Source: an uncultured bacterium
GTDB lineage: Bacteria > Fidelibacterota > Marinisomatia > Marinisomatales > TCS56
Reading direction: 5' to 3'
DNA: 20,866 nucleotides
Assembly: GCA_964539785.1 (NCBI GenBank)
Contig: CAZIJQ010000042.1
Location: forward strand, 1-20,866
Part shown: positions 1-20,866 of the stretch, piece after piece
Position numbering within the stretch: the first letter of the stretch is position 1
How the letters are laid out: each line of letters opens with the position of its first letter
The notes under the pieces: model-generated
What the model was told of the DNA's origin: nothing
Seen by the model: only the letters and a program-made list of their open reading frames with translations
Database searches by the model: none
Position numbers and translations under genes: made by a program

Positions 1-12
1 GGAAGTACTTCC

Positions 13-2112
13 TTATTTCAACAATACCATTTTACCGGTTTTCTGAAAATTACCCGCCTGCAGACGATAAAAATAGACACCGCTGGTTACTGCATTACCC
101 GTGGCGTCAGTGGCATCCCAGATAATGGAATGAGTGCCGGCGTGCTGATCTTTACTTACTAGATTGTTAACCATTCGGCCATGCAAATTAAATATTGAAA
201 GATTCACATTTGCGTTGACCGGTAGATCGTATTTGATTGTTGTAGTAGGATTGAATGGGTTGGGATAATTGGGGTGCAAGGCAAATTCTACCGGAATAAT
301 ACAGCAGATATCAGAATCAACCGCCACTGTTGATTCATAGACCGGGAATGTCAGCTCCGTTGACCAGGGTACGCTGATGTCATCTGCTATTGTCATCGTC
401 AGCTCCGCCTGCTGACTGATGGGATAATCCGGAAACACAGCAAATGCCAGTGCGGCCATTACAGTGAGCTCCTCTTCCGGATCAAGTGAAATCAGAGAAT
501 GACTGCTGTCCAGCAGGGTAATATATGGATCATCCGAACTTAATGTTATTGTGACCGGGTTAGATAGAAGTGAGCCCGAGTTTGTCAGGGAAATATCCAA
601 TTCGACCTGTTCACCCTGATTGATCAGATTATTCGAATTACCCTGGCTTAAGCCATTGGAATCATCATCAATTCCAGCTCCGATCAGATTTACCATAACC
701 AATGGATCCAGACCGATTTCGATATTGGTCCAGACTGAATCGACAACGACATTTGTCAGCGTATCGCCACTGTATCCGTCAGCTTGAATCTCGAGCGTAA
801 AACTGCCCTGGGAGGTGAAGCGGTTAAAGCGACCAAATTCTGCTTCTGTCAATCTGGGGCTCATCCCAGGATCCCAGTATTCAACGATTTTCACTTGGGC
901 AACAATTGGTGTATCATCCAAATTTGAGGTGACGTGTCCGCGAATGCCAGGTCCTTCAAAACTGCGCTCCAGGACGTACATGGCACCCCCCAAATTATCG
1001 GCTGCCACCTGCTGGGCTGTAGTAAACTCCGGTACAAATTCAACCCCGGTCTCAACCAGCATTTCGAACACTCCGGCTTTCTCATAAGCCCAGTAATAAC
1101 TCATGGGCGCTTCTTCCCAACTGGCACCCGTGGTATAAGTACCCGTACCATCCTGTTGTGGCAAGCGCACTGCCATCTGCTGGGCAAAATCGTCGATCAG
1201 AGCAGTTTCGCTGGTGGTGTGGCCATTGATGCCACTTTTATAATAAATAATTTCACCATAGGAATGGTAAGTGATCCCGGCAATGGGGCGCAGGTATTCG
1301 ATTAACTGTTTTTTGGCGACCACTTCAGATTCGGAGAATCGATAAGGGCCCTTATATACCCAACTGTATGGAAGAGAAGATCCGGAAGTTGAAGTTTCCC
1401 AGGCTGAATCATAATTGCGATTCAAATCCACTCCATCATAGTCGAAATCAAAATCACCATTTTCGTTGTTATCACGTTGATTTTTTCTCCACCAGGGAGA
1501 ATCGGCGGTTTCTTCGATAAAATATTTATATCCGTCAGGATTCAAAATCGGCACTATCCAAATTTCCAGTTCATTCACCAATCGCGCCACATTTGTATCA
1601 AGAATAAAATTGTTCAGCAGATTTTCCATTAACACCAGACAACTCATCATTCCCATGGGTTCCCGGGCATGGTGCACCCCATCTATCCAGACCACTGTTT
1701 CATCTTCCCTTTCTGTCGGATTATCTGAAATTTTCATTCCGTATATGGGATAATGATAATTAGTACTTACACCAATCTGCACAACTTCAGTTATTTCCGG
1801 GAAATATGAATGATAAGCATTCATTGCGAGGTTTACCTCTTCGTAGCTCTGGTAATCTGGAACATACCGGTTTGAAAGCTGTCGGATCACCTGATGTTGT
1901 ACTCCGGATTGCACTAGTTTATCAATAGTAGCCTGATCAGCGACTATCTCGACCCGGTCTCCCAAACCTTCATTCACTGCATCCAGGTTAAGATCATTGA
2001 TTAAAGTATGGGTACTGCGAGCGTCCGCCATAATTTCAACAATATAATAATCGGCGGCTACAACCAACTGGATCAACAGTAAAAACACAATTATTTTCGT
2101 GAATGTCTTCAA
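13..2112 (-). CDS. Secreted M14-family zinc carboxypeptidase with C-terminal T9SS (Por) sorting domain
   Basis: 699-aa ORF. N-terminal signal peptide (MKTFTKIIVFLLLIQLVVA). M14 zinc-binding signature HxxE in WIDGVHHAREPMG, with downstream YHSYG. The last ~80 aa (PNPFNPTTTIKYDLP...GVYFYRLQAGNFQKTGKMVLLK) match the type IX secretion C-terminal domain pattern. Confidence 0.85.
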   Translation of the reverse strand: MKTFTKIIVFLLLIQLVVAADYYIVEIMADARSTHTLINDLNLDAVNEGLGDRVEIVADQATIDKLVQSGVQHQVIRQLSNRYVPDYQSYEEVNLAMNAYHSYFPEITEVVQIGVSTNYHYPIYGMKISDNPTEREDETVVWIDGVHHAREPMGMMSCLVLMENLLNNFILDTNVARLVNELEIWIVPILNPDGYKYFIEETADSPWWRKNQRDNNENGDFDFDYDGVDLNRNYDSAWETSTSGSSLPYSWVYKGPYRFSESEVVAKKQLIEYLRPIAGITYHSYGEIIYYKSGINGHTTSETALIDDFAQQMAVRLPQQDGTGTYTTGASWEEAPMSYYWAYEKAGVFEMLVETGVEFVPEFTTAQQVAADNLGGAMYVLERSFEGPGIRGHVTSNLDDTPIVAQVKIVEYWDPGMSPRLTEAEFGRFNRFTSQGSFTLEIQADGYSGDTLTNVVVDSVWTNIEIGLDPLVMVNLIGAGIDDDSNGLSQGNSNNLINQGEQVELDISLTNSGSLLSNPVTITLSSDDPYITLLDSSHSLISLDPEEELTVMAALAFAVFPDYPISQQAELTMTIADDISVPWSTELTFPVYESTVAVDSDICCIIPVEFALHPNYPNPFNPTTTIKYDLPVNANVNLSIFNLHGRMVNNLVSKDQHAGTHSIIWDATDATGNAVTSGVYFYRLQAGNFQKTGKMVLLK

Positions 2113-2359
2113 AATAACCTCAAAATTTGGGGAATTAAATCAGCTTGTAATGTCGGTGCAATGGAATAATTTACACCTATAAAGAATTAATCCAATGTTG
2201 AAATCCATAAACGGTCATATTTCTGATATGGTAATATTTTTATCGATTAAAAATGGGCTGATCAATTTTGATATTTGCAAACACTTGGCAGTTTCGTCAA
2301 AAGGGGGGAACTCCCGGCGGTCAAATTATGTATATTCAGGTAACTATCGCGGGGAATTC

Positions 2360-2761
2360 ATGAAAAAGAAAATCCTTTTAACTATATTGCTCGTCCTTCT
2401 GGTTCTGATACCCGTTGCCCTGGCCGATAACCCACGATTCGATGATGTTACTGCCGATTCGCTCAACTACATCTCGATTGATTCACACAACCCGGGTGAG
2501 CCTGAAAACAAAACCATCAATGATTGTCAGCAGATCAAAACTGTTCTGAGATTTCTCCACGGCCTGGACTTGATCACGCTGGCAGTTTCCGATAGTACCT
2601 ATCCAAGTGACCGCAATATCTGGTTGTACCACATATCTCTGAATGATTATTTTGACAAAACCTACTTGTTCAAAAACCGGATATTTATCGGGAAATCCGT
2701 TTATGGCATCAAGCCGGAAACAGTAGTAGAATTCAGCAAGCTGTACAACGAACTAAAATAG
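2360..2761 (+). CDS. Hypothetical small secreted protein (133 aa)
   Basis: The ORF-track frame opens at 2195, but the in-frame ATG at 2360 gives a classical signal peptide (MKKKILLTILLVLLVLIPVALA/DNP). The upstream 55 codons have no coding features. No recognisable family. Confidence 0.5.
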   Translation: MKKKILLTILLVLLVLIPVALADNPRFDDVTADSLNYISIDSHNPGEPENKTINDCQQIKTVLRFLHGLDLITLAVSDSTYPSDRNIWLYHISLNDYFDKTYLFKNRIFIGKSVYGIKPETVVEFSKLYNELK

Positions 2762-2777
2762 ATTTAAAGGAGGAATC

Positions 2778-2885
2778 ATGGCCAAAGGTCGCGACAAACA
2801 AAAGGTTACTGAAAAGAAAAAAGCTGGCAAGAGTTTGAAGGAAAAACGCAAGGCAAAAAAGGAAAAGACAACCTATAAGGATTAG
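2778..2885 (+). CDS. Micro-ORF encoding a 35-aa Lys-rich basic peptide (MAKGRDKQKVTEKKKAGKSLKEKRKAKKEKTTYKD)
   Basis: Not in the ORF track because it is under 60 aa. AAGGAGG sits 5 nt upstream of the ATG (2768-2774). The ORF starts 17 nt after the stop of the preceding secreted-protein gene. Composition is extremely basic. Confidence 0.4.
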   Translation: MAKGRDKQKVTEKKKAGKSLKEKRKAKKEKTTYKD

Positions 2886-3008
2886 ATTGATACTATCTTA
2901 GATTTCTCTTCGCTATACTCGAGGGTAACCCTCACTCGATTGGCATTCTGTCGGAGTGTTTCACAGCTCATCGTATTGCTCCGACCTGTGATGCCTGTCC
3001 GATAATTC

Positions 3009-3033
3009 GGTTACATCCCAGAGCAGTGTAACC
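3009..3033 (-). terminator. Possible terminator hairpin at the 3' end of the BMC operon (weak U-tract)
   Basis: ggttaca-(11 nt)-tgtaacc is a 7-bp stem 13 nt downstream of the last BMC-P stop. Only GAAUUAUC follows on the minus strand. Confidence 0.3.
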
Positions 3034-3045
3034 AGCAAGTAGAAA

Positions 3046-3315
3046 TTATTTTAAAGCCACCTCATCCACCACCCCAACAATGATCGACCGGATTGGCCCC
3101 ATAGGGTCGTCCACTACCTGGCGGGCGGAATTGCCTTCGTCGATCACCAGCACCGTTTCACCAGCGCCGCTGTCGGTCCAATCTACCGCAATTAAATAAT
3201 CTCCGGTTGGTTTGCCGTTCAGTCCCAGTTTGTCTACCACCAGTAGCCGGCGGTTCTCATAAAATTTATGATTTATAGTAGAATGGATCGTTCCGCAGAC
3301 GCGCCCCAGAATCAT
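3046..3315 (-). CDS. BMC vertex protein (BMC-P, EutN/CcmL/PduN family)
   Basis: 89 aa with an MILGRVCGTIHST...GAGETVLVIDEGNSARQVV pattern typical of Pfam EutN_CcmL. 4-nt start/stop overlap with the upstream BMC-P gene. Confidence 0.85.
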   Translation of the reverse strand: MILGRVCGTIHSTINHKFYENRRLLVVDKLGLNGKPTGDYLIAVDWTDSGAGETVLVIDEGNSARQVVDDPMGPIRSIIVGVVDEVALK

Positions 3316-3596
3316 TGCTCCTCCCCATCGTAAAGCTGTACATCGTCAACGATGCCCACCACGGCATGATCCACCGGCACGAACCAGGGGTCCATGAGTA
3401 GAGCGGCCTCGCGGCTGCTTTCATAATACACCAGTTCGCCCGGTCCTGCCATGCGGGTGCTATCGGCAGCGATCACCGGTGATTTGACCGGCTGCTGGTA
3501 TTTATCCAGCGGTTGCATCACCAGCATGGGGACACCTTCCAGTCCGTCATAAACCACGGACGGGGTCAGTGTGCCGATAATTCGACCTAACTTCAT
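3312..3596 (-). CDS. BMC vertex protein (BMC-P, EutN/CcmL/PduN family)
   Basis: 94 aa, MKLGRIIGTLTPSVV...AGPGELVYYESSREAALL. 4-nt overlaps with both neighbouring genes, consistent with translational coupling. Confidence 0.85.
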   Translation of the reverse strand: MKLGRIIGTLTPSVVYDGLEGVPMLVMQPLDKYQQPVKSPVIAADSTRMAGPGELVYYESSREAALLMDPWFVPVDHAVVGIVDDVQLYDGEEQ

Positions 3597-4393
3597 TCGC
3601 CCTCCGATAGTTTATCAAGGTTGGCACGACCGAAATAAGTGGTAGCATCCACCTGGGCCGCCATCTCCGGATGCAGGTTGGGGATGATTGTCTCCCGCAG
3701 CCAATTCTCAGTGCTGGTACAGGCCTCTCGAGCAATTCGCACCGCCGCTTCCACTTCGTGCAGATCACCATTAAAAATCGTGAATGCCTTGCCACCGATA
3801 TCATCCGCCAGACGAATTTCAACAATATTGACTTCGGCTCCTTTAACGCCCGCATCGGCTGAACGAAGAGTAGCCGCCACGGTAAAGGTCTCACAAATAC
3901 CCAGTGCCCGCGGTTCACATTTGCGGCGCTGACCCAAGACAGAATCGTGAACCTGATCGTGAACCACCGGCAGGATTACCGAATCCACTACTTGAGTGCC
4001 TCCGACTTGCAATCCCTCAGCATAAGCCTCTTCCACAGCGCCGACGCTGCCGCCGATCAACACTAAATATTTACCGTTGTGCACCGTTCCCGATTTGATC
4101 ACTGCGATTGGCGCCCGCTTGATCATGGCATCGCCGCATAGAATACCAATAGTGACGCTGGAATACTCTATCAGGGCAATGGCCGGGTAGCGGGTGTCAG
4201 ATATCCTGGATCTGGGATCGGGAACTGTGGGCTGGGGATCAGGCTTTGAAGGTTGAGGCTCAATCTTTTCAACAAAATTTTCCAGTCCGTCGTCTTTAGC
4301 TGTTGGTTCTTCCAACACCATTGACTCAGAAGTCTTTTTCTGGGCCGCCTTTTGTCGTCGCAATTCTCCGGGGGTTGGTTTCTTTTCACTCAT
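3593..4393 (-). CDS. Tandem BMC-domain shell protein (BMC-T, PduT-like arrangement) with ~65-aa disordered K/P/E/Q-rich N-terminal extension
   Basis: Two canonical-order BMC domains (AIALIEYSSVTIGILCGDAMIKRAP... and ALGICETFTVAATLRSADAGVKGAEV...). They are preceded by MSEKKPTPGELRRQKAAQKK...PQPSKPDPQPTVPDP, a low-complexity segment. Confidence 0.8.
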   Translation of the reverse strand: MSEKKPTPGELRRQKAAQKKTSESMVLEEPTAKDDGLENFVEKIEPQPSKPDPQPTVPDPRSRISDTRYPAIALIEYSSVTIGILCGDAMIKRAPIAVIKSGTVHNGKYLVLIGGSVGAVEEAYAEGLQVGGTQVVDSVILPVVHDQVHDSVLGQRRKCEPRALGICETFTVAATLRSADAGVKGAEVNIVEIRLADDIGGKAFTIFNGDLHEVEAAVRIAREACTSTENWLRETIIPNLHPEMAAQVDATTYFGRANLDKLSEGE

Positions 4394-4420
4394 TACTAAT
4401 TACCCATTACTATTTACTAA

Positions 4421-5866
4421 TCAAACAATTCTGAAATGATCCACCAGAACGCAGCGCCGTTCCCGGGAAAAACTCAGGGGATTGGTGATGCCTTCGCCGG
4501 TGGGACTGGCAATCGAGAATGAACAGTAGCCTTCGCCTTCGTAACCCAGCCCAGCGAGAGATGGACCATTCTTGACAAAAACACTGCAGTTCATCACTCG
4601 CGCCATTCGACTCAGGTTATCCAGATTACGGGAATGCATCATGGCCGTGTGACCGAAACCGTGTTCCGCTTCCTTGGCCAGATCGATGGCCTGGTTGGCA
4701 TCAGGTACGATCACGAAGGGAATCACCGGCATCATCTGCTCGGTCCATACCAGGGGATGGTTGGCATCCACCGGTGCTATGGCCAGGCGGATGTGCTCAT
4801 CGACCTTAAGACCGATCTTCGCCAGAATTTCCTGAACGTTCTTCCCAATCATGTCCTTGTTCATAACCGCCGGTTGGCGGGGACCACGATTTTCGCTGAA
4901 AATCACCGATTCCAATTCCTTAACCTGGTGCTCTTTCAGCACATAGGCATCGTAGCGCAGCAAGGCCGATAAAAGTTGCGGGGCCACTGCTTCCACAACA
5001 ATAATTTCTTTTTCCAGGATGCAGATCAGGTTATTGTCCATGGAAGCACCCTTAACAATACTGCGGGCTGCCTTTTCAATATCGGCAGTCTCGTCCACCA
5101 CCACCGGGGGATTCCCCGGTCCGGCGCAGACGGCGCGCTTACCGCTGGTCATTGCGGCTTTCACCACCGCAGCGCCTCCAGTTACTACCAGCAGGCGCAC
5201 ACCGGGATGCTGCATCAATTCCTGGGCACTGGCGACGGTGGGTTGAGCGATGGTCGTTACCAGATTGGGTGGTCCGCCAGCGTCAACAATGGCGGCATTC
5301 AGCAATTCAACATTGTAAACCGAAACATTCTTGGCCGTGGGATGGACATTGAAAACTGCTGCATTCCCGGCTGCTACCATCCCAATTGTATTACAGATGA
5401 TAGTGGAAGTAGGGTTGGTGCAAGGCGTAATTGAACCGATCACCCCGTAGGGCGCCAACTCCATCAGCGTTAAACCATGATCACCGGTCTTGGCCCAAGG
5501 TTTGAGTATTTCGGTCCCCGGTGTTTTATCGATCACCAACCGGTTTTTTTCAATCTTGTCAGCTACCCGCCCCAGACCGGTTTCGTCATAGGCCCGTTGG
5601 GCCAGGTCTTCGCTGTGCTCGGTCATCACCCGTCGGATCGAGGCGATAATATCATCCCGCTTGGACAGAGACAGGGCATTTAACTGATCAAAGGCTTTAG
5701 CTGCCGCCGCCACTGCCAGATCGATGGTAGGGAAAATCCCCATTCCACCAGCGGCTACAGTGCTCCCGGATTGCTCCAGTACTCCCGATGCAACAGGTGT
5801 TTGGGTCACCCGCTTCACCAGCCGGGCGGCAATTTGCTCAACCTGTTCCTGGGTTAATTGTGCCAT
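4421..5866 (-). CDS. CoA-acylating aldehyde dehydrogenase (PduP/EutE family) with N-terminal encapsulation-peptide-like helix
   Basis: Aldehyde dehydrogenase fold with the catalytic Cys region NNLICILEKE. Preferred start is the ATG at 5866 (MAQLTQEQVEQIAARLVKRV...), which has AAAGGA 8 nt upstream. The ORF-track start at 5905 would lie inside a hairpin repeat. The N-terminal amphipathic helix plus G/S/T-rich linker is typical of BMC cargo. Confidence 0.85.
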   Translation of the reverse strand: MAQLTQEQVEQIAARLVKRVTQTPVASGVLEQSGSTVAAGGMGIFPTIDLAVAAAAKAFDQLNALSLSKRDDIIASIRRVMTEHSEDLAQRAYDETGLGRVADKIEKNRLVIDKTPGTEILKPWAKTGDHGLTLMELAPYGVIGSITPCTNPTSTIICNTIGMVAAGNAAVFNVHPTAKNVSVYNVELLNAAIVDAGGPPNLVTTIAQPTVASAQELMQHPGVRLLVVTGGAAVVKAAMTSGKRAVCAGPGNPPVVVDETADIEKAARSIVKGASMDNNLICILEKEIIVVEAVAPQLLSALLRYDAYVLKEHQVKELESVIFSENRGPRQPAVMNKDMIGKNVQEILAKIGLKVDEHIRLAIAPVDANHPLVWTEQMMPVIPFVIVPDANQAIDLAKEAEHGFGHTAMMHSRNLDNLSRMARVMNCSVFVKNGPSLAGLGYEGEGYCSFSIASPTGEGITNPLSFSRERRCVLVDHFRIV

Positions 5867-5913
5867 AATATGTCCTTTAGCCAGGGGATTAGTTACCGTG
5901 TACATCCAATCAT

Positions 5914-5981
5914 GTCACCCTGAGCCTGTCGAAGGGTGTCAACATGATTGATCAGCCATGCTTCGACGGGCTCAGCATGAC
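5914..5981. repeat. Inverted pair of 27-nt hairpin repeat units (REP/BIME-like) in the BMC-P/AldDH intergenic gap
   Basis: Unit A1 at 5914-5940 is gtcaccc-TGAGCCTGTCGAA-gggtgtc. Unit A2 at 5955-5981 has the opposite orientation (its reverse complement is gtcatgc-TGAGCCCGTCGAA-gcatggc). The 13-nt loop is conserved; the 7-bp stems differ but remain complementary. Confidence 0.75.
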
Positions 5982-5994
5982 AGACACGCGTCAA

Positions 5995-6294
5995 CTAATC
6001 GTTCACGCCTTTTTTGTAGCGGATTTTTCCGTCTACTTCCCAGTTGTCAACGATGGCCATAACCACAGCATCGCAGGGACGCTTGTCGGTCATTACCGTC
6101 TGCCGGGCGGAACTTCCGCTGGCATAGAGAACCATTTCACCCACTCCTGCCTGGACAGCATCAGCGGCGACAACAAAGCCGCCGCTGGGTTTACCATCCA
6201 TGTCAATATTCTGGAGCAGCAGAAATTTGAGGCCCTCCAAGCTCTGTTCTTTTTGTGTGGCTACCAGGGTACCCACTACTTGTGCCAGAACCAT
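5995..6294 (-). CDS. BMC vertex protein (BMC-P, EutN/CcmL/PduN family)
   Basis: 99 aa, [16 protein letters not shown]...[18 protein letters not shown]. Third BMC-P paralog in the locus. Confidence 0.85.
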
Positions 6295-6305
6295 ATTCCC
6301 GAGAC

Positions 6306-6614
6306 CTAATCCTCGGTCATTTTGGCTTTGGGCTTGTCACCGCGACCGATAGGCATTACCAGGTCCACATTACTGTGGGGACGGGCAATTACATGAACGG
6401 CAACGATTTCGCCTACGCGGGCGGCACCGGCTTTACCGGCATCGCAGGCAGCCTTTACAGCGGCCACATCACCGCGGACGATCGCTGAAACATAACCGCC
6501 ACCGGTCTTTTCATAAGATACTAGCTCGACTTTGGCCGCTTTGACCATGGCGTCGGCGGCTTCCACTACTGCCGGGAAACTGCGCGTTTCGATCATTCCA
6601 AGTGCTTCTGCCAT
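6306..6614 (-). CDS. BMC hexamer shell protein (BMC-H, PduA/EutM/CcmK-like)
   Basis: 102 aa. [56 protein letters not shown] is a near-consensus single BMC domain. It has a short Lys-rich C-terminal tail ([13 protein letters not shown]). Confidence 0.9.
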
Positions 6615-6667
6615 TTTACTTCCTCCAGTGTATTAAGAGTTAATTTGAAAATTCTTTTAAGATCAGT

Positions 6668-6722
6668 GTCATACTGAGCTTGTCGAAGTATGACCGTCAC
6701 CCTTCGACAGGCTCAGGGTAAC
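6668..6722. repeat. Inverted pair of the same 27-nt hairpin repeat units in the BMC-T/BMC-H intergenic gap
   Basis: B1 at 6668-6694 is gtcatac-TGAGCTTGTCGAA-gtatgac, a perfect 7-bp stem. B2 at 6696-6722 has the opposite orientation (reverse complement gttaccc-TGAGCCTGTCGAA-gggtgac). A gtatgac arm remnant lies at 6735-6741. Confidence 0.75.
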
Positions 6723-6746
6723 AGAAGGGCTCCAGTATGACACAAA

Positions 6747-7373
6747 TTATTTTTTATCTTTCTCAACCCCGGTGATTTCTTCAATGCATTTTACGGCGGC
6801 GCGCCAGCCTACATCAATATCCCTTTCGGCTCCGCCCAGATACACACGGCCGAAGCTGCCGAAAGTTCGTACTTCCAAAATATTGATTTCGGCAGCTTTT
6901 TCCGCTTCATTGGCCGCCAAGGCGGCATAAGCAGCGGGCTGGACCTCCATAACGAACATGGTTTCGCCGGGAACAATCATATTACCGTGGCGCATGCGGT
7001 TAATCAACTGGGTCTGGTGATCATCGATGTGGCGAATCACCTGCTGAGAATAAATTTTTGGCTTCCAACGCTTCTCCTCCTTCAAATCCAACGCATCCAG
7101 AATAGCCTGTCCAGCCTGGCGCACATCGGCCTGGGATTCGGAATGAATTTCCAGCATTCCGAACAACCGTTCCACGATCTGCATCCCTGGAGTAACATTA
7201 GTAGATTTCAAGGCGATGTCGGTGATCCGGTTGATTTCGATCCCTGGGGAAATTTCAACATACAATGAAGCCATCCCGGCGATTGGTAAAAAACCCTTAG
7301 CCACTGTGCCGAGAAAGGCGGCGTACTGGGGTTGAAGATTATCCAGAAAACAATAAGCGCGTAAATCGACCAC
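6747..7373 (-). CDS. Tandem BMC-domain shell protein (BMC-T, PduT-like)
   Basis: 208 aa. Two BMC-like halves: [24 protein letters not shown]... and [29 protein letters not shown].... Domain order appears canonical (non-permuted). Assignment rests on the motif pattern only. Confidence 0.7.
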
Positions 7374-7390
7374 TATTCTACTCCTTCAGC

Positions 7391-8800
7391 TTAATTCGAA
7401 ATTGTTGTTTCTTGGGCACCTTTAACGATCCCAATACTGGCGCTGGCACCAATCCGGGTAGCCCCGGCTTCAACCATCTTGCGGGCATCGTCATACGATC
7501 TGATACCACCGGCGGCTTTCACGCCCAATCCCGCTCCTTGGACAACCCGGCTCATGAGAGCCACATCTTCGGCAGTAGCACCACCAGGACCAAAACCGGT
7601 GGACGTTTTAACATAATTAGCGCGAGCTTTTTTTGACAGCTCGCAAGCCCTAACTTTTTCGTCGTCGGTTAACAAAGCTGCTTCGATAATAACTTTACTG
7701 GTGGCGCTGCCGTCTTCGCAGGCCTCACAGACTGATCGGATATCCCGGTAAACTAAGTCATCTTTGCCACTTTTCAGAGCGCCGATATTGATCACCATAT
7801 CGATTTCTTTCGCACCATCGCGGATCGCCTGGCGGGTCTCCATGGCCTTGATCTCCGGTGAATGGGCTCCGGAAGGAAAGCCCACCACGGTGCAGACTTT
7901 CACATCGGAACCGTCCAGTTCTTTGGCTGCTAGCCTCACATAACTGGGACTAATACATACCGTGGCAAAATGGAAGTCCCGAGCTTCACCACAAAGCTTT
8001 TTGATATCGGCATCGGTGGCATCGGGCTTCAAAACGGTGTGATCAATGCAACGGGCAATATCCTCCGGAACGTTTTCGCAGCCGGTACCGTTGTGGTAGC
8101 CGACCCGCTCCACACCAAAATCCATGAATTTGCGTACGGCATCGGGCTGTTGGACCATCTGCTTGCCGCGGATATAATCGGCTTCCAGCGGCTGGGGTAC
8201 GCCAGTGGGCGACAGGGTGATTCCAGCTTTTGCCAAGATTTTCTCGACTTCATCGGTGATTCGTACCAGATCCGATTCGGAGATTCCGGTTTCAACAACC
8301 GAGACCGGTGGTGCCGATTGCGGCGCTGAAAATTCGATGTCAGGTTGCTGTTCGATATCAGTAATCATTTGTACCCGTCGCAAATGCCGCTCGGCGGTAC
8401 ATTCACTGGTAATAAAAGTTTCCACAATTTGTTGCGCCAGTGCGGCACCAATCAGTCCGGCACCCAGTGTCAGAACCCGGGCATCGTTGTGTTCGCGGGC
8501 GTTTTTGGCGGTTGATACATCATAGCACAGAGCTGCCCGAATGCCCAACACCTTGTTGGCGGTCATGGCGGAACCAATTCCGGCCCCATCTACCATTACA
8601 CCAAAATCGGCCTCACCAGCAGCGACTTTGCGGGCTACGGCCAGGGCGAACTCGGGATAATCCACAGCAGCGGTGCCATCGGTGCCACAGTCAATTATCG
8701 TACTACCACAACCGGAAAGAAATTCTTTCAATTGGTTTTTCAAGCCATATCCACCGTGATCGGCGCCAATGGCTATTTTCAAGTTTTTTATGTCTTTCAT
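7391..8800 (-). CDS. Fusion protein: RpiB/LacAB-family sugar-phosphate isomerase (aa 1-150) + deoxyribose-phosphate aldolase DeoC/DERA (aa ~230-469)
   Basis: N-terminal [14 protein letters not shown]...[30 protein letters not shown] aligns residue-by-residue with E. coli RpiB. C-terminal [13 protein letters not shown] and the Schiff-base lysine motif [14 protein letters not shown] are DERA signatures. The two are joined by a Pro-rich linker containing an amphipathic helix. Confidence 0.85.
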
Positions 8801-8825
8801 GATATTTTCAAATTTTAGTTAGCCA

Positions 8826-9773
8826 TTAACCATTTAACAGCAATTTATTCGCGACAAATTCATCCGTAATAAGCGTATTGAAAAATTTACCCTGTAGTCC
8901 GGCGCGGATTGCTGCCAGCTTACGCTGACCACCAGCCACCGCGATTGATCGGGATTTTTTAGCCAGCTCTGTCAGATCTATTCCGATTGTACGCCGGTCC
9001 AGATCGGAAGAACAAATTTTCCCTTTACCATCGATAATCCGTGAACAAATATCGCCCACAGCCCCCCGTTTCAGCAAATCATTAACTTCATTATTTTCAA
9101 AATAATCTGCCCGTACCAGGACTGAATCCATGCCGAAAGAGCCAATGGTGAAAAAGGCTACCTGGGCCGAGCGGGCCAATTGTAGCGTTCGAGCAATATT
9201 TTTATCGGATACAATCGCTGCCTTAACTGCCGGGCTGTCAACGATGGCGGGTAATGGCAGCAGATAAGGAATGGCCCCGCATTTCTCACCAATGGTCTTG
9301 GCTATTTCACTGGCGTGGGTGTCATATTCGGCCCGTGATATACCGCCGTTCAGCTGTACTACCGTCATGTCCTTAAATTTTTTAGCCTGCACCTGGCCTG
9401 CCAAAGCCTGCATGGTGGTACCCCAGGATACACCAAGGGTCAGGCCATCTTCCAGCAGGTCATTCAGCAGTGATACCGCTGCCTGTCCCAGACGGCGCTG
9501 TACCAACCAGTAGTTACCGTCATCCGGAACGACAATGACTTGCTTGAGCTTGTATTTTTTTTGCAGCTGTGCTTCCAGACGCGTACCGGCAGCTTGGGGA
9601 TCTTTGATTTTTATACTGACAATGCCCTGCTGGCGGGCCGCCTGGAGCAGTCGCGAGACGCCGGGTCGGGAGACTGACATTTTGCGGGCAATATCCTGTT
9701 GGCTGAGCCCATGTTCATAATACAGCCGGGCAGCCTCCACCAACTGGGAAATTCGTTCTGAGTCAGTCAACAT
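8826..9773 (-). CDS. SorC/DeoR(Bacillus-type)/CggR family sugar-phosphate-responsive transcriptional regulator
   Basis: 315 aa. N-terminal HTH (LYYEHGLSQQDIARKMSVSRPGVSRLLQAARQQGIV) is followed by a SorC-type sugar-binding domain. It is the first gene of the BMC operon, 25 nt upstream of the RpiB-DERA gene. Confidence 0.85.
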   Translation of the reverse strand: MLTDSERISQLVEAARLYYEHGLSQQDIARKMSVSRPGVSRLLQAARQQGIVSIKIKDPQAAGTRLEAQLQKKYKLKQVIVVPDDGNYWLVQRRLGQAAVSLLNDLLEDGLTLGVSWGTTMQALAGQVQAKKFKDMTVVQLNGGISRAEYDTHASEIAKTIGEKCGAIPYLLPLPAIVDSPAVKAAIVSDKNIARTLQLARSAQVAFFTIGSFGMDSVLVRADYFENNEVNDLLKRGAVGDICSRIIDGKGKICSSDLDRRTIGIDLTELAKKSRSIAVAGGQRKLAAIRAGLQGKFFNTLITDEFVANKLLLNG

Positions 9774-9774
9774 A

Positions 9775-9815
9775 GTTTGAACATATGTTCATTGGGTAGT
9801 ATCATTTGTTCAAAC
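9775..9815. promoter_or_regulatory. Operator-like palindrome TGAACATATGTTCA (9778-9791) plus a third half-site TGTTCAAAC (9807-9815), immediately upstream of the SorC/DeoR start codon
   Basis: Perfect 14-bp palindrome beginning 5 nt upstream of the regulator ATG (9773, minus strand). The outer 9-mers gtttgaaca (9775-9783) and tgttcaaac (9807-9815) are exact inverted repeats. Confidence 0.4.
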
Positions 9816-9895
9816 CTACCGGATTATTTTGGGTTTTGCAAGGAAAATTTACACAGTCGTTTTTATCGATGGTAATTTGTGGTTATAACACTGTT

Positions 9896-9922
9896 GGCAT
9901 GGTTCGACAGGCTCACTATGAC
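9896..9922. repeat. Single copy of the same hairpin repeat unit in the leader region upstream of the SorC/DeoR gene
   Basis: ggcatgg-TTCGACAGGCTCA-ctatgac. Its reverse complement is gtcatag-TGAGCCTGTCGAA-ccatgcc. Same loop as the other copies; the stem has 5 Watson-Crick pairs plus 1 G-U. Confidence 0.65.
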
Positions 9923-10114
9923 ATCTCCCCTGTCATTCCGAAGGAAGGCATGCCTGCCGTAGATCCTGATTTATCAGGACGCAGGCAGGTACGACTGAGT
10001 AATCTACTTTGTCTGGAGTAAGTTCATTGTAGATTTCTCATCCCGATGTATCGGTATTCGAAATGACAAATATGGAAACTGTTAAAACGGTTAACGTGTA
10101 TTTACCGATGGTTA

Positions 10115-10141
10115 CCCACAACTGAAGTTGTGGGCTTTTTG
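10115..10141 (+). terminator. Canonical intrinsic terminator on the plus strand with no annotated plus-strand gene upstream
   Basis: cccacaac-TGAA-gttgtggg is a perfect 8-bp GC-rich stem with a 4-nt loop, followed by CTTTTTG. The reverse orientation has no U-tract. Confidence 0.6.
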
Positions 10142-10278
10142 CTCTGATCTGCAAATTGTACAATTGATTGTGTCAAATACATTTGGGACTGCACTTGAAT
10201 GATATCATCATGCCCATAGTTTTAACTGTGGGTCATTTAATTACTACACACCCCAACCATTTCAATGGTTTACTGCTG

Positions 10279-11622
10279 TTAAACCAAATTTTTGACCCGA
10301 TCCACCAGAGCCTGGGCTTGGGCCTGATCCGGGGCTTCAGCATAGATGCGCATGATCGGTTCAGTGTTGGATTTACGCAGATGAACCCAGCTGTCTTTCC
10401 AGGTGAACTTAACGCCATCGATTGTATTGACATCAGCCCGGGAAAATTCCCGCCGCACAGCAGCCAGGGATTGATCGACATCCACACCTTCCAGGCTGAC
10501 CTTATCTTTCACCATCACAAATTGCGGTAACGTTGCCACAATAGCACTTAGCGGTTTCATGGATTGTGCCATGCGATTCAGCACCATGGCGGCTCCCACC
10601 AGCGAATCGCGACACAGATGAGCGGCCATCAAAATGACACCGCCGTTGCCCTCACCGCCCAGTGGGGCATCCAGGGTTTGCATCAACTGAACCACATTAA
10701 TTTCACCTACGGCCGAGCGAACAACTTTGGTACCATATCGGTCAGCCAGCTTGTCTAATGCCATAGTGGTGGACAGATTCACTACAATTGGTTCAGGTTT
10801 ACCAGTGGTTTTCCAGTAGCCATCCACGGCCAGAACCAGAGTGTTTTCCTCACCCAGCGGCATCCCCTTTTCTGATACAATCGCTAAACGGTCCGCATCG
10901 GGATCCACTGCAAAACCGGCGTCGGATCCAGTTTGGGTCACGACATCACCCAAGTCCCGCAGATTTTCCGGTAGTGGCTCCGTACCCCGCAAAAATTTCC
11001 CAGATGGTTCGCAATACAGCGGTACCACTTCACAGTTCAGCGCCCTCAACATAGCTGGCAGAGCTTCGGCACCGGCGCCATTAACAGCATCGATGGCAAT
11101 TTTAAATTTTCGCTGTTTAATAGCCGCCACATCGATACAATCCAATGACAGAATGTGGTCTATGTGTTTTTCAATTGCGTCTTTCTGGGTAGTGCGCTGT
11201 CCGGCTTCTGCGATATGAATTGTATCGCAACCGGCATCTACATGATCGAACAATTGTCGACATTCGTCCGGCAGAAAAAAAGTGCCATCGACCCGGACAA
11301 ATTTCAAGCCGTTCCACTCGATAGGATTATGGCTGGCGGTCACAATGATTCCGCCTACTGCAGTGGATTGCTCGACAACAAACTGGACCGTGGGTGTTGG
11401 GACGATTCCGCAATCGACTACATCTCTCCCGAAGGCAGTTAATTCTTCGGCAATGGCGTTTGTGAGCGTTACGCCAGAAGGACGGCTGTCGCGCCCCAGC
11501 ACAATTTCGCCAAAAGGCAACATATCATTGACAGCACGAGCATAAACCTGGACAATGGCAGGTGTCAAGTGACTGGCGACCAATCCCCTAACACCGGAAA
11601 TACTGCGAATCAACATTGACAA
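10279..11622 (-). CDS. alpha-D-phosphohexomutase superfamily enzyme (PGM/PMM family); candidate phosphopentomutase, GlmM not excluded
   Basis: 447 aa. Phosphoserine loop GIIVTASHNP, metal-binding loop FAVDPDADR, sugar loop GEENTL and phosphate-binding RKSNTEP are all present. Immediately upstream of the SPU-type BMC operon. Confidence 0.8.
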   Translation of the reverse strand: MSMLIRSISGVRGLVASHLTPAIVQVYARAVNDMLPFGEIVLGRDSRPSGVTLTNAIAEELTAFGRDVVDCGIVPTPTVQFVVEQSTAVGGIIVTASHNPIEWNGLKFVRVDGTFFLPDECRQLFDHVDAGCDTIHIAEAGQRTTQKDAIEKHIDHILSLDCIDVAAIKQRKFKIAIDAVNGAGAEALPAMLRALNCEVVPLYCEPSGKFLRGTEPLPENLRDLGDVVTQTGSDAGFAVDPDADRLAIVSEKGMPLGEENTLVLAVDGYWKTTGKPEPIVVNLSTTMALDKLADRYGTKVVRSAVGEINVVQLMQTLDAPLGGEGNGGVILMAAHLCRDSLVGAAMVLNRMAQSMKPLSAIVATLPQFVMVKDKVSLEGVDVDQSLAAVRREFSRADVNTIDGVKFTWKDSWVHLRKSNTEPIMRIYAEAPDQAQAQALVDRVKNLV

Positions 11623-11671
11623 ATTCCTTTTTAAATGATAAAAAATGATTAGAAAATTAAAACACGGGCAT

Positions 11672-11712
11672 AAAAAAAGGTCCAGGAATTATCCCGGACC
11701 TTTTCTGCTTTT
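11672..11712 (-). terminator. Intrinsic terminator downstream of rpsU (bidirectional in appearance)
   Basis: aaaaaaa-ggtccagg-aattat-cccggacc-ttttctgctttt. On the minus strand the stem is followed by UUUUUUU. It lies 15 nt after the rpsU stop. Confidence 0.6.
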
Positions 11713-11726
11713 AACACAAATGTCGC

Positions 11727-11921
11727 TTATTTGTAATAGCGCGCCATTCGGGCAAGGCGGCGGGCGGTCTTTTTCCGCTTAGCGCGTTTTTCATCGCTGG
11801 GCTTAACATAGAACGATTTAGTCTTAAGCGTACGCAGCACGCCAGCGCGCTCCCACTTCTTTTTGAAGCGGCGCAAGGCCCGTTCTAGCGGTTCGTCTTT
11901 TCTGACCGTCACTTCCACCAT
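11727..11921 (-). CDS. rpsU: 30S ribosomal protein S21
   Basis: MVEVTVRKDEPLERALRRFKKK...ARRLARMARYYK is an S21 signature. The start at 11921 has a perfect AGGAGGTGA SD 6 nt upstream. The longer ORF-track start at 11978 lacks an SD and adds a non-conserved extension. Confidence 0.85.
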   Translation of the reverse strand: MVEVTVRKDEPLERALRRFKKKWERAGVLRTLKTKSFYVKPSDEKRAKRKKTARRLARMARYYK

Positions 11922-12209
11922 GAAATCACCTCCTTTAGTGGCGCTTAACCATAGATAGTATTGGTAAAACCGGCACAAGATCGAATAATAATATATTGTG
12001 CCCGTAAACAGCAGGCGAGTTTACGATAATAACAATAATTTCTCAACTTATGTTTTTATCATAGTAACGACCACAAAATAATACTATTAAGCGCGCACCC
12101 CGGTTGGGATAATATTTGTTTTTACCCCTAAATCCATCGAAATTAGCTTGTCGGGAAAGGCAGGGATAAAATAATTTAACCGTAAAGTTTCAATTTTAAG
12201 ATTGACAAA

Positions 12210-13019
12210 ATGAATAAATATCAAAACATAGCCCTCTGGCTTATTGCCATCGTAATTACGGTGTCTTCCGCTGTCTACCAGAAAACAACCGGTCCTACTT
12301 ACCCAATCAAAGGGGAGGTACAGATCAACGATACGACTATCAGCTATAAGCTTTTACGGTCTCATAATACTGGAATTGACGCCCGGATAATCATTCTGGT
12401 TGATAATGAAACTATTACCGGTACCTTTGATTTTCGACGATTTCGAAGTAACGATGACTGGACTACCAGCGTGATGGAACAGAACGAAGGATCCTTGGTT
12501 GTTACATTACCACACCAGCCCCCGGCCGGAAAAATCATGTACCGTCTCTATTTGATCGATGCTGATGGTATTCGCCATGAACTTCACCGGGAACCGGTTT
12601 TGATCCGATTCAAAGGAGCGGTTCCGGCTTATATCCTGATTCCACATATATTCTTCATGTTTTTTGCAATGTTGATTTCAAACAGGAGTGGTTTACAGGC
12701 TCTTGTTCGCGGCGAAAGTCTATACAAATATGCCCTTTGGACAGCGGGACTGTTACTGGCCGGTGGATTAATCTTGGGACCGGTTGTACAGAAATTTGCC
12801 TTTGGTGCTTTCTGGACCGGTTGGCCCTGGGGGCACGACTTGACAGATAACAAAACAATTGTCGCATTTTTGGCTTGGGGGTTTGCAATTTGGAAGAACC
12901 GGGGTAATAGACACAATCCTGGGTGGGTGCTGGCAGCCAGCATTATCCTGTTTATGGTTTACATGATTCCACACAGTGTTTTAGGTTCGGAACTGGATTT
13001 CACCGGCATGGAGCAGTAA
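12210..13019 (+). CDS. Hypothetical integral membrane protein (N-terminal TM anchor, ~130-aa extracytoplasmic domain, ~4 C-terminal TM helices)
   Basis: 269-aa ORF with hydrophobic segments (IALWLIAIVITVSSAVY; ILIPHIFFMFFAMLI; LWTAGLLLAGGLILGPVV; IVAFLAWGFAIW; VLAASIILFMVYMI). No recognisable motif. Confidence 0.5.
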   Translation: MNKYQNIALWLIAIVITVSSAVYQKTTGPTYPIKGEVQINDTTISYKLLRSHNTGIDARIIILVDNETITGTFDFRRFRSNDDWTTSVMEQNEGSLVVTLPHQPPAGKIMYRLYLIDADGIRHELHREPVLIRFKGAVPAYILIPHIFFMFFAMLISNRSGLQALVRGESLYKYALWTAGLLLAGGLILGPVVQKFAFGAFWTGWPWGHDLTDNKTIVAFLAWGFAIWKNRGNRHNPGWVLAASIILFMVYMIPHSVLGSELDFTGMEQ

Positions 13020-13032
13020 AGGACTTTTCAGT

Positions 13033-14838
13033 ATGACTTTCGAAATAGCCATAGTCCTGCTAATCATTGCAATTACGGTAGTTTTATTTGCTACTGAGCT
13101 GGTGCCAATTGAGATTGCTGCTTTGGTAAGTCTGGGGCTGTTACTTTTGACTGGTATATTGAAACCGGAAGAAGCTTTTTCCGGCTTCTCGAATACTGCT
13201 GTTATAACAATCGCTCTGCTGTTTGCTTTAAGTTATGCGCTACAGAAAACAGGGGTTTTAGAATATTTCGTTATCACGTTGAATAAACTGGCCAAGCGTT
13301 CCACCTGGCTGGGATTGTTTGTCTTTTTATTTTCAATCGCCATTCTATCAGCATTAATTAACAATACTGCCGTGGTGGCTATATTCATACCGATTGCTAT
13401 TCGAATGGCCCAGAAATATTCAATCAGCCCATCAAAAGTACTGATTCCACTCAGCTACGCCGCCATCATGGGCGGCACATTGACCCTGGTAGGTACATCC
13501 ACTAATCTGCTGGTAAACTCGATGATGGTTGAGTCTTCTATGGAATCAGCCCTGGGAATGTTCGAATTCACTCGTTACGGAATAATAATTCTGTTGGTTG
13601 GCATGACTTACATTGCCGTGGTCGGTTATCGAATGCTACCGTCACGCACCGTCACAAGTAGTCTCACTCAGAATTACAATATGGGTGATTACTTAACTGA
13701 GATAAAAATTTCAGAGGACTCTAGCCTGGCCGGTAAATCCTGCCTGGAGCGGGGAATAAGCCAAAATTATGATGTTGTTGTGCTGGACATCCTGCGCGAC
13801 AATGTACGATTATCTACTCAAATCAGGGATGCGATTCTGCAACCCAACGATATTCTATTTGTCCGGGGATCAGTCGAGAATCTGCTACGGTTGAAAAAAA
13901 TCGAGAAGGTAACGTTGCTGACCGATGAAAAATTGACTCATCCTGAATTGACGCAAAAAGACAATGTGTTGGTGGAATGTCTCATGACCGATCAATCCGA
14001 ATTGGTGGGACGCAGTGTCATGGAATCCAATTTTCGCCGGCATTTTGGGGCATTTGTGCTGGCAATTCGCCGGGAAGGAACAATTTTACGCAGTAAAGTC
14101 GCTCATATTATTTTAAAGGCTTATGATACTCTGTTGGTTTACGGTCCGCGGGAAAAAATCCAGGAAATGGCCGCCACCGGCGACTTCATAGTATTGCAGG
14201 AAATCGCCACCAAGCTCAAGCGTCATCGTTTCTGGTGGTTGAGCATTTTAGTCCTGCTGGCAGCTGTAATAATTGCTGCACTGGGAATATCACCAATAAT
14301 AAAAAATAGTTTACTGGCTGTCATTATTTTATTGGTTGTCAAAGTGATGACACCCAGTGAAGTTTATCATTCAATTCACTGGCCGGTGATAGTATTGATT
14401 GCAGCGTTGATTCCTTTGGGACTGGCCATTCAAACTAGCGGAACTGCCGATTGGATCGGTGGTAATATTTTCAATCTCGTGGCCAATGCGCCCGATTCAA
14501 TTAAGGGCTATATCCTACTTGCGATTTTATACCTGATTACCGCCATATTAACCGAAGTTTCGTCGAACGCGGCAGCCGCAATAATTATGGTACCAATCGC
14601 AATCAACGCAGCTGCTCAATTGGGCTTAATGCCGCGGCCGTTTATTTTTGCTATTTGCTTTGCCGCCTCGGCCTCATTCGCTACTCCGGTAGGCTATCAA
14701 ACCAACTTAATGGTTTATGGCCCCGGAGGCTACAAATTCACTGATTATATGAAGGTTGGAATCCCCCTGGCATTAATTTTATGGGTCACGGCAATTTTTA
14801 TGATTCCAGTCTTATGGCCGTTTACAGCCGTTCATTAA
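13033..14838 (+). CDS. SLC13/DASS-superfamily anion permease with two central TrkA-C (RCK_C) domains
   Basis: 601 aa. ~6 TM helices, then two ~80-aa soluble repeats (DYLTEIKISEDSSLAGKSCLE... and VGRSVMESNFRRHFGAFVLAIRREG...) typical of TrkA-C, then ~6 more TM helices. This is the architecture of CitT/YbiR/ArsB-like permeases. Confidence 0.8.
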   Translation: MTFEIAIVLLIIAITVVLFATELVPIEIAALVSLGLLLLTGILKPEEAFSGFSNTAVITIALLFALSYALQKTGVLEYFVITLNKLAKRSTWLGLFVFLFSIAILSALINNTAVVAIFIPIAIRMAQKYSISPSKVLIPLSYAAIMGGTLTLVGTSTNLLVNSMMVESSMESALGMFEFTRYGIIILLVGMTYIAVVGYRMLPSRTVTSSLTQNYNMGDYLTEIKISEDSSLAGKSCLERGISQNYDVVVLDILRDNVRLSTQIRDAILQPNDILFVRGSVENLLRLKKIEKVTLLTDEKLTHPELTQKDNVLVECLMTDQSELVGRSVMESNFRRHFGAFVLAIRREGTILRSKVAHIILKAYDTLLVYGPREKIQEMAATGDFIVLQEIATKLKRHRFWWLSILVLLAAVIIAALGISPIIKNSLLAVIILLVVKVMTPSEVYHSIHWPVIVLIAALIPLGLAIQTSGTADWIGGNIFNLVANAPDSIKGYILLAILYLITAILTEVSSNAAAAIIMVPIAINAAAQLGLMPRPFIFAICFAASASFATPVGYQTNLMVYGPGGYKFTDYMKVGIPLALILWVTAIFMIPVLWPFTAVH

Positions 14839-14940
14839 ACACATAATTAATTTCAATATATAGCTGATGATTGCGGCCTATCTCAATCAATTCGTTTTAC
14901 AAACAATAAATCGTATAAAAATGTCTCCAACGGTTACAGC

Positions 14941-16830
14941 TTAGCTGATTGTATCTTCGATTTTTCCCAATCGATCCAGCAATTTAAGATAAGCAGTCTC
15001 GAGCTCTTCCTGGGTAGTCATAGCCTGTTGGATTTTTAAATAATCGCTGGCGTTAGCTGGATCATTAATAATAATCGTCTGGCTTTCCAGATCCGATTCC
15101 ATTTTCTTGATTTCACGGGTTAGTTTTTTACGCTCATTTTCGAGCCGCTTTTGCTCTTTGCGAGCCACTATTCGAGCTTCTTTGTCAGCAGATTCTCCCA
15201 GCCCCTTTTTCAATTTCCCAGAGCTACCGTCTTCTTGTTGGCTGGATTTCCAGCTGTAGTATTCATAATTACCCGTATAAACATTAAGTTTTCCATCGCC
15301 GATATCGATCGTCATATTTGTTACTGCATTCAGGAAATGGCGATCGTGCGAAATACAAACCAGGGTTCCCTGGAATTCGGCCAAAACCCGTTCAACAACA
15401 TCCCGTGATATCATATCCAGATGATTGGTTGGTTCATCCAAAAGCAGCAGGTGCGACGGCTCCACCAGCATGCGGGCTAATGCCAGCCTAGATTTTTCAC
15501 CACCGGATAATACTTTTACCAGTTTTTCAACCGTGTCACCTGAGAATAAAAAACCACCGAGATAACCCCTGATCTGAGAAATGGACCAGCCACCAGCGAC
15601 CAATTCAATAGTTTCGTAAACAGTTTTTTGAGGGTCAAGTATTTCCAGTTGATGCTGGGCAAAATACGCTTTTTCCACGCCGTCCCCAAATTCCAGGCTG
15701 CCCCCGGACAAACCGGTTTCTTCCGCCAGCATTTTCAGCAGGGTCGATTTACCGGCGCCATTGTATCCCACTAGTCCGATTTTCTGTCCCCGTTCAATTG
15801 TCAAATTCAGCCGGGGATATACCACCAGTTCACCGTATTGCTTACGGGCTTCTTTCAGTTGCACCACCTTTAAAGGGGCACGTCCCGGCTGCGGAATTGT
15901 CAACCGGAAATGAGGCTTGTCGGTGGTCGGTGCATCCACCAGCTCCATTTTTTCCAACTGCTTGACCCGGCTCTGAACTTGACTGGCTTTAGTATTCTTG
16001 TAACGAAATCGTTCAATGAACCGTTCGGTCGAAGCAATTTTCCGTTGCTGATTTCGGAAGGCTGCTTCCTGCTGGTCGTGCCGCAATTTTTTCTGTTCTA
16101 CAAATGAAGAAAAATTTCCTTTATACAAATTTATTACTGCCTGATCCAGCTCGACAATATGAGTAACCGACGTATCGAGAAAGGTGCGGTCATGGCTGAT
16201 CATAATCAGTCCGCCTTTCCAATTCGCCAGAAAAGCTTCTAACCAGATTGTTGCATCAAGGTCGAGATGATTGGTTGGTTCGTCAAGGAAAAGCATATCC
16301 GGTTGGAGCAGCAGAATGCCAGCCAGGGCTACTCGCATGCGCCAGCCACCGCTGAATTCTTCCAGCAATCTGTGAAAATCTGTCGTTTGGAAACCAAGTC
16401 CGTTCAAAATCCGCCTGGCCCGATCTTCCAGTGACCAGCCCTCGAGCCGCTCATAATTTTCCTGCAACTGGCTCAACCGGCTTAATATTATCTGGTTATG
16501 GGGTTCTTCAGCCAATTGCTGGGAGGCGGTATAAATTTTTTCTTCCAGTTCCGCCACCTCCGGGTATGACTTCATGACTTCTTCAAGAATTGAGCGCCGG
16601 GAACCGGGAATAATATCCTGAGGCAAATAACCGATCACGGTTCCTTTATCAACTAACACATTACCGTTATCGGTAGTTTCATAGCCCAGCATCAGCCGTA
16701 AAAGGGTGGTTTTTCCTGATCCGTTGGGTCCAACCAACCCGATGCGCATACCGGGTTTTATTACCAATCCCGTATTGTTAAACAGGACTTTGTCCGGAAA
16801 TTCTTTTGATATTCCTTCGAGACGAATCAT
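14941..16830 (-). CDS. ABC-F family ATPase (two ABC ATPase domains, C-terminal coiled-coil; Uup/YheS-like)
   Basis: 629 aa. Two Walker A motifs (GPNGSGKTTLL, GYNGAGKSTLL), two ABC signatures (LSGGWRMRVALA, LSGGEKSRLALA) and an inter-domain linker. No transmembrane domain. Lys/Glu-rich C-terminal coiled-coil. Confidence 0.85.
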   Translation of the reverse strand: MIRLEGISKEFPDKVLFNNTGLVIKPGMRIGLVGPNGSGKTTLLRLMLGYETTDNGNVLVDKGTVIGYLPQDIIPGSRRSILEEVMKSYPEVAELEEKIYTASQQLAEEPHNQIILSRLSQLQENYERLEGWSLEDRARRILNGLGFQTTDFHRLLEEFSGGWRMRVALAGILLLQPDMLFLDEPTNHLDLDATIWLEAFLANWKGGLIMISHDRTFLDTSVTHIVELDQAVINLYKGNFSSFVEQKKLRHDQQEAAFRNQQRKIASTERFIERFRYKNTKASQVQSRVKQLEKMELVDAPTTDKPHFRLTIPQPGRAPLKVVQLKEARKQYGELVVYPRLNLTIERGQKIGLVGYNGAGKSTLLKMLAEETGLSGGSLEFGDGVEKAYFAQHQLEILDPQKTVYETIELVAGGWSISQIRGYLGGFLFSGDTVEKLVKVLSGGEKSRLALARMLVEPSHLLLLDEPTNHLDMISRDVVERVLAEFQGTLVCISHDRHFLNAVTNMTIDIGDGKLNVYTGNYEYYSWKSSQQEDGSSGKLKKGLGESADKEARIVARKEQKRLENERKKLTREIKKMESDLESQTIIINDPANASDYLKIQQAMTTQEELETAYLKLLDRLGKIEDTIS

Positions 16831-16832
16831 GG

Positions 16833-18146
16833 TTATTCTGAAATTTCCCCAATCAGAAAATTACCACAATCCTGAGTGAGAAGTACCTGACAGATTGTGT
16901 TTTTGAATGACTCATCTCCCGCTATTTTGACGCGGATATAATTGGGAGTCATTCCGGAAACCAGATCATCTTTCCCAATCGTTTCAAAAAGCACCGATTG
17001 AACTGTGTTTAGAAAACGTCGATTGTACACCTGTTTCTTTTTTGCGCTCATTTCACGCAAAATCGAAGCCCGTTTCTTTTTAACATGAAAATCAACCCGA
17101 TTCGGAAGCTTGGCCGCAATCGTACCATCCCGTTCAGAATACCTGAAAATGTGCAGGTATGAAAATGGAAGCCGCTCAACAACAGCTAATGTTTCAGCAA
17201 ATTCCGCTTCAGTTTCGCCGGGAAAACCAACAATCAAATCTGTTCCCCAGGCAACATTGGGAAGTATGCTTCCGATGCGACTGGCCAGTTTGAAATATTC
17301 AGCCAATTGGTATTTGCGCCGCATGCGATTGAGAACCGCAGGGGACCCGCTTTGTAATGGGATGTGCAAGTGAGGACAAATTGTGGGGCGTTCAGCCAGC
17401 AATTGCAATAGATCGTCAGATATTGTGTTGGGCTCGATCGAGCTAATTCTTATTCTATTCAATCCGGGAATAATGCTTAGTCTTTCCAGCAAATCCGCCA
17501 GTTTATTGCTACCATCCTGCCAAGTGCCAATATTAATCCCGGTAAGAACCAGTTCCCGATAGCCTCGATCCACGAGATTTTTAGCTTCGGTCAGGCATTC
17601 AGACATTTGGCGACTGCGAGCTTTACCCCGGGCAAAGGGGATTATACAATAAGAGCAGAAATAATCGCAGCCTTCCTGAATTTTCAGATAGGCCCGGGTT
17701 CGTCCGGTGGCAGAAATAAATTCCAATTCCCGATAATTTTCAATATCGCCGGATTCATTCACATAAACCAGCGGTTTGGCTACCTTTGTTTCCAGTTGGG
17801 TAATATATTCCAAAAGGCGATATTTTTCATTAGTCCCTAAAATCATATCAACACCAGCGATTGACGACAAATCCTCCGGATTTATCTGAGCATAGCAACC
17901 CATGGCAACAATTCTGCCCTGTGGTGATGCTTTGATAGCGTTCCTGATAATCTGGCGGCTCTTGCTGTCGGCCTCATTGGTGACGGTACAAGTATTAATC
18001 ACCGTTAAGTCCGCTGCCGACCGGAAAGGCACTAGCTCGAAACCATGACGCCTGAAATCCGCCGCGATAGCGTCTGTCTCCGACTGATTTAGCTTGCAGC
18101 CCAGAGTGTGAAAACTAACGGTTTTAATCTGAGATTGGTTTTTCAT
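16833..18146 (-). CDS. MiaB-family radical-SAM methylthiotransferase, most similar in N-terminus to MtaB (tRNA ms2t6A)
   Basis: 437 aa. Methylthiotransferase N-terminal (MTTase_N) domain (VSFHTLGCKLNQSETD), radical-SAM CxxxCxxC (CDYFCSYC) and a C-terminal TRAM-like domain. The 2-nt gap to the downstream ABC-F gene suggests an operon. Confidence 0.8.
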   Translation of the reverse strand: MKNQSQIKTVSFHTLGCKLNQSETDAIAADFRRHGFELVPFRSAADLTVINTCTVTNEADSKSRQIIRNAIKASPQGRIVAMGCYAQINPEDLSSIAGVDMILGTNEKYRLLEYITQLETKVAKPLVYVNESGDIENYRELEFISATGRTRAYLKIQEGCDYFCSYCIIPFARGKARSRQMSECLTEAKNLVDRGYRELVLTGINIGTWQDGSNKLADLLERLSIIPGLNRIRISSIEPNTISDDLLQLLAERPTICPHLHIPLQSGSPAVLNRMRRKYQLAEYFKLASRIGSILPNVAWGTDLIVGFPGETEAEFAETLAVVERLPFSYLHIFRYSERDGTIAAKLPNRVDFHVKKKRASILREMSAKKKQVYNRRFLNTVQSVLFETIGKDDLVSGMTPNYIRVKIAGDESFKNTICQVLLTQDCGNFLIGEISE

Positions 18147-18359
18147 GGTATTGTACAGGGGTCGGAATTTCGGTTGCTGCTAAATCTTAAACAAGCCGGG
18201 TATTTCTATCATTAGAAGCGATAAAAAGTATAGCTATTGCCAATAACTTTTATGGTCACTAATAAATATCATACCAAATAATTTATATTTATAAATAAGT
18301 ATTGATAATTTATCTAAGAAATACTACGTTTACTGTATAACATTTCTAGGAGCGGTACT

Positions 18360-18668
18360 ATGTTAATTGGAGATGATCTAAAACAAGTAAGGCGGGAACT
18401 GGGCTTAACTCAAAAAGGACTGGCTGAAAAGCTCGGCGTCAGTCTTCCGACAGTTGTCAATTGGGAACTGGGTAAATCCACACCGCGCGGTCAAAACCGA
18501 ATTAAATTAGACGAATTTTTGACCGAAACTATAGCTGATGAAGATTTCATCGATGATCAAATGTGGGATGATCTACAAATTGTATCTGATGAATTGGGTT
18601 TTGAGGATATGATAGAGCTATTTAAGACAATTGTCCGTAAACACAAACTTGGTTTGCTGGACCTTTAG
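18360..18668 (+). CDS. XRE-family (Cro/C1-type HTH) transcriptional regulator
   Basis: 102 aa. LKQVRRELGLTQKGLAEKLGVSLPTVVNWELGKSTP is a classical HTH_3 motif, followed by an acidic C-terminal tail. AGGAG sits 8 nt upstream. Confidence 0.7.
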   Translation: MLIGDDLKQVRRELGLTQKGLAEKLGVSLPTVVNWELGKSTPRGQNRIKLDEFLTETIADEDFIDDQMWDDLQIVSDELGFEDMIELFKTIVRKHKLGLLDL

Positions 18669-18670
18669 AT

Positions 18671-20866
18671 CTATTTACTGGTAAGGGTCCAGGTTCCATC
18701 CCAATCTTTACCGGGGGGGGTTTTCTTCATGTGTTCACAACGGGAAATATAGATTGCAGAGGGGTTTGTATTTCGACCGGGGAACATTATCTCCAGAGCT
18801 TCGGCTGTTTTAAAAACCTTGATTGCTTTATTCCAATTCTGATCAAGATACAAAGCCTGCCCTTCATGAAAAGCGACTACCGCCGCTGCGAGATTCGGAT
18901 CAAGTTTATCTTTTTCAGATAATAGCTCATAAACTTTTACCGGTACGCTTTTACCCTTAACTCGTACATAGTCCAGGAAGCGCCATTCGAATCTATCCTT
19001 TACCGCCACATAAGTTGTGTCCAGGACCTGGATATACACACCATATTGTTTCGCGGAAGCCTCTAACCGTGAGGCGATATTAACCGTATCACCCATCATA
19101 GTGTAATTCATACGCATGGTTGAACCCATATTACCGGTTACAATATCACCCGATCCCAACCCGATGCGGTGCTGCATATTGTGAACAATTTCCGGCCAAC
19201 CTTCTTCCGACTTCCATTTGGTACGCAATACAGCCAACTCCTGCTCCATCTCTAGGGCGGTCATGCAAGCCTGGTATTCATGGTCTTCAACGGGCATTGG
19301 TGAACCATAGAAGGCCACAATAGAATCGCCAATATACTTATCCAGTGTACCCTGGCGATTAAGTAAAACCGTGGTCATTTCAGTTAAATATTCGTTCATG
19401 AGACTGACCATCTTCGTTGGCTCCAGCACTTCGGAAAACGAAGAAAAGCTCTGGATATCGGAGAAAAAGGCGGTGTGATAACCGGCATCACCACCAAGTT
19501 TGGGTTCCTGCTTGGATTCGTACATTTGATCGATCAATTCCGGTGAAATATAGGTACTGAAAGTCGACTTCAAAAATCGTTTATCTTTCTCAGACACCAG
19601 AAAATTATACAGGAAAACACCCAGGTAGGTGGTCCCTACAGCCAGTACCGGACGAACAATTTCCCACGCAGCCAGAGCAGTCAGAAATCGGCTGTAGGCA
19701 AAAATAATCCAGCCAATTAATACAATTACCGGTATCAGCATGGCCAGGATCGGTCGTGCAATAATCAGTGAAACCAGAATACCGACCAGGAGGCAGGTAA
19801 TCACTGTAACCCAGAAGTTAGCCTGTTTACTGACCAGCTGAATAAATTCATCATTCAGGATACTATGCATTACGGTAGCATGAATCTCAACCCCCGCAAA
19901 GGTTTCCTGAACCGGTGTATTCCGCAAGTCCATTAATCCCGGCAGAGAAGAACCTACGATAGCGACCCGATCCTGCCAATATTCCGGCGGCAGCATTTCC
20001 GGATCGAAGCAGTACATATATGGCAAATAATAAAAGGTCTTAAAAAATCCATAATAATTAACAAAAACACGGCCCTGATCGTCAATGGGGAGCTCCCGGA
20101 CAATTTCGCCGGCGCGGTTGGTCAAGGTCAGGATCAGTTTGGCAAAATCATAGGAGAAACCATCCGCCGGAACATCCAGGATATCCATGGCTGCCGCCAT
20201 TACCAGCGATGGGTAAACATGTTGCGGACCCTCAAAAAAGATTGCAGTTGGTGCCCGTCGGATTATGCCATCTTCATCCTGGGGGAAATTGGCGCTGCCG
20301 GCCCGCCGGGCAACAGACAACAGTTCCAGGTGAGTATTGCCGATACGTTCCGCCCGAGGCAGTTGCAACGCTTGCTCCAGGGGAATATCCAAAATATGCC
20401 GACTGGGATCGTACCCGGCCGGTTCACTATCCATGGGATAGAGAAAAGTACTGCTATCAGCAGCCTCAAAAACCAGGGCGTGGTAGGCTTTATTGCTGGC
20501 AGCAGTAGATTCGACAAATCTGGCGGGATCGTTGGAGATTAGGAACTGTTCGGTAACCGCTGAAAGATCTTCGGCTGCCGGTGGGTTTTCAGAAACCAAG
20601 GCGTTTACCAGATCAAAATTGAAGGAGTTTTCCGCATCAAAAATAATATCAAAAAGAATGGCCTTGGGATTGCCGGAAGTCACCACATCGATCAACTGGC
20701 CATGGTAGGCATGGGGCCAGTCCTTATAATTACCCAGTCCTTCTACCGAGCTGAGATCAATATCAATGATTACAATATCATCAATTGAAGCTTCTTCACT
20801 ATCAGCCACTTTGGCCTTCATGCGAGAATCGTATGAGCGAAACTCATAACCATCTAAAACGGTCTT
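18671..20866 (-). CDS. CHASE2 sensor-domain class III adenylate/guanylate cyclase (N-terminus beyond window edge)
   Basis: The reading frame stays open from 20821 to the window end (KTVLDGYEFRSYDSR precedes the first Met), so the gene is partial. CHASE2-like extracytoplasmic region, then three TM helices (FWVTVITCLLVGILVSLII..., ILAMLIPVIVLIGWIIFAY, VLAVGTTYLGVFLYNFLV), then a cyclase domain (FSDIQSFSS...GDSIVAFYG...RIGLGSGDIVTGNMGS...GDTVNIASRLE). Confidence 0.8.
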   Translation of the reverse strand, partial: KTVLDGYEFRSYDSRMKAKVADSEEASIDDIVIIDIDLSSVEGLGNYKDWPHAYHGQLIDVVTSGNPKAILFDIIFDAENSFNFDLVNALVSENPPAAEDLSAVTEQFLISNDPARFVESTAASNKAYHALVFEAADSSTFLYPMDSEPAGYDPSRHILDIPLEQALQLPRAERIGNTHLELLSVARRAGSANFPQDEDGIIRRAPTAIFFEGPQHVYPSLVMAAAMDILDVPADGFSYDFAKLILTLTNRAGEIVRELPIDDQGRVFVNYYGFFKTFYYLPYMYCFDPEMLPPEYWQDRVAIVGSSLPGLMDLRNTPVQETFAGVEIHATVMHSILNDEFIQLVSKQANFWVTVITCLLVGILVSLIIARPILAMLIPVIVLIGWIIFAYSRFLTALAAWEIVRPVLAVGTTYLGVFLYNFLVSEKDKRFLKSTFSTYISPELIDQMYESKQEPKLGGDAGYHTAFFSDIQSFSSFSEVLEPTKMVSLMNEYLTEMTTVLLNRQGTLDKYIGDSIVAFYGSPMPVEDHEYQACMTALEMEQELAVLRTKWKSEEGWPEIVHNMQHRIGLGSGDIVTGNMGSTMRMNYTMMGDTVNIASRLEASAKQYGVYIQVLDTTYVAVKDRFEWRFLDYVRVKGKSVPVKVYELLSEKDKLDPNLAAAVVAFHEGQALYLDQNWNKAIKVFKTAEALEIMFPGRNTNPSAIYISRCEHMKKTPPGKDWDGTWTLTSK

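Follow-up and report, generated by a model that had tools for sequence, protein, structure and literature searches.

A predicted SPU microcompartment operon under a DeoR-type operator in an uncultured marine Marinimicrobia

Gene content and relation to described SPU types

A Marinimicrobia locus of the sugar-phosphate-utilising (SPU) type, with a fused aldolase-isomerase and no PduL, was described by Axen in 2014 (PMC4207490), and the type was catalogued by Sutter in 2021. Dwyer, Sutter and Kerfeld subsequently reported 20 SPU3 chimeras and purified and assayed the DERA and RPI of an SPU6 system, finding that DERA is active on deoxyribose 5-phosphate (dR5P), that the RPI, which carries a Cys66 to Asp change, has negligible ribose-5-P isomerase activity and that the two proteins form a physical complex (PMC11585597). 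A 2025 preprint adds that SPU-type archaeal shells self-assemble and that their cargo recruitment is peptide-dependent (PMC12747264). These assays and shells make outdated the statement of a first-pass annotation of our locus that the class has no experimentally characterised member and a purely bioinformatic, untested physiology. Since the type has a 2014 description, a 2021 catalogue entry and partial tests from 2024 behind it, the locus was correctly recognised but is of an already known type, and its exact architecture is that of the 2014 report.

We analysed a 20.9-kb stretch of DNA (the window) from an uncultured marine member of the Marinimicrobia (Neomarinimicrobiota). Ten minus-strand ORFs (Table 1) score above family thresholds in comparisons with Pfam, NCBIfam and solved structures, which establishes their identities: a PGM/PMM mutase, a SorC regulator, an RpiB-DERA fusion, one BMC-H, two BMC-T, three BMC-P and an acylating aldehyde dehydrogenase. 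The coordinates and tight spacing given by the annotation are confirmed, with gaps of 25, 17, 132, 11, 89 and 27 nt and two 4-nt ATGA overlaps. We put at roughly three in four the probability that positions 3046-9841 of the minus strand form one nine-gene SPU operon with the proposed dR5P breakdown, the sugar of DNA (deoxyribose phosphate) being most likely the organelle's substrate. The lack of a canonical terminator after the last operon gene, beyond which lie convergent plus-strand ORFs (2195-2761 and 2778-2885), counts against this reading.

Table 1. Features of the SPU locus and its upstream neighbour (positions in the window).
Feature	Position	Strand	Details
PGM/PMM-family mutase, 447 aa, neighbour of operon	10279..11622	-	PGM_PMM domains I-IV
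Putative promoter	9813..9841	-	-35 TTGCAA (9836-9841), 17-nt spacer, -10 TAGGTT (9813-9818)
DeoR-type operator, 39 bp	9776..9814	-	TTTGAACAAATGATACTACCCAATGAACATATGTTCAAA
Operator box 1	9803-9813	-	TTGAACAAATG
Operator box 2, perfect palindrome	9778-9791	-	TGAACATATGTTCA; ends 4 nt ahead of regulator ATG
SorC/DeoR-subfamily repressor, 315 aa	8826..9773	-	HTH + Sugar-bind PF04198 (246.9 bits)
RpiB-like-DERA fusion, 469 aa	7391..8800	-	LacAB_rpiB + DeoC; AlphaFold2 model
BMC-Tdp, CcmP-like permuted tandem-domain trimer, 208 aa	6747..7373	-	GTG start; CcmP structures and model
Hairpin, two inverted copies of REP-like repeat, Tdp/BMC-H gap	6666..6743	-	-38.8 kcal/mol, z -3.64
BMC-H hexamer shell protein, 102 aa	6306..6614	-	PF00936 99.7 bits; EutM-like, CcmO-like; GGAGGA ribosome-binding site ahead
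BMC-P pentamer 1, 99 aa, CcmL-like	5995..6294	-	EutN_CcmL PF03319 100.3 bits; CcmL model 103.7 bits
Second REP-like double-repeat hairpin, BMC-P1/dehydrogenase gap	5909..5985	-	-40.9 kcal/mol, z -4.02
CoA-acylating aldehyde dehydrogenase, 481 aa from Met14	4421..5866	-	Aldedh; PRK15398
BMC-Ts, PduT-like tandem-domain trimer, 266 aa	3593..4393	-	Two PF00936 stretches
BMC-P pentamer 2, 94 aa	3312..3596	-	PF03319 60.3 bits; 4-nt overlap with Ts gene
BMC-P pentamer 3, 89 aa, final operon gene	3046..3315	-	PF03319 71.0 bits

No diol dehydratase, ethanolamine ammonia-lyase, glycyl-radical enzyme or class II aldolase was found in the whole 20.9-kb window, in support of the earlier assignment to SPU and not to PDU, EUT, GRM or PVM. 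Judged by its gene content, this is an SPU metabolosome that fits the SPU3 subtype. Like SPU3, it combines DERA and an aldehyde dehydrogenase with shell genes and has a chimera with N-terminal RPI, a helix in the linker and the Cys66 to Asp change, a CcmP-like double-stacking trimer (BMC-Tdp), at least one BMC-Ts, a BMC-P triplet, an N-terminal encapsulation peptide on the dehydrogenase and no PduL/PTAC, and Marinimicrobia hosts were named for such loci in 2014. Unlike SPU3, its window lacks a PduS homologue, a triosephosphate isomerase and a class II aldolase; PduS is listed for every SPU subtype except SPU6 (PMC11585597).

The experimentally tested SPU6 operon of Chloroflexi bacterium GWB2_54_36 resembles our locus in its proposed core chemistry, its conserved DERA catalytic triad and an RPI devoid of the catalytic Cys. 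It differs in having a GntR/UTRA in place of a SorC/DeoR regulator, a complex of separate RPI and DERA proteins as opposed to a covalent fusion, a C-terminal encapsulation peptide on the dehydrogenase and a Tdp of another clade. DERA activity on dR5P, RPI inactivity and RPI-DERA complex formation were demonstrated by others in this SPU6 system, a different subtype from that of our locus.

Promoter, operator and regulator

Dwyer and colleagues make no mention of a SorC/DeoR regulator or operator (PMC11585597), and both are new here, as is the promoter. The operon has a putative promoter of its own whose -10 element overlaps operator box 1, and aligned homologues carry CTTGACA, 17 nt and TAACTT at this place. 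By sequence comparison, the operator is almost identical to that of Bacillus subtilis DeoR (ATTGAACAAAATTTCAATTACCAATTTACATATGTTCAA; PMC11229326), sharing with it the 9-mer TTGAACAAA and the 12-mer ACATATGTTCAA. As at the B. subtilis dra-nupC-pdp operator, two boxes lie about two helical turns apart and DERA is among the controlled genes. Conservation of the operator is established by seven Marinimicrobia loci, in which the box positions are invariant; mean column identity in the intergenic DNA around them is 66%. A perfect TGAACANNTGTTCA has a single occurrence in the window, at the operator.

The regulator shares the SorC-family architecture of B. subtilis DeoR, to which it aligns over its full length (8r7y, E = 1.7e-72), and it retains the DNA-contacting arginines R34 and R39 as Arg36 and Arg41. 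Conservation of the operator itself strengthens the DeoR analogy beyond what the first-pass annotation could know. The two systems differ in that our regulator gene opens the operon that it presumably controls, in the placement of the boxes (over the -10 and leader as opposed to -60 to -21 in B. subtilis) and in the cargo, which is a microcompartment here and free cytosolic enzymes there. The best NCBIfam match of the regulator is Bacillus DeoR, at 354.9 bits and below the cut-off of 420, and the position of the Schiff-base Lys141 of DeoR is taken by Asn142. In work attributed to Skerlova in 2014, Lys141 of B. subtilis DeoR reportedly forms a covalent dR5P adduct. Both the score under the equivalog cut-off and the missing lysine count against our explanation on the effector side, for which reason dR5P is an effector that we infer. 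We propose that a DeoR-like tetramer would bind both palindromic boxes, which are spaced by about 21 bp over the -10 region and 5' leader, and repress its own operon, and that a deoxyribose-derived sugar phosphate, most likely non-covalently bound dR5P, would relieve this repression.

Cargo enzymes, proposed chemistry and shell

Pfam places LacAB_rpiB at residues 9-146 (165.2 bits) and DeoC at 251-459 (71.9 bits) of the fusion protein, which scores 279.6 on TIGR00126 (cut-off 117.3). An AlphaFold2 model predicts an RpiB-like domain (1-151), an isolated helix (175-191) between disordered flanks and a DERA barrel (250-465). The DERA Schiff-base lysine, on which the earlier reading had been made to depend, is present together with both other catalytic residues: D334, K398 and K428 equal E. 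coli D102, K167 and K201 and are invariant in 121 fusion proteins. In the RpiB-like domain, Cys66 and Thr68 of RpiB are replaced by Asp71 and Ala73 and the Asp/His/Asn/Arg site residues are retained. This domain, devoid of the isomerase base, is probably a partner or scaffold for DERA and not a ribose-5-P isomerase.

The same organelle could instead run another chemistry, with Asp71 filling the role of base, as known from other RpiB/LacAB relatives, or with the domain opening furanose rings or delivering substrate, so that another or an isomerised sugar phosphate is used besides or in place of dR5P. Asp14, His15, His104, Asn105, Arg138 and Arg142 are invariant among the 121 fusion proteins and Asp71 and Ala73 nearly so (the base position is Asp in 119), a pattern that suggests selection on a binding site rather than decay; these invariant sugar-phosphate-binding residues argue that the domain may carry out chemistry outside our model, and count against it. 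Set against this, dR5P has no C2 hydroxyl, making aldose-ketose isomerisation impossible. The DeoR-type operator and nearby nucleoside-catabolic genes (see below) indicate deoxyribose. RPIs may accept a range of substrates, and ribose-5-P was the sole one assayed for the SPU6 RPI with the same change, which speaks for the alternative; against it, that RPI had negligible activity and SPU5 loci lack RPI entirely (PMC11585597). We consider such other chemistry unlikely.

The dehydrogenase scores 645.9 bits on PRK15398 (threshold 403) and aligns to R. palustris PduP (5jfl, E = 5.5e-127) with its catalytic Cys in register (DNNLICILEKE versus DNNLPCVAEKE). As in PduP/EutE-type enzymes, an N-terminal amphipathic helix (MAQLTQEQVEQIAARLVKRV), which has the highest hydrophobic moment of the entire protein, is followed by a low-complexity linker. 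The encapsulation-like helix noted by the annotation holds up: its M-x-x-L-T-x-x-Q-V-x-x-I-A motif directly follows the start Met in homologues from many phyla. The annotated start at 5905 (494 aa) gives way to 5866 (Met14), most likely the true start, with AAGGA 6 nt ahead of its ATG and 481 aa used by one public gene call. This enzyme differs from PduP/EutE-type dehydrogenases in its presumed substrate, DERA-made acetaldehyde, and in that partner PTAC and alcohol dehydrogenase are not encoded.

In the favoured dR5P reading, the dehydrogenase helix and the fusion's linker helix would recruit cargo, the DERA domain would cleave dR5P to glyceraldehyde-3-P and acetaldehyde inside the shell, and the dehydrogenase would use CoA and NAD+ to turn acetaldehyde into acetyl-CoA, yielding NADH, in agreement with both the annotation's scheme and the published model. 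The locus encodes neither a phosphotransacylase nor an alcohol dehydrogenase nor PduS, so both CoA/acetyl-CoA and NAD+/NADH would have to cross the shell, plausibly by the large gated Tdp pore. These absences leave cofactor recycling without an account and weigh against our explanation.

The predicted shell would comprise one BMC-H, PduT-like BMC-Ts without the Fe-S ligand, CcmP-like gated BMC-Tdp and three BMC-P. All six shell proteins pass their BMC or EutN thresholds, BMC-Tdp only narrowly on PF00936 (24.8 bits, cut-off 24.5). The counts given earlier are borne out, but the two BMC-T proteins differ in kind. BMC-Tdp has the permuted tandem fold of beta-carboxysome CcmP (5lsr/4ht5, E = 1.7e-80) and Haliangium ochraceum BMC-T3 (HO-5816, 3.2e-71), also matches CsoS1D, and scores 328.7 bits on the CcmP model, slightly under its equivalog cut-off of 340; PF27545 (CsoS1D_N) is precomputed for an identical protein. 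Its pore Glu-Arg pair (IVERLFG) aligns with CcmP FIERLYG, in a catabolic metabolosome context as opposed to a carboxysome. BMC-Ts bears a 70-residue Pro/Lys/Glu-rich N-terminal extension and matches PduT (3pac/3n79, E = 4.4e-33) minus its Fe-S cysteine, with 'tvHnGk' opposite PduT 'tiCpGk'.

Conservation, the upstream mutase and intergenic repeats

Conserved synteny is established by 24 loci in which eight cassette genes are all colinear and by 15 further contigs that keep the same order for however many cassette genes each has. The hosts belong to Neomarinimicrobiota, Planctomycetota, Verrucomicrobiota, Lentisphaerae, Krumholzibacteriota, Gammaproteobacteria, Acidobacteriota, Acidimicrobiia and Chloroflexota. 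This colinearity across phyla is new here, as is the presence in five loci of pyrimidine-nucleoside phosphorylase and cytidine deaminase homologues nearby: a few kb downstream on the same strand in L022, L019 and L010, and within a few kb on the opposite strand in L071 and L059. The pair in L022 is confirmed by Pfam, as is a purine-nucleoside phosphorylase in L022 and L019. Within our window we found no nucleoside phosphorylase, DeoB-type phosphopentomutase or nucleoside transporter, which counts against our explanation; we infer a physiological dR5P source.

The annotation proposed the upstream mutase as a possible dR5P supplier. It is of the PGM/PMM family as stated, but does not directly adjoin the operon, from which a 505-nt gap with hairpins separates it. 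If it did serve the system, the mutase would be a phosphopentomutase turning deoxyribose-1-P from nucleoside phosphorylases into dR5P, a step that loci with such phosphorylases would need. PGM-family phosphopentomutases exist (PDB 9ix8), and the window shares its S21-mutase-regulator-cassette arrangement with L083 (82% identity of the fusion protein) and L001 (65%). The mutase nevertheless passes the archaeal-type GlmM model TIGR03990 (475.3 bits, cut-off 439), and its nearest solved structure is the phospho-sugar mutase 1wqa (2e-72), 9ix8 being no nearer than PMM/PGM (2e-41). It lies beyond the operator-controlled promoter, a window scan found no DeoR box upstream of it, and its adjacency, kept only in the closest clade (L001, L081-L083), is missing in L002-L005 and all other phyla. 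This score and restricted linkage, also new here, make the proposed supply role weak, and we regard it as doubtful.

Cluster G+C of 48-54%, compared with 40-46% in most flanking 1-kb bins, and REP-like repeats inserted in intergenic gaps would fit a horizontally acquired relic whose organelle is no longer made. Such decay is very improbable given nine intact ORFs with retained catalytic residues, an operator under purifying selection, order and sequence kept across phyla (identity between shell proteins of the compared loci reaches 86%), and an identical fusion protein indexed in 46 blocks of a public assembly collection, from which 24 contigs with the fusion were examined. Folding equal to or better than that of the 6666..6743 hairpin arose in 0 of 200 shuffles. 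The 5909..5985 hairpin abuts the upstream ATG at 5905.

A complete SPU locus, probably of subtype SPU3

Comparison with Pfam, NCBIfam and solved structures confirmed that the ten ORFs called between 3046 and 11622 in the first-pass annotation are all intact and lie on the minus strand (see table), the operon genes being separated by gaps of 11-132 nt or, among the last three, overlapping by 4 nt. One BMC-H, two BMC-T and three BMC-P shell genes (PF00936, PF03319) cluster inside 4.3 kb on one strand, and with the DERA, RpiB-type protein and aldehyde dehydrogenase, each confirmed here, they bear out the assignment to the sugar-phosphate-utilising (SPU) microcompartments, whose unique signature enzyme is a DeoC-type class I aldolase (deoxyribose-phosphate aldolase, DERA). 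The BMC-P genes form the triplet of PF03319 paralogues typical of SPU loci, and the core enzymes carry predicted encapsulation peptides, an N-terminal helix on the dehydrogenase and a modelled linker helix in the fusion protein. Subtype SPU3 is indicated by the chimera of RpiB-type protein (RPI) and DERA, a CcmP- or CsoS1D-like double-stacking trimer (BMC-Tdp) and the absence of a phosphotransacylase (PTAC), neither PF06130 nor any other PTAC being encoded in the window. The remaining window genes encode an M14 carboxypeptidase with a type IX secretion tail, ribosomal protein S21, a CitMHS transporter, an ABC-F protein, a MiaB-like enzyme, an HTH protein and a CHASE2 cyclase, and no other type of microcompartment has its signature enzyme among them.

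Features of the locus, with nucleoside-gene neighbours of related cassettes in other phyla (L numbers are related loci)
Feature	Coordinates	Strand	Remarks
PGM/PMM-family mutase	10279-11622	-	all four domains
Predicted operator, TTTGAACAAATGATACTACCCAATGAACATATGTTCAAA	9776-9814	-	directly upstream of regulator gene
SorC-family regulator	8826-9773	-	N-terminal HTH and SorC sugar-binding domain
RpiB-type/DERA fusion	7391-8800	-	RpiB-type residues 9-146, DeoC/DERA 251-459
BMC-Tdp, CcmP-like	6747-7373	-	208 aa
BMC-H	6306-6614	-	
BMC-P (three genes)	5995-6294, 3312-3596, 3046-3315	-	PF03319
PduP/EutE-type acylating aldehyde dehydrogenase	4421-5905 as first read	-	PF00171
Tandem BMC-T (Ts), PduT-like	3593-4393	-	
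Nucleoside-gene neighbours, L022	10787-13323	cassette's strand	
Nucleoside-gene neighbours, L019	16391-19038	cassette's strand	
Nucleoside-gene neighbours, L010	18640-20459	cassette's strand	
Nucleoside-gene neighbours, L071 and L059		opposite to cassette	

The definition of the SPU type goes back to Atribacteria, Gemmatimonadetes and Marinimicrobia single-cell genomes (Axen et al. 2014, PMC4207490). A later catalogue distinguishes seven subtypes, of which SPU2 and SPU3 have CcmP-like Tdp proteins, and counts more than 280 loci from 26 phyla (Sutter et al. 2021); in a subsequent curation of 206 loci, 20 SPU3 loci were found to encode the RPI-DERA chimera (Dwyer, Sutter and Kerfeld 2024, PMC11585597). 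Judged from its sequence, the present locus is a complete member of this known, catalogued type and not a new system, and its architecture is one already published for Marinimicrobia, the phylum in which the fused signature enzyme was first noted. New here are the predicted DeoR-type operator with its regulator, the conservation of the eight-gene cassette and a revised dehydrogenase start. The earlier statement that no member of the class has been characterised by experiment no longer holds: purified SPU6 DERA is active on deoxyribose-5-phosphate (dR5P), SPU6 RPI is essentially inactive on ribose-5-P and the two proteins form a complex (Dwyer 2024, PMC11585597), and SPU-type shells from Hodarchaeales self-assemble with peptide-dependent cargo recruitment, closed SPU-type shells having been formed experimentally only for such archaeal proteins (2025 preprint, PMC12747264).

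The two BMC-T proteins differ in kind, one being a permuted, CcmP-like Tdp and the other a PduT-like Ts. The Tdp protein only just passes PF00936 (24.8 bits against a cut-off of 24.5), and the idea that this weak score marks a false shell gene was rejected on its match to the carboxysomal trimer CcmP (328.7 bits with the CcmP model, E 1.7e-80); the pore Glu-Arg pair of CcmP is aligned in it. Where PduT has Cys-Pro ('tiCpGk'), the Ts protein has His-Asn ('tvHnGk') and hence lacks the pore cysteine that ligates a 4Fe-4S cluster in PduT. The Ts protein also bears a 70-residue Pro/Lys/Glu-rich N-terminal extension, which is probably disordered; DNA-binding Lys/Arg-rich tails are known from an SPU-type pentamer of Hodarchaeales (PMC12747264), and the extension might have a similar role.

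The dehydrogenase scores 645.9 bits with PRK15398 (threshold 403), and its catalytic Cys aligns with that of R. palustris PduP. Its start is most probably at 5866 (Met14), since homologues from many phyla begin directly at M-x-x-L-T-x-x-Q-V-x-x-I-A followed by a low-complexity linker and AAGGA precedes the ATG at 5866; the start at 5905 was rejected, the conserved helix being where homologues begin and a strong hairpin abutting that upstream ATG. Nowhere in the protein is the hydrophobic moment higher than in this N-terminal helix, which is amphipathic and conserved across phyla and is predicted to be a typical encapsulation peptide, in line with the encapsulation-peptide-like helix of the initial reading.

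The mutase had been proposed to supply dR5P from deoxyribose-1-P, a role for which we found no support. It matches the archaeal-type phosphoglucosamine mutase (GlmM) model TIGR03990 with 475.3 bits (cut-off 439) and is no closer to the solved PGM-family phosphopentomutase 9ix8 (E 2e-41) than to PMM/PGM (3e-41), its match to 1wqa, a generic phospho-sugar mutase, being much better (2e-72). It lies 505 nt upstream of the regulator, past several hairpins and outside the operator-controlled promoter, and its adjacency is limited to the window's clade (related loci L083 and L001, plus identical contigs), no mutase being found beside the cassette in L002-L005 or in other phyla. Two hairpins after the mutase are in plus-strand orientation. 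Between the S21 and mutase genes, a further hairpin (11675-11704; 13-bp arms with flanking A and T runs) looks like a bidirectional terminator, which would separate S21 from the mutase.

The RpiB-DERA fusion and the pathway it would serve

The DERA domain of the fusion protein is well supported (PF01791, 71.9 bits; TIGR00126, 279.6 bits against 117.3), and the possibility that it is catalytically dead is contradicted by D334, K398 and K428, which correspond to D102, K167 and K201 of E. coli DERA and are invariant in an alignment of 121 fusion proteins. The RpiB-type domain matches PF02502 with 165.2 bits and narrowly passes the ribose-5-phosphate isomerase B model TIGR01120 (145.5 against 138.65), yet it lacks the RpiB catalytic base, having Asp71 at the position of Cys66 and Ala73 at that of Thr68 (E. 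coli numbering); Asp replaces Cys66 in all SPU RPIs (Dwyer 2024, PMC11585597). The other residues of the RpiB site (Asp14, His15, His104, Asn105, Arg138 and Arg142) are invariant, so that the phosphate-binding arginines and the ring-opening His/Asn are kept in 121/121 proteins while the proton-transfer pair Cys/Thr is replaced by Asp/Ala. An AlphaFold2 model, built on a shallow alignment with a mean pLDDT of 69.8, has an RpiB domain, a lone helix (175-191) between low-confidence segments and a DERA barrel.

These invariant binding-site residues suggest that the RpiB-like domain is more than a passive scaffold. Because the binding residues persist in every fusion protein while Cys/Thr became Asp/Ala, we propose that the domain is a dedicated sugar-phosphate module for DERA, in an operon switched by a DeoR-type repressor that senses a deoxyribose phosphate without a covalent lysine, a long shot to which we assign a chance of roughly one in eight. 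Such a module could bind furanose dR5P, open its ring and pass the open-chain aldehyde to DERA or, alternatively, could gate substrate entry at the shell. If true, this proposal would give the RpiB fold a new catalytic or chaperone role, and the inducer of the most widespread uncharacterised metabolosome would become open to a direct test.

Two further features of the fusion family were observed. Just N-terminal of DERA, at linker residues ~205-220 (window ~8140-8190), 79 of the 121 proteins have a C-x-C-G-x-C motif (DMVCxCGVC), which could be a metal or redox site; it is lost in the other 42, the window's clade included. In eight loci (e.g. L070, 9866-10453) the RpiB-like protein is separate, is encoded by a gene that overlaps the DERA gene and carries an amphipathic helix of its own at the N-terminus (MPSESEVREVVRRVV...); such pairs are split versions of the fusion.

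In the mechanism that we envisage, a DeoR-like tetramer would repress the operon until a deoxyribose phosphate induces it, and dR5P would enter through the BMC-H or Tdp pore to be cleaved by DERA to glyceraldehyde-3-P and acetaldehyde, as has been shown experimentally for SPU6 DERA. The dehydrogenase would then oxidise acetaldehyde to acetyl-CoA within the shell. Because the operon encodes no PTAC, alcohol dehydrogenase or PduS, CoA/acetyl-CoA and NAD+/NADH would presumably be exchanged through the gated Tdp pore. The parts, catalytic residues, putative targeting helices and predicted operator of this scheme can be read from the DNA itself. The chemistry from dR5P to acetyl-CoA agrees with the published SPU model, and we consider it, like the classification, to have been correctly called because the published SPU definition, subtypes and assays all concur. 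SPU loci rank with the most widespread metabolosomes, and to our knowledge none has been studied in a native host. Because Marinimicrobia abound in the dark and low-oxygen ocean, an organelle with which they burn deoxyribose from detrital DNA would matter for the recycling of carbon and phosphorus in the sea.

A predicted DeoR-type operator and its regulator

The B. subtilis DeoR operator is ATTGAACAAAATTTCAATTACCAATTTACATATGTTCAA (PMC11229326), and the putative operator of the window has TTGAACAAA and ACATATGTTCAA in common with it, the two boxes lying about two helical turns apart; it would thereby provide the two TTGAACA-type half-operators of a Bacillus-type DeoR. Box 1 (TTGAACA-N-ATG) and box 2 (TGAACA-NN-TGTTCA) are invariant in seven Marinimicrobia loci, in which the surrounding intergenic DNA averages 66% column identity, and the perfect palindrome of box 2 occurs only once in the window. 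The homologues have a putative TTGACA-N17-TAACTT promoter overlapping box 1, and from the position of promoter and operator we place the beginning of the operon at the regulator gene.

The regulator aligns with B. subtilis DeoR over its full length (E 1.7e-72) and keeps the DNA-contacting arginines (R36/R41, corresponding to R34/R39 of DeoR). DeoR is its best hit, yet despite its HTH/SorC architecture its 354.9 bits are below the NCBIfam NF053881 cut-off of 420, and in the window and six homologues QLNGG (Asn142) stands where DeoR has QLKGG. The lysine of this motif, Lys141, reportedly forms a covalent Schiff base with dR5P in DeoR. Covalent binding of dR5P to the B. subtilis protein is documented (PMC11229326). 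That the loss of Lys141 is special to loci with a DeoR-type operator was rejected, as two Chloroflexi SorC regulators adjoining SPU loci likewise have Asn at this position; the lysine may therefore be specific to Bacillus DeoR. With operator and arginines matching, Lys141 absent and the score below the cut-off, we treat the regulator as a probable DeoR-like repressor of the same DNA specificity that would bind a deoxyribose-phosphate effector non-covalently.

SorC and DeoR are not mentioned in Dwyer 2024 (PMC11585597), and the regulator/operator pair and the compact cassette are practical handles that we did not find in the SPU papers cited here. Given the near-identity to the well-studied B. 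subtilis system, a simple gel shift could test what induces an SPU operon. Other-phylum SPU3-like cassettes are preceded in five loci (e.g. L008, 9574-9960) by a small winged-helix HTH_34 protein and in four by a regulator that looks GntR-like by eye, and these differences imply that regulation was swapped repeatedly while the cassette stayed constant.

Spread of the cassette and its intergenic DNA

Both domains are present in all of the best 120 matches to the fusion protein, the named ones coming from Candidatus Marinimicrobia, Neomarinimicrobiota or FCB-group bacteria, and 595 stretches encode a relative when one genome per species is counted. The public assembly collection has 46 blocks indexed with the identical protein; among the 24 contigs read with it, two examined places share the window's gene neighbourhood. 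The order fusion-Tdp-H-P-dehydrogenase-Ts-P-P is colinear in 24 of 80 related loci compared, and a further 15 contigs keep it for whichever cassette genes are present. The complete loci come from Neomarinimicrobiota, Planctomycetota, Verrucomicrobiota, Lentisphaerae, Krumholzibacteriota, Gammaproteobacteria (Woeseiaceae), Acidobacteriota, Acidimicrobiia and Chloroflexota, which makes the eight-gene cassette a good candidate for heterologous reconstitution. Shell proteins up to 78-86% identical to the window's across these lineages, and a G+C content of 48-54% across the cluster (3001-11000; 48% for the mutase) where most 1-kb bins of the flanks have 40-46%, both fit horizontal spread and acquisition of the cassette.

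Pyrimidine-nucleoside phosphorylase and cytidine deaminase homologues lie within a few kb of the cassette in five other-phylum loci, and Pfam confirmed this pair in L022, where, as in L019, it also confirmed a purine-nucleoside phosphorylase. Such nucleoside-catabolic neighbours are independent support for a substrate that comes from deoxynucleoside catabolism. The BMC-P1/dehydrogenase gap holds an extra gene in two loci: that of L021 (12712-13548) encodes a triosephosphate isomerase extended at its N-terminus by a targeting-helix-like segment, and that of L014 (12630-13400) a 256-aa protein without a Pfam match.

A REP-like repeat (core CTGAGCCTGTCGAAG) is present in five copies (5920-5975, 6674-6716 and 9902-9916), all in intergenic gaps of or beside the operon; none of 100 shuffles gave five matches. 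Inverted pairs would fold into very stable hairpins, of -38.8 kcal/mol (z -3.6) in the Tdp/BMC-H gap and -40.9 (z -4.0) in the BMC-P1/dehydrogenase gap. The same repeat occupies different gaps in related loci L002, L004, L005, L083 and L011, and since its position varies we rejected a conserved regulatory function for the hairpins, which look like mobile intergenic repeats and not like a fixed part of the operon; they may affect mRNA stability or the shell/cargo expression ratio. Rfam gave no match in the whole window at the gathering threshold, and a permissive search of 5850-6800 returned only a sub-threshold, unrelated sRNA model (20-25 bits against 97), from which we conclude that the gaps hold neither a riboswitch nor a known RNA. 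The window has no tRNA genes, and a sigma-70/terminator consensus scan gave 4 terminator-like sites where 11 were expected.

Three plus-strand ORFs were also noted. A 35-codon lysine-rich ORF (2778-2885; MAKGRDKQKVTEKKKAGKSLKEKRKAKKEKTTYKD), with a strong AGGAGG as its ribosome-binding site, converges on the end of the operon, and in L083 ORFs of equal length were called after the cassette and again farther on. The ORFs at 2195-2761 (188 aa) and 12210-13019 (269 aa) have no Pfam match, and the latter is conserved beside the CitMHS transporter in L083.

Follow-up and report, generated by a model that had tools for sequence, protein, structure and literature searches.

A selected cationic arm at the N-terminus of a tandem-BMC shell protein in one Marinimicrobia lineage

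Results

A tandem-BMC shell protein gene in a microcompartment operon

We analysed a 20,866-nucleotide stretch of DNA (the window) that carries an operon encoding a SorC-type regulator, RpiB-DERA, a CsoS1D-like BMC-T^dp, BMC-H, three BMC-P, AldDH and the shell protein BMC-T. As genes for BMC-H, BMC-P and cargo enzymes accompany the BMC-T gene, the locus qualifies as a microcompartment locus, of the sugar-phosphate (SPU) kind. The complete coding sequence of BMC-T, a BMC-T^s shell protein with an N-terminal extension (3593..4393, minus strand; assigned from the list of open reading frames, Pfam, PDB and Foldseek), begins with the ATG at 4393 and specifies a product of 266 amino acids plus the stop codon. 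There are 66 residues ahead of the fold, and the folded core begins at about residue 68. The extension had been quoted from the 3593-4393 reading frame in an earlier sequence-only reading; the translation was exact, and the extension is real and unusual for the PduT / HO BMC-T1-type family. The coordinates given then, 4199-4393, omitted the strand and cover residues 1-65, one codon short of the 66-residue string at 4196-4393.

The BMC-T chain contains two BMC (PF00936) stretches (E=8.7e-31, Pfam), the second of which covers positions 1-74 of the 75 in the Pfam profile. Its sequence matches in the PDB are PduT (3pac/3n79, E about 1e-32) and HO BMC-T1 (5dih/6n06), of which 6n06 shows HO BMC-T1 within an assembled shell. 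In Foldseek comparisons of the BMC-T model, PduT and HO-5812 took the top ranks, with target-normalised TM-scores of 0.72-0.88 against PduT and HO BMC-T1 structures, whereas permuted trimers (5v75, 5l39) ranked far lower, with an rmsd of about 8 Å. BMC-T is colinear with residues 4-180 of PduT and 16-183 of HO BMC-T1, and thus has the canonical, non-permuted order of elements. By homology, BMC-T is a standard non-permuted tandem-BMC trimer of the PduT / HO BMC-T1 type; that it would tile the shell as pseudohexamers and turn its concave face outward is expected from published work on homologs, the prediction made here being that of a monomer.

The folded tandem-BMC core (residues 67-266; 3596..4195, minus strand) was delimited by pLDDT, alignment with PduT and invariant columns. 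In the AlphaFold2 model most of residues 68-250 score above 85 in pLDDT, with a dip to 71 at residues 191-200. His105 (4079-4081), which is invariant, occupies the position of PduT Cys38 in the alignment. The C-terminal tail (residues 250-266, ending ...LDKLSEGE; 3596..3646, minus strand) was defined by ortholog comparison and a pLDDT of about 48. The C-terminus reads [S/G]-E-[V/I/L/A/F] in 110/110 non-extended orthologs; the Glu is the last residue in nine of the ten extended ones, and the terminal hydrophobic residue of the non-extended proteins is absent from the window BMC-T.

A cationic tip on a predicted disordered linker

The whole 66-residue arm contains 12 K+R, 13 D+E and 10 P. In the window protein its net charge is +5 at residues 1-21 and -6 at residues 22-45, and residues 46-66 hold 7 prolines in PDPxP-like repeats, just as had been described earlier (a basic start, an acidic middle and a PxP end). 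Conservation, pN/pS, charge and an AlphaFold2 helix set apart a cationic N-terminal peptide, the tip (residues 1-21, MSEKKPTPGELRRQKAAQKKT; 4331..4393, minus strand), while pLDDT, pN/pS and indels mark the predicted-disordered linker, first acidic and then Pro-rich (residues 22-66; 4196..4330, minus strand). The PDPxP-type proline repeats within the linker (PQPSKPDPQPTVPDPRS) lie at 4208..4258, minus strand.

The tip has a net charge of +4 to +7 in all 10 extended orthologs. The linker is Pro/Glu/Thr-rich, with 29-52 residues after residue 21 and a net charge of -1 to -7 across orthologs, and the whole extension contains 7-13 prolines. Extra proline repeat units are present in two orthologs, P0004 and L105, and the array of L105 was detected by Tandem Repeats Finder.

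AlphaFold2 predicted a helix at residues 8-23 of the window BMC-T (pLDDT about 77) and at residues 8-25 of P0010, the most divergent extended ortholog (pLDDT 85-90); in both proteins the roughly 45 residues after the helix have a pLDDT of about 42-58, the linker of the window protein lying at 42-56. The earlier proposal of a disordered extension thus holds for the linker but not for residues 8-23.

The N-terminal amphipathic peptide of AldDH, whose homologs begin MAQLTQEQVE, served as the comparison for the tip. The hydrophobic moment and mean hydrophobicity of the tip are 0.21 and -0.63; the corresponding values of the AldDH peptide from the same operon are 0.47 and -0.16. Tips contain only one or two hydrophobic residues (two among the first 21 of the window protein). 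The moment and hydrophobicity rule out a canonical amphipathic helix of the encapsulation-peptide type.

The arm is translated and its tip is under purifying selection

The tip is almost unchanged in all extended relatives, with M1, S2, K4, T7, P8, G9, E10, R12, R13 and A16 invariant in the 10 extended orthologs. As estimated by the Nei-Gojobori method over 7 loci, pN/pS was 0.21 both in codons 2-21 and in the core and reached 0.75 in the linker, while pS was alike in the three regions (0.60-0.68). The tip is, thus, under purifying selection as strong as that on the folded core, and since synonymous sites have diverged about equally throughout, the constraint bears on the protein rather than on the RNA. 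The linker evolves almost neutrally, and its length shifts by in-frame indels.

Although synonymous change is close to saturation, about 12 diverged sequences keep the frame open over 50-73 codons, and the identical BMC-T protein is found on 22 contigs from four sources; the arm is neither a product of chance nor an assembly artefact. Between codon 27 and the BMC fold there is no in-frame ATG, GTG or TTG. Met25, suggested earlier as an alternative start, is present in only 2/10 extended orthologs, and codons 2-21 upstream of it are constrained like the core, which rules it out as the true start. With no start codon where the domain begins and no conservation of Met25, the arm must be translated. 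The Shine-Dalgarno-like context of the ATG at 4393 is weak. A non-coding origin of the arm was also rejected, as Rfam gave zero matches in the window, promoter and terminator scans of the window stayed at background level, and synonymous divergence in the tip is normal. Of the two observations that were expected to overturn the extension, one was made, as most orthologs lack it; the other was not, since in this clade the region is no 5'UTR.

These data bear directly on the possibility that the arm is a non-functional insertion or a mis-called start, that is, a 5' leader or neutral read-through of inserted DNA. The absence of the arm from most orthologs, the near neutrality of the linker and the weak context of the ATG would fit this explanation. 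We nevertheless regard it as extremely improbable, given a tip pN/pS of 0.21 at normal synonymous divergence, a frame preserved through many indels, the lack of an alternative start near the fold, and the persistence of the arm in a clade with core identity as low as 72%. The results show that the arm is translated, that its tip is selected at the protein level and that it is laid out as a predicted helix followed by a predicted disordered linker.

The arm arose once, at the junction with the AldDH gene

Only about 12 sequences carry the arm, as an extension of 50-73 residues, and all belong to one small Marinimicrobia clade. In a tree built from core columns only, the extended proteins form one monophyletic group (neighbour joining, 100/100 bootstraps), with core identity within the clade down to 72%. 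Among the best 120 homologs, 110 are 201-203 amino acids long and start M-K-K/T-Y-P-A, so the earlier statement that shell proteins start near the fold is true of this family. These 110 non-extended orthologs begin 3-4 residues ahead of strand 1, and their operons do not differ in gene content.

A search of 1.84 billion representative proteins with a profile HMM of residues 1-35 gave no match other than a member of the family. A degenerate DNA pattern for TPGE[LI]RRx[KR]A[AT] matched 97 stretches in 185,579 GTDB species genomes; 5 of these are real, and all 5 are the N-terminus of this BMC-T. The remaining stretches were discarded as chance matches in high-GC genomes or TPGEFRR-type motifs. 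A stricter DNA pattern found 2 loci in JGI metagenomes, both in the same clade and both at the BMC-T N-terminus. The tip peptide was, therefore, not found on any other protein in the profile HMM, GTDB and JGI searches. The arm arose once and is exclusive to this BMC-T. Since most Marinimicrobia with the same operon lack it, its role is dispensable for basic organelle function. N-terminal extensions on BMC-T^s proteins are not mentioned in the 2021 catalog, where extensions are reported for BMC-H only and are mostly C-terminal, or in the SPU paper, which describes extensions of enzymes only (PMC8217296, PMC11585597).

Upstream of BMC-T lies the AldDH cargo gene (4421..5866, minus strand; Pfam Aldedh), and the spacer from its stop codon to the BMC-T ATG, read from the sequence, is 27 nt (4394..4420, minus strand). 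Tandem Repeats Finder detected a 14-nt tandem duplication in this spacer that takes in the start codon (4391-4417, period 14, 1.9 copies). Where the extension is absent, the AldDH stop codon either overlaps the BMC-T ATG or lies right next to it. Flanking synteny is the same in extended and non-extended loci, as are operon gene content and protein lengths, and no gained partner was found; AldDH and RpiB-DERA show no change of length or domains in the extended clade. When the extension was compared by blastn and tblastn with the window and eight related loci, to find where the inserted DNA came from, orthologous positions alone were returned.

We propose that in this one Marinimicrobia lineage BMC-T gained, in a single event, a two-part N-terminal appendage, consisting of a roughly 20-residue cationic helix, strongly constrained by purifying selection, and a 30-50-residue Pro/Glu/Thr-rich disordered linker, free to drift in sequence and length.

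The arm should face the cytoplasm

The sequence-only reading placed the concave face and the termini of the trimer in the lumen. Published shell structures and engineering studies show the opposite, with the concave side facing out and, in non-permuted BMC domains, both termini naturally external (PMC6787980, PMC10853475, PMC9132943). All solved shells have the concave face on the cytoplasmic side. Because the domains of BMC-T are non-permuted, its N-terminus is expected on the concave face. Judging from homology and the published structures, the arm should project outward into the cytoplasm and not into the organelle. A BMC-T trimer would then display three flexible arms on the organelle exterior, with a reach of up to roughly 10 nm and basic helices at their tips.

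The suggestion that the arm is a lumen-facing scaffold, recruiting or condensing AldDH and RpiB-DERA inside the organelle, in parallel with the 37-residue N-terminus of PduB that joins shell and enzyme core, is accordingly disfavoured, and we consider it unlikely. It has a precedent in PduB, in which an N-terminal extension of a trimeric shell protein binds the core (PMC9132943); the helix-and-linker layout resembles an encapsulation peptide (PMC8217296); and the BMC-T gene is directly downstream of the AldDH cargo gene. PduB, however, is circularly permuted, whereas BMC-T is a non-permuted PduT / HO BMC-T1 homolog and is expected to have its termini on the outer, concave face. Furthermore, the tip helix, with its few hydrophobic residues, is not amphipathic, there is no second internal start for a short isoform of the PduB/PduB' kind, and the cargo is unaltered in the extended clade.

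It is also conceivable, though rather unlikely, that the arm modulates assembly or tiling, with its basic helix docked on the acidic outer surface of a neighbouring tile or on its own acidic C-terminal tail. The neighbour could be BMC-H, the CsoS1D-like double trimer or a pentamer, and the effect could be to control the number of trimers per shell or to prevent face-to-face stacking and clumping. Consistent with this possibility, both termini changed together (with a gain of the arm at one and a loss of the conserved hydrophobic residue behind the invariant Glu at the other), both are expected on one face, and the core is net acidic (-3 to -8). On the other hand, no compensating charge change was found in the extended-clade core, where clade-specific substitutions are few and mostly uncharged with no gain of acidic residues; the roughly 45-residue spacer exceeds the reach needed for a neighbouring tile; and the partner shell proteins are equal in length in both clades.

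The charge of the tip (+4 to +7) might alternatively make it an electrostatic antenna, in which cationic outer tips concentrate anionic substrates (deoxyribose-5-phosphate, nucleotides or DNA fragments) near the pores, and SPU organelles have been proposed to process phosphorylated sugars from nucleic-acid breakdown (PMC8217296, PMC11585597). Pure charge, however, would not need the invariance of 10 of the first 16 residues, including T7, P8, G9 and E10, and a long floppy linker would dilute the effect at the pore, making this explanation very unlikely.

In having a conserved element at its end and a flexible linker behind it, the arm resembles the interaction arm envisaged earlier, and it may bind polyanions, as its tip is net positive in every ortholog. 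We favour, at about an even chance, the view that the arm is an outward-facing tethered cationic ligand that most likely binds a cellular, probably polyanionic, partner and sets the position, mobility or inheritance of the organelle. We infer this positioning function, and the partner, by analogy: the role would parallel that of the outward tails of PduK/EutK and of the N-terminal basic helix of McdB, and candidate partners are a nucleoid-bound ATPase of the ParA/MinD type or DNA itself. A more specific version, in which the shell protein has its own McdB/ParB-like N-terminal activating helix and acts as a built-in positioning adaptor by engaging a nucleoid-bound ParA/MinD ATPase or the nucleoid directly, is unlikely. 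A search of the window and of the 10 kb flanking three extended loci on each side found no gene of the ParA/MinD family.

Discussion

Positioning and partitioning of catabolic microcompartments are poorly understood outside carboxysomes, and in the Pdu/Eut systems the outward-facing extensions of PduK/EutK are suspected but unproven mediators of distribution. The lineage described here amounts to a natural experiment, as sister lineages have the same operon with and without a selected cationic arm that is predicted to face outward. The arm also provides a clean example of a short linear motif and its linker born de novo at a gene junction. For synthetic shells, HO BMC-T1, a close homolog of BMC-T, serves as the workhorse. 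If its function is to tether or position the organelle, the arm would offer a compact, transferable 20-residue module for placement of, or display on, engineered shells. If it reaches the lumen instead, the assumed sidedness of standard trimers would be challenged. Should the built-in adaptor prove true, a catabolic microcompartment would need no separate adaptor protein for its spacing and inheritance, and the arm would be the first ParA-partner peptide fused to the structural shell of its cargo.

Comparison with known systems

The standard BMC-T^s trimers PduT and HO BMC-T1 (HO-5812) are homologous to core residues 67-250. The chain of PduT, however, begins with the fold and that of HO BMC-T1 only about 15 residues ahead of it. 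Neither carries a conserved basic helix on a long linker, and the pore ligand Cys38 of PduT is replaced by an invariant His in the window BMC-T family.

The 37-residue extension of PduB is, like the arm, N-terminal, borne by a trimeric shell protein and given an interaction role beyond tiling (PMC9132943). It contacts the enzyme core, and the expected sidedness of the arm is the opposite. PduB is circularly permuted and has a shorter companion isoform that starts internally, whereas BMC-T has a non-permuted core and no such start. No sequence similarity of the arm to PduB or McdB was detected.

Encapsulation peptides share with the arm a short terminal helix and a poorly conserved flexible linker (PMC8217296). 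They are, however, amphipathic and borne by cargo, while the arm sits on a shell protein, is strongly cationic and is expected outside the shell.

When PduK or EutK is missing, the organelles stay at the cell poles; PduK has a flexible C-terminal extension on the outward concave side, proposed by the authors to mediate distribution, and the C-terminal domain of EutK is positively charged, with a proposed ParB-like action (PMC9132943, PMC12487888). These appendages, flexible or positively charged, belong to minor shell proteins and point outward from the concave face; the arm is charged and predicted to be flexible, and by homology it would point outward too. The PduK/EutK tails, in contrast, are C-terminal, belong to single-domain hexamers and have no sequence relationship to the arm, which is N-terminal and on a trimer; the tail of EutK is, in addition, a folded domain.

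In McdB the likeness lies in an N-terminal basic helix of about 17-20 residues that is followed by disorder and linked to the shell exterior, where the arm too is expected (PMC12139897). Alpha-McdB is disordered apart from an N-terminal 17-residue basic helix, and its first 20 residues are necessary and sufficient for McdA binding (PMC12139897). Whereas McdB is a protein in its own right and attaches to the shell non-covalently, the arm peptide is fused to the shell protein itself. No McdA-like gene turned up around the BMC-T locus (in the window and within 10 kb on either side of three extended loci). The tip has the positive charge within the first 20-30 residues that is typical of ParA/MinD-partner peptides (PMC12139897), and the arm, as in alpha-McdB, is predicted to begin with a helix that is followed by a disordered region.

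Gene and operon

The shell protein studied here, a BMC-T^s of 266 residues, is encoded on the minus strand by an ORF at 3593-4393 with its ATG at 4393, and matches PF00936 (BMC) in two stretches (Pfam). Its minus-strand operon begins with a SorC-type regulator (8826-9773), followed by an RpiB-DERA fusion (7391-8800), a CsoS1D-like double-stacking trimer (6747-7373), BMC-H (6306-6614), BMC-P (5995-6294) and an aldehyde dehydrogenase (AldDH, 4421-5866/5905), which directly precedes BMC-T; two further BMC-P genes (3312-3596 and 3046-3315) come after it. This is a sugar-phosphate-utilisation (SPU) microcompartment locus, in which we found no phosphotransacylase gene. The shell gene set (one H, one T^s, one T^dp, three P) resembles the Haliangium ochraceum model shell. 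The 208-residue protein at 6747-7373 barely reaches the Pfam BMC threshold; since its orthologs carry the CsoS1D_N family, we assign it to the double-stacking trimers of the CsoS1D type (BMC-T^dp). The ORF of AldDH is open from 5905, and homologs begin at Met 5866 with MAQLTQEQVEQIAARLVKRV, a typical amphipathic, encapsulation-peptide-like helix (hydrophobic moment 0.47). Close homologs bear the source labels Candidatus Marinimicrobia or Neomarinimicrobiota, and an M14 carboxypeptidase with a C-terminal Por/T9SS sorting domain (13-2112), which flanks the operon, is consistent with a lineage of the Fibrobacterota-Chlorobiota-Bacteroidota (FCB) group.

Folded core and orientation in the shell

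In PDB sequence comparison, PduT (3pac and 3n79, the latter entitled 'PduT C38S mutant'; E about 1e-32) was colinear with residues 67-250, as was H. ochraceum BMC-T1 (5dih), whose structure is also known within the assembled shell (6n06). In an AlphaFold2 model based on a 59-sequence alignment, the core (residues 67-266) has pLDDT >85 over most of its length, and its best Foldseek matches were the PduT and BMC-T1 structures (target-normalised TM-score 0.72-0.88), circularly permuted trimers matching far more poorly. The colinear alignment and the Foldseek ranking thus identify a standard, non-permuted BMC-T^s. His105 (4079-4081), unchanged in all 59 aligned orthologs, aligns with PduT Cys38, the 4Fe-4S cluster ligand of the trimer pore; three copies of His105 around the three-fold axis could bind a metal or act as an anion-gating ring.

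The sequence-only reading placed the concave face, and with it both termini, towards the lumen. Published shells contradict this, as their concave face points outward (PMC6787980; PMC10853475). The convex side faces the lumen, and BMC-H naturally has both its N- and its C-terminus on the outside, which is why cargo loading uses circular permutation or insertion into a luminal BMC-T^s loop (PMC6787980); surface-exposed termini are a general feature of HO, carboxysome and GRM shells (PMC10853475). In our BMC-T the first domain is of the canonical BMC type, with the same starting point as PduA and PduT; given the outward concave face, its N-terminus and whatever precedes the fold should be cytoplasmic. 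By homology, then, the arm is likely to point outward.

A conserved tip on a variable linker

The 66-residue extension first noticed is exactly the beginning of the ORF, and the coordinates then attached to it, 4199-4393, mark the right region but span residues 1-65 only. Among the best 120 homologs, 110 are 201-203 aa long and start M-K-K/T-Y-P-A-I-A-L, 3-4 residues ahead of strand 1; the other ten clusters (251-273 aa) carry the extension, and a metagenome scan added two more extended variants. The first ~20 residues (the tip) are nearly invariant in the extended set, with the consensus MSEKKPTPGELRRQKAAxKK, and M1, S2, K4, T7, P8, G9, E10, R12, R13 and A16 are the same in all ten extended orthologs. 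The following 29-52 residues (the linker) vary in sequence and length, with a composition that is kept: Pro-, Glu-, Thr- and Gln-rich and mildly acidic, with 7-13 prolines per whole extension. The copy number of a PDPxP unit differs among orthologs (Tandem Repeats Finder detected the array in L105, an extended locus with extra units), which fits length change by slippage.

Nei-Gojobori counts over seven loci gave the same pN/pS of 0.21 for codons 2-21 (pS 0.60) and for the folded core (pS 0.68), and 0.75 for the linker (pS 0.64), where all length changes are in frame. As tip and core have similar synonymous divergence, the constraint lies on the peptide rather than on an RNA element or overlapping signal. 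The low tip value contradicts the view of the arm as a non-functional insertion, and also tells against Met25, proposed earlier as an alternative start, which only two of ten orthologs have. No ATG, GTG or TTG occurs from codon 27 to the fold, so that the upstream ATG must be functional and the arm present on every molecule of the clade. The Shine-Dalgarno-like context of this ATG is weak, but such a context is also missing from several other genes of the window. We are highly confident that the arm is translated, selected and built in two parts.

The AlphaFold2 model has residues 8-23 as a helix (pLDDT about 77), then a segment at pLDDT 42-56; P0010, the most divergent extended ortholog, modelled separately, likewise gave a helix (8-25, pLDDT 85-90) and a low-confidence linker. 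The charge segregation reported from the window sequence was borne out (+5, then -6, then a Pro-rich stretch), and the basic tip is the sole part of this pattern conserved across orthologs, its net charge being +4 to +7 in 10/10. The tip has only one or two hydrophobic residues, a hydrophobic moment of 0.21 and a mean hydrophobicity of -0.63, compared with 0.47 and -0.16 for the amphipathic AldDH peptide of the same operon; the tip is thus a cationic helix rather than an encapsulation peptide of the canonical type. Several points disfavour a PduB-like scaffold facing the lumen: the arm helix is not amphipathic, PduB is a permuted trimer, unlike the BMC-T^s here, the short isoform is absent, and cargo proteins are unchanged in extended loci. 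A purely electrostatic antenna for substrate would leave the invariance of T7-P8-G9-E10 unexplained.

Origin at a gene junction

A neighbour-joining tree built from core columns only unites the extended proteins in one clade (100/100 bootstraps), with core identity of 72-95% inside it and 50-66% to non-extended orthologs. Extended (L001, L003, L007) and non-extended (L005, L006) loci agree in operon content, in protein lengths and in flanking synteny (S21, phosphoglucomutase, operon, TrmA, ValRS). In non-extended loci no gap separates AldDH from BMC-T, the stop codon of the one overlapping or adjoining the ATG of the other, whereas extended loci have a 20-46-nt spacer and then the extra codons. 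The single clade, common synteny and junction difference indicate that the arm arose once, in place, at this junction. Neither the window nor eight related loci yielded a donor sequence. A profile of residues 1-35 matched only one family member among 1.84 billion representative proteins, and degenerate DNA patterns found five true sites in 185,579 species genomes; JGI metagenomes added two, and every one of these sites is the N-terminus of this BMC-T. Short-motif searches, whose power is limited, gave no hint that cargo or other proteins share the peptide as a targeting signal.

Other features of these junctions were observed. A 14-nt tandem duplication (1.9 copies, 4391-4417) takes in the BMC-T start codon and forms a mini-ORF, ATG GGT AAT TAG, ending 2 nt ahead of the real ATG. 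Similar mini-ORFs of 3-5 codons precede the start in loci L003, L007, L032 and L050; they could be a relic of the new start's origin or a re-initiation relay after AldDH. The BMC-P1/AldDH spacer (5867-5994) runs to about 120-160 nt across the extended clade (also L001, L003, L007, L105 and L106) and only 12 nt in L005 and L006, so the clade loosened two operon junctions, not one. In extended loci the BMC-T stop codon and the start of the following BMC-P gene share nucleotides (ATGA).

The C-terminus reads ...[S/G]-E-[V/I/L/A/F]-COOH in all 110 non-extended orthologs, and nine of ten extended ones stop directly at the invariant Glu (C-terminal tail, 3596-3646); gain of the arm thus coincides with loss of a conserved hydrophobic C-terminal residue. 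Both termini are expected on the same trimer face. This coupled change lends some support to a shell-tiling or anti-stacking role of the arm, which is possible; a search of the core for a complementary acidic patch found none.

Proposed function and precedents

Shell-protein extensions are known: a 2021 catalog has them for BMC-H, mostly C-terminal (PMC8217296), and those of PduB, PduK and EutK have been studied. For standard BMC-T^s, extensions at the N-terminus are mentioned neither there nor in a 2024 SPU paper (PMC11585597); new here is a BMC-T^s with an N-terminal arm that is cationic, under selection and confined to one lineage. The arm is rare and has a putative function; the sister lineages without it are a built-in natural control, and the protein that bears it has a close homolog in use for shell engineering.

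The anatomy of the arm would suit a tethered ligand: the terminal helix is strictly conserved, the spacer that carries it is barely constrained in sequence, and each trimer would display three arms on the outer shell surface. We give about even chances to the arm being an outward tether for a cellular, probably polyanionic, partner, with an influence on organelle position or inheritance; confidence in any specific partner is far below that in the orientation and architecture. No ParA-type gene lies within 10 kb of the extended loci examined and the arm has no sequence similarity to known adaptors, both of which count against a ParA-type partner.

Together with this anatomy, two sets of precedents for outward microcompartment appendages, both to do with positioning, lead us to favour an outward positioning tether. 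Upon deletion of pduK or eutK, otherwise normal organelles remain at the poles, which the authors ascribe to the flexible C-terminal extension of PduK and the positively charged C-terminal domain of EutK, the latter likened to ParB (PMC9132943; PMC12487888). The carboxysome adaptor alpha-McdB is disordered apart from a 17-residue basic N-terminal helix; binding to the ParA-type ATPase McdA requires its first 20 residues, which are also sufficient, and a positively charged N-terminus is a common feature of ParA/MinD partner proteins (PMC12139897). The layout of alpha-McdB is the same as that of the arm, which differs in being fused directly to a shell protein.

Follow-up and report, generated by a model that had tools for sequence, protein, structure and literature searches.

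Our findings identify the repeats scattered through the window, by which we mean the whole 20,866-nucleotide stretch of DNA analyzed here, as a G·A-platform variant of the CGTC-tagged REPs, or Ssn-related motifs (SRMs), and hence as elements of a known kind rather than a new system. This assignment is based on the anatomy of the units, their covariation, their distribution among phyla, their turnover and the association of the exact unit type with GIY-YIG nuclease genes elsewhere. The wider account that we favor, to which we would give a probability of roughly 70%, is that these hairpins are equivalent to CGTC-tagged REPs and SRMs, are single-stranded DNA targets of Ssn-type nucleases, spread non-autonomously and are passengers in the operon that carries them. 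A preliminary description of this DNA had held a genome-wide mobile family in permissive gaps as its fallback, and it is this fallback that comes closest to the evidence.

The host operon runs on the minus strand, encodes a sugar-phosphate-type microcompartment and is made up of genes for a SorC regulator, an RpiB-DeoC fusion, BMC-T, BMC-H, BMC-P, an aldehyde dehydrogenase, another BMC-T and a further two BMC-P proteins. All five repeat units are found in its intergenic gaps. The motif TGAGCYYGTCGAA occurs in the window exactly five times, at 5921 (+), 5962 (-), 6675 (+), 6703 (-) and 9903 (-); when up to two mismatches to it were allowed, dinucleotide shuffles of the window gave a mean of 1.3 matches, and none of 100 shuffles gave five or more. 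The five units of the preliminary description are thus upheld in their coordinates and in their location between called genes (5/5), and their number is well beyond chance as judged by the shuffles. Four of the five are arranged as inverted dimers. The first dimer (5913-5982) joins unit A1 (5913-5940, plus strand; tag TGTC, stem ACCC, then TGAG-CCTGT-CGAA and GGGTG) to unit A2 (5955-5982, minus strand; minus-strand reading TGTC-ATGC-TGAG-CCCGT-CGAA-GCATGGC), across a spacer of 14 nt, and has a tag at each outer end. In the second dimer, 1 nt separates unit A3 (6667-6694, plus strand; TGTC-ATAC-TGAG-CTTGT-CGAA-GTATGAC) from unit A4 (6696-6723, minus strand; minus-strand reading TGTT-ACCC-TGAG-CCTGT-CGAA-GGGTGAC), and next to it lies a truncated or decayed unit (6724-6742, minus strand; TGTCATAC-TGGAGCCCTTC) that retains nothing but its tag and 5' arm; the predicted fold pairs it with the 5' arm of A3. 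Unit A5 (9896-9923, minus strand; minus-strand reading TGTC-ATAG-TGAG-CCTGT-CGAA-CCATGCC) is single, has an inverted closing pair (G..C) and gives no stable fold alone (z = +0.3). The tag is therefore TGTC in four units and TGTT in one. Close to A5, a sister family, which we call family B, is represented by a 138-nt dimer of the GTCATTC...GAATC type (9931-10068, no strand assigned) with long structured apices and TGTCAT/ATGACA at both outer ends.

Between the two dimers lie the genes for BMC-P (5995-6294, minus strand) and BMC-H (6306-6614, minus strand); a BMC-T gene of the CsoS1D_N type (6747-7373, minus strand) is upstream of the A3/A4 dimer, and the aldehyde dehydrogenase gene (4421-5866, minus strand) is downstream of A1/A2. 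The start of the dehydrogenase is probably at 5866 rather than 5905, because its homologs are 481-484 aa long, and this would place the A1/A2 dimer ~47 nt upstream of the start codon. The names of these homologs point to Candidatus Marinimicrobia as the source of the DNA. The 7-nt arms of the units have the sequences first given for them, but the full 7-bp pairing ascribed to every unit does not hold: pairing is complete at 5955-5981 and 6696-6722 (7/7, each with one G-T) and at 6668-6694 (7/7), and reaches 6/7 at 5914-5940 and 5/7 in A5 (9896-9922). The proposal that the inverted pairs can form long hairpins is well supported by folding, as both pairs give z values of -4.1 to -6.3 on either strand and as RNA or DNA; in the sense RNA, the predicted folds of the two dimers have energies of -41 and -35 kcal/mol (z = -4.1 and -4.7). 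No terminator-like site (a GC-rich hairpin followed by a U-tract) coincides with any of the units.

The architecture of the unit emerges from a set of 158 units taken from a scan of species-representative genomes with a pattern that left the 3' arm free. The three positions adjoining the core are paired in 95-97% of these units by all four Watson-Crick types, with C-G 97, G-C 26, A-T 16 and T-A 8 at the N position. The compensatory stem changes proposed from the window thus extend to full covariation of the inner stem across 158 independent units. The GTCA bases, by comparison, are paired in only 48-58%, and are therefore a 5' tag rather than an obligatory stem. What had been described as a 13-nt loop is probably no loop at all, as its end bases covary (T..A 152 and C..G 7, with no other combination), insertions occur in the central five bases only, and sister families place stem there. 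Long forms in related operons (L126, L130 and L254) are lengthened by 25-30 nt of structured sequence placed exactly within the central five bases, so that UGAG and CGAA stay intact, and family B has the arrangement GTCATTC-UGAG...CGAA-GAATC around apices of 4-26 nt, the commonest of which is C-G-N-A-G, or GCGNAGC with its neighbors. Judging from these sequences, the unit probably comprises a tag (T/C)GTCA, a covarying stem of 3-4 bp, a UGAG/CGAA platform and a 5-nt apex CYYGU, and we infer that the platform is made of U-A, tandem G·A/A·G and G-C. Sheared G·A pairs are known to be stable, and the tandem G·A reading is put forward because of this, the end-base covariation, the insertion sites and the sister families. 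ViennaRNA does not predict the platform and leaves an 11-nt loop; the arrangement A-Y-N-C-U-[G·A]-[A·G]-G gives eight stem positions and a 5-nt apex only if the two G·A positions are included in the stem. In IMG/VR, the natural G·A form was found in 79 stretches, and a fully complementary version with the same information content, in which CTCAG replaces CGAAG (GTCAYNCTGAGCYTGTCTCAG), in none. No CCA consensus follows the 3' arm among the 158 units, and the tails in the window read TCA, GCT, ACC and ACG.

Several resemblances to other structured nucleic acids were considered and set aside. The sequence CUGAGUCCGCAGGACGAAG resembles a minimal hammerhead ribozyme core, but it lacks three of the core bases and is matched by no Rfam ribozyme model; likenesses to a tRNA T-loop/D-stem and to tmRNA (UUCGACGGG) were judged to be chance, and a K-turn is ruled out by the lack of a 3-nt bulge.

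Units of this type are widespread. A 20-nt pattern, GTCAYNCTGAGCYYGTCGAA, that put no constraint on the 3' arm gave at least 120 matches in species-representative genomes and more than 12 phyla among the matches listed; by our own arithmetic, ~35 chance matches would be expected in the whole collection. The matches listed come from Bacteroidota, Eremiobacterota/Vulcanimicrobiota (where they are very dense), Nitrospirota, Verrucomicrobiota, Ignavibacteria, Calditrichota, Zixibacteria, Chloroflexota, two CPR lineages, Acidobacteriota, Armatimonadota, Spirochaetota and Proteobacteria. Most of the matches listed for the 15-mer core in IMG/VR have complementary bases directly flanking the core, and a BLAST search of plasmids returned intergenic copies in Moraxella, Sphingobium, Novosphingobium, Comamonas, Sinorhizobium and Hymenobacter. 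Units lie mostly outside genes, with 60% found outside crude ORFs that make up 87% of the DNA, and they favor gaps between co-directional genes (110; background 395) and convergent genes (47; background 104) over those between divergent ones (23; background 103). Neighboring units are inverted in 60 cases (+- 36, -+ 24) and direct in 40 (++ 22, -- 18) with variable spacing, and single units have no strand preference relative to transcription (24 sense, 19 antisense). The preliminary description had seen in the units a family of REP-like hairpin repeats that lie between genes and form inverted pairs, and it is supported on each of these points.

Comparison of the window with seven related Marinimicrobia operons (81-95% aldehyde dehydrogenase identity) reveals how readily the repeats come and go. 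The gap from BMC-T to BMC-H is only 37 nt long and without a repeat in L128, has no unit in L255 and holds one decayed unit in L252, a dimer with one long-form member in L126 and L254, and a single long form in L130. The gap from BMC-P to the dehydrogenase contains a REP-type palindromic element in all eight operons, the window included. This element belongs to family A in the window, L255 and L130, is a decayed family A copy in L254, and belongs to family B in L253 (95% identity), L252, L126 and L128; in L130 the family A element is inverted and has a compensatory A-T to G-C change in its extended stem. The predicted fold at this gap reaches z <= -3.5 in five of the eight operons, with decayed copies in L254 (z -0.6) and L128 (z -1.8). 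The family A dimer of the window and the family B dimer of L126 have an identical right flank (…TGACA/(tg)ATTGGATG, the slash marking the boundary) and a similar left flank (GCGT/TGTCAT), from which it follows that whole tag-to-tag cassettes have been exchanged in place. The regulator is preceded by a gap of 505 nt in the window; the relatives, with 128-262 nt at this place, lack A5 and the family B dimer. Given these empty sites, decayed copies and cassette swaps, the repeats turn over rather than being fixed parts of the operon, and on the sequences compared this turnover is taking place on a short evolutionary timescale.

REPs elsewhere stabilize upstream mRNA, and the hairpins in this operon could in principle be selected RNA elements that block 3' exonucleases or recruit RNase III in the polycistronic mRNA, thereby giving the shell and enzyme segments different half-lives. 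In this operon, the shell segment is BMC-H/BMC-P and the enzyme segment lies downstream. Both dimers are inside the operon, and the stabilization of upstream mRNA by REPs is discussed in PMC3733652; the strong predicted sense-strand hairpins, together with the one gap that is always occupied and, in five of the eight operons, predicted to fold stably, leave the mRNA-decay idea an improbable alternative. A conserved role in mRNA decay, and with it the suggestion of the preliminary description that the hairpins could set the stoichiometry of shell versus cargo transcripts, is made less likely by sites that are empty, decayed or swapped between families: the BMC-T/BMC-H gap can do without an intact unit, copies in the always-occupied gap can lose their predicted fold, and the family, orientation and sequence at one site vary among close relatives. 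The even division of single units between sense and antisense and the lack of a U-tract terminator point the same way.

We return to the reading of the units as CGTC-tagged DNA repeats, for which there is a published precedent. REPs have been split into GTAG-tagged and CGTC-tagged superfamilies (Di Nocera, De Gregorio and Rocco 2013, BMC Genomics 14:522; PMC3733652). The CGTC class has a tag that is often TGTC and can also read CCTC, stems of 8-9 bp that start with A-T, loops of 4-5 nt and a 3-nt unpaired tail of consensus CCA, and occurs mostly as intergenic inverted dimers in five phyla, with no flanking tyrosine transposase genes and "no dedicated transposase" (PMC3733652). The window family shares the tag at one end that is not needed for pairing and is often TGTC (units in Turneriella carry CGTC), the stem start of A-T or A-C, and the occurrence as inverted dimers in co-directional and convergent gaps, with wide phyletic spread and without a transposase; in addition, its apex CTTGT resembles the CTTGA loops decoded from the CGTC-3 and CGTC-4 peptides. 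It is unlike the published class in its two fixed non-Watson-Crick stem positions, where UGAG stands opposite CGAA, and in lacking the CCA tail. Within the class, the closest format is CGTC-2 (8-bp stem, 5-nt loop), of which the window family is a candidate member. The peptides that the family would encode (LSLSK, PELVEG and FDKLR) do not appear in the Di Nocera supplement, and the pipeline of that study dropped palindromes with more than one mismatch (PMC3733652).

The window-type units also resemble the SRM, NTS and dRS3 elements in being oriented hairpins with a conserved upstream (C/T)GTCA and hundreds of intergenic copies in some genomes. We take NTS, dRS3 and CGTC-1 to be one and the same repeat. 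The published SRM string, HGTCWYN(0-2)YYVSBRHN(0-5)WNVSBRGN(0-2)RNCYNB, has no match anywhere in the window, the five units included, and it does match the NTS control; it misses the window units because of their G·A platform. At gathering thresholds, the window repeats match no Rfam family, and the long forms match no family. RF02901 (AaHKsRNA41) is the sole Rfam model that matches the window repeats, at 24.8, 21.1 and 19.9 bits against a gathering threshold of 97. The consensus of this Aggregatibacter 'sRNA 41', GCUGAgCUUGcCGAAGC ... gUUCGgCAAGcUCAgC, is an inverted dimer with the same platform and apex as the window units, though the model includes Aggregatibacter-specific flanks and the element is annotated as an sRNA gene rather than as a repeat. 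A literature search with the motif and with the encoded peptides LSLSK, PELVEG, FDKLR and LRQAQ returned nothing relevant.

A link to a specific class of nuclease is apparent at loci where units and small genes lie side by side. Clustering of the ORFs neighboring units at 120 genome and 120 viral loci found response regulators, short-chain dehydrogenases and phage/GTA-like structural genes to be recurrent, and recovered a small GIY-YIG cluster at three loci. In a tandem array in Turneriella, a small ORF lies between inverted unit arrays; Pfam identifies the product of this ORF, like its homologs from an Eremiobacterota MAG and a Lutibacter genome, as a single-domain GIY-YIG protein, and all three are tightly bracketed by units. 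The Pfam GIY-YIG ORFs between inverted units encode 94-126 aa and come from three phyla. A metagenome scan seeded with the three GIY-YIG proteins alone yielded 80 loci. At 44 of them, a G·A-platform unit lies no more than 250 nt from the GIY-YIG gene; units are present on both sides in 26 of 76. The tags around these genes point outward (upstream, 44 + vs 20 -; downstream, 30 - vs 18 +). With crude ORF calls as the control, a unit is present in 50 of 120 gaps (42%) adjoining a GIY-YIG gene vs 3 of 79 other gaps (4%) at the same loci, corresponding to an odds ratio of 18 (p = 2.7e-10). The unit subtype is usually identical on the two sides of a gene and different between loci, and at three of the loci (L447, L499 and L524) it is the type to which the window units belong.

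This association of units with small GIY-YIG genes repeats the published association of Ssn with SRMs and is, as such, already known. The Ssn family consists of GIY-YIG nucleases of ~94 aa (cd10448; Chenal et al. 2025, Nat Commun 16:2388; PMC11893778). The SsnA enzyme of N. meningitidis binds its NTS repeat (CGTCATTCCCGCGMAVGCGGGAATCYRG) as single-stranded DNA only and on one strand only, and cuts upstream; "Ssn-related motifs" are near 71% of ssnA homologs and on both sides of 42% (PMC11893778). In both systems, a single-domain GIY-YIG gene of ~94 aa is bracketed by inverted copies, and the 42% of gaps occupied beside the gene here may be set beside the 42% of homologs flanked on both sides in the Ssn paper. 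Strand-specific cleavage of single-stranded DNA has been reported for the Neisseria and Wolbachia enzymes only, which act on perfect-stem motifs, and the demonstrated role of the Neisseria Ssn is to restrict transforming single-stranded DNA (PMC11893778). A tblastn search of the window and of ~150 kb of contigs from related Marinimicrobia found no GIY-YIG gene, and a protein search with the L447 nuclease found no Marinimicrobia among its named close homologs, the nearest of which are from Ignavibacteriales. By analogy with the better-studied systems, we nonetheless infer that this organism may possess a cognate Ssn that would cut and mobilize the window units.

The mechanism we propose is that the units are short oriented DNA hairpins that would spread through intergenic DNA. 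When the tagged strand becomes single-stranded in replication, transformation or repair, it may be bound by the small single-domain GIY-YIG nuclease, which, by analogy with the Neisseria SsnA and its NTS repeat, would cut just upstream of the tag. The repeat-nuclease-repeat units would then resemble REPtrons, and the repeats that lie away from a nuclease gene, usually as tag-outward inverted dimers, would be their non-autonomous progeny. The repeats in this Marinimicrobia operon may accordingly be viewed as passengers in permissive gaps that are likely co-transcribed and would form strong RNA hairpins, though there is no sign of selection on these.

An unlikely proposal, which goes further than this account, is that the G·A-platform units constitute a distinct, uncatalogued class of SRM with its own GIY-YIG clade, that they are read directly by the enzyme, and that the swaps reflect cut-and-paste by Ssn. 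The proposal draws on the conservation of 20 nt in more than 12 phyla, which would be explained if the enzyme reads the tag, platform and apex directly. If it is true, the cassette swap seen between relatives records Ssn-driven cut-and-paste on single-stranded DNA, and Ssn is a mobilizing enzyme, a GIY-YIG 'REPtron', with a function beyond the restriction of transforming DNA.

The same occupancy differences between relatives might suggest MITEs, that is, deletion derivatives of insertion sequences with terminal inverted repeats and target-site duplications that are moved by a DDE transposase, and each dimer does have the appearance of a short spacer enclosed by terminal inverted repeats of 26 nt. 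We consider this very unlikely, since units are also found single, in tandem and tail-to-tail with variable spacing, no target-site duplication is visible at filled vs empty or swapped sites, and no transposase is recurrent nearby. Least probable of all is the identity as classical GTAG-type REPs or BIMEs mobilized by RAYT, a Y1 HUH transposase, a link made in the preliminary description that we abandon: the general look fits (short extragenic palindromes with a conserved unpaired leader, a tagged single-stranded DNA hairpin, paired inverted copies, and repeats on both sides of a single-copy nuclease gene), but the leader is TGTC/CGTC and not GTAG/GTGG, no Y1 transposase is among the recurrent neighbors at ~240 loci, the nuclease in question is GIY-YIG rather than HUH-Y1, GTAG REPs are species-specific where the window family is conserved across phyla, and CGTC repeats are without flanking tyrosine transposase genes according to PMC3733652. 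In the TnpA-REP survey supplementary files available to us, GTCGAAG and CTTCGAC are absent, and the few matches to CTGAGC/TGTCAT shown lie in unrelated REPs.

Taken as CGTC-tagged REPs and SRM equivalents, the repeats are of little importance for the window itself, as the BMC operon of relatives works in their absence. Their wider significance may lie with the Ssn family. The published SRM string misses a very common class of repeat, and the copy numbers and phyletic range associated with Ssn have therefore probably been underestimated. The combination of a fixed tandem G·A platform with a variable apex gives a prediction of the target features that a subset of Ssn nucleases would recognize, and this bears on the proposed use of these enzymes as programmable cutters of single-stranded DNA. 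The cassette swaps at identical boundaries in close relatives, in turn, provide a natural test bed for the mobilization of repeats by Ssn.

The window carries, on the minus strand at 3046-9773, a complete sugar-phosphate-type microcompartment locus of Candidatus Marinimicrobia, in which a CsoS1D_N-type BMC-T, a BMC-H, three BMC-P and a tandem-BMC protein are encoded alongside a SorC regulator, an acylating aldehyde dehydrogenase and a fusion of RpiB with DeoC. The dehydrogenase ORF is listed as 494 aa (4421-5905, minus strand); its homologs are 481-484 aa in length and span 97% of the listed ORF. An AAGGA ribosome-binding site lies upstream of an ATG at 5866, and this ATG is probably the true start of the enzyme.

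The Rfam family RF02901 (Aggregatibacter 'sRNA 41') was matched against 5907-6027 and 6661-6778 of the window, and it appears to have been modelled on an inverted dimer of the window's repeat type rather than on a dedicated sRNA gene. Long-form units of this repeat occur in three of the related Marinimicrobia BMC operons (L126, 6283-6338; L130, 9080-9135; L254, about 5118-5170), where an insert of 25-30 nt (GCCTGCC...) that can fold into a hairpin lies within the 5-nt apex. The stems of the insert read CCAATC/GATTGG in L126 and CCTAGTC/GACTGG in L130, and thus differ in sequence while complementarity is kept.

Units of the family also surround GIY-YIG nuclease genes. A Turneriella MAG has such a gene flanked on both sides by tandem arrays, in which alternating units with the canonical CGTC tag recur at a period of about 74 nt (L194, 6390-6720 and 7095-7200). 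The contigs that code for close homologs of the GIY-YIG protein of L447, a metagenome locus with the window's own unit type, are mostly just 0.5-3 kb among the protein-search matches, which would be consistent with a gene that is multi-copy and flanked by repeats, and at which metagenome assemblies break.

Many of the 'viral' IMG/VR contigs that bear the core (L008, L015, L028, L082, L085, L098 and others) are head-tail gene clusters related to one another, with genes for portal, capsid and BR0599-type baseplate protein; the units fall between the genes of these clusters. Judged by gene set alone, these clusters may be GTA-like. The 38-kb contig IMGVR_UViG_3300025154_000037 holds at least 12 exact units over several stretches (L303, L305, L319 and others), a density unusually high for a putative virus, and may therefore be host DNA.

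Within the window, the single unit A5 is adjoined by a 138-nt inverted dimer of the sister repeat family B (9931-10068), which is of the TGTCATTC...GAATC type and has apices that are long and structured. Relatives lack this dimer in the corresponding gap but have members of family B between BMC-P and the dehydrogenase. A separate conserved inverted repeat, AAACCAC ... GTGGTTT around GTGAAATCTGTG, occupies the BMC-T to BMC-H gap of L126, L130, L254, L255 and L252, between the hairpin repeats and the BMC-H ribosome-binding site; absent from the window and L128, it could serve as a regulatory site. Directly downstream of the BMC operon, L126 (10384-11887) and L130 (13422-14919) encode a HipA/HipB-type toxin-antitoxin module that is absent from the window, and its presence in only some relatives is a further sign of a plastic BMC-operon neighbourhood.

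Follow-up and report, generated by a model that had tools for sequence, protein, structure and literature searches.

Sugar-phosphate-utilizing (SPU) microcompartments rank with the most widespread bacterial organelles, and their proposed role is to recycle deoxyribose derived from DNA. An aldolase-isomerase fusion was noted in Marinimicrobia in 2014 by Axen et al. (PMC4207490), and in 2024 Dwyer, Sutter and Kerfeld described the SPU3 RPI-DERA chimera, with Verrucomicrobia bacterium ADurb.Bin018 as an example, and proposed an intra-enzyme helix as its likely encapsulation peptide (EP); the same paper reports a Cys66-to-Asp change in all SPU RPIs (PMC11585597). Work on homologues has demonstrated DERA activity, negligible ribose-5-phosphate isomerase activity, and a 1:1 RPI:DERA complex (PMC11585597), with both sets of activity data coming from a Chloroflexi SPU6 pair and not from the 469-aa fusion described below, for which we report architecture, residue identities, conservation, amphipathicity and locus context. 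Finally, a 2025 preprint located EPs in the linkers of a Flav+DERA fusion from archaeal SPU-type compartments, and showed experimentally that recruitment is EP dependent (PMC12747264).

The stretch of DNA analyzed here (the window, 20,866 nucleotides) encodes an RPI-DERA fusion with the following parts:

7391..8800, minus strand: RPI (RpiB-like)-DERA fusion ORF, 469 aa plus stop, uninterrupted, with Pfam and NCBIfam matches
8351..8779, minus strand: RpiB-like domain, residues 8-150, from Pfam and RpiB alignments; pLDDT mostly 80-96
8588..8590, minus strand: codon of Asp71, at the position of the catalytic Cys66 of E. coli RpiB in gapless alignments
8285..8347, minus strand: linker 1, residues 152-172, Pro/Ser/Ala-rich and predicted to be disordered (mean majority fraction 0.24; pLDDT <50)
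8228..8284, minus strand: amphipathic helix, residues 173-191, a putative EP from hydrophobic moment, model and conservation
8168..8227, minus strand: linker 2, residues 192-211, poorly conserved (majority fraction 0.44)
8063..8167, minus strand: residues 212-246, the conserved C-terminal portion of the N-terminal extension carried by BMC-type DERAs (majority fraction 0.73; low pLDDT)
7415..8062, minus strand: DERA catalytic core, residues 247-462 (best PDB match 8qps, E 7e-80)

A Pfam search with the fusion protein places LacAB_rpiB at residues 9-146 (E 1e-48) and DeoC at residues 251-459 (E 8e-20), and the motifs VDGAGIG, GIRAALCYD and KTSTGF fall at residues 70-76 (nt 8573-8593), 86-94 and 398-403, respectively. 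The domain matches agree with the published chimera (PMC11585597) and bear out the initial annotation of this DNA, which had described a single uninterrupted 469-aa ORF at 7391-8800 and a genuine fusion of RpiB and DERA; the coding strand is minus, and a plus-strand reading of the same interval was rejected because it has stops throughout. The fusion, the idea that its helix is an EP, and the Cys66-to-Asp change were all published between 2014 and 2024, and the protein is an ordinary member of its family. Like the SPU3 chimera and the Marinimicrobia fusion, it has PF02502 at the N terminus and PF01791 at the C terminus of one ORF, with an inter-domain helix as the proposed EP and none at the N terminus of the RPI; it likewise has Asp at the Cys66 position, and its BMC locus contains a BMC-P triplet as well as a CcmP-like BMC-Tdp.

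At 64-68% identity, the closest relatives that carry a name are MAGs of Candidatus (Neo)marinimicrobiota and of the FCB group, and the protein belongs to the longer, 469-aa Marinimicrobia-type form, which keeps the pre-core element at residues 212-246, in contrast to the short 424-431-aa forms of Acidobacteria, Opitutales and Lentisphaerae, which do not have it. It differs from most Marinimicrobia-type relatives in that a Cys-rich module, located in most relatives at linker 2 and just downstream, has been lost in its clade. We note that the Chloroflexi SPU6 DERA extension carries a motif of the C-x3-C-x4-C-x3-C type.

Many other SPU loci encode RPI and DERA as separate adjacent genes (22 of 80 loci), a circumstance that might favor an assembly or sequencing error having joined two genes here through a frameshift or a lost stop, and the initial annotation had named a frameshift revealing two genes as an outcome that would undo its reading. 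We found no support for such an error. Across 46 collection blocks of independent JGI and ENA metagenomes, at least 24 contigs encode a protein identical to the 469-aa fusion, and full-length RPI-DERA fusions form more than 120 clusters (90% identity clustering; 62-98% identity) and, in reference genomes, span at least eight phyla. Because the identical protein recurs on at least 24 independent contigs and so many fusion clusters exist, the fusion is not a frameshift artifact, and an error of this kind is vanishingly improbable. Among representatives at 50% identity, five of the 150 best matches are RPI fusions, and many other long matches are DERAs fused to other domains.

The fusion gene lies amid shell, enzyme and regulatory genes as follows:

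3046..3315, minus strand: BMC-P pentamer shell protein, third of three (Pfam)
3312..3596, minus strand: BMC-P pentamer shell protein, second of three (Pfam)
3593..4393, minus strand: PduT-like tandem shell protein (BMC-Ts) with an N-terminal extension of about 70 aa (Pfam and comparison)
4421..5905, minus strand: CoA-acylating aldehyde dehydrogenase (NF011927) with an N-terminal EP-like helix, LTQEQVEQIAARLVKRV, at nt 5804-5857 (hydrophobic moment)
5995..6294, minus strand: BMC-P pentamer shell protein, first of three (Pfam)
6306..6614, minus strand: BMC-H hexamer shell protein (Pfam)
6747..7373, minus strand: CcmP-like double-stacking tandem shell protein, BMC-Tdp (E 2e-80 to CcmP 5lsr)
8826..9773, minus strand: SorC/DeoR-type sugar-binding regulator, directly upstream and syntenic in relatives (Pfam and synteny)
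10279..11622, minus strand: PGM/PMM-family phosphosugar mutase, syntenic with the operon (Pfam, NCBIfam and synteny)

The genes that define an SPU locus are all present, namely a DERA (PF01791) beside shell genes, an acylating aldehyde dehydrogenase (PF00171; 646 bits to NF011927, cut-off 403), and BMC-H with at least one BMC-T and a BMC-P triplet, as are two SPU3 traits, an RPI (PF02502) N-terminal to DERA in one polypeptide and a CcmP-like BMC-Tdp, the latter reported for SPU2 and SPU3. Judged by gene content only, the locus is an SPU3-type sugar-phosphate-utilizing microcompartment locus. The operon keeps its synteny around a homologue of 82% identity, and in reference genomes shell genes lie no more than 10 kb from 12 of the 13 fused RPI-DERA genes. 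The mutase may be a phosphopentomutase that would supply deoxyribose-5-phosphate.

The two domains of the fusion are separated by a region that the initial annotation had taken to be a linker of about 80 aa containing an EP-like amphipathic helix. The region is inter-domain as described, but it extends over residues 152-246, about 95 aa, and the final ~35 aa (212-246) are not free linker but a conserved part of the DERA N-terminal extension, matched in stand-alone BMC DERAs. The helix itself holds up well: over 14 aa it has a hydrophobic moment of 0.673, which one other window in the protein exceeds and only 30 of 5000 shuffles reach, and the structure prediction that had been suggested as a check returned a linker helix at residues 175-191 (AlphaFold2; block-mean pLDDT of about 63-72, hence moderate, with flanks <50), in agreement with the published intra-enzyme helix (PMC11585597). 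The annotated peptide is present at residues 176-193, and its coordinates are nt 8222-8275 and not 8222-8278. The overall pTM of the model is 0.47, and residues 197-247 are of low confidence (pLDDT <50); in the Verrucomicrobia chimera, the equivalent linker region is published as packing on DERA (PMC11585597).

Several properties of the inter-domain helix are those of EPs. It is an amphipathic alpha-helix within the size range of about 15-20 residues; flexible linkers of low conservation connect it to the enzyme, and it forms an island of conservation (0.56) between linkers at 0.24 and 0.44, in which D177 and I181 are invariant and residues 173, 178, 181, 185, 188 and 189 always hydrophobic; and BMC-associated homologues carry it and non-BMC homologues do not, DERAs outside microcompartment loci having no N-terminal extension of any kind. 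Its location is not terminal but internal (173-191 of 469), and only with respect to the DERA module is it N-terminal. PduP/PduD-type N-terminal EPs likewise are short amphipathic helices with poorly conserved linkers that are absent outside microcompartments, but they are terminal, and we claim no sequence homology to them. We rejected an N-terminal EP hidden ahead of the annotated start, as there is an in-frame stop 21 nt 5' of the ATG and no alternative start codon. The initial annotation regarded an internal EP as unusual, which is true in general but not within the fusion family, where the internal helix is conserved, and linker EPs are known in Flav+DERA (PMC12747264). The Hodarchaeales Flav+DERA resembles the fusion in that DERA is joined to an extra N-terminal domain with EPs as linkers between domains, but its partner is flavoprotein-like (PF02441) and not RpiB-like (PMC12747264); of four bacterial flavoprotein-like-DERA fusions (P0126, P0130, P0133 and P0141), the first three have an amphipathic helix at the extreme N terminus.

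The inter-domain helix has a motif, L-S/T-x-x-D/Q-Φ-x-x-I-A/T-x-x-Φ, in common with the N terminus of the operon's aldehyde dehydrogenase and the N termini of stand-alone SPU RPIs and DERAs. The aldehyde dehydrogenase helix has a hydrophobic moment of 0.697 and ranks 4th of 20,763 positions in a six-frame scan of the window with a profile of the fusion helix, although the profile is crude, with pseudocount artifacts, and an out-of-frame chance match scores nearly as high as the true helix. The EP of this enzyme is N-terminal here and C-terminal in SPU6. By sequence, the inter-domain helix is as similar to the N-terminal EPs of stand-alone RPIs as to Chloroflexi DERA EPs, or more so, and its origin from DERA or RPI is therefore assigned by position only; by position it belongs to the N-terminal extension of DERA, and has been internal since the fusion.

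We infer a targeting function for the inter-domain helix. A possible alternative, which we would not favor, is that it is mainly an element for self-association, core condensation or RPI-DERA docking, with the shell being recruited by the aldehyde dehydrogenase peptide or by other contacts. EPs are reported to drive cargo aggregation and condensation besides shell binding (PMC11585597), and the motif common to this helix and the aldehyde dehydrogenase EP would allow helix-helix association. Nonetheless, the AlphaFold2 model sets the helix between disordered linkers and does not pack it confidently against either domain, and a docking role is unnecessary when the two domains are already tethered. 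Self-association also does not exclude a shell-binding signal, as published EPs do both.

The DERA domain has the sequence features of a class I enzyme. It scores 279.6 bits against the deoC model TIGR00126 (NCBIfam; cut-off 117.3), and D334 (EIDMV), K398 (KTSTGF) and K428 (GVKAAGG) are invariant in 58 sequences. From their positions in conserved motifs we take these to be the equivalents of E. coli D102, K167 and K201, respectively, and the Asp, Schiff-base Lys and second Lys of class I DeoC are thus all present. The Chloroflexi SPU6 system has the same D/K/K triad, an N-terminal extension with an amphipathic helix on DERA, and Asp for Cys66 in its RPI; its DERA and RPI form a 1:1 complex (PMC11585597) but, unlike the fusion, are encoded by two separate genes, and both proteins carry an N-terminal EP of their own.

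The RpiB-like domain has the fold of the E. coli, C. thermocellum and M. tuberculosis RpiB proteins (37-42% identity to those of E. coli and M. tuberculosis), and scores 145.5 bits against TIGR01120 (cut-off 138.65). Alignment shows that the equivalents of Asp9, His10, His99, Asn100, Arg133, His134 and Arg137 are all retained. The positions of the catalytic base and the proton shuttle are different. Asp71 aligns gaplessly with the catalytic Cys of C. thermocellum RpiB (3he8) and with E. coli Cys66, as the initial annotation had proposed from VDGAGIG; Ala73 aligns with E. coli Thr68, leaving no Thr68/Ser71 proton-shuttle residue; and Ser77 aligns with M. tuberculosis Glu75, such that an M. tuberculosis-type catalytic Glu was rejected. 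The domain thus departs from E. coli RpiB/AlsB and the C. thermocellum and M. tuberculosis enzymes in having Asp, Ala and Ser at the Cys66, Thr68 and Glu75 positions, and an alignment that might have placed Cys or Glu at a catalytic position, the outcome that the initial annotation had set against itself, instead gave Asp71 and Ser77. Its further suggestion that an acid could sustain isomerase chemistry is weakened by Ser77, by Ala73, and by the negligible ribose-5-phosphate activity of the stand-alone Chloroflexi SPU6 RPI (PMC11585597). LacA also has an Asp in the catalytic-base region (PMC11585597), but it works with a Cys-bearing LacB partner; there is one RpiB-like region in the window and no second RpiB/LacAB-like gene, and a LacA/LacB-type heteromer was rejected, there being no LacB-like partner in the window and both the LacA model (109 bits, cut-off 164) and the LacB model falling below their cut-offs. 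From these residues the domain is, by sequence, not a canonical ribose-5-phosphate isomerase.

These substitutions are shared widely. Asp occupies the Cys66 position in 56/58 fusions and Ala the Thr68 position in 57/58, and Asp is at the Cys66 position in all 35 DERA-linked RPIs in genomes, which have 46-68% overall identity to the RpiB-like domain of the fusion. Ten pocket residues (D14, H15, D71, A73, S77, H104, N105, R138, H139 and R142) are all identical in 33 of these 35 RPIs, which come from many phyla, and the DGAGIGS signature is strictly conserved among them and not randomly decayed. Because the sugar-phosphate pocket is invariant, the RpiB-like domain most likely still binds a sugar phosphate.

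As to the role that we infer for this domain in the fusion, the 2024 paper favored, for the stand-alone RPI, a catalytically dead pseudo-enzyme acting as a packaging scaffold only (PMC11585597). Such a scaffold would fit the replacement of the Cys66 and Thr68 equivalents without an M. tuberculosis-type Glu, the negligible activity of the Chloroflexi SPU RPI, and the lack of an obvious metabolic link between ribose-5-phosphate isomerization and DERA (PMC11585597). However, the RPI in the fusion has no EP of its own and cannot act as an EP-bearing adaptor, and the purifying selection evident in the ten pocket positions is not expected of a scaffold; this invariance across phyla, as counted here, argues against a merely dead scaffold, and we consider that reading rather unlikely for the fusion.

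Conversely, the domain could be active in another job, either as an isomerase of a different sugar phosphate with Asp71 as base, or as a module that binds deoxyribose-5-phosphate, opens its ring and passes the open-chain aldehyde to DERA. The invariant pocket includes the phosphate-binding Arg/His/Arg positions and the equivalent of His99, a residue proposed to help open the furanose ring in RpiB enzymes, and both the strict conservation of DGAGIGS and the repeated fusion or adjacency of RPI and DERA across phyla point the same way. Loss of the Thr/Ser proton shuttle speaks against ordinary aldose-ketose isomerization, formation of the RPI-DERA complex gave no DERA kinetic gain in the SPU6 system, and SPU5 loci are without any RPI (PMC11585597). 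Another activity is possible, but we do not consider it probable. A related and doubtful proposal is that the Asp71/Ala73 DGAGIGS domains may constitute a distinct functional subfamily, neither dead scaffold nor ribose-5-phosphate isomerase, that would process a compartment substrate and be coupled to DERA, with possible roles in deoxyribose-5-phosphate capture and ring opening or in isomerization of an unrecognized sugar phosphate.

Taken as a whole, we think it very probable that this is an SPU3 cargo fusion with its internal helix as a shared EP and a noncanonical RpiB-like domain. The fusion ORF would be the signature cargo enzyme of an SPU3-type BMC in a marine relative of Marinimicrobia or the FCB group, with the co-encoded aldehyde dehydrogenase converting acetaldehyde to acetyl-CoA inside the shell. 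The N-terminal extension of a stand-alone SPU DERA combines an amphipathic helix for encapsulation with a variable linker and a pre-core element that is conserved, and an RpiB-like protein fused in front of it would have made the encapsulation helix (173-191) internal, the N-terminal EP of the RPI itself being lost on fusion. Because the DERA helix became internal and the RPI EP was lost, a single helix would co-package both domains at a fixed 1:1 ratio, through shell binding or aggregation of the cargo core.

The window adds one more marine, Marinimicrobia-like instance of a known fusion family, and the loss of the Cys-rich module from the DERA extension in this clade and the cross-phylum invariance of the RPI pocket are small additions of the present analysis. 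Given that invariance, the function of a conserved, Cys-less RpiB-like partner is a question worth experiment, and if these domains do form a distinct functional subfamily, then a fusion whose two domains share one internal EP would be RpiB-like/DERA coupling at its most derived. The fused RPI-DERA would also be a natural case of one targeting helix serving two domains at fixed stoichiometry, and may offer a design template for engineered compartments.

The fusion of an RpiB-like domain to deoxyribose-phosphate aldolase (DERA) that the initial annotation described at 7391-8800 is present as a single uninterrupted 469-aa open reading frame on the minus strand; the plus-strand translation of this interval contains many stops. 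All of the motifs quoted in that annotation are found in the protein. Residues 9-146 match Pfam LacAB_rpiB (E 1e-48) and residues 251-459 match DeoC (E 8e-20), and the protein exceeds the NCBIfam cut-offs for both deoC (TIGR00126; 279.6 bits, cut-off 117.3) and rpiB (TIGR01120; 145.5 bits, cut-off 138.65). The DERA core begins at about residue 247 and has an invariant D334, K398, and K428, which we equate with E. coli D102, K167, and K201. That the fusion is an artefact is ruled out by at least 24 contigs, spread over 46 collection blocks of independent JGI and ENA metagenomes, that encode an identical protein, by more than 120 clusters (90% identity) containing full-length fusions at 62-98% identity, and by fused genes in reference genomes of Neomarinimicrobiota, Krumholzibacteriota, Planctomycetes, Elusimicrobia, Acidobacteriota, Opitutales, Lentisphaerae, and others.

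The fusion is part of a sugar-phosphate-utilising (SPU) bacterial microcompartment (BMC) locus, in which the mutase, regulator, shell, and acylating aldehyde dehydrogenase (AldDH) genes all lie on the same strand.

Genes of the SPU locus, in order of transcription
10279-11622, minus strand: PGM/PMM-family mutase
8826-9773, minus strand: SorC-type regulator
7391-8800, minus strand: fusion of RpiB-like protein (RPI) and DERA
6747-7373, minus strand: CcmP-like BMC-Tdp (E 2e-80 to CcmP)
6306-6614, minus strand: BMC-H
5995-6294, minus strand: BMC-P (first of three)
4421-5905, minus strand: AldDH
3593-4393, minus strand: PduT-like BMC-Ts with N-terminal extension
3312-3596, minus strand: BMC-P (second)
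3046-3315, minus strand: BMC-P (third)

By gene content, the RPI-DERA chimera, CcmP-like BMC-Tdp, and BMC-P triplet match SPU3 as described in PMC11585597. Gene order is preserved around an 82%-identical homologue with unlike outer flanks, and shell genes lie within 10 kb of 12 of the 13 fused genes in reference genomes. The mutase exceeds the cut-off of the archaeal-type GlmM model TIGR03990 (475 versus 439 bits), and in relatives both it and the sugar-binding regulator of SorC type keep their synteny with the BMC operon; they could be a phosphopentomutase providing deoxyribose-5-P and its sensor. The BMC-Ts (266 aa) has an ∼70-aa Lys/Pro/Glu-rich N-terminal extension (4184-4393, minus strand; MSEKKPTPGELRRQKAAQKKTSES…PQPSKPDPQPTVPDP…) that is probably disordered; PduT structures lack it, and it recalls the K/R-rich DNA-binding tails reported on archaeal SPU-type pentamers (PMC12747264). 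The AldDH start is ambiguous (5866-5905, minus strand), with a longest open reading frame of 494 aa versus 481 aa in the ENA annotation, which begins at Met14 (MAQLTQEQVEQIAARLVKRV…) and would make the encapsulation peptide (EP) helix exactly N-terminal. Flanking the operon (13-2112, minus strand) is an M14 peptidase that carries FlgD-Ig and, as its C-terminal domain, Por_Secre_tail (type IX secretion); such a protein would fit an FCB-superphylum or Marinimicrobia-like host.

Conservation and predicted structure divide the inter-domain region of the fusion into four parts.

Parts of the inter-domain region
Residues 152-172: linker 1, Pro/Ser/Ala-rich, low conservation (majority fraction 0.24), pLDDT <50
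Residues 173-191: conserved island, majority fraction 0.56
Residues 192-211: linker 2, variable, majority fraction 0.44
Residues 212-246: pre-core element, high conservation (majority fraction 0.73)

The amphipathic, EP-like helix proposed between the domains satisfies the descriptive definition of an EP, save for its internal location; the string originally quoted for it does correspond to residues 176-193, although its span is nt 8222-8275, not 8222-8278. A helix is predicted at residues 175-191 (block-mean pLDDT ∼63-72), in which D177 and I181 never vary; hydrophobic residues always occupy positions 173, 178, 181, 185, 188, and 189 of the island. The hydrophobic moment of the helix (0.673) ranks second within the protein; 30 of 5,000 shuffles reached it. 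The AldDH N-terminal helix LTQEQVEQIAARLVKRV has a similar moment (0.697) and identical motif spacing, and ranks fourth among 20,763 window positions with a crude profile from distant fusions. Stand-alone SPU DERAs have an amphipathic helix at the N terminus (e.g., LVEIITREVL), and stand-alone SPU RPIs have a separate one (e.g., SDADIQAIIRRVVEQL); DERAs outside microcompartment loci (e.g., Streptococcus) begin ∼10 residues ahead of the core. An in-frame stop 21 nt upstream leaves no space for an N-terminal peptide on the fusion.

Residues 212-246 also have matches in stand-alone microcompartment-type DERAs, and in most of these, as in most fusion relatives, a Cys-rich module separates the EP helix from the pre-core element. 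Comparison of window residues 192-246 (8063-8227) with homologues P0009-P0120 and reference loci L001-L070 gave C-x5-C-x-C-x2-C for fusions of the Marinimicrobia type and, for DERAs that stand alone or are joined to a flavoprotein domain, C-x2-C-x3-C-x3-C or C-x2-C-x2-C; three- and four-Cys examples include HC..DMVCxCGVCVEK, CPGCxxRCxQxC, and CxxCGxC with another Cys before it. This spacing resembles a possible Zn or Fe-S site. Three or more Cys are present in 56 of the 102 extended DERA representatives versus 3 of the 48 plain ones; 40 of the 119 closest fusions have fewer than three in the region, and the window clade (P0001-P0004 and P0006-P0008, with P0005 left out) has lost them all. The main text of PMC11585597 describes only two low-confidence beta strands here, and a term search of it found no mention of zinc or the module cysteines.

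In other lineages, DERAs with the BMC-type pre-core element are fused to different N-terminal domains: flavoprotein-like (PF02441; P0126, P0130, P0133, and P0141), purine/uridine-phosphorylase-family (PNP_UDP_1, purine-nucleoside-phosphorylase-like; P0171), and PfkB sugar kinase (P0223). The first correspond to the 'Flav+DERA' of the Hodarchaeales preprint (PMC12747264), and three of the four read (P0126, P0130, and P0133) have an EP-like helix at the extreme N terminus. At six Acidobacteriota/Bryobacterales loci (L034, L043, L046, L048, L063, and L066) an RPI with Asp at the Cys66 position adjoins an extended, Cys-module-bearing DERA, and BLAST with the window's shell proteins as queries detected no shell genes within 10 kb. 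Either a satellite nature of these loci or insufficient sensitivity of the search may account for this. In L043, L046, and L066, the region that precedes the RPI domain has the motif …IVTPSARDLA…GV…I in place of the usual EP helix.

Alignment without gaps to RpiB of C. thermocellum (3he8) and of E. coli (aligned range concordant with PDB 2vvr) bears out the reading of Asp71 at the catalytic Cys66 position, and places Ala73 at Thr68. Ser77 aligns to the catalytic Glu75 of M. tuberculosis RpiB, and thus both known catalytic bases are missing. The equivalents of Asp9, His10, His99, Asn100, Arg133, His134, and Arg137 are all there and invariant in 58 fusions. The 35 RPIs that are fused to DERA or encoded beside it in reference genomes from many phyla all have Asp at the Cys66 position; in 33 of them all ten inspected pocket positions are identical, with 46-68% identity overall to the window's domain. 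The window has no second RpiB/LacB-like gene. A dead scaffold, which is possible but doubtful, agrees with the loss of catalytic residues and with the published activity assay (PMC11585597), but is hard to square with a fusion in which the RPI has lost its EP and with a sugar-phosphate pocket that is invariant across phyla; a role in ligand binding or in some other catalysis is therefore about equally likely, and likewise tentative.

The fusion is real, was correctly read, and is ordinary and previously described. Axen et al. (2014; PMC4207490) noted the aldolase-isomerase fusion of Marinimicrobia. Dwyer, Sutter and Kerfeld (2024; PMC11585597) found RPI fused to DERA in 20 SPU3 loci, saw that the chimera lacks the N-terminal EP of the RPI, and took the helix inside the enzyme as the likely EP. 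They also reported Cys66-to-Asp in all SPU RPIs, negligible ribose-5-phosphate isomerase activity, and a 1:1 DERA:RPI complex, drew comparisons with LacA and the Glu of M. tuberculosis, and proposed RPI as a packaging factor. The 2025 Hodarchaeales preprint (PMC12747264) describes a fusion of the Flav+DERA type, EPs 'as linkers between two domains', and recruitment that depends on EPs. These papers already contain all elements of the initial finding. We consider it very probable that DERA is the compartment's active signature enzyme, that the internal helix is a single co-packaging EP, and that the RpiB-like domain is not a canonical isomerase: DERA would yield acetaldehyde, AldDH would turn this into acetyl-CoA, and the helix, as the sole EP, would package both fusion domains together at 1:1.

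Follow-up and report, generated by a model that had tools for sequence, protein, structure and literature searches.

DeoB-type phosphopentomutases belong to the alkaline-phosphatase superfamily. That phosphopentomutases also exist within the PGM/PMM superfamily, as the preliminary description of this locus had held, is established for TK1777 of Thermococcus kodakarensis (PDB 9IX8), which converts (deoxy)ribose-1-phosphate to (deoxy)ribose-5-phosphate and in which a modified motif III (AAEP) and motif IV (IRPSGTEP) are proposed to confer pentose specificity (PMC11641776). A further PGM-family gene, deoB/0733 of JCVI-syn3A and Mycoplasma mycoides, is flanked by deoC and by a gene for a pyrimidine nucleoside phosphorylase, and both phosphopentomutase and PGM activity have been assigned to it from this gene context, that is to say, assumed (PMC6609329). 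The argument from context resembles the one considered here, a likeness drawn from the description of that gene, and its host is wall-less and has no need of GlmM. The closest characterised relatives of the mutase in our locus are PH0923 and TK1108, which are PGM/PMM enzymes (PMC11940775) and 34-35% identical to it. Together with ST0242, they are its best matches among solved structures (247, 236 and 201 bits for PH0923, TK1108 and ST0242, respectively, at 30-35% identity).

In the classical deo system of E. coli (deoCABD), deoC and the genes for purine nucleoside phosphorylase (PNP) and thymidine phosphorylase are ones that are also found in the slot, as we call the interval between the mutase gene and rlmD in Marinimicrobia. 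The Marinimicrobia deo sets differ from the classical one in including an aldehyde dehydrogenase (ALDH) and in that none of the fetched loci has a DeoB of the alkaline-phosphatase type. The dra-nupC-pdp genes of B. subtilis come with a SorC-type DeoR, and the first gene of the microcompartment (BMC) operon discussed below is most similar to Bacillus DeoR. In contrast to classical deo systems, the lineage of the window (the whole stretch of DNA that was analysed, 20,866 nucleotides) has the pathway encapsulated in an SPU microcompartment, known here from its genes, with an RpiB-DERA fusion (PMC4207490, PMC8217296) that had already been described in Marinimicrobia (PMC4207490).

The mutase gene and its catalytic loops

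An intact ORF on the minus strand occupies precisely positions 10279-11622, according to the ORF list and translation. The preliminary description was right that an intact ORF fills this interval, although the start has to be moved: translation is unlikely to begin at the TTG at 11622, and the ATG at 11616, two codons further in, is shared by all homologues, which are 445-451 aa long and begin with MLIRSISG or MIIRSISG. The gene and the loops of its product are as follows.

10279..11616, minus strand: alpha-D-phosphohexomutase gene, 445 aa, running from the ATG at 11616 to a stop codon at 10279-10281 (ORF list, translation, Pfam)
11584..11604, minus strand: N-terminal loop SISGVRG, subfamily signature (I/V)SG(I/V/L)RG (coordinates verified)
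11323..11340, minus strand: phosphoserine loop TASHNP (catalytic, Ser95), aligning with TASHNP of PH0923, TK1108 and ST0242
10888..10905, minus strand: metal-binding loop DPDADR (DxDxDR), with Pro at position 2 as a subfamily trait
10837..10854, minus strand: GEENTL, a conserved PLGEE segment just after the metal loop and not motif III
10639..10659, minus strand: true sugar-binding loop GGEGNGG (motif III), aligning with GGEENGG of PH0923 and TK1108 and with AAEP of TK1777
10357..10377, minus strand: phosphate-binding loop RKSNTEP of domain IV (alignment)

Membership in the alpha-D-phosphohexomutase (PGM/PMM) superfamily follows from domains and loops alike. All four PGM_PMM domains (I-IV) are present with Pfam E-values of 1e-28 to 2.5e-10, and their scores exceed the gathering cutoffs (PF02878, 97 bits; PF02879, 87; PF02880, 71; PF00408, 41). 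The four superfamily loops TASHNP, DPDADR, GGEGNGG and RKSNTEP occupy aligned positions. Searches of Pfam and NCBIfam returned PGM_PMM families only, with no match to the DeoB/metalloenzyme family. Three of the four catalytic loops named in the preliminary description are thereby retained; the fourth, GEENTL, is ruled out as the sugar loop by alignment with the solved structures and by the alignment of orthologues, and GGEGNGG takes its place.

The four-domain architecture and TASHNP are common to the mutase, PH0923 (PDB 1WQA), TK1108 (9DU5) and ST0242 (2F7L), and the archaeal PGM/PMM enzymes resemble the mutase in the DxDADR pattern of the metal loop, in a sugar loop of the GGExNGG type and in a phosphate loop of the R(A/K)SGTEP type. 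There are, however, differences in detail: the sugar loop reads GEGN, with Gly323 for the second Glu of the GEEN found in PH0923 and TK1108, the metal loop has DPD rather than the archaeal DGD, and the phosphate loop has SNTEP rather than SGTEP. A close relationship to the archaeal phosphopentomutase does not hold up. TK1777 is 29% identical to the mutase (145 bits) and is not its nearest branch in the tree, and the alignment places GEGN where TK1777 has AAEP in motif III and LRKSNTEP where it has IRPSGTEP in motif IV, so that the mutase does not carry TK1777-type motifs.

Subfamily placement and database names

E. coli GlmM (b3176; TIGR01455; CDD cd05802) has the same superfamily, length, loops and loop order as the mutase, at 28% identity. 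Its N-terminal loop, in contrast, is GTDGIRG rather than SISGVRG, and the sugar loop of bacterial GlmM is GEQSGH rather than GEGNGG. The phylogenetic placement that the preliminary description had suggested was obtained from a neighbour-joining tree, in which E. coli GlmM falls outside a clade made up of the mutase subfamily and the archaeal enzymes; the mutase lies in a bacterial clade separate from the archaeal PGM/PMM enzymes, and its subfamily, which lies outside bacterial GlmM, has the archaeal PGM/PMM/PPM group as its sister. Moreover, the mutase scores 214.5 bits on TIGR01455 (bacterial GlmM), below the curated equivalog cutoff of 447.55. Score and tree support the view that the mutase is not a GlmM of the bacterial type. 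The N-terminal SGVRG, from which GlmM had earlier been left as an option, proves to be the signature of a whole subfamily, and a GlmM-type function is possible.

This subfamily, which is bacterial (FCB superphylum and others), is defined by xSGxRG, TASHNP, DPDxDR, GGEG[NS]GG and RxSNTEP. It is large and uniform, with all 150 representatives scoring 310-435 bits. SISGVRG is invariant in the orthologue alignment and common among the 150 representatives, DPDxDR occurs in most representatives and loci, and GGEG[NS]GG is present in 144 of the 150. The subfamily may belong to the CDD groups PGM-like 1 (cd03087) or PGM-like 4 (cd05803), for which function is listed as 'Unknown' (PMC9426568).

On TIGR03990 ('Arch_GlmM') the mutase scores 475.3 bits, above the cutoff of 439, and the name 'phosphoglucosamine mutase' given by NCBI to the Marinimicrobia orthologues rests on this model. 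JGI annotators call the orthologues 'phosphomannomutase'. The same model, however, is passed by the PGM/PMM enzyme PH0923 (595 bits), by ST0242 (546 bits), by two tandem Acidobacteriota paralogues (485 and 513 bits) and by the phosphopentomutase TK1777 (484 bits). Because TIGR03990 accepts a characterised phosphopentomutase, the 'GlmM' name says nothing about substrate: it cannot separate GlmM, PGM/PMM and phosphopentomutase, and we rejected the assignment of function by database name.

Bacteroidota, Gemmatimonadota, Fibrobacter, Ignavibacteria, Cloacimonadota and Latescibacteria are among the groups that have orthologues with 40-45% identity. The 58 loci from other phyla are all free of a DERA gene within 10 kb of the orthologue. 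Clustering of neighbours in these phyla yielded mostly spurious high-GC ORFs without a Pfam match; the sole Pfam-matched clusters, an HD-domain response regulator and a Maf-like protein, are silent on substrate and were set aside as a hint at GlmM. In Chitinophagales a GlmU-like or sugar-1-phosphate nucleotidyltransferase-like gene lies about 1 kb from the orthologue, a candidate indication of function that we discarded because it is confined to two near-identical loci.

The slot between the mutase gene and rlmD

The genes and sites around the mutase gene in the window are listed below.

11727..11921, minus strand: rpsU, ribosomal protein S21 (Pfam PF01165), 110 bp upstream of the mutase gene
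9774..10278, minus strand: 505-bp spacer between mutase and regulator genes, strongly structured, with the promoter and operator region of the BMC operon in its last ~100 bp
9778..9791, no strand assigned: TGAACATATGTTCA, a perfect palindrome standing upstream of the regulator ATG at a distance of 5 nt, candidate DeoR/SorC operator
8826..9773, minus strand: SorC-family regulator, Bacillus DeoR-like (Pfam Sugar-bind, 247 bits), whose gene opens the BMC transcription unit
7391..8800, minus strand: RpiB-DERA fusion, signature enzyme of the SPU microcompartment (Pfam LacAB_rpiB and DeoC; TIGR00126 deoC, 280 bits)
3046..7373, minus strand: rest of the SPU BMC locus, namely BMC-T, BMC-H, EutN, acylating aldehyde dehydrogenase, a BMC-domain protein and two EutN genes (Pfam)

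The mutase gene does lie upstream of the regulator and BMC genes, in the same orientation and separated from them by the 505-bp spacer. The regulator scores 355 bits on NCBIfam NF053881, below the cutoff of 420, and the acylating aldehyde dehydrogenase scores 646 bits on NF011927. The structured leader seen earlier between mutase and regulator genes is borne out, since the spacer folds unusually well (z = -6.2), and it matches no Rfam family, no hit to a known RNA or riboswitch being obtained even at E <= 1. The spacer is ~380 bp longer than the 110-130 bp of relatives, and no similar sequence occurs in any other fetched locus. L001, L004, L098 and L100 retain the palindrome at a distance of 5-19 nt upstream of the regulator gene, and L008 and L101 have variants of it; in all BMC lineages the regulator gene is immediately preceded by the palindrome and promoter-like boxes. 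A search for further copies gave hits only at the regulator gene and, with three mismatches and at chance level, within that gene, with no copy upstream of the mutase gene or rpsU.

The synteny survey read 10-kb flanks of contigs and comprised 18 informative Marinimicrobia species loci. It reveals a conserved backbone, ksgA-sigma70-rpsU-mutase-[slot]-rlmD, in which rpsU is directly upstream of the mutase gene in essentially all Marinimicrobia loci (blastp synteny table). The preliminary description makes no mention of rpsU beside the mutase gene. The slot may be empty, or it may hold a short DERA, a long DERA with ALDH (to which PNP and thymidine phosphorylase may be added), or a whole SorC-regulated SPU locus, and the mutase is 'upstream of the BMC operon' because the mutase-rlmD interval is the slot that holds deoxyribose-catabolic genes. 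DERA lies immediately 3' of the mutase gene in 11 of the 18 species loci and, in addition, directly after it in the metagenomic loci L010-L014, L102 and L103. The other seven species loci (L020, L022, L029, L030, L032, L035 and L036) have the mutase without DERA, and in six of them rpsU, mutase and rlmD are contiguous. Two non-orthologous DERA types occupy the slot, one 42% identical to E. coli DeoC and the other of a ~220-aa type, and at least five different deo-type gene sets stand right beside the mutase gene. The order rpsU-mutase-deoC-ALDH-PNP-thymidine phosphorylase-rlmD is found in L016, L102 and L103 (in sets of this type PNP scores 343 bits on NF006054 and thymidine phosphorylase 629 bits on TIGR02643).

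The BMC loci vary in their relation to the mutase gene. L100 has its BMC locus exactly between mutase and rlmD, where L013 has deoC-ALDH, and the outer flanks of the two are identical (Ion_trans, cNMP-binding, ValRS). In the clade of the window both outer flanks have been rearranged and rpsU, mutase and BMC genes are still together. L101 has the mutase 8 kb from its BMC locus, and L098, the most widespread BMC lineage, has kept rlmD and has no mutase within 10 kb. A deoC-ALDH-ALDH'-PNP-thymidine phosphorylase module is present without a mutase in L104. Across the Marinimicrobia BMC loci the mutase thus lacks a consistent presence in or beside SPU loci, being adjacent in the window's clade and in L100. 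The literature consulted does not back the earlier statement that a mutase of this kind is often kept near SPU loci, as the word 'mutase' is absent from the main texts of PMC4207490 and PMC8217296 and from the supplements of PMC8217296. We found nothing relevant in the literature on nucleoside catabolism in Marinimicrobia.

These variants form a natural series, within one slot of one phylum and among sister lineages, that comprises slots without deo genes, with DERA alone, with a free DERA-ALDH-PNP-thymidine phosphorylase set and with an encapsulated SPU locus, and that bears on why and how a pathway becomes encapsulated. Taken by itself, the mutase is an unexceptional representative of a very large phosphohexomutase subfamily, and this comparative picture is the useful part of the analysis.

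Function of the mutase

The mutase gene encodes a real, intact sugar-phosphate mutase and is a conserved housekeeping gene of Marinimicrobia. We lean towards regarding its product as a constitutive housekeeping phosphohexomutase, the Marinimicrobia orthologue of the large bacterial subfamily. Such an enzyme would follow the usual phosphoserine/Mg2+/sugar-bisphosphate ping-pong mechanism, moving phosphate between C1 and the terminal carbon, and its substrates would most probably be hexose or hexosamine phosphates (a GlmM, PGM or PMM type of job), as its ubiquity and the Glu and Asn kept in its sugar loop suggest. The gene would form part of the ksgA-sigma70-rpsU-mutase-rlmD backbone and is probably transcribed from the rpsU side, outside the BMC promoter under DeoR-type control, and the protein would be neither encapsulated nor a dedicated BMC component. 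Length and termini are identical in orthologues from BMC and non-BMC lineages, and the mutase therefore has no encapsulation extension; nor does an operator upstream of the gene point to co-regulation with the BMC genes. A dedicated BMC or deo role is also opposed by the occurrence of the mutase without DERA, by its absence near the BMC locus of L098, by a deo module that moves alone, by rlmD being equally 'linked', and by a BMC operon that has its own promoter and operators where the mutase gene has none. A purely housekeeping view, however, has to contend with the piling up of deo sets beside the mutase gene, with the survival of rpsU-mutase-BMC through flank rearrangement, and with the fact that no module in the slot carries its own phosphopentomutase, which fits a functional tie to the mutase.

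That tie is central to the alternative that the organism has in the mutase its phosphopentomutase, whether dedicated to this step or combining it with a hexose or hexosamine role, which we regard as a real contender though less than probable. Nucleoside phosphorylases would release (deoxy)ribose-1-phosphate, which the cytosolic mutase would convert to (deoxy)ribose-5-phosphate; this would induce the DeoR-type regulator and enter the microcompartment, where the RpiB-DERA fusion would cleave it into glyceraldehyde-3-phosphate plus acetaldehyde, the latter being oxidised by the encapsulated acylating aldehyde dehydrogenase. The preliminary description had proposed a candidate phosphopentomutase feeding DERA, and the part that stands is the genomic context: deoC directly follows the mutase gene in many Marinimicrobia, several lineages have DeoB-less deoC-ALDH-PNP-thymidine phosphorylase sets behind it, and two non-orthologous DERA types and the BMC locus have all come to occupy the same position. 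No match to E. coli DeoB was found by blastp in the first 94 loci, nor do the genes called in L098-L104 include a phosphopentomutase-type family, so that the deo clusters lack only the mutase step. PGM-family phosphopentomutases are, moreover, established (TK1777) or assumed (deoB/0733) elsewhere, and low pentose activity is reported for the relative TK1108 (PMC11641776). The NCBIfam name is no counter-argument, given that TK1777 outscores the mutase on TIGR03990.

What does not sustain the proposal is the pattern beyond these loci, with DERA in none of the 58 loci from other phyla, the mutase absent near the BMC locus of L098 and 8 kb away in L101, and its gene outside the operator-controlled BMC unit. 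Because rlmD, at the other edge of the slot, is adjacent as consistently as the mutase, adjacency may reflect an inherited slot position kept by recombination between conserved flanks, and the module of L104 shows that deo genes move without the mutase. In addition, the Glu and Asn of the hexose type are retained in motif III (GEGN), where the only characterised phosphopentomutase of the branch has AAEP, and no active-site difference between DERA-linked and unlinked orthologues was found across the loci and the 150 representatives.

It is plausible from these comparisons of genes, if only tentatively so, that the housekeeping enzyme has a secondary, moonlighting phosphopentomutase activity with which it serves the DeoB-less deo/BMC pathway in trans. 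We are a little more doubtful of the wider proposition that Marinimicrobia, and perhaps other FCB bacteria, do without DeoB and have a promiscuous 'GlmM-like' mutase that also converts (deoxy)ribose-1-phosphate to the 5-phosphate. If true, it would explain the stepwise assembly of deoxyribose genes, and finally of a whole SPU microcompartment, in the slot behind the mutase gene; the mutase would be the compartment's cytosolic gateway, and the slot a record of the passage from a free to an encapsulated deo pathway. The substrate of the mutase thus bears both on the missing phosphopentomutase of deo pathways and on the function of 'GlmM' of the FCB type.

It is improbable that the mutase is a plain PGM/PMM of glycogen, exopolysaccharide or nucleotide-sugar synthesis, with GlmM and phosphopentomutase encoded elsewhere and a coincidental neighbourhood: its nearest characterised relatives, the JGI label and the nucleotidyltransferase-like gene of Chitinophagales would fit such a role, but that neighbour occurs in only two closely related loci, the 10-kb contig flanks give no evidence of further paralogues, and a single-copy-like, phylum-wide gene next to rpsU is a better fit to an essential step such as GlmM.

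Subfamily placement of the mutase

The gene under study encodes a protein with all four PGM/PMM domains (Pfam), and the open frame recognised in the preliminary description is real, although it lies on the minus strand and starts at the ATG at 11616 rather than the TTG at 11622, because all homologues (445-451 aa) begin MLIRSISG or MIIRSISG. All four catalytic loops described are likewise present, with one misidentified. GEENTL (10837-10854) is rejected as the sugar-binding loop since the GGEENGG of PH0923 and TK1108 aligns instead with a GGEGNGG farther along the protein.

Mutase gene and loops (loop positions verified, except the sugar-binding loop, placed by alignment)
10279-11622, minus strand: mutase open frame, start ATG at 11616 (ORF list, translation)
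11584-11604, minus strand: loop SISGVRG
11323-11340, minus strand: loop TASHNP
10888-10905, minus strand: loop DPDADR
10639-10659, minus strand: true sugar-binding loop GGEGNGG (HMMER against solved structures)
10357-10377, minus strand: loop RKSNTEP

Comparison with NCBIfam models gives 475 bits against TIGR03990 'Arch_GlmM' (cutoff 439) and 214 bits against the bacterial glmM model TIGR01455, under its cutoff of 447. The best-matching solved structures are 1WQA (PH0923, 247 bits), 9DU5 (TK1108, 236 bits), 2F7L (ST0242, 201 bits), and 9IX8 (the archaeal phosphopentomutase TK1777, 145 bits), and Pseudomonas PMM/PGM and bacterial GlmMs score about as TK1777 does; no member of the mutase's own subfamily is found among PDB structures. 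When 1.8 billion cluster representatives were searched exhaustively with HMMER, the top 150 matches, which we analysed, all scored 310-435 bits, with GGEG[NS]GG present in 144, DPDxDR in nearly all, and (I/V)SG(I/V/L)RG in most. SGVRG and the odd loops, which stood out in the preliminary description, thus mark a bacterial subfamily that is both large and coherent. Members at 40-45% identity occur in Bacteroidota, Gemmatimonadota, Ignavibacteria, Fibrobacter, Cloacimonadota, Latescibacteria, Calditrichota, KSB1, Balneolaceae, and Acidobacteriota (GTDB species genome scan). The proposed phylogenetic check, run as a neighbour-joining tree, shows no clustering with E. coli GlmM: the window protein falls in a Marinimicrobia clade within the subfamily, which is sister to the archaeal group of TK1777, ST0242, TK1108, and PH0923, and E. 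coli GlmM branches outside both (the window protein shares 35% identity with PH0923, 29% with TK1777, and 28% with E. coli GlmM). To our knowledge, no member of the bacterial subfamily has been characterised.

Database names do not settle function. Orthologues are called 'phosphoglucosamine mutase' at NCBI and 'phosphomannomutase' at JGI, and TIGR03990 is also passed by PH0923 (a PGM/PMM, 595 bits), ST0242 (546 bits), and TK1777 (484 bits, above the window protein), the last with no significant activity reported on hexose phosphates, glucosamine-1-P included (PMC11641776). Because PGM/PMM, phosphopentomutase, and two Acidobacteriota tandem paralogues all pass, the model cannot distinguish GlmM, PGM/PMM, and phosphopentomutase, and we have dropped assignment by name. 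CDD subfamilies PGM-like 1 and PGM-like 4 are listed with function 'Unknown' in a review table (PMC9426568).

Tandem subfamily paralogues occur in L049 (8335-9711 and 9965-11338), L039, L073, and L086, loci of Acidobacteriota/Aminicenantes, and suggest sub-functionalisation inside the subfamily; the 'Arch_GlmM' cutoff is exceeded by both L049 copies (485 and 513 bits) and, in L073, by the upstream one (463 bits). In two Chitinophagales (Bacteroidota) loci the mutase orthologue is followed at once by an orphan gene of the EutN/CcmL family (82 bits; L072, 11431-11703; L074, 11401-11700), with no further shell genes close by and then DprA, DUF3109, sigma-54, and HslVU.

Regulation of the microcompartment operon

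Upstream of the mutase lies rpsU. Downstream, past a 505-bp spacer, are a SorC/DeoR-type regulator, an RpiB-DERA fusion, shell genes, and a PduP/EutE-type acylating aldehyde dehydrogenase (ALDH), an SPU-type bacterial microcompartment (BMC) locus already described for Marinimicrobia, RpiB-DERA fusion included (PMC4207490; PMC8217296).

Features flanking the mutase
11727-11921, minus strand: rpsU (ribosomal protein S21), 110 bp upstream of the mutase
9774-10278, minus strand: mutase-regulator spacer, 505 bp
10115-10134, plus strand: terminator-like hairpin in the spacer
9803-9815: second site TTTGAACAAATG, related to the palindrome and overlapping a TAnnTTTG-like -7 box
9778-9791: perfect palindrome TGAACATATGTTCA, 5 nt from the regulator ATG
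4421-5905, minus strand: BMC ALDH, 494 or 481 aa depending on the record

The palindrome stands 5-19 nt upstream of the regulator ATG across BMC lineages, and a TTG(A/C)-type box lies farther upstream of the second site and its -7 box. The divergent BMC lineages L001, L004, L098, and L100 keep this layout, L008 and L101 have variant forms of it, and the two sites look like an autoregulated promoter/operator of the SPU operon. The regulator is closest to Bacillus DeoR (355 bits, under the 420 cutoff); the effector of B. subtilis DeoR is deoxyribose-5-P. No operator-type site is found upstream of the mutase or of rpsU, so the BMC operon seems, from the sequence, to form a separate transcription unit and the mutase to be expressed constitutively along with rpsU.

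The spacer, described earlier as a structured leader, is strongly structured (folding z = -6.2 versus shuffled controls, several long hairpins) but is not a conserved leader: it is about 380 bp longer than the 110-130 bp of relatives at 72-80% identity, matches no Rfam family, and resembles nothing in any other fetched locus. The extra sequence could be a strain-specific structured insertion, encode a small RNA, or represent a MITE-like element. In the longer ALDH form, an amphipathic N-terminal stretch, LTQEQVEQIAARLVKRV, resembles an encapsulation peptide. In L003, a metagenome variant otherwise identical to the window, separate genes are called for RpiB (183 aa) and DeoC (281 aa) in place of the RpiB-DERA fusion (12817-14226); the cause may be a natural split, a frameshift, or an error in sequencing.

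Contents of the slot between mutase and rlmD

Homologue-encoding contigs and GTDB locus gene maps reveal a conserved backbone, TatD-ksgA(RrnaAD)-sigma70-rpsU-mutase-[slot]-rlmD, in which the slot contents vary.

Slot contents in Marinimicrobia loci (L numbers denote loci compared with the window; PNP and TP, purine nucleoside and thymidine phosphorylase)
Empty: L022, L029, L030, L032, L035, L036
Short DERA of about 220 aa: L017, L018, L025, L027, L028
Long DERA (42% identical to E. coli DeoC), ALDH, and truncated second ALDH: L010-L014, L019
Long DERA, ALDHs, and PNP: L021, L023, L024
Long DERA, ALDHs, PNP, and TP: L016, L102, L103
Complete SorC-regulated SPU BMC locus: L100
BMC locus adjoining rpsU-mutase, rlmD no longer the downstream flank: window clade (L001-L009, L015)

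Family scores are 186 and 148 bits for deoC (TIGR00126), 343 bits for PNP (NF006054), and 629 bits for TP (TIGR02643). Outside the slot, L100 and L013 have the same flanks, rlmD-Ion_trans-cNMP-binding-ValRS, which makes the BMC locus and the free deoC-ALDH pair genuine alternatives at one position. The slot thus holds a natural series from free to encapsulated deoxyribose pathway in sister Marinimicrobia lineages, a modestly interesting by-product of the analysis. DERA occupies the slot in 11 of 18 informative Marinimicrobia loci (GTDB species representatives) and lies within 10 kb of the mutase orthologue in none of 58 loci from other phyla. The truncated second ALDH, about 287 aa long and limited to the N-terminal half, is a conserved feature of free deo modules, where it directly follows the full-length enzyme (L010, 13762-14625; L016, 7633-8502; L103, 7288-8142), and in L013 the pair is fused into one 784-aa protein (12500-14854).

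Housekeeping enzyme or phosphopentomutase

We lean towards a housekeeping role for the mutase, as a phosphohexomutase of the FCB-type subfamily. It would probably serve the cell as its GlmM/PGM-type enzyme and merely border a slot for deoxyribose catabolism in Marinimicrobia. From its sequence and upstream region it is predicted to be neither packaged in the BMC nor regulated together with it. The preliminary proposal of a phosphopentomutase feeding the BMC DERA survives in a weaker form: that the same enzyme also supplies this activity in trans to the DeoB-less deo modules and the BMC is possible but less likely. The deo-type modules cover the path from nucleosides to G3P and acetate/acetyl-CoA except for the 1-P to 5-P mutase, and no DeoB homologue is found in 94 loci searched with E. 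coli DeoB or in the gene tables of later loci (L098-L104). These modules stand directly behind a mutase whose superfamily has known phosphopentomutases (TK1777), and there is a bacterial precedent, deoB/0733 of JCVI-syn3A, a PGM-superfamily enzyme assumed to be a phosphopentomutase on the same context argument (PMC6609329). Moreover, the BMC shares its position with two DERA types that are not orthologous to each other, and in the window clade rpsU, mutase, and BMC stay together although both outer flanks have changed. However, rlmD is an equally faithful neighbour at the far slot edge, for which no functional link would be inferred, and recombination between conserved flanks would explain the exchange of slot contents with no need for adjacency itself to be selected.

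The mutase is also found in empty-slot lineages, its BMC-lineage forms bear no terminal extension, and its catalytic motifs are identical in DERA-linked, unlinked, and non-Marinimicrobia orthologues, with motif III retaining the hexose-type Glu and Asn versus AAEP in TK1777. The statement that a mutase of this kind is often found near SPU loci has no support outside part of the Marinimicrobia. L098, the most widespread RpiB-DERA/BMC lineage (184 collection blocks), retains its ksgA and rlmD neighbours but lacks both rpsU and the mutase within 10 kb, and in L101 the mutase and the BMC locus stand 8 kb apart, with unrelated genes between. The gene family, the BMC type, and PGM-family phosphopentomutases are already known; if the role in trans is true, the mutase would be a new phosphopentomutase of this family. 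In L104 the five-gene module deoC-ALDH-ALDH'-PNP-TP is relocated without the mutase, so the deo genes may travel together as one unit. The relocated module adjoins DNA methyltransferase and PD-(D/E)XK genes, with a gene for a nucleoside 2-deoxyribosyltransferase close by (coordinates listed for L104, 4961-10311 and 12155-12574).
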